Below are positions 1 to 29,216 of a stretch of DNA of 29,216 bases, one piece after another. A program made the translations under genes and the position numbers. Source of the stretch: an uncultured Lachnospiraceae bacterium. Its GTDB lineage: Bacteria; Bacillota; Clostridia; Lachnospirales; Lachnospiraceae. Numbering within the stretch: position 1 is the stretch's first letter; each line of letters opens with the position of its first letter. Location of the stretch: contig CAMOQY010000001.1 in assembly GCA_946623295.1 (NCBI GenBank), positions 1 through 29,216 on the forward strand, given 5' to 3'. A model generated the notes under the pieces. That model did no database searches and was not told the origin of the DNA. It was given only the letters and a program-made list of their open reading frames with translations.

Positions 1-1
1 A

Positions 2-199
2 TTCAAGGATGCCGTAGCAAACAAGCCCGGCTTCGTAAAGGCAATGTGGTGCGGAGACCTTGAGTGCGAAATGAAGATAAAGGAAGACACCACTGCAACA
101 TCCCGCTGCATGCCTTTTGAGCAGGAGCAGATCTCGCCTGTATGTGTGTGCTGCGGCCGTCCTGCCAAAAAGCTGGTCTACTGGGGCAAGGCATATTAA
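2..199 (+). CDS. proS: Prolyl-tRNA synthetase, C-terminal end (archaeal/eukaryote-type, Zn-binding domain); partial, runs in from the left edge
   Basis: Frame from nt 2 reads [65 protein letters not shown], the typical ProRS C-terminal Cys pattern ending in GKAY; not in the ORF track (which lists the antisense ORF). Confidence 0.93.
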
Positions 200-266
200 G
201 AATGGCAAGTGTGCGATCCTGCCGCGGGCTTTACTGAAAGAGAGTTGCCGGCAGGAGATATAAAAA

Positions 267-290
267 CGGCAGGGGTGCAGGCCCCTGCCG
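267..290. other. GC-rich hairpin between proS and the XRE-type gene (no U-tract)
   Basis: CGGCAGGGG-tgcagg-CCCCTGCCG, perfect 9-bp stem; a second inverted pair TCCTGCCG (217-224)/CGGCAGGA (249-256) lies just upstream. Confidence 0.5.
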
Positions 291-302
291 GATCGTAAAA
301 AC

Positions 303-1448
303 ATGAACAACAGCAGCTACAATCAGGCACCCTACCGCGCGTTTGGCGAGAAATTCGACGCCGTCATGAGACTGTCGGATATGTCAAACGTGCTCTTCGG
401 AAGACTTGTCAACATGGACGCATCGTATATCAGCCGTTTCCGCAGCGGTACCAGGTCTCCGCGTTCAAATCCCAAGGCCGTGGAGGATATCTGCGATGTG
501 CTGCTGCGCAGGTTGAAGGACCAGGGCCGGATCGGGGAGCTGGCTGATTTTATGCATGTATCCCCGGAGACAGTCTCCGACGACGATGAGCTCTTTGCCA
601 CGTTCAGAAGCTGGCTCTTTGATATCGAAAAGGATGACGGCGCGCAGATGGCTGAAAAGCTCCTGGAGAACATCGACGCCTTCTCGCCAGATGCCAGTAT
701 GATGGAAGCCGCGATGAAACTTGCCGAGGCGGATGAGGCCGGCGAAGGACCGCGCAGCGTATATTTCGGCGCAGATGGCCTGCAGTCGGCGGTGCTCAGA
801 TTCCTGCGCGACGCCGCGGCCGCCGGCCCCGGAGAGCTGCTTCTCTATTCGGATCAAAGCATGGACTGGATGGTGAACGACTCGCAGTTCCTTATGAAAT
901 GGGCGGCACTGATGCTGCGCTGCGTAAAGAGCGGAGTCTATATACGCATCATCCATAACGTGGACCGCAATCTGGACGAGATGATGCAGGCCATTGTCAG
1001 CTGGCTGCCGCTATACATGTCCGGACGCATCGAGTCGTATTACTGCAAAAAACAGAGAAATCTGCGTTTTTCAAACACTATATTCCTCAGGCCCGGCATG
1101 GCCTGCATCAAAGGGAGCAATTTCGCCGGCACCGAGAACGAAATCGGAGTTTACCGCTATGATACCGACAGGGAGCTGCTCGATCTGCACAGATGCATCT
1201 ACGACAGGCTTCTCTCCGAGTCGCGGGCGCTGGTGCGCATCTACGGTAATTCCGAGCTGGCAGACAGACTTATCGCCAGCAGCGCCTATACGGTCCCCAA
1301 CCTGCCCTTCAAAAACGTCCAGGTCGCCATTTCCGAGAGATCGGTAGACGTGAGCAGACTTGCCGCTCCTAAAGTAACGTTCACCATCACTCATCCCGCG
1401 CTCTGCAGGGCCTTTGCCGCTTACGCCGAGAAGGCGGGAGAGAAGTAG
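303..1448 (+). CDS. Putative transcriptional regulator: N-terminal XRE-like HTH plus uncharacterised C-terminal domain (381 aa)
   Basis: N-terminal MRLSDMSNVLFGRLVNMDASYISRFRSGTRSP fits an XRE/Cro HTH; long ORF ending at a bidirectional terminator; no clear SD so the start is uncertain. Confidence 0.7.
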   Translation: MNNSSYNQAPYRAFGEKFDAVMRLSDMSNVLFGRLVNMDASYISRFRSGTRSPRSNPKAVEDICDVLLRRLKDQGRIGELADFMHVSPETVSDDDELFATFRSWLFDIEKDDGAQMAEKLLENIDAFSPDASMMEAAMKLAEADEAGEGPRSVYFGADGLQSAVLRFLRDAAAAGPGELLLYSDQSMDWMVNDSQFLMKWAALMLRCVKSGVYIRIIHNVDRNLDEMMQAIVSWLPLYMSGRIESYYCKKQRNLRFSNTIFLRPGMACIKGSNFAGTENEIGVYRYDTDRELLDLHRCIYDRLLSESRALVRIYGNSELADRLIASSAYTVPNLPFKNVQVAISERSVDVSRLAAPKVTFTITHPALCRAFAAYAEKAGEK

Positions 1449-1467
1449 ACGGGCCGCAGCCGAGCAC

Positions 1468-1496
1468 AAAAAAGCCGCAGACAATGCGGCTTTTTT
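1468..1496. terminator. Bidirectional intrinsic terminator
   Basis: AAAAAAGCCGCA-gacaa-TGCGGCTTTTTT, perfect 12-bp inverted repeat with A6/T6 flanks between convergent genes. Confidence 0.9.
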
Positions 1497-1512
1497 GATG
1501 TAAAGAAATGGG

Positions 1513-2115
1513 TTATTTCAGGTTCGGACAGCGGGATGCGATATAGCTCCTGACGAATTCGAAGTCCTGATCAGCGGCATAGACCTGGTTATGCTGAAGG
1601 GCGCCGTTCACTTTGATAAGATGGCGGCGGGGGTATGCTTTGATACTCCGCACCTTTTGAAAATCCGAGTACATCTCCGTGCGCTGAGCATTCAGTCCGG
1701 CGCCTGCAGCGGAGGGCCTGCCGCTGAGCGCACCGGCTGCTGCGGCAAACTGCCCGATCTTTTTGGCTTTCTTTGCCTGATCAGCGCTCTGGCTGTGCTT
1801 TATACCATGCTCGTCCATCTCAAAGTCTACGATATACTTACCGCCCATTATCAGAGCATAGATCAGGTATCCGATCCCGGTAAGGACAGTCATTCCCAGT
1901 ACAAAGTATCCGAATAATTTCAGATTATCAGGAAGGTTCACCGTTCCCCAGTCGATCAGATCCAGGACGGCGATCAGTGCAAAGATGCCGAGGATAATGA
2001 AGAAAAAGATCTTCCAGATCAGAAAAAAGTAAACAGGATTCCGGTACAGGCTGACCTCGTACCTCCAGCGGTAGATTCCGTTGTCATCAAGTGTTATATT
2101 GCTGCTGACCTGCAT
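1513..2115 (-). CDS. Hypothetical membrane protein (about 2 TM helices plus soluble C-terminal region, 200 aa)
   Basis: Start moved to ATG at 2115 preceded by AAGGAGGG; two hydrophobic segments (VYFFLIWKIFFFIILGIFALIAVL; FGYFVLGMTVLTGIGYLIYALIMGG). Confidence 0.75.
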   Translation of the reverse strand: MQVSSNITLDDNGIYRWRYEVSLYRNPVYFFLIWKIFFFIILGIFALIAVLDLIDWGTVNLPDNLKLFGYFVLGMTVLTGIGYLIYALIMGGKYIVDFEMDEHGIKHSQSADQAKKAKKIGQFAAAAGALSGRPSAAGAGLNAQRTEMYSDFQKVRSIKAYPRRHLIKVNGALQHNQVYAADQDFEFVRSYIASRCPNLK

Positions 2116-2194
2116 AGTGCACCCTCCTTCTTTTGGATCCATTTTAGCGGGTGCAGCGGCTGCCTTCAATCCCGGAGACGCCTTTGTCAATGAC

Positions 2195-2227
2195 ATACTT
2201 AAACCTTTATTTCCGAGGTTTAAGTAT
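2195..2227. promoter_or_regulatory. Perfect 12-9-12 inverted repeat, putative operator or RNA hairpin
   Basis: ATACTTAAACCT-ttatttccg-AGGTTTAAGTAT, 80 bp upstream of the 1513..2115 gene. Confidence 0.45.
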
Positions 2228-2243
2228 ATTTTTACGTTGATCG

Positions 2244-2269
2244 GCCTGCCGCATGAGATCGCGGCAGGC
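2244..2269 (-). terminator. GC-rich hairpin right after malQ stop (possible terminator or 3' stabiliser; no U-tract on the minus strand)
   Basis: GCCTGCCGC-atgagatc-GCGGCAGGC, 9-bp stem. Confidence 0.5.
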
Positions 2270-2270
2270 T

Positions 2271-3767
2271 TTATTCTTCTCCTGAAAGCTCGCAGCGGCC
2301 GTAGAGCGCTGTCATCGCGGCGATCTCCGAAGCGAGCTTTGCGGTCAGAGATCCGGGAAGCATACGCCAGCGCCAGTTTCCATCGAGTATTCCCGGAGTG
2401 TTAATACGCGCGCTGCCGTCCAGCTCCAGCCAGTCCTGCATCTGGGCGATAAAAAGGTTCGCGGTGGAGCTCATACCGCCGCGGATGATCCCGCGAACGT
2501 AGCCTTCGTCCTTGTTCAGCCCAAAGTATCTGACCGCAAGAGCGCGGACCTCGTCATCGGCCCCATCCAGCCATCCGCGTATGGTATCATTGTCATGAGT
2601 GCCGGGATAGCAGATGCAGTTAGCGGTATAATTATGAGGCATATCCTTTGAGTCCTGGGAATAAAAGGCAAATTCGAGCACGCGCATTCCCGGAAGACCG
2701 GAATCCTTGAGGAGCTGTTCTACCTCCGGTGTGGGATATCCCAGATCTTCCGCGATGAATTCTGTATCACGGAACCAGCTCGTAAGCCTGCCCACGAGAT
2801 CCATGCCGGGACCTTTTACCCAGCATCCGTTTTTTGCGGTAGTCTCATCAGCTGGAACCGTCCAGTAGCTTTCGATCCCGCGGAAATGATCTATCCGGAT
2901 CATATCATAGAGCCTGGCTGCGCCGCCGACTCTGCGTATCCACCAGCCGTAGCCGTCCTGCGCCATCCGGTCGTAGTCATACAGCGGATTTCCCCAGAGC
3001 TGCCCGTCGTCCGTAAAATCATCCGGCGGCACTCCTGCCACCTTTACCGGTGTATTCTGGTCATCGAGCTGGAAGTACTGCGGATCAGCCCACACGTCAG
3101 CTGAATCGAGCGCTACGTAAAGCGCCATGTCGCCGATGATCCGGATGCCTTTTTCATGCGCATACTCGCGCAGCTGTTCCCACTGTTTAAAAAAGAGGTA
3201 CTGCGTATAGATATAGAACCGCACATCATCCTCAAGCATGCGGCCGTATTTTTCAACAGCGTCTGCTCTGTGCAGTCTGATTTCTTCGTCGGGCCATTCG
3301 AGCCAGCTTTTCATCCCAAAATGCTTTTTTACGGCCATGAAGAGCGCGTAATCGCAAAGCCAGCCTGAGTTTTCATCCGTAAAACGGCTGAGTGCATCGC
3401 TCTCGCGCGCGTATCCTCGCTTATATGCCTTATAGAGGAGTTTTTCGCGGTTCTCATATAAAAGGCCGTAATCGACCTTTTCCGGATCGTCTCCCCAGCA
3501 CAGGCCGTCGATCTCCTCCTGTGTCAGAAGGCCGTCCGCGGCAAGTATATCGAGATCGATAAAATAAGGATTGCCTGCATAAGCGGAGGGACTCTGATAA
3601 GGAGAGTCCCCCACGCTTGTCCGGCCCGCGGGAAGTATCTGCCACCAGCTCTGTTCCGCCTCGGCAAGAAAATCGATAAAATCACGGGCCGCCTGCCCGA
3701 GAGTCCCTATACCGTAAGGAGAGGGAAGGGATGACACGGGCATTAGTATTCCACTGCTTCTTTTCAT
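2271..3767 (-). CDS. malQ: 4-alpha-glucanotransferase (amylomaltase, GH77), 498 aa
   Basis: MKRSSGILMPVSSLPSPYGIG start, SPYQSPSAYAGNP, GVPPD, LWGNPLY, RIDHFRG, AEDLG, THDNDT motifs; real start 3767, 2 nt after the permease stop. Confidence 0.96.
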   Translation of the reverse strand: MKRSSGILMPVSSLPSPYGIGTLGQAARDFIDFLAEAEQSWWQILPAGRTSVGDSPYQSPSAYAGNPYFIDLDILAADGLLTQEEIDGLCWGDDPEKVDYGLLYENREKLLYKAYKRGYARESDALSRFTDENSGWLCDYALFMAVKKHFGMKSWLEWPDEEIRLHRADAVEKYGRMLEDDVRFYIYTQYLFFKQWEQLREYAHEKGIRIIGDMALYVALDSADVWADPQYFQLDDQNTPVKVAGVPPDDFTDDGQLWGNPLYDYDRMAQDGYGWWIRRVGGAARLYDMIRIDHFRGIESYWTVPADETTAKNGCWVKGPGMDLVGRLTSWFRDTEFIAEDLGYPTPEVEQLLKDSGLPGMRVLEFAFYSQDSKDMPHNYTANCICYPGTHDNDTIRGWLDGADDEVRALAVRYFGLNKDEGYVRGIIRGGMSSTANLFIAQMQDWLELDGSARINTPGILDGNWRWRMLPGSLTAKLASEIAAMTALYGRCELSGEE

Positions 3768-3769
3768 TT

Positions 3770-4630
3770 TTAGCCTTTTACAGCGCCGGCTGCAACTCCC
3801 TTGATGATATATTTCTGGCAGATGAGGTAGAAGACGATGACGGGTATGATGCTGAGGAGTATCAGCGCCATCGTTGCGCCGAGATCTACCGTGCCGTAGC
3901 TTCCCTTCAGATACTGGATGTGGATGGGTATCGTGCGGTAATCGTTTATATCCAGCACGAGATAGGGCAGCAGATAGTCGTTCCAGACCCACATGATCTC
4001 AAGTATTCCCACGGAGATGAGGGTAGGCTTGAGCATGGGCAGTACCACGGAAAAGAACGTGCGCACCGGACCGCAGCCGTCGATAGAGGCCGCCTCTTCG
4101 ATCTCGATGGGGATCGATTTGACAAAGCCAACGAACATGAAGATCGCCAGACCCGCTCCAAAGCCCAGATACACGATGGGGATCGTCCAGGGAGTGTTGA
4201 GCTTTAACGTATCCGCGGTCTTTGACAGCGTATACATGACCATCTGGAACGGCACCACCATGGAAAATACACATAGATAATATATAATCCGGCAGAGCTT
4301 TGAATCAACTCTGGCTATGTACCACGCGCCCATGGAGCAGCAGATCAGTATCAGAGCCGTTGAGGAGATGGTGATGAGAGCACTGTAGCCTGCGCTCTTC
4401 CAGAAAGGATAGTTGCCGAAGGTCATTCCCTTTTCAAAATTGTCCAGACCGGCGAAGGAATCCTCGTCAGGGAGAGCAAAGGTATCGGTCTTGACGTAGG
4501 TATTCTCTTTAAAGGAATTTACAACGACGCTAAGGACGGGCATCATATATACGATGCAGACCAGCGCGAGCACGATGGACATGACGGTCTTGCGCCTGCG
4601 CTCGGCGGAGAGACTTCCTGCAGTGTTCAT
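3770..4630 (-). CDS. Carbohydrate ABC transporter permease (MalG/UgpE-like, CUT1)
   Basis: EAA loop IEEAASIDGCG, WNDYLLP motif, multiple TM helices; TAATG overlap with the upstream permease. Confidence 0.93.
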   Translation of the reverse strand: MNTAGSLSAERRRKTVMSIVLALVCIVYMMPVLSVVVNSFKENTYVKTDTFALPDEDSFAGLDNFEKGMTFGNYPFWKSAGYSALITISSTALILICCSMGAWYIARVDSKLCRIIYYLCVFSMVVPFQMVMYTLSKTADTLKLNTPWTIPIVYLGFGAGLAIFMFVGFVKSIPIEIEEAASIDGCGPVRTFFSVVLPMLKPTLISVGILEIMWVWNDYLLPYLVLDINDYRTIPIHIQYLKGSYGTVDLGATMALILLSIIPVIVFYLICQKYIIKGVAAGAVKG

Positions 4631-5550
4631 TACTGCTGCACCTCCTTTCTTCTGGTAAAGCGGAGCTGGATCAGTCCGAGAGCCGCGACAAGTATGAAGA
4701 ACAGTACGGCCTTGGCCTGAGCGACGCCGGTCGCGGACGTATTCTGTCCGTAGAATGTGTTAAAGATATTAAGAGCGAGCATTTCGGTCTGCTTGATCTG
4801 CGAGCCGTCCGACAGAATGGTGATGGGCAGACCGCCCGTCAGAGCCAGGTTCTGATCAAAGAGCTTGAAACCGTTTGTCAGAGAAAGGAACGTGCAGATC
4901 GTGATCGAAGGCATGATATTGGGTATGGTGACCTTGAAAAGAGTCTGCCATTTGCTTGCGCCGTCGATCTTTGCGGCCTCGAGCATATCCTCCGGGACGG
5001 CCTGAAGTCCGGCGATATATATGATCATCATATATCCTATCTGCTGCCAGCAGACGAGGATGATCAGGCCCCAGAAGCCGAAGGTGGAGTTCTCCAGGAT
5101 CGACGTACCGTAACGGCTGAGGATGCCGTCAAAGATCATGGACCAGATATAGCCGAGGACGATACCGCCGATCAGGTTTGGCATAAAGAAGACCGTGCGG
5201 AAAAGATTGCTGCCCTTGATGCCCTGCGTAAGCAGATACGCTACGGTAAACGCCAGAATATTGATAATGATCAGACTGGCTATCGCGAAAAGCGCTGTAT
5301 ACCAGAAGGCTCTGTTAAAGGACGGGTCGGCGAGCGCCCTGCCGTAGTTGCCAAAACCTATGAACTCGGCGTCCTTTATCAGCCTGAATTTACAGAGTGA
5401 GAGATAGATGCCCTGAATGAATGGCCAGATAAATCCGATGGCAAAGCACACAACGACCGGTCCCATGAACAGCCAGGACCATTTGCGCATGGATCTTATC
5501 TTGGCGGGCTTCTTTTTTAAAGCTGAGAAATTACTTTTATTGTTTTTCAC
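4630..5550 (-). CDS. Carbohydrate ABC transporter permease (MalF/UgpA-like, CUT1)
   Basis: EAA loop MLEAAKIDGASKWQ, FIGFGNY, FFMPNLIGG; likely GTG start at 5550 with GGAGG SD. Confidence 0.93.
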   Translation of the reverse strand: MKNNKSNFSALKKKPAKIRSMRKWSWLFMGPVVVCFAIGFIWPFIQGIYLSLCKFRLIKDAEFIGFGNYGRALADPSFNRAFWYTALFAIASLIIINILAFTVAYLLTQGIKGSNLFRTVFFMPNLIGGIVLGYIWSMIFDGILSRYGTSILENSTFGFWGLIILVCWQQIGYMMIIYIAGLQAVPEDMLEAAKIDGASKWQTLFKVTIPNIMPSITICTFLSLTNGFKLFDQNLALTGGLPITILSDGSQIKQTEMLALNIFNTFYGQNTSATGVAQAKAVLFFILVAALGLIQLRFTRRKEVQQ

Positions 5551-5579
5551 GGGGAACCCCCTCCAGATACTACATTTAC

Positions 5580-5618
5580 AAAAAAAACAGCGGGGCGGGC
5601 AGACGGCTCGCCCCGCCG
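5580..5618 (-). terminator. Intra-operon terminator/stabiliser after the solute-binding protein gene
   Basis: Minus strand CGGCGGGGCGAGC-cgtct-GCCCGCCCCGCTG followed by a U8 tract. Confidence 0.8.
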
Positions 5619-5653
5619 CAGTCACACGCTGATGCGCGGACGGGAATCAGTGA

Positions 5654-6928
5654 TTACTGGTTCTGCTTCTGATACTGAACGGCCCAGCCGTCGATCATGG
5701 CAGTACGAACGGTCTCCCAGTTCGCGTCGGTCTGATCGGCATTGTAGGCGTTCAGAGCGGAGACAAGACCTGCGCGGTAGTCGTCAACACCGGGCTGATA
5801 GTTGGTAGCCCAGTCCATGACGTAGCAGCCCTTGTTGGTGTACTCGTTTGCAGCAGCCAGGAAGCCGTTGGTGGACTCTGCAGCGCTCTTATAAGGCATT
5901 GCTCCGAAGGTATCGACAAGGATACGGGAAGCCTCGGCGTCGGTCACACACCATACCAGGAAGTCCATGGTGGCCTTCTGGTCTTCCTCGGAAGCCTTGG
6001 AGTTGATGGCCCAGCAGTTTTCGGTACCGCAGTTGAGGCCGGCTTTCTCCTCGCCTTCAACACCGCAGTAGTAAGGGATCATGGTGGCGTTCGGGACTGT
6101 CTCGGATACTGCTGAATACTCCCAGGAACCGTTTACAAAGAAAGCAGCCTTGCCTTCCTTGAACTCGGCCTCGGAATCATGTCCGCCTGTAGCCAGGGTC
6201 TTGGGATCCTGGGTGCTGTTGTTGATGCAGAGATCGTAGAGATTCTTGTAGTTCTCTACGTAGGTTCCCTTGAGCTCAGCGGGGCACTCGGTCCAGGTGC
6301 TGCCGGAGTCGCGCTCCTCATAGTAGTACTCAAGGTTGACCATATGGCCGGTGAATCTCCAGCTGGAGCTGGAATCCATATCGCAGGCGGAGAAGGCGTC
6401 AAAGCCCAGCTCGGCCGCGCGGCTGTGGATATCCTCGACTACAGCCTTGAGGGTGGCGAAGTTGGTGATCTCATCTACGGAGTGTCCTGCCTTCTCGAGC
6501 AGATCGGGGTTAACGATGATGCCGTAGCATTCGAAGCAGTAACCGATGGAGACGAGCTTGCCGTCAGCGGAATACAGGTTATATGCGTCGGTATTGAGTT
6601 CCTTGGCGATAGGTGTATCCTTGAGGTCGAGAGCATAGTCAGCCCAATCCTTTACGCTGTTGGTGTTTCCTACAACAAAGAGCGTAGGCGGAGCGGACTT
6701 GTCCATCTCGGACGTAAGAGTCTGGCCATAGGTGCCGGAAGCAGCCGTAACGACCTTTACGTCGACGCCGGTCTTCTCTTTGTAGAGCTTGGCGACCTCT
6801 TGAAGAGCCTCATCGGATTCGGGCTTGAAGTTAAGCCAGTAGACTGACCCCGACTTGGATTCTCCGCATGCGGACAGCAGTCCGATGCAAAGGATCACGG
6901 AAAGCAAAAGTGACAAAGCTTTTTTCAT
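5654..6928 (-). CDS. Carbohydrate ABC transporter solute-binding lipoprotein (MsmE/MalE-like; probably alpha-glucan oligosaccharides)
   Basis: Lipobox LLSAC after MKK signal; SBP_bac_1-like features (YWLNFKPE, NGSWEY); AAGGAGG SD; operon with two CUT1 permeases and malQ. Confidence 0.92.
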   Translation of the reverse strand: MKKALSLLLSVILCIGLLSACGESKSGSVYWLNFKPESDEALQEVAKLYKEKTGVDVKVVTAASGTYGQTLTSEMDKSAPPTLFVVGNTNSVKDWADYALDLKDTPIAKELNTDAYNLYSADGKLVSIGYCFECYGIIVNPDLLEKAGHSVDEITNFATLKAVVEDIHSRAAELGFDAFSACDMDSSSSWRFTGHMVNLEYYYEERDSGSTWTECPAELKGTYVENYKNLYDLCINNSTQDPKTLATGGHDSEAEFKEGKAAFFVNGSWEYSAVSETVPNATMIPYYCGVEGEEKAGLNCGTENCWAINSKASEEDQKATMDFLVWCVTDAEASRILVDTFGAMPYKSAAESTNGFLAAANEYTNKGCYVMDWATNYQPGVDDYRAGLVSALNAYNADQTDANWETVRTAMIDGWAVQYQKQNQ

Positions 6929-6961
6929 AAAAAAACCTCCTTAAAACTATAAAAGCTTTTA

Positions 6962-6985
6962 GGTTAATTAATTAACTAATTAACC
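6962..6985. promoter_or_regulatory. 24-bp near-perfect AT-rich palindrome just downstream of the -10 of the sugar ABC operon; putative repressor operator
   Basis: GGTTAATTAATTAACTAATTAACC, 22 of 24 positions self-complementary. Confidence 0.65.
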
Positions 6986-6992
6986 ACCGGAT

Positions 6993-7020
6993 AGTATATC
7001 ACTTTTTTTTTCCATGTCAA
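6993..7020 (-). promoter_or_regulatory. Sigma-A promoter of the sugar ABC-malQ operon
   Basis: TTGACA-N16-TATACT with extended TGn. Confidence 0.8.
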
Positions 7021-7051
7021 CTATGTGGATCATGTCGGAAATTGCTTCTGA

Positions 7052-8389
7052 TCATGGATCAAGCTCGGACGCTCTGCGAAGCAGATACCCGCGCTCGTTC
7101 CTCGACGGGTCCTCCAGCACCTCGTCAAGAAGCGCGCCGAGTATCTTTCCCATGCCGGGGCCGGGCTTTATCCCGGCGGAGATAAGGTCGCCTCCGGTGA
7201 TGGCGAGATGCTTTATATCTACGCAGTCGCCGCGCTCCGTGATGGTGCGGTGAAGCTCCTCTATCTTTTCGATCGTGCGGATCCTGCGGTCGCGCGTGGA
7301 ATCGCTCTTTGCCGCGTTGTCGGCGCGCATGAGCAGCATCAGATCGTCAAAAAGCTCCCCGATCAGATTCATCGCGCGCCTTACGCCGGCCTCGTCCTTG
7401 GGAAAGAGAAAATCGTGATATCTGATGAGGGTCGATACTTCGGATATGGTGGCGTTGTCAAGCCTCATATCGCGCAGCCATTTTTCCGCAAAGGCAGCTC
7501 CCGCGATATGATGATCTATAAAGGTATCGTAGCCTTCGGCATTTTTGCCCTTTGTAACAGGCTTGGCTATGTCGTGCAGAAGCGCGGCGAGCCTGAGTCT
7601 GACGGTGGGCGGCACGCCTTGCATGACGGCGAGCGTGTGCTGACCCGCGTTGTATTTGTGGGACGGGCAGTTCTGGGTGCATACCATGAGCTCATCAAAC
7701 TCCGGGAGGATAACGCCCGTTATGCCTGTATCATAGAGCACCTCAAAGGTCTCCGGATAGGGCGAGGTGATGAGCTTGAGCAGCTCGTCGCGGATACGCT
7801 CGCGGCTGATCAGCCTGAGCCTTGGCGCAAAATCACGCAGCGCCAGATATGTTTCGGGATCTATGGCAAAGCCCAGCTGCGCGGAAAATCTTACGGCTCT
7901 CATGATGCGGAGAGCATCCTCGTCAAATCTTGCGGCAGGATCGCCAACGGCGCGTATGACGCCGGCGGCCAGGTCCTCAAGCCCGCCGTAGGGATCGGCA
8001 AGGCCCAGGGAGGGATGGTAGGCCATGGCATTTATCGTAAAGTCACGCCGGCGCAGATCCTCTTCAAGACTGGCGGTGAAGGTGACTTCCTTTGGGTGGC
8101 GGCTGTCTTCGTAGACGCCGTCGATACGGTATGTCGTGACCTCAAACTGTCCCTCGCGCAGCAGCACCGTAACAGTGCCGTGCTTTATCCCGGTGTCGAT
8201 GGTGCGCCGGAACACCTCTTTTACCTGCGCGGGCAGCGCGGAAGTGGTGATATCCCAGTCGTTGGGCTCGCGGCCGAGCAGCGCGTCGCGCACGCACCCG
8301 CCCACGGCGTAGGCTTCGTGCCCCGCCGCATTTAGTTTTTTCAGTATGTAACTGACCGGTTCAGGTATGTCTATTCTTATTTCTTCCAT
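7052..8389 (-). CDS. cca: CCA-adding tRNA nucleotidyltransferase (class II) with HD domain
   Basis: GGCVRD, DWDITT, RRDFTINAM, EDALRIMRAVRF motifs; HD region HTL...LLHDIAKP. Confidence 0.95.
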   Translation of the reverse strand: MEEIRIDIPEPVSYILKKLNAAGHEAYAVGGCVRDALLGREPNDWDITTSALPAQVKEVFRRTIDTGIKHGTVTVLLREGQFEVTTYRIDGVYEDSRHPKEVTFTASLEEDLRRRDFTINAMAYHPSLGLADPYGGLEDLAAGVIRAVGDPAARFDEDALRIMRAVRFSAQLGFAIDPETYLALRDFAPRLRLISRERIRDELLKLITSPYPETFEVLYDTGITGVILPEFDELMVCTQNCPSHKYNAGQHTLAVMQGVPPTVRLRLAALLHDIAKPVTKGKNAEGYDTFIDHHIAGAAFAEKWLRDMRLDNATISEVSTLIRYHDFLFPKDEAGVRRAMNLIGELFDDLMLLMRADNAAKSDSTRDRRIRTIEKIEELHRTITERGDCVDIKHLAITGGDLISAGIKPGPGMGKILGALLDEVLEDPSRNERGYLLRRASELDP

Positions 8390-8413
8390 ATATTCTGTAA
8401 TAAAAACGCAGAA

Positions 8414-8436
8414 ACGGACCGCCTGCCGCGGCCCGT
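8414..8436 (-). terminator. Hairpin after the small Cys-rich gene (weak terminator candidate)
   Basis: Minus strand ACGGGCCGC-ggcag-GCGGTCCGT (9 bp with one G-U) then TTCTGCGTTTTT. Confidence 0.5.
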
Positions 8437-8443
8437 CGCTACA

Positions 8444-8617
8444 CTATATCTGATGTCTCACTACGGCGTATTCGTCGCCGTTGCGCCAGAACCGGCACTG
8501 CCTGAAGTCCGAGCCCGCGAGTCTGGCGTAGTCGTCTTCATCCATATCGATGGTGCAGTACCATTCTTCGTCTTCATCGTCATATTCGTAGTAGGCACAG
8601 GTCTCGCAGTCTGCCAT
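8444..8617 (-). CDS. Small acidic Cys-rich protein, 57 aa (resembles DUF6472 family); absent from the ORF track
   Basis: MADCETCAYYEYDDEDEEWYCTIDMDEDDYARLAGSDFRQCRFWRNGDEYAVVRHQI*; GAGGAGG SD and TGATG overlap with the upstream gene; family name is from recall. Confidence 0.85.
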   Translation of the reverse strand: MADCETCAYYEYDDEDEEWYCTIDMDEDDYARLAGSDFRQCRFWRNGDEYAVVRHQI

Positions 8618-9558
8618 CAGAAGCTGACCTCCTCACAGAGCGGCCTCTCAAGCAGCTCGGGGTTTTCCATGAGCTTTTTAAAGAGCCGGATGGTCTTTGC
8701 ATAGTAAAAGCCGTCGGCAAGCCGTTCGTCGATGATAAAGCTGACGTCTATGCTGTCGCGCATCTCGACGTTGCCGCGGCGGTCATAGAACGGGCGCAGC
8801 TTCTTTTCCCCGACGGAGATAAAGAAGGAGTTTGTGCCCCAGTTCGTCAGATGGTGATAGCCGGACTGCATGCGCAGCGACCCTACGTACGTCAGCACGA
8901 CGGAAGAGTAGTAGGGATCCGTCTCGATAAGCGACCGGGGAACCTTGCCGTGGCGGTCCAGCACACGGACAAATTTAATGATGGACTTGCTGATAAAGCG
9001 CGGAACTTTTTTCGTAAAGAAGTCCATGGCCTGCGTAGAGGGATCGATCTGACCGCTTTCGCGCACGAGCCCTACCTGGCGGTTTACGTCGGCCCAGATA
9101 TCATCCAGAGTGGACTCGTCCCTGGCGTGTATAAAAGCGAGGCCCTCGTCGGAGTCGTCGCGCAGGTGCGTCTTGATCGTAAAGGCTGCGGAGATCTCGT
9201 TGCGCTGGTAGAGGTTGTTGTTTGCTATAAAGCGGTTCATGCGCGGGCGCAGATAGATCGTCTTCATGGCAGCGTAGAGGATGACGGTAAAGGGGCTAAG
9301 CCGCTTCATGCCGGCGACGTCCCGGTTCTTTTCCTCGAGGTACGCGTTCAGCTTCGTGACGTCGATGACGTCGGAGATAAAAGCCTCGTTGTCGCAGCGG
9401 TTGGGATAGATGATGGGCATGATGAAATGCATGCTGTCGATATCCCTCAGCAGATGCCCGTCCCACCTGTCCCCGTGACGGCGTTTTCTGGAGATCAGCT
9501 CTCTGACCTGCTCGATCTCGGACTTTTTTTGTTCGCTTTTTTCAACTGTTTCTTCCAT
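8617..9558 (-). CDS. Stand-alone 2-oxoacid dehydrogenase E2-like acyltransferase catalytic-domain protein (no lipoyl domain; DHRxxDG is DERLADG)
   Basis: Fold-typical segments RPRMNRF, ISAAFTIK, SSVVLTYVGSL, C-terminal SFIIDERLADGFYYAK...LMENPELL; start at ATG 9558 with AGGGGA SD. Confidence 0.8.
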   Translation of the reverse strand: MEETVEKSEQKKSEIEQVRELISRKRRHGDRWDGHLLRDIDSMHFIMPIIYPNRCDNEAFISDVIDVTKLNAYLEEKNRDVAGMKRLSPFTVILYAAMKTIYLRPRMNRFIANNNLYQRNEISAAFTIKTHLRDDSDEGLAFIHARDESTLDDIWADVNRQVGLVRESGQIDPSTQAMDFFTKKVPRFISKSIIKFVRVLDRHGKVPRSLIETDPYYSSVVLTYVGSLRMQSGYHHLTNWGTNSFFISVGEKKLRPFYDRRGNVEMRDSIDVSFIIDERLADGFYYAKTIRLFKKLMENPELLERPLCEEVSF

Positions 9559-9590
9559 GATATCGTCCCCTAACTTGCTCGCTGCGAAAA

Positions 9591-9619
9591 AGTATAGCAA
9601 AACCGCGCTTTCCGCGCAA
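9591..9619 (-). promoter_or_regulatory. Putative sigma-A promoter for the E2-like/Cys-rich gene pair
   Basis: TTGCGC-N17-TATACT with extended TGn. Confidence 0.6.
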
Positions 9620-9649
9620 TAAGTAAAAGTGTGAATTCTCAGCTTGTAT

Positions 9650-9678
9650 TTGCGTTTTGATATGAAATAGTATAAAAT
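9650..9678 (+). promoter_or_regulatory. Putative sigma-A promoter for the DAACS symporter (divergent)
   Basis: TTGCGT-N17-TAAAAT. Confidence 0.5.
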
Positions 9679-9792
9679 TTATGGACGTATCCGCCGCGGT
9701 GTGCGCGGATACGAAGCTGAAAGGCTTGCGACATGCTGGCCTGCTGCCGGGGAGGATGTAAAGGCGCTGGAGGAGGCGCCTGACCGGATCGT

Positions 9793-11025
9793 ATGATGGA
9801 AAAGAATCGAAAAAACGGATATCTGAATATCGCCATCGCTGTTGCTTTTATACTCGGGACCGTGCTCGGACTGCTGGTCCCGGATATCTTTGCGCCGGTC
9901 GCCTTTGTCGGCGAGATATACGTCCGCCTTCTCAAGCTGATCGTCATTCCTCTGCTCATGACCCAGGTCACGGTAAGCGTCACGCGGGCAGCCGGTTCTC
10001 TGGCGAGGCGCGTGGTAAAGTCCATTGCGCTCTTTGCAGTAATGTTCGCGGTGTCCTTCTGTATCATGGCTGTACTTACGGCTATCGTTTCGCCGGGCAG
10101 CGGAGTGATCCTGCCTGAGGCGCAGTGGGAGGGAAGCGCGGCAGTGACCACCCCGGAGGGCTTTTTCCGGAGCGTGATCAGCGAAAATATCTTTGCCTCC
10201 ATGGCGTCGGGAGCGATCCTGCCCTGCATACTTTTTGCTTTTGTGCTCGGAATTGCGCTTTCGCGTACGGGACGCGGCCGCGCGGTCGAGGTCTTTGAGG
10301 ATCTTGAAGCGGCTTTTTCAAGGATCCTTGGCTATATTATGTATCTGACGCCCCTCGGCGTTTTTGTCCTTATGGGCGGCGCTGCTGCCTCGTGGGGACC
10401 TGAGCTGCTCGGCGTCGGCGCGCTCTATATCGGTCTGGCCTGGGCCGGCTGCCTGATCGTGACAGTGCTTGTCATGATACTGCCAGTGTGGCTTTTTGCG
10501 GGGATAAATCCCCTGACATATATCAGAAAAGTCGCAAGGATATGGGTCCTGACGCTGTCTACCTGTTCTTCCGCGGCGGTCCTTCCCTCGACGGTGCGAG
10601 TCTGCAACGAGGAATTCGGCGTTCCGAAGGAGATCACGGACGTGGTGGTGCCGCTGGGCTGCACGATCCATATGTGCGGAGGCGCGGTCTCGTTCTGCCT
10701 GCTCGGAATGTTTACGATGCAGGCCGCGGGGACCGGCATCGGCGCGGGGACCTTTTTCTATATGCTCCTGATCGCGGTCCTGATGAATATGGCCGCCCCG
10801 GGGATCCCCGGAGGGGGCATCGTGCTCGGAGCGACGTATCTCGGCATCCTCGGCGCGCCTACGGGCTTTATCGGGATGTACAGCGGCATTTACAGACTGC
10901 TGGATATGCCTTACACCACACTGAATGTTACCGGTGATATCACCGCAAATATCCTTATCGCAAAGAGCGAAAAGGCCTCCCGCCGTGAAAAAGGCGCGGA
11001 AGCAGCCGGCGATGAGAGCTTATAA
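9793..11025 (+). CDS. Dicarboxylate/amino acid:cation symporter (DAACS/SDF family)
   Basis: RLLKLIVIPL, STCSSAAVLP, PLGCTIHMCG (HP1/TM7-like), APGIPGGG, NVTGD motifs. Confidence 0.92.
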   Translation: MMEKNRKNGYLNIAIAVAFILGTVLGLLVPDIFAPVAFVGEIYVRLLKLIVIPLLMTQVTVSVTRAAGSLARRVVKSIALFAVMFAVSFCIMAVLTAIVSPGSGVILPEAQWEGSAAVTTPEGFFRSVISENIFASMASGAILPCILFAFVLGIALSRTGRGRAVEVFEDLEAAFSRILGYIMYLTPLGVFVLMGGAAASWGPELLGVGALYIGLAWAGCLIVTVLVMILPVWLFAGINPLTYIRKVARIWVLTLSTCSSAAVLPSTVRVCNEEFGVPKEITDVVVPLGCTIHMCGGAVSFCLLGMFTMQAAGTGIGAGTFFYMLLIAVLMNMAAPGIPGGGIVLGATYLGILGAPTGFIGMYSGIYRLLDMPYTTLNVTGDITANILIAKSEKASRREKGAEAAGDESL

Positions 11026-11046
11026 AGCGTCAATGAAAGGAGCCAT

Positions 11047-11991
11047 ATGATTTATATCGAAGATTTCAGAGAAGGCGACCGCATCAGCGGCATTTATCTG
11101 TGCAAGACCAAAGTCAACGCCCGTACAAAAAGCGGCAAAAGCTATTATTCCCTGACTCTTCAGGACCGCACCGGAGTCGTGGACGCAAAGATATGGGATC
11201 TGTCGAGCGGGATAGATCATTTTGAGGCGATGGATTATATTCATATCGAGGCCGAAGCCACGGTATTCCAGGGCGCGGTCCAGGTCAACATCAGGCGTGT
11301 GCGCAGAGCCCATGAGGGCGAATACGATCCCGCCGATTACCTGCCGTGTTCCCCCTACAGCACGGATGATATGTTCAAAAAAGTGCTGTTTTTTATAGGG
11401 ACTGTAAAAAACGAATATCTGCATGCGCTTCTCGAGAAATTCTTTATAGAGGACAAGGCCTTCGCAGCAGCTTTTTCAAAGCATTCCGCCGCGAAAAGCG
11501 TGCATCACAGCTTTGTCGGAGGTCTGCTGCAGCACACGGTGAGAGTTACCGAGATGTGCGAGTTTTACTGTCAGAGATATCTTATGCTGCAGAGAGACCT
11601 GCTCATCACCGGCGCACTGCTCCACGATATAGGCAAGGTAAAGGAGCTGTCGGCATTTCCCGCAAATGATTACACCGATGACGGGAACCTGCTCGGACAT
11701 ATAGCCATGGGCTTTGAGATGGTCATGACAAAGGGAAAGGAAATTCCGGGCTTCCCGCCTAAGCTCCTTTCCGAGCTCGGACATCTGATTTTGTCGCATC
11801 ACGGCGAGCTGGAATACGGCTCACCTAAAAAGCCCGCGCTCATCGAAGCGCTTGCGCTGCATCTGGCGGATAATTCCGACGCCAAGCTTCAGTCCATGAG
11901 CGAGATACTCGGACGGGCCGCAGAGGGCGACGCCTGGCTCGGCAATCAGCGCCTTTTCGATACCAATATCAGACGCACGACGGTGCTTTAG
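11047..11991 (+). CDS. yhaM: YhaM/Cbf1-family 3'-5' exoribonuclease (OB fold plus HD domain)
   Basis: LTLQDRTGVVDAKIW (OB), AAKSVHHSFVGGLLQHT, LLHDIGK, HLILSHHGELEYGSP; GAAAGGAG SD. Confidence 0.92.
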   Translation: MIYIEDFREGDRISGIYLCKTKVNARTKSGKSYYSLTLQDRTGVVDAKIWDLSSGIDHFEAMDYIHIEAEATVFQGAVQVNIRRVRRAHEGEYDPADYLPCSPYSTDDMFKKVLFFIGTVKNEYLHALLEKFFIEDKAFAAAFSKHSAAKSVHHSFVGGLLQHTVRVTEMCEFYCQRYLMLQRDLLITGALLHDIGKVKELSAFPANDYTDDGNLLGHIAMGFEMVMTKGKEIPGFPPKLLSELGHLILSHHGELEYGSPKKPALIEALALHLADNSDAKLQSMSEILGRAAEGDAWLGNQRLFDTNIRRTTVL

Positions 11992-12056
11992 ATCCCGGCG
12001 CCAAACAGGCTCTGCGCCGCAAGGACGATAAACAGTAAAAGATCGAAGTTTAAGCC

Positions 12057-12084
12057 TTGATTTTATTTTTTTCGGTGCTACAAT
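12057..12084 (+). promoter_or_regulatory. Putative sigma-A promoter for the antiporter-flavin reductase-mscS-hemZ run
   Basis: TTGATT-N16-TACAAT with extended TGn. Confidence 0.55.
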
Positions 12085-12120
12085 TTCTTCCTTGGAATAA
12101 AAAGAAAAGGAAGATTTGTA

Positions 12121-13389
12121 ATGAATGTTTTGCTTGATCTTGCCCTGGCGCTTATGGCAGGGCTGTTGATGACGAGGCTTTTCAACAGGTGGCACCTCCC
12201 GGACGTTACCGCGTTTCTTATAGCGGGCGTACTTATCGGGCCGTTTGTCCTGGGAAGGATCGGCGGCGGTGTGATCGGTTTTTCCACCTATGAGGAGGTG
12301 GCCGGGTTTGATGTGGTAAACCAGGTCGCCATGGGTTTTATAGCTTTCTCTATCGGAAGTGAGTTCAGACTCAGCCAGCTCAAAAAAACGGGCAGGCAGG
12401 CTCTGGTGATAGGCGTGGTGCAGTCGGTCTTTGCCGCGCTGATGGTCGATGCGGCTCTTATAGCCTTTCATTTTGCCTTCCCGTCGATCATATCGCTTCC
12501 CGCGGCGATCACTCTCGGAGCCATAGCATCGGCAACTGCTCCCGCCGCGACCTTGATGGTAGTGCGCCAGTACAAGGCAAAGGGCGAGCTGACGAGCCTC
12601 CTTCTGCCGATAGTCGCCCTTGACGACGCCGTCGGACTGATCCTTTTTGCGGTATCCTTCGGAGCGGCAAAGGTGATCCAGAGCGGACAGATAAATCTGA
12701 TCTCCATAGTTTTTGATCCGCTGATCGAGATAGTCTGCTCGCTTATCCTCGGAACGCTTGCGGGATGGGTGCTCACAAAGCTCGAGGCTTCATTCCATTC
12801 AAATACCAACCGCAATTCTCTCGCGACCTCATTTGTGATACTGACCGCCGCTCTCGCAACGGTGTCGTTTGACGCCGGACCGGTAAAGATCGGTTTTTCG
12901 CCGCTGCTCACCTGCATGATGCTGGGCACGGTCTTCTGCAATATCTGCGATTTCTCCGACGAGATCATGGCGAGGTCTTCAAAATGGTCGAGCCCGGTGC
13001 TGGCGTGCTTTTTTGTGCTGAGCGGCGCCGCGCTCCGGCTCGAGGTCTTTGGGGATTACATGCTGATAATCCTCGGAGCGGTTTATATCCTGTCCCGTTC
13101 CGCCGGAAAATACATCGGCGCAAGATTGTCGTCAAAGGCTGTGCACTGCAGCCCCAATGTGGTAAAATATCTCGGGATCACTTTGCTGCCTCAGGCAGGA
13201 GTGGCGCTCGGGATGTGCGTTACGGCCCAGAGCCTCGGAGAGGACGGGCTGCTGATACGCAATATCATCCTGTTCTCAGTACTGATCTATGAGCTTGTCG
13301 GACCTATCATGACGAGGAATGCGCTCATGGCGTCCGGCGATATCACGGCCATTCCGGCGGGCAAGAGCGCGCGTGTCAAAAACAGTTAG
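12121..13389 (+). CDS. Cation:proton antiporter (CPA2/KefB-like membrane domain only)
   Basis: LPDVTAFLIAGVLIGP, ASATAPAATLMVV, IVALDDAVGL, LLPQAGVALG motifs; about 12 TM helices. Confidence 0.9.
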   Translation: MNVLLDLALALMAGLLMTRLFNRWHLPDVTAFLIAGVLIGPFVLGRIGGGVIGFSTYEEVAGFDVVNQVAMGFIAFSIGSEFRLSQLKKTGRQALVIGVVQSVFAALMVDAALIAFHFAFPSIISLPAAITLGAIASATAPAATLMVVRQYKAKGELTSLLLPIVALDDAVGLILFAVSFGAAKVIQSGQINLISIVFDPLIEIVCSLILGTLAGWVLTKLEASFHSNTNRNSLATSFVILTAALATVSFDAGPVKIGFSPLLTCMMLGTVFCNICDFSDEIMARSSKWSSPVLACFFVLSGAALRLEVFGDYMLIILGAVYILSRSAGKYIGARLSSKAVHCSPNVVKYLGITLLPQAGVALGMCVTAQSLGEDGLLIRNIILFSVLIYELVGPIMTRNALMASGDITAIPAGKSARVKNS

Positions 13390-13452
13390 GCGCGCGGCGT
13401 AAGCGGCGCGGAGAGCCGGGGCCCGGGCGGTGCCGGCATAAGGAGACGACTC

Positions 13453-14025
13453 ATGAAGAAAAGACAAATGCGCGGCGGAAATATGCTCTATCCGGTGCCC
13501 GCGGCACTGGTGAGCTGCGCGGACCGCGAGGGAAATTCCAACCTTGTGACCGTGGCCTGGACCGGTACGGTGTGTTCCGATCCGCCCATGCTCTACGTGA
13601 GCCTCAGGAAAGACAGGTTTTCACACCATATGATCGCCGAGACAGGGGAGTTTGTGCTCAACCTGACGAATGAGGATATACTGAGAGCGACTGACCTGTG
13701 CGGAGTAAGATCCGGGAGAGACGCCGACAAATGGAAACTGGCGCATCTTACGCCGGAGCCCTCAAATGTCGTTTCCGCTCCTGCGGTGGCTGAGAGCCCC
13801 GTAAGTATTGAGTGCCGCGTAAAACAGATCCTGGAGCTTGGCTCGCACGACATGTTTCTTGCGGAGGTCGCCGCGGTCAACGCGGACGAGTCTCTTTTTG
13901 ATGAAAACGACCGGCTTGATCTGGGTAAAGCGCGGCTGGTCGCTTATTCTCACGGTGAATACAGAGCGCTCGGCAGGGTGCTGGGGTCCTTTGGCTTTTC
14001 AGTCAGAAAGAAGAAAAAGAAATGA
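13453..14025 (+). CDS. Flavin reductase-like protein (DIM6/NTAB family)
   Basis: LYPVPAALVS, SDPPMLYVS, TGEFVLN, CGVRSGRDADK, ELGSHDMF; AAGGAG SD. Confidence 0.92.
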   Translation: MKKRQMRGGNMLYPVPAALVSCADREGNSNLVTVAWTGTVCSDPPMLYVSLRKDRFSHHMIAETGEFVLNLTNEDILRATDLCGVRSGRDADKWKLAHLTPEPSNVVSAPAVAESPVSIECRVKQILELGSHDMFLAEVAAVNADESLFDENDRLDLGKARLVAYSHGEYRALGRVLGSFGFSVRKKKKK

Positions 14026-14804
14026 TGGAATGGCTCGAATCGATCGACTTCAGAAGAGTGATCGCGGTACTCATAGTGATCGCGGTTTTTGTCGCGCTCT
14101 GGATCCTGCTCCGCATGCTTTTTCACAGGTGGATAAAAGCAGAGCAGAAAAGCGGGTCAAAGCGGGGCATCGCTTCGGTCCTCTGGGATACCGTAAAGCT
14201 TTTGCTGGTGATCCTCGGGATCATCGTTCTCCTTGAGGTAAACGGCATCGACGTTACCTCGGCCATAGCAGGACTGGGGATAGCCAGTGCTGTCGTCGGT
14301 CTCGCTCTCCAGGATATCCTGAAGGATATCATAATGGGCGTGCATATCGCCATGGACGGCTTTTTCAAGGTGGGAGATTATATCTATTATCAGGGCGAGC
14401 TGTGCCGTGTGAAGGATTTTAATCTGCGCACCACAAAGCTTGAAAATATTACAAAGCCGGGCAGCTTTACTCTCTGCAACCGTCTGATCGAGTCGGTGGA
14501 GAGGGCTTCGGAGTTTGTGCAGCTGGATATTCCGGTGTCTTACTCCGTGCCGCAGAAGCTTGTCGATGAGACGCTGCGCAGAGCCTGCGCCCGCGCGGAG
14601 AGGATCGAGGGCGTAACCAGGATGGATTATACTGGTCTGGACAAGCTGGGCGACTCCGCGATGATATATGTAATCATGCTCTACTGCAACCAGGAAAGAC
14701 GCTACTATATCACCCGTGAGGTCATGAGCGTGATCAAAAACGAGATGGACAGCGCGCAGGTGACGGTACCGTTCAACCAGGTCGATGTTCATCTTGACAA
14801 GTGA
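14022..14804 (+). CDS. mscS: Small-conductance mechanosensitive channel family protein
   Basis: AGLGIASAVVGLALQDILKDIIMG, FKVGDYI, LRTTKL motifs; ATGA overlap with the upstream gene. Confidence 0.88.
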   Translation: MMEWLESIDFRRVIAVLIVIAVFVALWILLRMLFHRWIKAEQKSGSKRGIASVLWDTVKLLLVILGIIVLLEVNGIDVTSAIAGLGIASAVVGLALQDILKDIIMGVHIAMDGFFKVGDYIYYQGELCRVKDFNLRTTKLENITKPGSFTLCNRLIESVERASEFVQLDIPVSYSVPQKLVDETLRRACARAERIEGVTRMDYTGLDKLGDSAMIYVIMLYCNQERRYYITREVMSVIKNEMDSAQVTVPFNQVDVHLDK

Positions 14805-14809
14805 AGCAT

Positions 14810-16201
14810 ATGATCAGGATACTGAGAGGAAAATATACAGGTTTCGACTATGATGCCCGCGGAATAACGGGCTCTTTTTATCCCGGCCGGGAGATAGTAT
14901 TTGAGGACGGGACCGACGGCGAGATCGTAATAGATCTGGATCGCGTGCTTGCGGGCGAGCCCTGCGGAAAAAATGAGCTGAGAAAGCGCCTTTACAGGTA
15001 TCTTGAGCGAGAGAGCGGCAGGACTCTGCCGTGGGGCGTGCTGACCGGAGTGCGCCCGACAAAGCTTACCATGGCCGCGCTCAGGAGCGGCATGAGCAGA
15101 AGCGAAGCTGAGAGGCTGATGAGGGAAGAGTATCTTGTCAGCGCCGAAAAGGCTGCGCTTGCTGCGGGGATCTCGGAAAGGGAACTGCGCGTGCTGGGAG
15201 AGCTCGAGTCCGGATCGGACGGCCCGGGCTACAGCCTGTATGTGGGGATCCCTTTTTGCCCGACGCGGTGTTTGTACTGTTCTTTTACATCATACCCCAT
15301 AGCCGGATGGGCGCACAGAGTTGATGCGTATCTGGACGCGGTCCTGAAGGAGCTTGACTGGACCGCCGCGCGTTTTGCCGGACGTCCCTGCCACAGTGTT
15401 TATATCGGCGGCGGAACGCCTACCTCGCTGGGTCCCGCGGAGCTGGACCGTCTTCTTTCCGCGATCCGCGGGAAAATAGACTTTACGGCTGTCAGGGAGT
15501 TTACGGTGGAGGCCGGGAGGCCGGACAGTATCCCCCGCGAAAAGCTGGAGGTGCTTAAAAAGCACGGGGTCAGCCGCATCTCGATCAATCCCCAGACGAT
15601 GAACGACAGTACGCTGCGTCTTATCGGGCGCAGCCACAGCAGCGCGGAGATCACGGAAAAGTTCCTTCTGGCCAGGGAGCTTGGTTTTGATAATATCAAT
15701 ATGGATATCATCCTGGGACTTCCGGGAGAGATGGCGGAGGATACGGCGCGGACTATGGAGGCGCTTTCCCGCCTGCGCCCCGACAGTCTGACGGTCCACG
15801 CTCTCGCGGTAAAACGTGCTTCGCGCCTTAAGATGGAGTCTGCGGGCGCTGTCATGCCCGGCTATTCCGATGAGGAGTCTGTCAGGATGATGCGTATTGC
15901 TTCGGACGGCGCGCAGGCAATGGGTCTTTTGCCGTACTACCTCTACCGCCAGAAAAATATGGCTGGCAGCCTGGAAAATGTCGGATTTGCCGCGCCCGGA
16001 CGGGAAGGCATCTACAATATCGTGATCATAGAGGAGACGGAGTCTATAGTGGCGCTCGGTGCGGGCACAGTAACGAAGAATGTCGATAACGGTCCGAGAA
16101 ATATTACCCGCTGCGACTGCGCCAAGGAAGTTGAGGACTATATTGCGCGCATAGATGAGATGATCAGCAGGAAAGAGGCGCTTTTTTCTAAGCTGAGCTG
16201 A
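14810..16201 (+). CDS. hemZ: HemZ, coproporphyrinogen III oxidase-like radical SAM protein
   Basis: LPWGVLTGVRPTK, YVGIPFCPTRCLYCSF (CxxxCxxC), YIGGGTPT, EAGRPDSI, PYYLYRQKN; start ATG 14810 or GTG 14801. Confidence 0.93.
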   Translation: MIRILRGKYTGFDYDARGITGSFYPGREIVFEDGTDGEIVIDLDRVLAGEPCGKNELRKRLYRYLERESGRTLPWGVLTGVRPTKLTMAALRSGMSRSEAERLMREEYLVSAEKAALAAGISERELRVLGELESGSDGPGYSLYVGIPFCPTRCLYCSFTSYPIAGWAHRVDAYLDAVLKELDWTAARFAGRPCHSVYIGGGTPTSLGPAELDRLLSAIRGKIDFTAVREFTVEAGRPDSIPREKLEVLKKHGVSRISINPQTMNDSTLRLIGRSHSSAEITEKFLLARELGFDNINMDIILGLPGEMAEDTARTMEALSRLRPDSLTVHALAVKRASRLKMESAGAVMPGYSDEESVRMMRIASDGAQAMGLLPYYLYRQKNMAGSLENVGFAAPGREGIYNIVIIEETESIVALGAGTVTKNVDNGPRNITRCDCAKEVEDYIARIDEMISRKEALFSKLS

Positions 16202-16422
16202 CCGCCGCGCCTTGGCCGGGCCGCCGCTGATATGCTTTTTTCTCACGTGAGACACACCGCTCGGACGGTCATACGCTAACAAAAAACAGGATAGATCTTT
16301 TGCTCCCGCACGCTTGCGTCCGCAAAATCTATCCTGTTTTTTCTAACCGTATATCCGCCTTCGCTGGTCTCAATGCTCGAAAAAAGCATACCAGCGGCGG
16401 CCCGGCAAAGGCGCGGCGGTCA
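16199..16422. repeat. 224-bp imperfect palindrome (inverted duplication of a ~105-bp unit); MITE/BIME-like
   Basis: Outer arms 16199-16242 and 16379-16422 match 42/44; inner arms 16281-16296 and 16327-16342 match 16/16; both ends start at the TGA of the flanking genes. Confidence 0.9.
16281..16342. terminator. Bidirectional terminator-like core of the palindrome
   Basis: AAAAAACAGGATAGAT...ATCTATCCTGTTTTTT between convergent hemZ and pyrR. Confidence 0.7.
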
Positions 16423-16962
16423 CTCGGTCTCGTGAAGCTCGACGCAGGTCTCATCCTCGTAGGGCGGGATCTTGACGGAGATAAGCTCGTTGCGGGAGGT
16501 AGGAACGTTTTTTCCTACGTAGTCGCCGCGGATCGGGAGCTCGCGGTGTCCGCGGTCCACGAGCACTGCCAGCTGCACGGATCCGGCCCGTCCAAAGGAC
16601 TTGAGCGCATCCAGCGCGGCAGAGGCGGTACGTCCGGTATAGAGCACGTCGTCAACAAGCACGACGGCGCGGTCGTCGATGGGAAATCCCAGCTCTGTGT
16701 GATGGACGATAGGATTGACTGAATCTTTTTCCAGATCATCCCGGTAAAACGTGATATCGAGCTCGCCGACCGGAACCCTTGTACCCTCGATCGACTCGAT
16801 GTTTTCAGCGATGATGCGCGCCAGCGGCAGTCCGCGGCGCCGGATGCCGACAATGCATATATCGTCTGCGCCGTTGTTGTGCTCCACTATCTCGTGCGAG
16901 ATACGTTTGAGCGCTCTTTTGACCGCAGTTTCGTCCATTATGGTGGTCTTGTATCTGTACAT
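16420..16962 (-). CDS. pyrR: Pyrimidine attenuation regulator/uracil phosphoribosyltransferase
   Basis: KRISHEIVE, GIRRRG, LDITFYRDDL, VVLVDDVLYTGRT, DRGHRELPIRGDYVGKNVPTS; CAGGAG SD. Confidence 0.97.
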   Translation of the reverse strand: MYRYKTTIMDETAVKRALKRISHEIVEHNNGADDICIVGIRRRGLPLARIIAENIESIEGTRVPVGELDITFYRDDLEKDSVNPIVHHTELGFPIDDRAVVLVDDVLYTGRTASAALDALKSFGRAGSVQLAVLVDRGHRELPIRGDYVGKNVPTSRNELISVKIPPYEDETCVELHETE

Positions 16963-16999
16963 TCCGATCTCCTGTCAGAAAAATAATCCGGATAAAAGA

Positions 17000-17027
17000 A
17001 TTATATCAGCAACCCGGCTTTTTTCAA
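17000..17027 (-). promoter_or_regulatory. Putative sigma-A promoter of pyrR
   Basis: TTGAAA-N16-TATAAT with extended TGn. Confidence 0.7.
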
Positions 17028-17105
17028 GCACAGCCGCCTCTTTATAAATTTCAGCATTCTTATTAAAAAAACTCATCAGTAAAAACTGTTCAAATCGGCT
17101 TGTTA

Positions 17106-17114
17106 TGGTATAAT
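17106..17114 (+). promoter_or_regulatory. Extended -10 promoter of tyrS
   Basis: TGgTATAAT about 55 nt upstream of the ATG; no good -35. Confidence 0.6.
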
Positions 17115-17168
17115 ACAGAAAAAGTTTTTTGGCAGCTGTCAATGACGGCTGCGGATACGGGGAAATAT

Positions 17169-18392
17169 ATGGGAATCTACGAAGAACTTCAGGCCAGGGG
17201 CCTCATCGCCCAGGTGACGGATGAAGATGAAATAAGAGAACTGATAAATAACGGCAAGGCCACATTTTATATTGGCTTCGACTGCACGGCGGACAGTCTG
17301 ACCGCCGGTCATTTCATGGCGCTCACTCTTATGAAGCGTCTCCAGCAGGCCGGCAACAAGCCCATCGCCTTGATCGGCGGCGGCACGACCATGATCGGAG
17401 ACCCCTCCGGGCGCAGCGACATGAGAAAGATGCTGACCCGCGAGGACATAGATCACAACGCTGAGTGTTTCCGCAGACAGATGGAGCGTTTTGTCGAGTT
17501 CGGCGAGGGAAAGGCCCTCATGCTCAACAACGCCGACTGGCTCCTCGATCTGAATTATATCGAGCTGCTGCGCGAGGTGGGCGCCTGCTTTTCGGTAAAC
17601 AATATGCTGCGCGCCGAGTGTTACAAGCAGCGTATGGAAAAAGGTCTGAGCTTTTTTGAATTCAACTACATGATCATGCAGTCCTACGACTTCTATTACA
17701 TGTTCCAGCACAACGGCTGCAACATGCAGTTCGGCGGCGACGATCAGTGGAGCAACATGCTCGGCGGCACGGAGCTCATCCGCAAAAAGCTCGGCAAGGA
17801 CGCCTACGCGATGACCATTACCCTCCTGACCGATTCAAACGGCAACAAGATGGGCAAGACCGCAGGAAACGCCGTATGGCTCGATCCGGCCAAGACTTCG
17901 CCTTACGATTTTTATCAGTACTGGAGAAACGTCGGCGATGCGGACGTCATCAAGTGCATCCGTATGCTCACCTTCCTGCCCCTTGAGCAGATCGACGAGA
18001 TGGCGGCATGGGAAGGCAGCCAGCTGAACGCCGCAAAGGAGATCCTGGCCTTTGAGCTGACAAAAATGGTGCACGGCGAGGAAGAGGCCGTAAAGGCTCA
18101 GGAGGCGGCAAGGGCTCTGTTTGCCGGCGGCGCCGAGAGCGGCAATATGCCCGTTGAAGAGCTTGCGGAGGCCGATCTGACGGACGGCGGTATCGATATC
18201 GTCAGTCTGCTCGTAAAGTCCGGCCTTGTAGGCACCAGGTCCGAAGGCCGCAGGGCGGTCGAACAGGGCGGCGCCTCCATCGACGGAGAGAAGATAACCG
18301 ATTTTAAATATATCGTGGACGGAGAAAAGCTTCGCGAGGGCATAGTGCTCCGCAGAGGAAAGAAGAATTACAAAAAAATCATTCTGAAATAA
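17169..18392 (+). CDS. tyrS: Tyrosyl-tRNA synthetase (407 aa)
   Basis: YIGFDCTADSLTAGH (HIGH variant), QFGGDDQW, KMGKT (KMSKS), C-terminal S4 domain; start at ATG 17169. Confidence 0.97.
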   Translation: MGIYEELQARGLIAQVTDEDEIRELINNGKATFYIGFDCTADSLTAGHFMALTLMKRLQQAGNKPIALIGGGTTMIGDPSGRSDMRKMLTREDIDHNAECFRRQMERFVEFGEGKALMLNNADWLLDLNYIELLREVGACFSVNNMLRAECYKQRMEKGLSFFEFNYMIMQSYDFYYMFQHNGCNMQFGGDDQWSNMLGGTELIRKKLGKDAYAMTITLLTDSNGNKMGKTAGNAVWLDPAKTSPYDFYQYWRNVGDADVIKCIRMLTFLPLEQIDEMAAWEGSQLNAAKEILAFELTKMVHGEEEAVKAQEAARALFAGGAESGNMPVEELAEADLTDGGIDIVSLLVKSGLVGTRSEGRRAVEQGGASIDGEKITDFKYIVDGEKLREGIVLRRGKKNYKKIILK

Positions 18393-18393
18393 A

Positions 18394-19515
18394 ATGGGAA
18401 AAGCAGTTAAAAAACTGAAAGAGATCTTTTTGCCCGACATCAGCGCTGCGGAAAAGCGCGAGATGGATCGCGAGACCGTGAAAAACATCCGCACGGTCGC
18501 AAAGATAGCGTGCGTTATTGAGACCCTGACACTTTTGACGTTTGCATTATCCGTAAGGACTATTGACGCGTCGGCAAGGATCAGCATGGTAAGCGTTGCC
18601 TTCTGCGTGGCGCTGTGTCTGTCTGCTGTTCTGATAACCGGGAGCATCCAGAAAAGGGATGCCTACAATCACTACGGCGTTCTCGTTTTCAGCGCAGCGT
18701 TTTTCCTGATGCTTGCAGCGTGGGGAGGCTGGGTCTCGTTCCGTCACTACGTTTCCGGCGAACAGATGATAACCTTCTACGTGATCATGGTCTGCGTAGT
18801 CTGCTTTGTGACATTTTATCCCCTGGTGGGAGCGCTTCTCGTAGCGATGTGCTTCGGGGCATTTTACCTTACGCTTTTCCTCCACGACGGCGGAGCGGAT
18901 ATGGTATTCTTCAATTACATTACCTTCGGAGTCATATGCTGCGCGCTGATAATAGTCAGATTTCACAGACAGCTGGAGACCGTCAGAAAGGCGCTGAGTC
19001 TCGAAGAGACAAATAACAAGCTTCAGTATATTTCCAGGCACGACGCGCTGAGCGGACTTCGCAACCGTGCGGCATTTGCCGAGGACCAGGAGAAGTTTTT
19101 CGGAAAGACGATCACGATCCTGCTCTCCGATATCAATTATTTTAAGGATATAAACGACACGCACGGACACGTCGTGGGAGATGCGGCCATAGTTGCCGTC
19201 GGAAAGTTTATCAGAGAATATTTCCCGGCTGCCGATGCCTACCGGTACGGCGGCGACGAATTCCTGCTTATTATCGAGGGCGCAAGGACGGATATGTTTG
19301 AGTTTGTAAGCTCTGAGTCGAGAGGCTTTTCCATACCCGTCAAGGAGGGCAATCTTATCATAGATATTAGCTTTGGCACCGCTACCGGATCGCCTGCGGA
19401 TAAAACCGAGCTCAGGCGGCTTATCGCGGAGGCGGACGAGGAGCTCTATATGATCAAAAAAGAGATCCACAAGGATGACGATGCGGACCAGGCTCCGGTT
19501 TCGACGGATAACTGA
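18394..19515 (+). CDS. Membrane-bound diguanylate cyclase (about 6 TM plus GGDEF)
   Basis: HDALSGLRNR, LSDINYFKDINDTHGHVVGD, YRYGGDEF, ADEELY; N-terminal half hydrophobic. Confidence 0.92.
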   Translation: MGKAVKKLKEIFLPDISAAEKREMDRETVKNIRTVAKIACVIETLTLLTFALSVRTIDASARISMVSVAFCVALCLSAVLITGSIQKRDAYNHYGVLVFSAAFFLMLAAWGGWVSFRHYVSGEQMITFYVIMVCVVCFVTFYPLVGALLVAMCFGAFYLTLFLHDGGADMVFFNYITFGVICCALIIVRFHRQLETVRKALSLEETNNKLQYISRHDALSGLRNRAAFAEDQEKFFGKTITILLSDINYFKDINDTHGHVVGDAAIVAVGKFIREYFPAADAYRYGGDEFLLIIEGARTDMFEFVSSESRGFSIPVKEGNLIIDISFGTATGSPADKTELRRLIAEADEELYMIKKEIHKDDDADQAPVSTDN

Positions 19516-19561
19516 CCGCAGGGACTTTAAAAGCCGCGCCGCGGCAGCAAGACCAAAGTAC

Positions 19562-19588
19562 AGACCCGCGCAGGATGGGCGCGGGTCT
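19562..19588. terminator. GC-rich hairpin between convergent GGDEF and TIR-LRR genes (no U-tracts)
   Basis: AGACCCGCGC-aggatgg-GCGCGGGTCT, 10-bp stem abutting the TIR-LRR stop codon. Confidence 0.55.
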
Positions 19589-20835
19589 TATTTTACCAGA
19601 ACGACGTCAAAGGATGCGTTTTCTCCCCATGTCAGGGGAACCATATCGGCGCTCACCGTGACGGTGCGCAGCGAGGGGAGGTTCCTCAGGGGCGTGAGGT
19701 CGCGGATGCCGCTGTACTCCAGATGGAGCGTTTCGAGCGAGGGAAGATCGCTGAGCTGCGCAAGATCAAGCTGCCCGCAGCCTGCAAGCGAGAGCTCGCC
19801 AAGAAGCAGATGATCTGAAAGACCGGATATGTCCTTTAGCGGCTGAAGATCCAGCCACAGCGCTTTAAGGCACGGCATCCGGTGAATAAGCGAAAGATCG
19901 GTTATGACTCCCGGCCCGGGAGCGGCTGTATTGACAGCCCATATGCCGTCAGAGACTGAGATGGCGCCGGCGCGGTCGGCAGTCATATTTCCGCAGAAAT
20001 ACAGCTCTTCGATCTCTATCAGTCTTTGTTCGGAGATCACGGGACTGCTGTCGCTCAGCCTGCTCCGGACGGCTTTTTCCTGGAGCTCGTCGGGAAAGAC
20101 TATATCGCCCGTCAGTTCGTTCATCCATTTCTCCCGGTCAACTTCTCCGTGTATGCCAAGATACTGATCTACGGGCGGCGCGGATATTTGCGCGTCGGAA
20201 GGATCCCCGTTTCCGAAGATACGGATCCTCCCGGATAAAAGGCCGTAGAGCAGTCCGGCGCTCAGCATCAGAAGCAGCGCGGAGAGAGCGAAAAAAACAG
20301 GGACCGGATCGATTCCCTCGAGCCTTCTGCGGAAGTAGATCCCGGTAAGCTGGTGGCTGCTCAGGATCGCTCCGGCAAGATCGTCGGGTGTGACTGCAAG
20401 GGAGAGCTGCGAGGCGGCAAGCGCGGCGCGCCCGGCGGCCGAGAGCCTGCGGTCAGTGGAGCCGCTGCCGCGGACCTGGATGTATATGGAGTCTCTCAGG
20501 ACTATCGCCCAGTAGTCGGGCAGCGGAGAGGGATCGAGCCTGACCACGATGATGTGCTTCTTTAAAAGAGTGGCGGTTTTGATCTCGGAGTAGCATATGG
20601 GAGATGAGATGGAGTCCGCGGACAAAAAGAAGATAACGCAGCCGCACGCGCGGAGACGTCTCTCTGCCTGGGGCGCAAGCTCCCTGCCGCAGGGGATCCC
20701 CTCGTCAAACCACACCCTGCAGCGGTGCTCGTGCAGAATGCGCAGGGTATCTGCCACATCATCATATCTCGTCTGTGAATAGCATGCGTATACGTAGGGA
20801 CGGTCGCCCTCATAGGGTCTGAAGGATGAACTCAT
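19588..20835 (-). CDS. TIR domain - single TM - leucine-rich repeat protein (415 aa; 'TIR-B')
   Basis: TIR_2-like PYEGDRPYVYACYS...VWFDEGI...VIFFLSADSISSPICYSEI (Glu84 retained); TM ~178-200 after RRR; LRR cap VFPDELQEKAVR and 22-aa repeats such as QLDLAQLSDLPSLETLHLEYSG; GGAGG SD. Confidence 0.85.
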   Translation of the reverse strand: MSSSFRPYEGDRPYVYACYSQTRYDDVADTLRILHEHRCRVWFDEGIPCGRELAPQAERRLRACGCVIFFLSADSISSPICYSEIKTATLLKKHIIVVRLDPSPLPDYWAIVLRDSIYIQVRGSGSTDRRLSAAGRAALAASQLSLAVTPDDLAGAILSSHQLTGIYFRRRLEGIDPVPVFFALSALLLMLSAGLLYGLLSGRIRIFGNGDPSDAQISAPPVDQYLGIHGEVDREKWMNELTGDIVFPDELQEKAVRSRLSDSSPVISEQRLIEIEELYFCGNMTADRAGAISVSDGIWAVNTAAPGPGVITDLSLIHRMPCLKALWLDLQPLKDISGLSDHLLLGELSLAGCGQLDLAQLSDLPSLETLHLEYSGIRDLTPLRNLPSLRTVTVSADMVPLTWGENASFDVVLVK

Positions 20836-21641
20836 GGCTGACCTCCGTAGAGGACTACCCTGTACCCGGCGCTGTGAAGACTGTCGGCGGCCGGAGCGAG
20901 GGCCTGCGGTATCTCGATCGTAGTGAGGGCCGGGAAAAGGGAAAATTCGGAATTATCCCCCGGCATGGAGGAAAAACGCAGAGTGGTGATCTGTTCGAGA
21001 CGCTGCAGCGTCAGCGGGGCGCCTCCGGTTGCTCTGCGCGCCGCCTGCTCGATCACCGGATCGGAGATAGTTACCATATCTCCGGAGGCGTTTGAAAACC
21101 AGCCAAGCAGATCGCCGATAAGGACTGCCGCCAGTATCGCAAGCGTCAGCGCGAAGATCCAGGCGGAGAGCTTTCTTTTTGAAGATGAGACATTTCTTCG
21201 CTCCTCGTCCAGAAGATCCTGGGAAAAACCGGGAGTGCGGATGAGAGTGCTCTCGATCCCGCGGATATCCGTATGCGGCTCAAAGCGGACATGGCTCACC
21301 TTTTCGGTGAGATCCATAGTCTTTCCGCATTCGTCGCCGTCCATGTCCATGCTGATCACGGGACAGCCTGCGGCGCAGCAGAGCCGGGTCCCGTTTCTGA
21401 ATTCCGGATCGTCCTCAGCTTCGAGAGTAAGATAAATAACGGCAAGAGAGGCTTTTGCAATACGTCCCGCCGCGATATCCTCCGGCACTGAATCGTCATC
21501 ATACCATATCCGGAATCCGCGCGCTGTGAGCGCCCCCAGAAGCTGTGATACAGCGATCCGGTCCTTTTTTGAAAAACAGAGGACCAGATAAGGCTTGTCG
21601 CCGTAGTACGGCGGGTAGATTTGCGTCAGCTTTTTTCCCAT
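20832..21641 (-). CDS. Degenerate TIR domain - single TM - short LRR protein (269 aa; 'TIR-A')
   Basis: PPYYGDKPYLVLCFS...FRIWYDD...VIYLT; TM ~158-182 after KRK; LRR cap ISDPVIEQAARRA...QRLEQITTLRF; ATGA overlap with TIR-B. Confidence 0.8.
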   Translation of the reverse strand: MGKKLTQIYPPYYGDKPYLVLCFSKKDRIAVSQLLGALTARGFRIWYDDDSVPEDIAAGRIAKASLAVIYLTLEAEDDPEFRNGTRLCCAAGCPVISMDMDGDECGKTMDLTEKVSHVRFEPHTDIRGIESTLIRTPGFSQDLLDEERRNVSSSKRKLSAWIFALTLAILAAVLIGDLLGWFSNASGDMVTISDPVIEQAARRATGGAPLTLQRLEQITTLRFSSMPGDNSEFSLFPALTTIEIPQALAPAADSLHSAGYRVVLYGGQP

Positions 21642-21656
21642 GCGCTAAATGGATAT

Positions 21657-23459
21657 TTACTTCGCAGCCTCGAATTTCGCCATGTAATATTTCTGACGTT
21701 CGGCGTAGAGAGCGTTGTAGGTCTCGTTTGAGCCGCTGTGCAGCATCTGCTTGTATTCATGCTGTATCTGGGCTATTTCTGGATCGTGCTCGCAGAGCGC
21801 GTAGATACCGATGTTTGAGCACTGATCGGATATTCTCTCCACATTTACGAGGATATCCGAGAAGATAATGCCCTGGATGGCGCTGCAGGTGCCGTCTTTG
21901 AGGCGCTGAAGATGGTTTTCGCGCATGCCGGCCACGAGGTTGTCGATGACCTCCTCTACGGGCTCGATGCGTGCCGCGGCTTCGGTATCGCTCTCGGAAA
22001 AAGCCGAGCGGGCGTAGTCCATGACCTCGTTAAGCGCTTCGTAGATGACCTTCAGCTCGCGCTTTGCGTAGTCGGAAAACTCAATGCCCTTTTCACGCAG
22101 CTCGCGTGCATTTTCCGTAAGATTGACGGCATAGTCGCCGATACGCTCAAACTCGGAGATGGATTTCAGATAGAAATTCAGAGTATCGTTGAAATTCTGG
22201 CTCTTGATCCTGGGGAAGAGACCGACAAGGTACTGGCTGGTGTGGTCGGCAAGCGAGTCGATGATATCCTCGTTTGCTTCTACCATGCGGATCGTATTTC
22301 CGTCGTAATTGGCGAGCACATCGAGGGCATTGTCCACTCCGTCGTGGGAGAGGTCCGCCATGGTCGAGATCGTCTTGCGCGCGGATTCAAGCGCGAGCGC
22401 GCAGGAGCTGTAAAGAGCCGTATCAAGATGGGCAAGCTGCTCGGTAAGGAGAGCCTCCTGCTTTGAAGGCGGAGCATCTTTTATGATGCGGTGGCTCAGT
22501 TTTTCGAATAAGGTGCAGAAGGGCAGCAGAAGCAGCGCCGTACTGAGTTTGAAGAGGGTGTGAGTATTTGCGATCCCTCCCGAGGTGATCGGGGAAGACC
22601 AGATACCGTCGAGCAGGGATGTGAAGCCGTGAAGGATGAGTACGGCAGCGAGGATTATCACCGCGCCTGCTATATTGAACAGGACATGCACGATACCTGT
22701 GCGCCTTGAATCCGCGCTCGTGCTGAGACCGCAGACTATAGCGGTGGTGATGCAGTCTCCCATATAGATACCGAGCAGTATGGCGTATATCGAGCCGAGC
22801 GAGAGCTGTCCCGTGACGGAGAGCGCCTGAAGTATACCGACGCTGGCCGACGAGCTCTGGATCATGAAGGCTACGCCGGTACCGGCAAGGAAGCCGAGCA
22901 GCGGCTGATCGCCGAGCGTTACGAATAGATTTGCGAAGCTTTCGGATGTCGAGAGCGGGGCGACTGCCGCCGTCATGTTTAAAAGACCGGTAAAGAGTAT
23001 CCCGAAGCCCATGGCGATCGTACCGATCGTGGCGGAATTTTTGATCTTGATGACCATTATGAAGAGAATGCCGACGACCGCTGCTATCGGAGCAAGGGTC
23101 GAGGGCTTGAATACCTGAAGGAATGATGTACCTCCGTCAATATCGAGCAGACGGATGATCTGGGCGGTTATGGTAGTTCCGACGTTGGCGCCGAGTATGA
23201 TGCCGAGCGACTGGTGGAGAGTCAGGACTCCGGCGGAGACCAGACCGGCTGTCAGAACTATTGTGGCGGTGGAGCTCTGTATAAGGGCTGTCACGAGCAG
23301 ACCAAGTATGAAGCTCAGCAGCGGATTTCCGGTCACGTGTCCCATTACGCGCTTCATCGTTCCGGAAGACTGGCTCTTGAGGCCGTCGCCCATAATGCGC
23401 ATTCCGTACAGGAACAGCGCAAGACCACCAAACAACGATATAAAATCGAATACTGTCAT
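21657..23459 (-). CDS. Na+/phosphate cotransporter family protein with C-terminal PhoU-like domains (600 aa)
   Basis: FGGLALFLYGM, two QSSTAT/QSSSASV repeats, GANVGTT, C-terminal ERIGDYAVN and ERISDQCSN; GGGAGG SD at ATG 23459. Confidence 0.93.
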   Translation of the reverse strand: MTVFDFISLFGGLALFLYGMRIMGDGLKSQSSGTMKRVMGHVTGNPLLSFILGLLVTALIQSSTATIVLTAGLVSAGVLTLHQSLGIILGANVGTTITAQIIRLLDIDGGTSFLQVFKPSTLAPIAAVVGILFIMVIKIKNSATIGTIAMGFGILFTGLLNMTAAVAPLSTSESFANLFVTLGDQPLLGFLAGTGVAFMIQSSSASVGILQALSVTGQLSLGSIYAILLGIYMGDCITTAIVCGLSTSADSRRTGIVHVLFNIAGAVIILAAVLILHGFTSLLDGIWSSPITSGGIANTHTLFKLSTALLLLPFCTLFEKLSHRIIKDAPPSKQEALLTEQLAHLDTALYSSCALALESARKTISTMADLSHDGVDNALDVLANYDGNTIRMVEANEDIIDSLADHTSQYLVGLFPRIKSQNFNDTLNFYLKSISEFERIGDYAVNLTENARELREKGIEFSDYAKRELKVIYEALNEVMDYARSAFSESDTEAAARIEPVEEVIDNLVAGMRENHLQRLKDGTCSAIQGIIFSDILVNVERISDQCSNIGIYALCEHDPEIAQIQHEYKQMLHSGSNETYNALYAERQKYYMAKFEAAK

Positions 23460-23660
23460 CTTTCCCTCCCGTAAAGAACCGGTCCCGCACTGTATACGAA
23501 CTGCGGACACCTTCTCAACCAATTTAAATATATTTTATCATTTTGTAAATGTAAAGCGAAAAATATTTTACTAAACCTATAAAAATAATTAACAATAATA
23601 TGAGTTTATTTAAAGGAACAAAAAACACCGCGGCGAAAGAAAATAAAAACGGAGAAAAGC

Positions 23661-23689
23661 TTGACAGGAGCGGTGCGCAAGACTATCAT
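23661..23689 (+). promoter_or_regulatory. Sigma-A promoter for folT-folC-trmB
   Basis: TTGACA-N17-TATCAT. Confidence 0.8.
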
Positions 23690-23694
23690 GCCAC

Positions 23695-23827
23695 GTATGG
23701 ATCCCCTGGCAGATCCTGCGTGCCGTGTCCGGAAGCCATGCTGTCGGAGGATCTGTGGAGATTGCATCGCAACGTACCGAATACGCAGTGGCAGATGCGG
23801 CTGCGTACCGTAAGAGGAGGGGATCAC
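23695..23827 (+). promoter_or_regulatory. Structured 5' leader, candidate translational riboswitch
   Basis: Stems CAGATCCT/AGGATCTG and TACGCAGT/GCTGCGTA; 5' GATCCCCT complementary to AGGGGATC overlapping the SD. Confidence 0.45.
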
Positions 23828-24445
23828 ATGAATGCAAGAAAGCTGGCTTTTGATGCTCTGTTTGCGGCGGTCTGTGCCGCGCTTGGGTATTTTGCCCTCG
23901 ATTTTCTCGCTGTAAAAGTAACTTTTGAAAGTCTTCCGGTGCTGACCGGCGGCCTTTTGCTTGGCCCGGTGCACGGGATAATAATCGGCGCGGTGGGTAC
24001 TTTTATCTATCAGCTGCTCCGGTACGGGCTTTCGTACACCACTGTGCTGTGGATGCTTCCGTATATCGCCTGCGGTCTGGCGGCGGGGCTTTACGCGCGC
24101 TCTGTGCGCTTTTCGCATACCCGCAGGGGAGTCTTCATCACCTCGATGCTGTGCGAGTTCATGATAACCGCGCTTAATACGGGAGTGATCTATGTCGACA
24201 GCAAGTTATTCGGCTATTACACCCCCCAGCTTATCCTTGGAGCGCTGGCGCTGCGTATAGGCATCGCCGCCGTAAAAGGAGCTCTCTTCGGGCTGGTGCT
24301 GCCGGAGATACTTAAAGGGCTGAAAAAGGCGGGGGCAGCCGGATGGAGCAAGGCCGGCGGACGATCGGAAACGTCCGGTACGGCAGGCGGGGAGGATGAA
24401 ATTATGACAGCGCCCCGCGAAGGAGGAGTGGATGACATACGCTGA
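23828..24445 (+). CDS. ECF transporter S component, folate (FolT-like) family (205 aa)
   Basis: Start ATG 23828 with GAGGAGG SD; ALFAAVCAALG, KVTFESLPVLTGGLLLGPVHG S-component pattern; overlaps folC, substrate inferred from context. Confidence 0.8.
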   Translation: MNARKLAFDALFAAVCAALGYFALDFLAVKVTFESLPVLTGGLLLGPVHGIIIGAVGTFIYQLLRYGLSYTTVLWMLPYIACGLAAGLYARSVRFSHTRRGVFITSMLCEFMITALNTGVIYVDSKLFGYYTPQLILGALALRIGIAAVKGALFGLVLPEILKGLKKAGAAGWSKAGGRSETSGTAGGEDEIMTAPREGGVDDIR

Positions 24446-25712
24446 TGCTCTGGAATATGTCAACAAGCATGGCTGGAGCAAGACCAATTTCGGACTGGAA
24501 AGGACGAGGGCGCTGCTTCGCGCTATGGGAGACCCGCAGAAAAAGCTTCGCTTTGTCCATGTGGCCGGTACAAACGGCAAGGGCTCTACCTGCGCGATGC
24601 TCGCGGCAGTGCTCGGGGAGGCAGGCTTCAGGACCGGGCTTTATACCTCGCCCTATATCCAGGATTTCCGTGAGAGAATGCAGGTAAACGGCGTGCCGGT
24701 GGGCGAAGCTCAGTTTGCGCGGATCACGGAAAGGATGATCGCCGCGGCTGAGGCCATGCCCGAGCATCCGACTCATTTTGAGATGATCACGGCGATCGCG
24801 ATGCAGTATTTTCTGGAGGAACGGTGCGACATCGTTGTCCTTGAAGTAGGCATGGGAGGAGAGCTGGATTCTACAAATGTGATAGACTCCCCCGAGGTTG
24901 CCGTCATTACAAATATCGGACTCGACCACACCGAGTTTCTCGGTGATACCGTGGAGAAAATAGCGGAAACAAAATCCGGGATCATAAAGCCCGGCTGTGA
25001 TTGCGTGTGCTACGACGGGGACCCTGCCGCCGTGGCTGTGGTGCGCCGTGTGTGCGGTAAAAGAGGTGTGACCTGTATCGTGCCGAAGAGCTCCGATATC
25101 GCGCTTTTGGACGGGTCGACGGACGGACAGAACTTTTCATACCGCGGCAACAGATGGCATCTGAGCCTGCTCGGACGGCATCAGCTCATGAACGCCGCCG
25201 TGGTGCTTGAGACCCTTGCGCTTCTGAGAAGCAGAGGCTTTGATATACCCGAGAGCGCGGTAAGCGCGGGCCTTTCGTCCGTGAAATGGCCGGCGCGGTT
25301 TGAGATCCTGCGCTGCGAGCCTCTTTTTATACTGGACGGAGGCCATAACCCGCAGTGCGCGCAGGCGCTGACCGAGTGCCTCGACGAGTATCTGCCCGGC
25401 AGGAAGCTGACTTTCCTGATGGGAATGCTCGCCGACAAGGATTATGAAAAGGTCCTCGATATAGTCGCTCCGTACGCGTCGCGCTTTATATGCGTGAGGC
25501 CGGCAAGCCCGAGAGCGCTGGATCCGGCTGTACTTGCAGCACTGGCGGAAAAACGCGGAGTGGAGGCTGTTTCTTATGAGGATACCGCGGCGGCGGTGAG
25601 ACTTTGCAGACAGCCTGAGACGGGCGATGTGATAGCCTTTGGCTCGCTCTATGCGGCCGGGGAGATAAGGACACTGATGGGCTATGCCTCCGGGGAGTAT
25701 TTATGCGGCTGA
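24432..25712 (+). CDS. folC: Folylpolyglutamate synthase/dihydrofolate synthase
   Basis: HVAGTNGKGSTC, GLYTSP, FRERMQVNG, LEVGMGGELDSTN, WPARFE, LDGGHNP. Confidence 0.96.
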   Translation: MTYADALEYVNKHGWSKTNFGLERTRALLRAMGDPQKKLRFVHVAGTNGKGSTCAMLAAVLGEAGFRTGLYTSPYIQDFRERMQVNGVPVGEAQFARITERMIAAAEAMPEHPTHFEMITAIAMQYFLEERCDIVVLEVGMGGELDSTNVIDSPEVAVITNIGLDHTEFLGDTVEKIAETKSGIIKPGCDCVCYDGDPAAVAVVRRVCGKRGVTCIVPKSSDIALLDGSTDGQNFSYRGNRWHLSLLGRHQLMNAAVVLETLALLRSRGFDIPESAVSAGLSSVKWPARFEILRCEPLFILDGGHNPQCAQALTECLDEYLPGRKLTFLMGMLADKDYEKVLDIVAPYASRFICVRPASPRALDPAVLAALAEKRGVEAVSYEDTAAAVRLCRQPETGDVIAFGSLYAAGEIRTLMGYASGEYLCG

Positions 25713-26350
25713 AGCATGTCAAGGGCGCCGAGGAGGCGATAGAACAGAGCGGATTTGTGGTGCAGGAGCCGCGGGAGCTGCGCGGATCATGGCGCAGGGA
25801 CGGACGCCCGCTCTGCATAGAGATAGGCATGGGAAAGGGCAGCTTTATAACAGGTATGGCCGCTGCTCATCCGGAAACAGATTATATAGGTATAGAAAAG
25901 TTTTCGAGCGTGCTGATAAAGGCAGTGAAAAAGCAGCAGGAGCTTGCCCTGCCGAATCTCCGCCTGCTGAGGATGGACGCGGAGGAGCTGCTGACGGCAT
26001 TCGCGCCTGGCGAGGCGGATACGATCTATCTGAATTTTTCGGACCCGTGGCCGAAGGAGCGCCATGCAAAGCGCCGCCTGACCAGCCCCCAGTTTCTTGA
26101 GAAATACAAAAGCATCCTGACAGAGGGGGGATGGGTCGAATTCAAGACCGACAATATGCCCCTCTTTGAGTATTCTGTCAGCTCGTTTGAGGAATCAGGC
26201 TGGAAGCTGATGTACGTCACGCGCGATCTGCATGCCGACCCGGTCCTGTCTGCAGGAAATATAATGACAGAGTATGAGGAGCGTTTTTCGGCAAAGGGAA
26301 ATCCGATAGCCAAACTCGCCGCCGTGCCGGGACTGAGAGGATCTGACTAA
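25703..26350 (+). CDS. trmB: tRNA (guanine-N7)-methyltransferase
   Basis: IEIGMGKGSF, IGIE, YLNFSDPWPKERHAKRRL, FKTDN, TEYEERF. Confidence 0.96.
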   Translation: MRLKHVKGAEEAIEQSGFVVQEPRELRGSWRRDGRPLCIEIGMGKGSFITGMAAAHPETDYIGIEKFSSVLIKAVKKQQELALPNLRLLRMDAEELLTAFAPGEADTIYLNFSDPWPKERHAKRRLTSPQFLEKYKSILTEGGWVEFKTDNMPLFEYSVSSFEESGWKLMYVTRDLHADPVLSAGNIMTEYEERFSAKGNPIAKLAAVPGLRGSD

Positions 26351-26406
26351 GGGGAGCGGCAGAGTCCCGGCGGCCGGACTTACTGCACCGATACTGTACT
26401 GACTTG

Positions 26407-26436
26407 AAAAAAGGAGGCGGATACGCCTCTTTTTTT
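26407..26436 (+). terminator. Intrinsic terminator after trmB (potentially bidirectional)
   Basis: AAAAAAGGAGGCG-gata-CGCCTCTTTTTTT. Confidence 0.85.
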
Positions 26437-26531
26437 GATCGGGCCGTCAGCTTTTTTATTCCGGACTGGTCTTTCCGGCCGCAGATATCCCGGATTTCCG
26501 CGTTAAAAAAGTATAAAAATAGTCGGGAAAA

Positions 26532-26652
26532 TGCATAAAAACTCAACGACCAAAAAGCGAAATACACAGAAAATACAAGAAAAACGTTAGTTAAAGCGTT
26601 TTATTTTTTGAATTAAAATGCATAAAAATACAAAAAAGTAAATAAAAATTCA
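26532..26652 (+). promoter_or_regulatory. Cluster of ARG-box-like sites (ArgR/AhrC)
   Basis: TGCATAAAAACTCA (26532-26545), TGAATTAAAATGCA (26609-26622), TGCATAAAAATACA (26619-26632), TAAATAAAAATTCA (26639-26652), matching the TGAATwwwwATTCA core. Confidence 0.7.
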
Positions 26653-26660
26653 AAAAACCG

Positions 26661-26689
26661 TTGACGCGCTAAAATGCGGGCAGTATAAT
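26661..26689 (+). promoter_or_regulatory. Sigma-A promoter of the amino acid ABC operon
   Basis: TTGACG-N17-TATAAT. Confidence 0.85.
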
Positions 26690-26779
26690 ACGGCACATCC
26701 GATCCGGAGAGGGGCGAAGGACCGGAGAAAAAGTAAAGATTCTGTTTTGTTTTATACTACTAAAAGGAAGGTGGAAATT

Positions 26780-27637
26780 ATGAAAAAGTTTTTGGCAATG
26801 TTTTTAGCGGGAATCATGGTTCTGTCTCTTGCAGCGTGCGGAGGAAGCGATGATGGCAGCTCGGCTGCGGCTGACACCACAGCGGCTCAGGCTGATACTC
26901 AGGCCGACACCGAGGCCGACACCGGAGCGAGCGAAGAGGGAAGCGAGGCTGCTGCTTTTACCACTGTTCAGCCGGGCAAGCTGATCATGGGAACGAACGC
27001 AAGCTTTCCTCCCTATGAGTTCACTGAGGACGGCGTGACCATCGAGGGCATCGATGCCGAGATCGCGGCGCTGATCGCCGAAGAGCTCGGACTTGAGCTT
27101 GAGATCCAGGATATGGAATTCGGTTCGATCATCACTGCAGTCCAGACTGGCAAGATCGACATCGGACTTGCGGGAATGACTGTTACCGAGGAGCGTCTCC
27201 AGAACGTCAATTTCTCGACCAGCTACGCAAAGGGAGTTCAGGTCGTTATCGTTACCGAGAACAGCGAGATCGCTACGGTCGATGATCTGGCCGGAAAGAT
27301 GATCGGCGTTCAGGAGTCCACGACCGGACATATCTACTGCGAAGACGAGTTCGGCGCTGAGAACGTGACCGCTTACCCCAACGGCACCCAGGCTGTACAG
27401 GCTCTGCTGGCCGGAAAAGTTGACTGCGTAGTTATCGACAACAACCCTGCAAAGGCCTTTGTTGAGGCAAACGAAGGACTGAAGATCCTCGAGACCTCAT
27501 ACGCCGATGAGGATTACGCCGCAGCTATCTCCAAGGACAACGAGGGACTGCTCAAGGCCTTCAACGAGGTCCTCGATGCGAAGATCGCCGACGGTACCGT
27601 ACAGGCAATCATCGACAAATACATTCCTGCCGAGTAA
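26780..27637 (+). CDS. Polar amino acid ABC transporter solute-binding lipoprotein (probably arginine/basic amino acids)
   Basis: Lipobox LAAC, Ala/Asp/Thr-rich linker, GTNASFPPYEF, GIDAEIA, AGMTVTEER; start ATG 26780; substrate inferred from the ARG boxes. Confidence 0.92.
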   Translation: MKKFLAMFLAGIMVLSLAACGGSDDGSSAAADTTAAQADTQADTEADTGASEEGSEAAAFTTVQPGKLIMGTNASFPPYEFTEDGVTIEGIDAEIAALIAEELGLELEIQDMEFGSIITAVQTGKIDIGLAGMTVTEERLQNVNFSTSYAKGVQVVIVTENSEIATVDDLAGKMIGVQESTTGHIYCEDEFGAENVTAYPNGTQAVQALLAGKVDCVVIDNNPAKAFVEANEGLKILETSYADEDYAAAISKDNEGLLKAFNEVLDAKIADGTVQAIIDKYIPAE

Positions 27638-27657
27638 GCTGAGGTTTGACGGCAGAT

Positions 27658-27687
27658 ACGGAGGCGGGCTTGCCTGCCTCCGTTTTG
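27658..27687 (+). terminator. Intra-operon hairpin/terminator after the solute-binding protein gene
   Basis: ACGGAGGCGG-gcttg-CCTGCCTCCGT-type stem followed by a short TTTT tract. Confidence 0.65.
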
Positions 27688-27779
27688 GACGCTCTAAGGG
27701 AGAAACGCTTACCGGCGGCTCATTCGTTTAGGAGAGGAGCACGCGCCGGCGGCTTTTCCGAAGTATACAGGAGGTTTTT

Positions 27780-28508
27780 ATGCAGGAGTGGTTTGCGAAG
27801 ATAGCAGCCGATTTTACGCAGAGCTTTATCGATTCCGACAGATGGAAGGCGCTGCTTTCGGGACTGGGCGTTACGCTGCTCATCACGGTGCTGGCGCTGC
27901 TCATAGGAGTCGTGCTCGGCGTGCTCGTGGCCGTCGTCCGTTCGTCCTATGATCAGAAAAAGAAAAAGGGCGGACTGCTCGGCGTTCTGAATACGCTCTG
28001 CTATATCTATATCACGGTCATCCGCGGCACGCCCATGATGGTGCAGCTGCTGATCATGTATTTCGTGATCATGGTCAGTTCCACGAATACGATGCTTGTG
28101 GCGACGCTGTCGTTCGGTATCAATTCGGGAGCGTATCTGGCCGAGATCATCCGCGGCGGCATCATGGCCGTGGACAAGGGTCAGAGCGAGGCGGGGCGCA
28201 GCCTGGGTCTTTCTTACGTACAGACGATGAGGTTCATCGTCATACCGCAGGCGGTAAAGACGATACTTCCCGCACTCGGCAACGAGCTTATCGCCCTGCT
28301 CAAGGAGACCTCGATCGTTAACGTCATCGGTATGAAGGATATCACGAAGTGGGCGATGAACGTACAGGGCCGCACGTATCAGGCCTTTATGCCGTTTATC
28401 GGCATCGCGGCGATCTATCTCGTGATCGTCATCATACTCACAAAGCTCGTATCGCTCATGGAAAGGAGGCTGGCAAACGATGTCACAAGAAAACGGGACT
28501 CTCATTAA
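27780..28508 (+). CDS. Polar amino acid ABC transporter permease (HisM/GlnP-like)
   Basis: [24 protein letters not shown]...[17 protein letters not shown]; CAGGAGG SD. Confidence 0.94.
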
Positions 28509-29216
28509 GGTCGAGGACCTGCAGGTCACTTTCACGGAGCCCGGCAGGACGGTCCACGCCATCACCGGCCTTTCCACCGAGATAAAACAGGGCGAGGTGG
28601 TCGTCGTCATAGGACCTTCGGGCTGCGGCAAATCCACCTTCCTGCGTACTCTGAATATGCTTGAGACGCCGACCGCAGGCAGGATCTTTTTTGAAGGACA
28701 GGACCTGACCAGCGAGGAGTGCGACGTAAACGTCCACAGGCAGAAGATAGGGATGGTCTTCCAGCATTTCAACCTCTTCCCGAACATGAACGTGAAGAAA
28801 AACATGACGCTTGCGCCGGTCCAGCTGAAAAAGAAGACTCAGGCCGAAGCGGATGAGAGGGCGATGGAACTGCTCCGGAGAGTCGGACTTGACGACCGGG
28901 CGGGGGCGTTCCCCCAGCAGCTTTCCGGCGGACAGAAGCAGCGTGTGGCGATAGTCAGGGCGCTGATGATGGAACCGGACGTGATGCTTTTTGACGAGCC
29001 GACGTCGGCGCTCGACCCGGAGATGGTGGGAGAGGTGCTGGACGTCATGAAGGAACTCGCAAAGGGCGGGATGACGATGGTGGTCGTAACGCACGAGATG
29101 GGCTTTGCCCGGGAGGTCGCGGACAGGGTGATCTTCATGTCGGAGGGCAATATCATGGAGGAAGGCACGCCGCAGGAGATCTTCGAGCATCCGAAATGCG
29201 ACCGTCTGAAGGATTT
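28480..29216 (+). CDS. Polar amino acid ABC transporter ATP-binding protein (GlnQ-like); partial, runs off the right edge
   Basis: Frame from ATG 28480 (AAGGAGG SD): [49 protein letters not shown]; not in the ORF track because no stop is in the window. Confidence 0.95.

Follow-up and report, generated by a model that had tools for sequence, protein, structure and literature searches.

REPs are GC-rich hairpins of 20-40 nt, present by the hundred in genomes that also encode a RAYT. Quasipalindromes can mutate by template switching, as in the Ripley model. This process perfects imperfect palindromes, produces one-step "compensatory" changes, inverts loops and extends stems. Template switching can both create and maintain hairpins (PMC8794818, Monttinen and Loytynoja 2022). 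Bacterial MITEs (Correia/CREE, ERIC/IRU, RUP, BOX) are dispersed, non-coding, palindromic and intergenic, and shorter than about 300 bp; those that fold into rods are co-transcribed with neighbouring genes and may supply terminators and alter gene ends (PMC3184786). The pneumococcal SPRITE repeats (30 copies) are terminator-like and enriched between convergent genes (PMC3049150).

Here we analyzed a window of 29,216 nt from an uncultured Lachnospiraceae bacterium, in which the spacer between hemZ and pyrR is a palindrome of 224 bp. It belongs to a small and so far undescribed family of rod-shaped (foldback) intergenic repeats. The source MAG (G000) is fragmented (74% complete, 199 contigs) and has five copies: C1, which is the hemZ/pyrR copy, C10, C59, C121 and C30. 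Six more were found in the goat-rumen MAG RGIG3470 (G406, 95% complete), a sister species of the same genus, and seven, forming a sister subfamily, in a third carrier species of the genus (G405, 93% complete). A metagenome contig from a relative (L018) contains one diverged copy. In the three genomes the copies are non-coding and 150-260 bp long, and their number is low.

By analogy of form and setting, the closest analogue of the family is SPRITE. Both are small interspersed repeats of Firmicutes in which a long duplex is followed by a U-rich tract, with A-run and T-run ends; both lie near the 3' ends of genes, SPRITE being strongly enriched between convergent genes and our copies mostly lying there likewise; and both have a low copy number, no known target duplication or matching IS, and a range of one species and its nearest relatives. 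In contrast to SPRITE, to which it has no sequence similarity, the family is GC-richer and longer (a 150-260 bp rod), is far scarcer with 5-7 copies per genome, and combines an asymmetric conserved apex with copy-specific arms; its G405 subfamily also lacks terminator tracts at the stem. The likeness to MITEs extends to the general features given above. However, the terminal inverted repeats of MITEs are conserved and match a parent IS, and their insertion makes target duplications, whereas here conserved ends were seen only in the G405 subfamily, neither a target duplication nor a parent IS was found, the copy number is low, and the copies are in the main old and shared by species as orthologues. 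With REP/BIME sequences the family shares the form of extragenic imperfect palindromes, a bias to convergent pairs, the lack of target duplication, and a hairpin rendered strand-specific by its bulges, but its unit is five to ten times longer and present in only 5-7 copies per genome.

The original prediction proposed a non-autonomous element, and the searches for signs of transposition gave no support to mobility. No consistent direct repeat was present at the seven G405 copies or at C1. The Y1/RAYT gene (PF01797, the sole transposase family searched) was absent from all three carriers and found only in two non-carrier species, on which ground REP/RAYT identity was rejected. Used as a DNA query, the G405 element matched only its own seven short copies in the G405 genome, and no larger sequence with G405 element ends or the apex motif was found, which is weak evidence since MAGs often miss IS elements. 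Searches of plasmids and phages with the G000 element, and of viral contigs with the apex pattern, gave no match. As judged from sequence, the element may nevertheless be mobile.

A palindrome ending in two stop codons

The outer inverted repeat of C1 is 44 nt long and 95% complementary (two mismatched positions), with 136 nt between its arms. Just as originally predicted, it begins and ends with a stop codon, that of HemZ (TGA, 16199-16201, + strand) and that of PyrR (16420-16422, - strand). The predicted failure of symmetry at the next base outward is true in strict register (C16198 versus C16423); with one base bulged, six more pairs form, 16192-16197 with 16423-16428 (four Watson-Crick, two G-T). 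Further inside (Table 1), the anticipated perfect 16-bp repeat and small CGCA-CGCT-TGCG hairpin were both recovered, the former within an inverted repeat of 34 nt (82%). The spacer was expected to fold as one stem, and a segment of 242 nt around it does fold as a single rod on the + strand (-150.4 kcal/mol, z -17.9) and on the - strand (-163.3 kcal/mol, z -16.2), with none of 200 shuffles as stable. The left junction block is not the mirror of the right one, within-copy symmetry in this zone being only 0.65-0.71. An ORF of 15 codons inside C1 was dropped as a gene, being absent from the other copies.

Table 1. Features of the hemZ/pyrR locus, in positions of the window.
Feature	Position	Strand	Description
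hemZ (coproporphyrinogen dehydrogenase HemZ)	14801..16201	+	ORF; TIGR03994 549.7 bits versus cut-off 321; profile extends to residue 461 of 466
hemZ final three codons and stop	16190-16201	+	Inside or adjoining the palindrome
Left outer arm	16199..16242	.	GC-rich; T6 run 16236-16241; first triplet is the hemZ stop
Left junction block	16241..16280	+	Perfect 12-nt mini-palindrome 16241-16252; family-conserved GCTCGGA 16259-16265; from copy alignments
Conserved core (extent of R1 match)	16244..16386	+	126.1 bits, E 8.7e-33; - strand only 33 bits
Inner inverted repeat	16266-16299 / 16324-16357		34 nt, 82%
Central hairpin	16281..16342	.	A6 run, 16-bp perfect stem, apex, T6 run; intrinsic-terminator shape on both strands
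Perfect 16-bp pair	16281-16296 / 16327-16342		Inside the inner inverted repeat
Apex	16301..16324	+	3-bp stem, TCC x TCC internal loop, 4-bp stem 16307-16310 / 16315-16318, CGCT loop 16311-16314
CGCA-CGCT-TGCG hairpin	16307-16318		
Right junction block	16343..16378	+	Conserved TTCGC 16360-16364 and GTCTCA..GCTCG 16367-16379; homologous to right block of G405 subfamily
Right outer arm	16379..16422	.	A6 run 16380-16385; last triplet is the pyrR stop, - strand
pyrR (pyr operon regulator / uracil phosphoribosyltransferase)	16420..16962	-	ORF; NF003549 238.8 bits versus cut-off 138

The central hairpin of C1 has a predicted energy of -28.7 kcal/mol on the + strand and -33.6 kcal/mol on the - strand, with U6 after each. 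Runs of 5-7 A and T are found on both sides of the stem in 9 of the 11 G000 and RGIG3470 copies (RGIG3470 C42 and C40 are degenerate), and a bidirectional intrinsic terminator would therefore be expected in these two genomes. Judged from hairpin shape alone, the C1 element probably stops transcription arriving from both sides, from hemZ and from pyrR. Convergent ORFs flank most copies in G000 and RGIG3470, which are too few for statistics; the Pfam-confirmed convergent housekeeping flanks include HemZ/PyrR, acyl-ACP thioesterase/MscL and IMPDH/ABC permease, among others. The genes beside different copies have nothing in common. Lying between housekeeping genes, the element is of no relevance to virulence or harm. 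Downstream of ackA, RGIG3470 has an element and G000 an ordinary A-run/stem/T-run hairpin.

A repeat family with a conserved apex

Copies were sought with a covariance model of the family (R1) and sensitive blastn in the carriers, in five other species of the genus and in 93 other genera; none was found in the other species or the other genera, and a pattern search for the apex across 400 genera of the family Lachnospiraceae was also negative. The two further carriers are the species whose TyrS is closest to that of G000 (91% and 85%). Rfam gave no relevant match at 15900-16800 (E up to 10) and none on three other family copies (E up to 0.1), and we found no earlier description of such a repeat in Lachnospiraceae in the literature. 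With copies in the source genome and in two sister species, no Rfam family, and a short spacer at the same locus in a sister species, the idea of an uncatalogued dispersed element stood up, and a single copy without relatives is contradicted by at least 18 related copies in three genomes. A head-to-head pair of a ~105-bp repeat, also proposed, did not fit: the two halves of C1 are not equivalent, with R1 scoring 126 bits for one strand against 33 for its complement, and blastn and R1 returned no isolated half-element, the sole partial piece being a mirror copy of one arm that adjoins the C59 copy.

What all copies have in common is a strand-asymmetric apex hairpin of 24 nt, nearly invariant across 19 copies. 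Its stem shows compensatory changes (CG:12/GC:7 and GC:9/AU:9), with four compensatory stem variants, and its pattern occurs four times in G000 but not once when reversed. Conservation of the apex between copies is 0.79-0.85 and its symmetry within a copy 0.45. The stem and arms show the opposite pattern: symmetry within a copy is 0.82 for the stem and 0.75 for the arms, and conservation between copies is 0.60-0.68, the lowest among the zones compared, all as figures to be read against one another and not against a baseline of unrelated sequence. The outer arms are thus near-perfect inverted repeats within one copy and barely alike across copies. GC-rich ends are conserved between copies of the G405 subfamily, and the arms of different G000 and RGIG3470 copies have only faint motifs in common; these faint motifs suggest that the arms belong to the element. 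Since the G405 subfamily and the metagenome copy lack A and T runs at the central stem, the apex, and not the terminator shape, is the feature that the family as a whole conserves.

The mismatches in the stems carry no RNA-specific wobble signature: those of G-U type number 50 on one strand and 41 on the other, and those of transversion type 227. A second repeat family, present in the same three genomes, has an 11-nt apex core in common with the first, and it also accounts for a repeated flank beside the G405 copies. Elsewhere in G405 and RGIG3470, every site with the apex motif belonged to one of the two repeat families or to coding-like sequence. The G405 copies have no tRNA genes beside them. 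Compared by eye with consensus sequences, the apex and the mini-palindrome did not have the spacing or key bases of an integron attC, a parS, a sigma-54 promoter or a cre-box.

Gene ends, empty sites and an inverted core

At the hemZ-pyrR locus of RGIG3470 the spacer has 45 nt and no element; at 76-80% identity, this empty site is too diverged to define where the element begins and ends, or whether a gain or a loss took place. The C-termini of HemZ differ between species (...LFSKLS* in G000, ...LFAR* in RGIG3470 and ...LFKEI* in G269), and the pyrR stop keeps its position in RGIG3470, which has no element at this locus. The PyrR tail ..EAE looks ancestral, because it is common to RGIG3470 and G403. 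In RGIG3470, the 8 nt past the stop of pyrR match positions 16190-16197 of the window, which precede the bulged C and the stop of hemZ, as a perfect reverse complement. The proposed capture of both gene termini is thus half right: the end of hemZ appears to have been made by the element, which has probably rewritten the last hemZ codons, and the pyrR stop is native. The final hemZ codons being a mirror image of the RGIG3470 pyrR tail, we infer that the arms grew by inverted duplication; this mirror-copy argument is post hoc and would require three later transitions in the pyrR tail of G000. We also considered the arms as pre-existing spacer into which a core was inserted, and discarded this since the similarity between the arms and the empty RGIG3470 spacer was not significant (p 0.26-0.68).

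Two other loci bear on how the copies change. In C59 of G000 (372-441), a 70-nt indel relative to RGIG3470 is bounded by a 7-nt direct repeat, and its content is an inverted copy of the far arm of the element (57 of 75 aligned columns), although it could equally be explained as a slippage deletion in RGIG3470. At the thioesterase/mscL locus (C10 versus G406:C36) the flanks are collinear at 92% identity, the 152-nt cores match at 96.7% identity but lie in opposite orientations, and the arms adjoining the core are unalignable; the independent metagenome contig has the orientation of G000. Across the family, three of the five G000 copies are at orthologous sites in a sister species, and inheritance therefore looks mostly vertical.

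Origin of the rods

The reading we lean towards, as rather probable, is a lineage-restricted, low-copy family of terminator-like rod repeats, with arms grown by template switching or conversion and mostly vertical inheritance. A copy consists of a conserved strand-asymmetric core with the 24-nt apex, a long copy-specific central stem and copy-specific inverted-repeat outer arms; the stem, where bracketed by A and T runs (in G000 and RGIG3470), would be an intrinsic terminator working in both directions for its convergent neighbours. For the self-complementary stems and arms, the simplest explanation is hairpin processes at the DNA level, template switching or arm conversion, that may copy one arm onto the other, so that the palindrome would grow outward until coding sequence stops its growth. 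At hemZ/pyrR such growth would have placed on the hemZ side a mirror copy of the stop and final codons of pyrR, giving the HemZ end ...KLS*, and both ends of the palindrome would be stop codons because the pyrR stop was mirrored in this way. The family would have been transmitted for the most part vertically, with copies gained, lost or inverted now and then, in a single subclade of a rumen Lachnospiraceae genus. Template switching agrees with arms that are near-perfect yet copy-specific, with an inverted core and with a gene tail that has been mirrored; unlike the repeats compared above, however, it is a mutational process and not an element family, and its action here is read from end states.

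An unlikely, though not negligible, alternative is a functional structured motif rather than selfish or neutral DNA, in which the apex hairpin and the junction bulges form a putative host-factor site, bound by a 3'-UTR RNA-binding protein or by a reader of folded ssDNA, and kept by selection at few loci. The near invariance of the apex across subfamilies otherwise diverged would agree with this, as would its four compensatory variants, the conservation of the C10/G406:C36 core above that of the coding flanks and beside unalignable arms, the apex core shared with a second family of the same phyletic range, and the retention of three of five copies at orthologous sites. However, the flanking genes share nothing, one and the same gene pair can have the core between them in either orientation, the stem mismatches lack the wobble signature, Rfam has no match, and covariation in a DNA palindrome is possible without selection on RNA (PMC8794818). 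A more speculative proposal, which we hold to be improbable, is that the apex hairpin, with its covarying stem of 4 bp, its invariant CGCT loop and its TCC x TCC internal loop, is the recognition site of a putative protein reading folded ssDNA or RNA, either a mobilising enzyme other than RAYT/IS200 or a host factor marking 3' ends, with the two repeat families as substrates of one undescribed system.

The long inverted repeats around an asymmetric core, and the one orthologous copy inverted between two species, also recall an inverton, whose 44-nt arms would be recombination sites flipping the core to alter expression of the neighbours. We consider this very unlikely: the inversion is a single one, seen only across species-level divergence and with the independent metagenome contig in the G000 orientation, a search of the element and its surroundings gave no promoter-like site, a promoter downstream of both genes would be antisense, no recombinase gene adjoins any copy, and long inverted repeats can flip a segment by recombination or template switching without a dedicated enzyme. 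Convergent genes with a terminator-like hairpin, in a MAG of 199 contigs, could in principle be an elaborate bidirectional terminator specific to this locus and without relatives, or a fold-back assembly artefact, but the related copies in independent assemblies leave next to no room for either. An artefact is made unlikely also by the two differences between the arms, by the asymmetry of the interior and by flanks that run into normal genes of the 29-kb contig.

The repeat family adds to a known kind of element, and the kind itself is not new; growth of the arms at the DNA level, with mostly vertical inheritance, is the history we prefer for it. An undescribed family from an uncultured rumen lineage thus joins the short list of terminator-like interspersed repeats, and the hemZ/pyrR locus provides a worked example of a palindrome that has probably rewritten the C-terminus of a gene. 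In genome annotation, such loci can be flagged with the covariance model and with the pattern of the apex; their core may differ in orientation between close relatives. Of all the features, it is the asymmetric, conserved apex that could lead to something new, a putative binding protein.

The palindrome between hemZ and pyrR

The inverted repeat originally noted between hemZ and pyrR was recovered, with 44-nt arms that are 95% complementary (see table). The flanking ORFs encode HemZ (TIGR03994, 549.7 bits) and PyrR (NF003549, 238.8 bits), and Pfam confirms both. The entire spacer folds into a single predicted rod of -150.4 kcal/mol on the forward strand (z -17.9) and -163.3 kcal/mol on the reverse strand (z -16.2), energies equalled by none of 200 shuffles on either strand. 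The palindrome, known in this copy from one MAG assembly, is real and non-random. That its symmetry ends at both stop codons holds in strict register; with one bulged base allowed, six more positions pair. Its central stem (-28.7 kcal/mol on the forward strand, -33.6 kcal/mol on the reverse), followed by U6 on both strands, has the predicted shape of a bidirectional intrinsic terminator.

Features of the hemZ/pyrR spacer, and matches to a second repeat in the same MAG
Feature	Coordinates	Strand	Remark
hemZ ORF	14801..16201	+	TGA stop at 16199-16201
pyrR ORF	16420..16962	-	stop at 16420-16422
Outer arms	16199-16242 / 16379-16422		
Second inverted repeat between arms	16281-16296 / 16327-16342		perfect 16-bp core
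Small hairpin between arms	16307-16318		
Second dispersed repeat	C13:540-680		
Second dispersed repeat	C191:2615-2744		
Second dispersed repeat	C165:166-276		
Second dispersed repeat	C174:2240-2354		
Second dispersed repeat	C109:5432-5527		
Second dispersed repeat	C131:4361-4456		
Second dispersed repeat	C77:845-950		
Second dispersed repeat	C73:4215-4325		
Second dispersed repeat	C70:5441-5523		
Second dispersed repeat	C36:2667-2758		

Copies and distribution of the family

The source MAG (G000; 1.45 Mb, 199 contigs, 74% complete) yielded one further copy in a plain DNA search and four in a more sensitive blastn, so that the palindrome is present in five copies, all with a common centre of 22-24 nt. 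A covariance model (R1), built from alignment A2 of family copies, scored these five at 99-146 bits on one strand and ~30-38 bits on the opposite one. Scores so unequal indicate a polar element, and the suggested head-to-head pair of a shorter repeat was not borne out. Sister species also carry copies: R1 found six in the goat-rumen MAG "Lachnospiraceae bacterium RGIG3470" (G401/G406). In a third congeneric species (G405) the model gave four weaker matches, and a DNA search identified seven copies of ~235 bp that have conserved GC-rich ends and 77-86% identity to the query copy. One diverged copy lies on a metagenome contig (L018) whose genes are 66-75% identical to those of G000.

Searches of five further congeneric species and 93 additional genera turned up no member of the family, nor did those of plasmids, phages and viral contigs, and a pattern search for its apical hairpin (the apex) found nothing in 400 genera of the bacterial family. 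The proposal of an uncatalogued element thus stands, as a dispersed family in three genomes without an Rfam match. TyrS of the other two carriers is 91% and 85% identical to that of G000, against at most 83% in the remaining species. On this measure no species lies nearer to G000 than these two, and the distribution is therefore consistent with descent in a single subclade.

A second dispersed palindromic repeat of ~115-130 nt, also without an Rfam match, has the same range (11 matches in G000, 8 in G406 and 4 in G405; not found in five other species of the genus). It shares a motif of 11-15 nt (core 11 nt) with the apex, and lies ~35-45 nt to the right of three of the seven main-family copies in G405. 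On another G000 contig (C101:~1500-1800), four tandem repeats of ~57 bp and, after them, a perfect 16-bp parS site lie upstream of a gene whose start resembles ParA/Soj, so the origin is probably close by. The syntenic contig L018 has its main-family copy at this place instead.

Conserved apex and gene context

Across the 19 copies of alignment A3, the apex is nearly invariant. Its parts are a short lower stem, an internal loop (5' TCC opposite a T-rich 3' triplet, the latter TCC in the window copy), a 4-bp stem in four compensatory versions (CG:12/GC:7 and GC:9/AU:9), and a CGCT loop from which only three copies deviate. Self-complementarity within copies is 0.82 for the central stem and 0.75 for the outer arms, and their similarity between copies is 0.60-0.68, the lowest in a comparison that had no unrelated-sequence baseline. 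The apex reverses this pattern (0.79-0.85 between copies, symmetry only 0.45), and the junction blocks between stem and arm bear conserved, non-mirrored motifs and bulges. Stem mismatches (50 and 41 G-U-type on the two strands, 227 transversion-type) lack an RNA-type wobble bias, so covariation alone is no argument for an RNA gene. The apex, strongly conserved and asymmetric, could serve as a recognition site for a protein.

Most copies sit between convergent ORFs with unrelated, housekeeping products: HemZ/PyrR, acyl-ACP thioesterase/MscL, IMPDH/ABC permease, a LacI-type regulator and a Band-7 protein (all by Pfam), and AckA (by its C-terminal sequence, without Pfam). Downstream of ackA, the element of G406 corresponds in G000 to an ordinary A-run/stem/T-run hairpin that lacks the apex, and an ordinary terminator of this build also occupies the G000 site that matches a different G406 copy. 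A and T runs bracket the central stem in G000 and G406 copies but not in those of G405 and the metagenome; what the family conserves throughout is thus the apex rather than the terminator shape.

Evolution of the copies and known systems

The empty site sought in a relative is present in G406, where hemZ and pyrR form an adjacent convergent pair whose stops are 45 nt apart, with no element between them. The locus is 76-80% identical between the two genomes and the spacer too diverged to be aligned to the arms; gain in G000 and loss in G406 would both fit. In a further genome of the genus (G269), hemZ is directly followed by tyrS (L024:2020-2035) and pyrR lies elsewhere on the contig, and pyrR has different neighbours in G403 and G407, so the convergent arrangement is specific to the G000/G406 lineage. 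Three G000 copies (C10, C59 and C30) occupy the same sites in G406, and the permease gene beside the C59 copy also flanks a G405 copy, indicating largely vertical inheritance. DNA identity between G000 and G406 varies by locus (~76-80% at hemZ/pyrR, 92% at C10, 97-98% at C30, an 85-100% mosaic around C59), a pattern suggestive of inter-lineage recombination or of a bin that mixes contigs from different strains.

At the thioesterase/mscL locus, with collinear flanks (92%), a 152-nt core is 96.7% identical between G000 and G406 but in opposite orientation, with breakpoints within the arms. The adjoining arms of ~27 nt are unalignable between the species and complementary within each; arms turn over. 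An invertible switch (inverton) is a weak explanation of such a core, since the sole inversion lies between species, no promoter-like site was found, and no recombinase is nearby.

When the C-termini were compared, PyrR ended in ..EAE in both G406 and G403, and the HemZ end varied (...LFSKLS* in the window, ...LFAR* in G406, ...LFKEI* in G269), the HemZ profile stopping five residues short of the stop codon. An exact match in reverse complement links positions 16190-16197, which directly precede the bulged C and the stop codon of hemZ, to the octamer beyond the pyrR stop of G406 (chance ~1e-4 at a fixed place with a few offsets allowed, in a post hoc test). On the simplest reading, the pyrR-side flank, stop codon included, would have been copied inverted onto the hemZ side; the structure is explained as arms that have extended up to the flanking genes, on one side into the gene. 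Similarly, G406 lacks 70 nt that G000 has at C59:372-441. A 7-nt direct repeat bounds this indel, whose content is an inverted copy of the element's far arm (57/75 aligned columns); either insertion by template switching in G000 or deletion by slippage in G406 could account for it. Quasipalindrome template switching, by which hairpins arise and are kept up and loops can become inverted (PMC8794818), would fit the inversion, arm turnover and mirror copies.

The family resembles foldback MITEs in appearance. Its original reading as a non-autonomous transposable element was not upheld: neither a consistent target duplication around the copies nor a parent IS (sought via the G405 element and apex-motif sites in G405/G406) was found, and only the G405 subfamily has conserved ends. 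A REP/RAYT system is rejected, the Y1 transposase being absent from all three carriers; the unit is also far longer and far rarer than REP. In working and genomic niche, as judged here from terminator-like shape and position, the likeness is to the pneumococcal SPRITE repeats, for which the convergent-gene terminator niche has been described (PMC3049150; review PMC3184786). The window palindrome belongs to a rod-like repeat family that is lineage-restricted and undescribed, and of a kind that is already known.

Follow-up and report, generated by a model that had tools for sequence, protein, structure and literature searches.

An orphan pair of membrane-anchored TIR-like genes with leucine-rich repeats in a rumen Lachnospiraceae bacterium, and its relation to a larger cassette of rumen Clostridia

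To our knowledge, the characterised bacterial TIR systems (Thoeris, TIR-STING CBASS, SPARTA and Cat1) all sense intracellular events. Type I and type III Thoeris systems comprise SLOG effectors and several TIRs, and the activity of TIR enzymes such as Cat1, AbTIR, ThsB and SARM1 depends on oligomerisation. Internalins, a different group of proteins, are secreted via a signal peptide and act as wall-anchored adhesins or invasins. Type VII Thoeris is composed of a TIR protein (ThsB) and the SLATT effector ThsH, with canonical cADPR as the signal, and the work describing it also lists "SLOG and 4TM" Thoeris candidates (bioRxiv 10.64898/2025.12.03.692087); candidates of this type from other phyla did not confer defence on E. 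coli when they were tested by others. Additionally, phage proteins with RyR domains are capable of binding or cleaving 2'/3'cADPR (bioRxiv 10.64898/2026.05.28.727677). No description of bacterial receptors that join a TIR domain, a membrane helix and leucine-rich repeats (TIR-TM-LRR) was found in the literature.

The locus described here is located in a stretch of 29,216 nucleotides, hereafter the window, from an uncultured rumen Lachnospiraceae bacterium. Two genes, referred to as A and B, were found by ORF listing and translation on the minus strand at the positions claimed in a sequence-only reading of the window, together with the ATGA by which that reading had joined them, and the motifs, caps and terminal VVL that it quoted are all present in the two translations. 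The features of the locus are as follows.

19562–19588, unstranded: GC-rich hairpin with a 10-bp stem, a likely terminator, in the interval where the B and GGDEF genes converge
19588–20835, minus strand: gene B, 415 aa (ORF and translation)
20236–20307, minus strand: membrane helix of B, aa 177–200 in the model, hydropathy peak at 178–196
20584–20586, minus strand: GAG codon of Glu84 of B, the putative catalytic Glu, in the motif SPxCYSEI
20832–20835, minus strand: ATGA start/stop overlap of A and B (sequence reading)
20832–21641, minus strand: gene A, 269 aa (ORF and translation)
20842–20846, minus strand: GGAGG Shine-Dalgarno sequence, 6 nt 5' of the ATG of B
21114–21170, minus strand: membrane helix of A, aa 158–176, with KRK just before it
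Protein A, about aa 8–130: degenerate TIR-like domain without the catalytic Glu
Protein A, aa 138–141: conserved GFSQ motif
Protein A, about aa 187–269: short predicted ectodomain, an internalin-like cap with one or two degenerate repeats
Protein B, aa 14–124: TIR_2 domain (Pfam)
Protein B, 30 aa: lineage-specific insert
Protein B, after the membrane helix: disordered linker
Protein B, aa 243–415: internalin-type cap and about five LRRs

The ATGA overlap implies translational coupling of A and B, and the same 4-bp overlap is kept in 61 of 66 related loci. The T-run of the hairpin lies on the plus strand, so that its use by the B transcript is presumed. The pair is flanked by GGDEF/TyrRS and Na/Pi-PhoU genes, and its neighbours in the window are housekeeping genes (TyrRS, PyrR, Na/Pi-PhoU and FolC). 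Transcription is thinly documented, by one 235-nt metatranscriptome contig on B, and a promoter scan of positions 19400–22200 returned no sigma-70-like site.

The sequence-only reading assigned a TIR domain and an LRR region to each protein, and for B both assignments were upheld. Protein B matches the Pfam model TIR_2 (PF13676) over residues 16–124 with an E-value of 5e-12 and 46.7 bits, above the gathering threshold of 28 bits, and its TIR_2 score in a genome-wide scan is 50 bits. In the comparison of the family profile with PDB sequences, Glu84 of B lines up with the WCxxE Glu of the Cat1 TIR, and it is invariant in all 23 aligned family members; judged by this alignment, the conserved αC-helix Glu of catalytic TIRs is present in B. 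A PDB search with the B TIR as a single sequence gave no matches, the family profile being needed, and Foldseek with the whole B model returned LRR proteins only, leaving the TIR fold unmatched structurally, so that the TIR assignment of B rests on HMM and profile evidence. The C-terminal part of the protein consists of a cap and LRRs (Pfam LRR_4, E 4e-7), in which four 22-residue repeats occupy residues 311–398 and the chain ends a few residues past the last repeat. The AlphaFold model of B has a pLDDT of 83.7, exceeding 90 across the LRR region, and its top Foldseek matches are the internalins InlF and InlB. The B family profile matches PDB internalins (InlF, InlB and InlH) at E 1e-45 in an alignment that spans the cap through the repeats, and NCBIfam internalin models match B partially. 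The characteristic motifs of B are RPYEGDRPY, RVWFDEG, YFRRR followed by the helix, the cap VFPDELQEKAVR...QRLIEIEELYF and the C-terminal FDVVLVK. The GSDWPxNI motif that the family carries after the DEGIP loop is missing from the window's B, and the DEGIP loop is modelled at low confidence.

For A, the two assignments stood in part. Its match to TIR_2 (E 0.0058, 17.6 bits) lies below the Pfam cut-off, no Glu occurs at the position of Glu84 of B in A, family-wide, and A is TIR-like solely through profile-profile comparison with B. This comparison (hhalign probability 99.6%, E 1.6e-23) spans the TIR domain, the membrane helix and the cap, and at the level of profiles A and B are paralogues, as the shared caps had been taken to indicate. 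The LRR region of A amounts to only about 85 residues, and its cap (ISDPVIEQAARR...QRLEQITTLRF) weakly matches InlC2/InlH. Further motifs of A are PPYYGDKPY, RIWYDD, SSSKRK followed by the hydrophobic helix, and the C-terminal YRVVLYGG. The residues that are invariant in the family are retained in the window's A and B.

Each protein contains one hydrophobic helix, in agreement with the single helix after a basic cluster and the N-in/C-out topology proposed earlier, and the mean K+R count across the family is 3.6 before the helix and 0.9 after it. Neither a Sec signal peptide nor a wall or surface anchor (LPXTG/GW) is present in A or B, the N-terminus being occupied by the TIR domain. From the missing signal peptide, the large N-terminal domain, the positive-inside bias and the P/T/A/E-rich linker before the internalin-type ectodomain, we infer that the TIR domains face inward and the LRRs outward. 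An N-out/C-in topology was rejected, given that the helix comes after a domain of some 170 aa that has no signal peptide, and that the K/R bias falls N-terminal of the helix. The heteromer suggested in the sequence-only reading agrees with complex prediction, in which A-B attains an ipSAE of 0.66 vs 0.42 for the best control; 58 of 80 solved complexes and 2 of 110 mismatched pairs also came up to that mark. The predicted heterodimer would be held together by the membrane helices, the B helix packing against the A helix in the model, by the C-terminal edges of the ectodomains, and by a contact between GFSQ of A and the DEGIP loop of B.

Approximately 150 species-level relatives of B were found, all of them in Clostridia, as the proposed origin of the window had suggested, and in every case in which a source is named it is the ruminant gut. 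An exhaustive B-profile search of representatives was dominated by giant LRR proteins, with only about 40 full-length single-stretch B-type proteins among the best 150. The pairing is conserved, since A lies upstream in 75 of 76 related loci, and a third gene, C, encoding a large TIR-like-TM-LRR protein, follows downstream in 74 of the 76. The N-terminus of C appears TIR-like (hhalign 93%, E 2.7e-7) and lacks the catalytic Glu. After A-B-C there usually come a gene for an HD-RyR protein (H) and a gene for a SLOG-SLATT membrane protein (S), the latter being present in 35 of the 49 loci whose downstream sequence extends for 9 kb or more. S gives weak Pfam matches to YAcAr and DUF4231, an Atlas search suggests SLATT and LSDAT, and its model (pLDDT 86) resembles the YpsA, DprA and ThsA-SLOG folds and SLATT proteins. 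H is assigned as an HD-type protein with a RyR domain by weak Pfam matches, conserved H..HD..D motifs and an Atlas search, with a shorter variant matching RyR strongly; a search of PDB sequences with the H-protein profile found nothing. Some cassettes additionally contain a gene for a Ser/Thr kinase-TM-LRR receptor, which resembles plant receptor kinases.

Among the 76 loci, A-B alone, with no C, H or S, occurs only in the window and its orthologue, and the full cassette is also present elsewhere in both of these genomes. In the window's own assembly, contig C34 carries H and contig C29 carries A2-B2-C2-S, with S at 4928–6532, both contigs being assigned to the genome by metagenomic binning. 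The earlier statement that none of the usual defence partners is present is accordingly true of the window and misses this family context. The pair in the window is a stripped-down, orphan offshoot of a larger, rumen-Clostridia-specific cassette that is apparently undescribed, the new element being the orphan form.

The unique A-B-only arrangement may be explained by decay, the pair being a remnant with no present function after the loss of C, H and S. The window's B is located on a long branch of the B tree, and A and B evolve faster than their housekeeping neighbours, with amino-acid identities between the two species of 54–64% vs 89–91%, both of which would suit such an explanation. However, neither ORF is disrupted in either of the two species, pN (0.26–0.31) is well below pS (0.70–0.76) for A and B relative to the orthologue, 20 of the 22 strain-level differences inside A and B fall at third codon positions, and neither the invariant residues nor the coupling overlap have been lost, so that decay is considered extremely improbable. 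Purifying selection acts on both A and B. A pseudogene reading was rejected on the basis of the intact ORFs, of pN well below pS and of the third-position bias.

The best reading of the pair, to which we assign about an even chance, is an outside-in Thoeris-like receptor for TIR nucleotide signalling. An extracellular cue, such as a phage particle, another cell or envelope damage, would cluster or rearrange the receptors, upon which the TIR domains of B would assemble and cleave NAD+ into a signal of the cyclic-ADP-ribose type. This signal would be read by the SLOG-SLATT membrane protein, through a pore or depolarisation, and bound or turned over by the HD-RyR protein, with A serving as a non-catalytic regulator of B. 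As H and S are encoded only in the full cassette on other contigs, the orphan pair would be an additional sensor that works in trans. The reading is favoured by the retention of Glu84 in B together with the absence of the Glu from A and C, and by the linkage of the family to S and H, which the window's own genome also contains. The domains and fold, the deduced topology, the predicted A-B association and the purifying selection also speak for it, as do type VII Thoeris and the RyR-domain proteins of phages. It is weakened by the absence of C, H and S from the window and the housekeeping nature of its neighbours, by the lost GSDWPxNI motif and the low-confidence DEGIP loop, and by the PADLOC result, a weak match to ThsB at most (E 0.0017 for B and B2), beyond which A, C, H and S gave no match except to ShosA at 0.013. 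The absence of the family from viral contigs and typical defence islands, the inactivity of the "SLOG and 4TM" candidates in E. coli, the attribution of C29 and C34 by binning and the thin record of transcription weaken it as well.

A further point against the reading is that roughly a quarter of the related loci have A-B-C with neither H nor S nearby, so that a diffusible signal is not obligatory. A self-contained module might be envisaged, in which A and B clustered by a ligand would render the TIR of B a plain NADase and lead to growth arrest or an abortive response with no second messenger or separate effector. The A-B-only loci of the window and its orthologue and the many A-B-C loci are compatible with this, as is the catalytic-type Glu kept in B, and NAD+-depleting TIR NADases are established, SARM1 and AbTIR being among the profile matches of the B TIR. 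Nevertheless, SLOG-SLATT and HD-RyR genes are linked to most family members and both orphan-pair genomes possess the full cassette, and we regard a plain NADase as distinctly unlikely.

The full cassette is 97–98% identical between two genomes, vs 81% for their TyrRS genes, suggesting mobility of the full cassette, and the orphan pair shows vertical inheritance with conserved synteny. No relatives of the family were found in the viral contigs searched, from which it follows that the family is not phage-borne, and typical defence islands are not where it sits. A true outside-in innate immune receptor is possible, at clearly less than even chances: the LRRs would detect a phage, predator or competitor at the surface, before or without entry, the catalytic TIR and its pseudo-TIR partners would generate a cADPR-type signal that gates the SLOG-SLATT pore, and the vertically inherited orphan A-B would feed the effectors of the mobile cassette in trans. 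A role outside immunity, as a surface or cell-cell/envelope sensor that tunes physiology (e.g. attachment, aggregation, or the reaction to protozoa or plant fibre) by means of TIR chemistry or TIR-TIR scaffolding, is unlikely. It would be in keeping with the housekeeping context, the vertical inheritance and synteny, the restriction of named sources to the ruminant gut, the absence of viral relatives, the kinase receptor of some cassettes, and the convergent membrane GGDEF gene that is kept beside B in both species, but the SLATT, SLOG, RyR and catalytic TIR domains have so far been linked to conflict systems, and the apparent mobility of the cassette also argues against it.

The pair might also modulate the full cassette, or serve as its decoy, without any catalysis, mixing with A2, B2 and C2 in the membrane and setting a threshold, with the TIR of B as a scaffold only. 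Both loci are kept in both genomes, A/B-type proteins are predicted to associate via helices and ectodomain edges common to all paralogues, and the window's B has diverged in the loop after DEGIP; yet Glu84 and every family-invariant TIR residue are kept under purifying selection, which renders a decoy very unlikely.

If the nucleotide-signalling reading is true, surface recognition coupled to TIR nucleotide signalling in bacteria would represent a new sensing mode in prokaryotic immunity or cell-cell sensing. As the family belongs to uncultured Clostridia whose named sources are all ruminant gut, it may be relevant to the pressure that phages or predators exert in the rumen, and the orphan pair offers a minimal two-protein system for studying the activation of TIR enzymes across a membrane.

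In comparison with Thoeris, the likeness consists in the TIR of B with its catalytic-type Glu and, in the full cassette, in a neighbouring gene that joins a SLOG sensor to SLATT membrane helices and in an operon with several TIR paralogues. The differences are that the TIR proteins of the cassette are membrane-anchored with predicted extracellular LRRs, so that sensing would be outside-in, that two of its three TIR paralogues are predicted pseudo-enzymes, that an HD-RyR gene is added, and that the adjacent effector gene with a signal-binding domain, present in the full cassette (on C29 in the window's own assembly), is absent from the window. B shares a TIR_2-type fold, as assigned by profile, and the Glu of the (W)CxxE helix with the TIR NADases and cyclases Cat1, AbTIR, ThsB and SARM1; those enzymes, in contrast to the membrane-anchored B, are soluble, cytoplasmic and activated by intracellular cues. 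With the Listeria internalins InlB, InlF, InlH and InlC2, the pair shares an FPD..A.AV... cap motif with 22-residue LRRs after it (profile E 1e-45 to 1e-20), but in A and B a cytoplasmic TIR and then a membrane helix precede the LRR region.

The Toll-like-receptor-like architecture proposed in the sequence-only reading holds for composition and topology and does not extend to ancestry. An LRR ectodomain, a single membrane helix and a cytoplasmic TIR, in the orientation deduced for A and B, are common to both designs, the pairing of paralogues recalls TLR1/2 and TLR2/6, and the B TIR profile weakly matches TLR15/2, TLR6, TLR1 and MyD88. In A and B, however, the order is inverted, the TIR being N-terminal (from about residue 14 in B) and the LRRs C-terminal in a type II membrane protein without a signal peptide, the repeats are 22-residue internalin-type units with a bacterial cap, and the best TIR match of B is the bacterial enzyme Cat1, with the catalytic Glu kept. 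The inverted order, the bacterial repeats and the enzyme-type TIR point to an independent combination of domains and not to orthology with Toll-like receptors; if this is true, the LRR-membrane-TIR design of these animal receptors has been assembled independently, and an outside-in immune receptor of this kind would be a prokaryotic counterpart of their logic.

Genes A and B each encode a TIR or TIR-like domain, one membrane helix and a leucine-rich repeat (LRR) region. The two ORFs and the ATGA overlap joining them, as claimed in the sequence-only reading, were recovered, every sequence motif quoted there was found in the translations, and in both proteins one hydrophobic helix follows a basic cluster as described.

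20832-21641, minus strand, gene A (ORF), 269 aa; single strongly hydrophobic segment at residues 158-176, KRK just before it
19588-20835, minus strand, gene B (ORF), 415 aa; single strongly hydrophobic segment at residues 178-196, RRR just before it
20832-20835, minus strand, ATGA in which the A stop is shared with the B start
6 nt 5' of the B ATG, minus strand, GGAGG
20584-20586, codon of Glu84 of B

No obvious Shine-Dalgarno sequence was found for A, and no sigma-70-like promoter in 19400-22200. The stop codon of a Na/Pi-cotransporter-PhoU gene lies 15 nt from the A ATG (window 21642-21656), and the pair may be co-transcribed with that gene in the window; a different gene stands upstream at the orthologous locus. 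Transcription of the pair is represented by one short metatranscriptome contig.

In Pfam, residues 16-124 of B score above threshold for TIR_2 (E 5e-12) and B also matches LRR_4 (E 4e-7); NCBIfam internalin models match residues 270-395. A model of B, built with AlphaFold from the alignment of 23 family sequences (mean pLDDT 83.7), has a beta/alpha domain of TIR type at residues 15-120; residues 177-200 form a long helix, 208-227 are disordered, and a confident solenoid with pLDDT above 90 takes up about 245-415. In Foldseek the solenoid groups with the Listeria internalins InlF, InlB and InlH, to which the B family profile aligns from the N-terminal cap onward (E 1e-45 to 1e-20); structure search with the model retrieved no separate match for its TIR fold. 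A TIR-only profile searched against solved TIR proteins returned the CRISPR-associated TIR Cat1 (E 2.9e-8), TLR15/2 (1.8e-4), MyD88 (1.5e-3), AbTIR (0.013), ThsB (0.037) and SARM1 (0.4-0.5). Glu84, within the motif SP(N/I)CYSEI, is invariant in the B family and aligns with the Glu of WCWDE in Cat1.

The earlier view that A and B are paralogues is upheld by a homology that extends from the TIR through the membrane helix to the cap (hhalign 99.6%, E 1.6e-23). The attribution of an N-terminal TIR and a C-terminal LRR region to each protein stands in full for B and needs qualifying for A, whose TIR_2 match (E 0.0058) falls below the cut-off and whose ectodomain, a weak match to InlC2, consists only of the cap and one or two repeats. 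Since no acidic residue occupies the Glu84 position across the A family, A is read as a pseudo-TIR.

Neither protein has a signal peptide, and in both the single helix comes after a folded domain of 155-175 aa. Lys and Arg are more numerous before than after the helix in the B family (3.6 vs 0.9), the C family (3.7 vs 1.9) and the A family (2.5 vs 1.6). The 40 residues past the helix in the B family contain 23% Pro, 13% Thr, 11% Ala and 10% Glu, a makeup typical of an extracellular spacer, and the C-terminal domain is of internalin type. From these features together we infer that the TIR is cytoplasmic and the LRR region extracellular in A and B. The heteromer proposed earlier is favoured by complex prediction, which gave an ipSAE of 0.66 in three runs against 0.42 for the best control and so passes a mark reached by 58 of 80 solved complexes and 2 of 110 mismatched pairs, counts that are only approximate when alignments are user-supplied, as for A-B. 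The confidently predicted interface would involve both membrane helices, the ectodomains at their C-terminal edges (A 244-269 and B 394-415, including the shared VVL strands), and A 134-144, with the family-invariant GFSQ, against B 45-49 and 55-56 in the invariant DEGIP loop.

About 60 full-length clusters of B (90% identity) were obtained, and a scan in which each species was represented by a single genome yielded 150 relatives, the best 80 of which all belong to Clostridia MAGs of Lachnospiraceae, Oscillospiraceae/Ruminococcaceae and Christensenellales. Wherever recorded, the source is the ruminant digestive tract (goat, sheep, cattle, buffalo, yak, roe deer, reindeer), and the window sequence itself is present in sheep, bovine and rumen metagenomes. 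Within the window's own family, a search of 201 genomes, with 200 other genera sampled, gave full-length B matches in the window's genome and one other only.

Neighbourhood analysis showed the pairing to be conserved, with A upstream of B in 75 of 76 loci and a 4-bp overlap in 61 of 66. By ORF classification the order is A-B-C, with one to three C genes and usually H and S: 74 of 76 loci have a large C gene of 900-1,950 aa downstream, 35 of the 49 whose downstream sequence extends for 9 kb or more contain S, and H or S occurs in 34 of the 43 with enough flank on both sides. In C, an N-terminal TIR-like domain lacking the Glu (hhalign to the B TIR 93%, E 2.7e-7) is followed by a single membrane helix and an LRR ectodomain of very large size. 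Tandem C copies number one to three per cassette and reach 1,950 aa (L043, L055, L060, L089, L097 and other loci), and no other part of the system diverges as much as the C ectodomain, with a mean pairwise identity of 39% (51% for the B ectodomain, 60% for the B TIR).

S (about 535 aa) joins a SLOG domain to helices of SLATT type, with weak Pfam matches to YAcAr and DUF4231 in two members and Atlas neighbours SLATT_1, DUF4231 and LSDAT_prok; its model (pLDDT 86, pTM 0.85) matches YpsA, DprA, ShosA and the ThsA SLOG domain in the PDB and 'SMODS and SLOG-associating 2TM effector' proteins in the AlphaFold DB. H (about 675 aa) carries invariant H..HD..D motifs, weak HD and RyR matches, and Atlas neighbours named HD/HD-CE and RyR, while the RyR match is clear (E 1.8e-15, 2e-13) at the C-terminus of a short variant of about 576 aa. 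This variant, only weakly similar to the 675-aa form, was seen at L026:12612-14342, L075:15128-16855 and six more loci. Six related cassettes have, upstream of H, a gene of about 572 aa combining a Ser/Thr kinase domain (Pkinase E 8e-27), a basic cluster with one membrane helix (about residues 267-285), and an internalin-like cap and LRRs as in A, B and C, a composition like that of plant LRR receptor kinases.

Kinase-TM-LRR genes in related cassettes
L033:4715-6433
L041:4550-6268
L056:7214-8935
L085:4075-5793
L086:5280-6998
L095:6107-7855

Only in the window and in its orthologue in MAG RGIG3470 (L025) are C, H and S absent, despite sequence on both sides. The two loci are syntenic on the B side (GGDEF, TyrRS, PyrR, radical SAM), and amino-acid identity between the two species is 91% for TyrRS, 89% for PyrR, 64% for B and 54% for A, which indicates vertical inheritance with fast evolution of the pair. 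Both orphan copies form their own long, fully supported branch in the B tree. Decay is the least likely reading of the pair: pN is 0.26-0.31 vs a pS of 0.70-0.76, the mark of constraint, and third codon positions account for 20 of the 22 differences from the window within A and B (21 from run X4, one from run X2). The membrane GGDEF gene (window 18394-19515), convergent to B, adjoins the pair at the orthologous locus too and evolves at about the pace of B (63% amino-acid identity, vs 91% for the neighbouring TyrRS). A reverse-transcriptase (RVT_1) gene, absent from the window, lies about 3.4 kb upstream of A-B in RGIG3470 (L001:595-1983).

Both orphan-pair genomes also contain a complete cassette, that of the window's genome being assigned by metagenomic binning. 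In the window's assembly, H lies at the end of contig C34 and A2-B2-C2-S on contig C29; the RGIG3470 cassette is on L077. Over about 10.7 kb (C34 8933-10968 and C29 2935-11583, loci L107 and L023, vs L077 6976-17743) the two are 97-98% identical in nucleotides, vs 81% for TyrRS, which points to recent transfer, exchange or recombination, or to a binning artefact. Similarity begins about 100 nt upstream of H, the left flanks being unrelated, and extends past S into SmpB, rplM and rpsI. SmpB and L13 are single-copy in the window's assembly, both on C29 only, which does not argue for contamination. What is new is an orphan A-B pair that is vertically inherited and, in two species, coexists with a mobile cassette that is near-identical. 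Alongside that cassette, the pair might act as a modulator or decoy.

TIR domains with a catalytic-type Glu cleave or cyclise NAD+ upon oligomerising, SLOG domains of Thoeris ThsA bind cADPR isomers, and SLATT effectors are thought to breach membranes. Type VII Thoeris combines TIR and SLATT with canonical cADPR as signal (bioRxiv 10.64898/2025.12.03.692087), and RyR-domain proteins from phages bind 2'/3'cADPR or cleave it (bioRxiv 10.64898/2026.05.28.727677). Outside-in signalling by A/B(/C) receptors, to which about an even chance is given, would begin with an extracellular cue on the ectodomains that reorganises the complexes and releases or assembles the B TIR, whose product would be read by S as membrane effector and by H through binding or turnover. 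A, a conserved pseudo-TIR with a predicted contact to the DEGIP loop of B, would be the obvious candidate regulator. For the orphan pair, S and H would be supplied in trans, a proposal resting on the metagenomic binning; alternatively, orphan B, with Glu84 retained, may act autonomously and simply drain NAD+. The remaining probability is split over this autonomous depletion, a surface-sensing role outside immunity, a modulator or decoy role, and decay.

The pair lacks the gene adjacency of Thoeris, the window containing no effector gene, in agreement with the earlier remark that the usual defence partners are absent there. The PADLOC check suggested for novelty gave only a weak match of B to the ThsB model (E 0.0017), with the pair unrecognised as a system. 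A literature search for bacterial TIR-TM-LRR receptors found no description, and the 'SLOG and 4TM' Thoeris candidates belong to other phyla and gave no defence in E. coli (Yirmiya et al., bioRxiv 10.64898/2025.12.03.692087). By analogy, Thoeris-type TIR signalling would be the closest mode for the pair, with the sensor here placed in the membrane and provided with an ectodomain. A and B differ from internalins in secretion and anchoring, and the proposed likeness to Toll-like receptors holds for composition and inferred topology but not for domain order, which is inverted, nor for orientation and ancestry.
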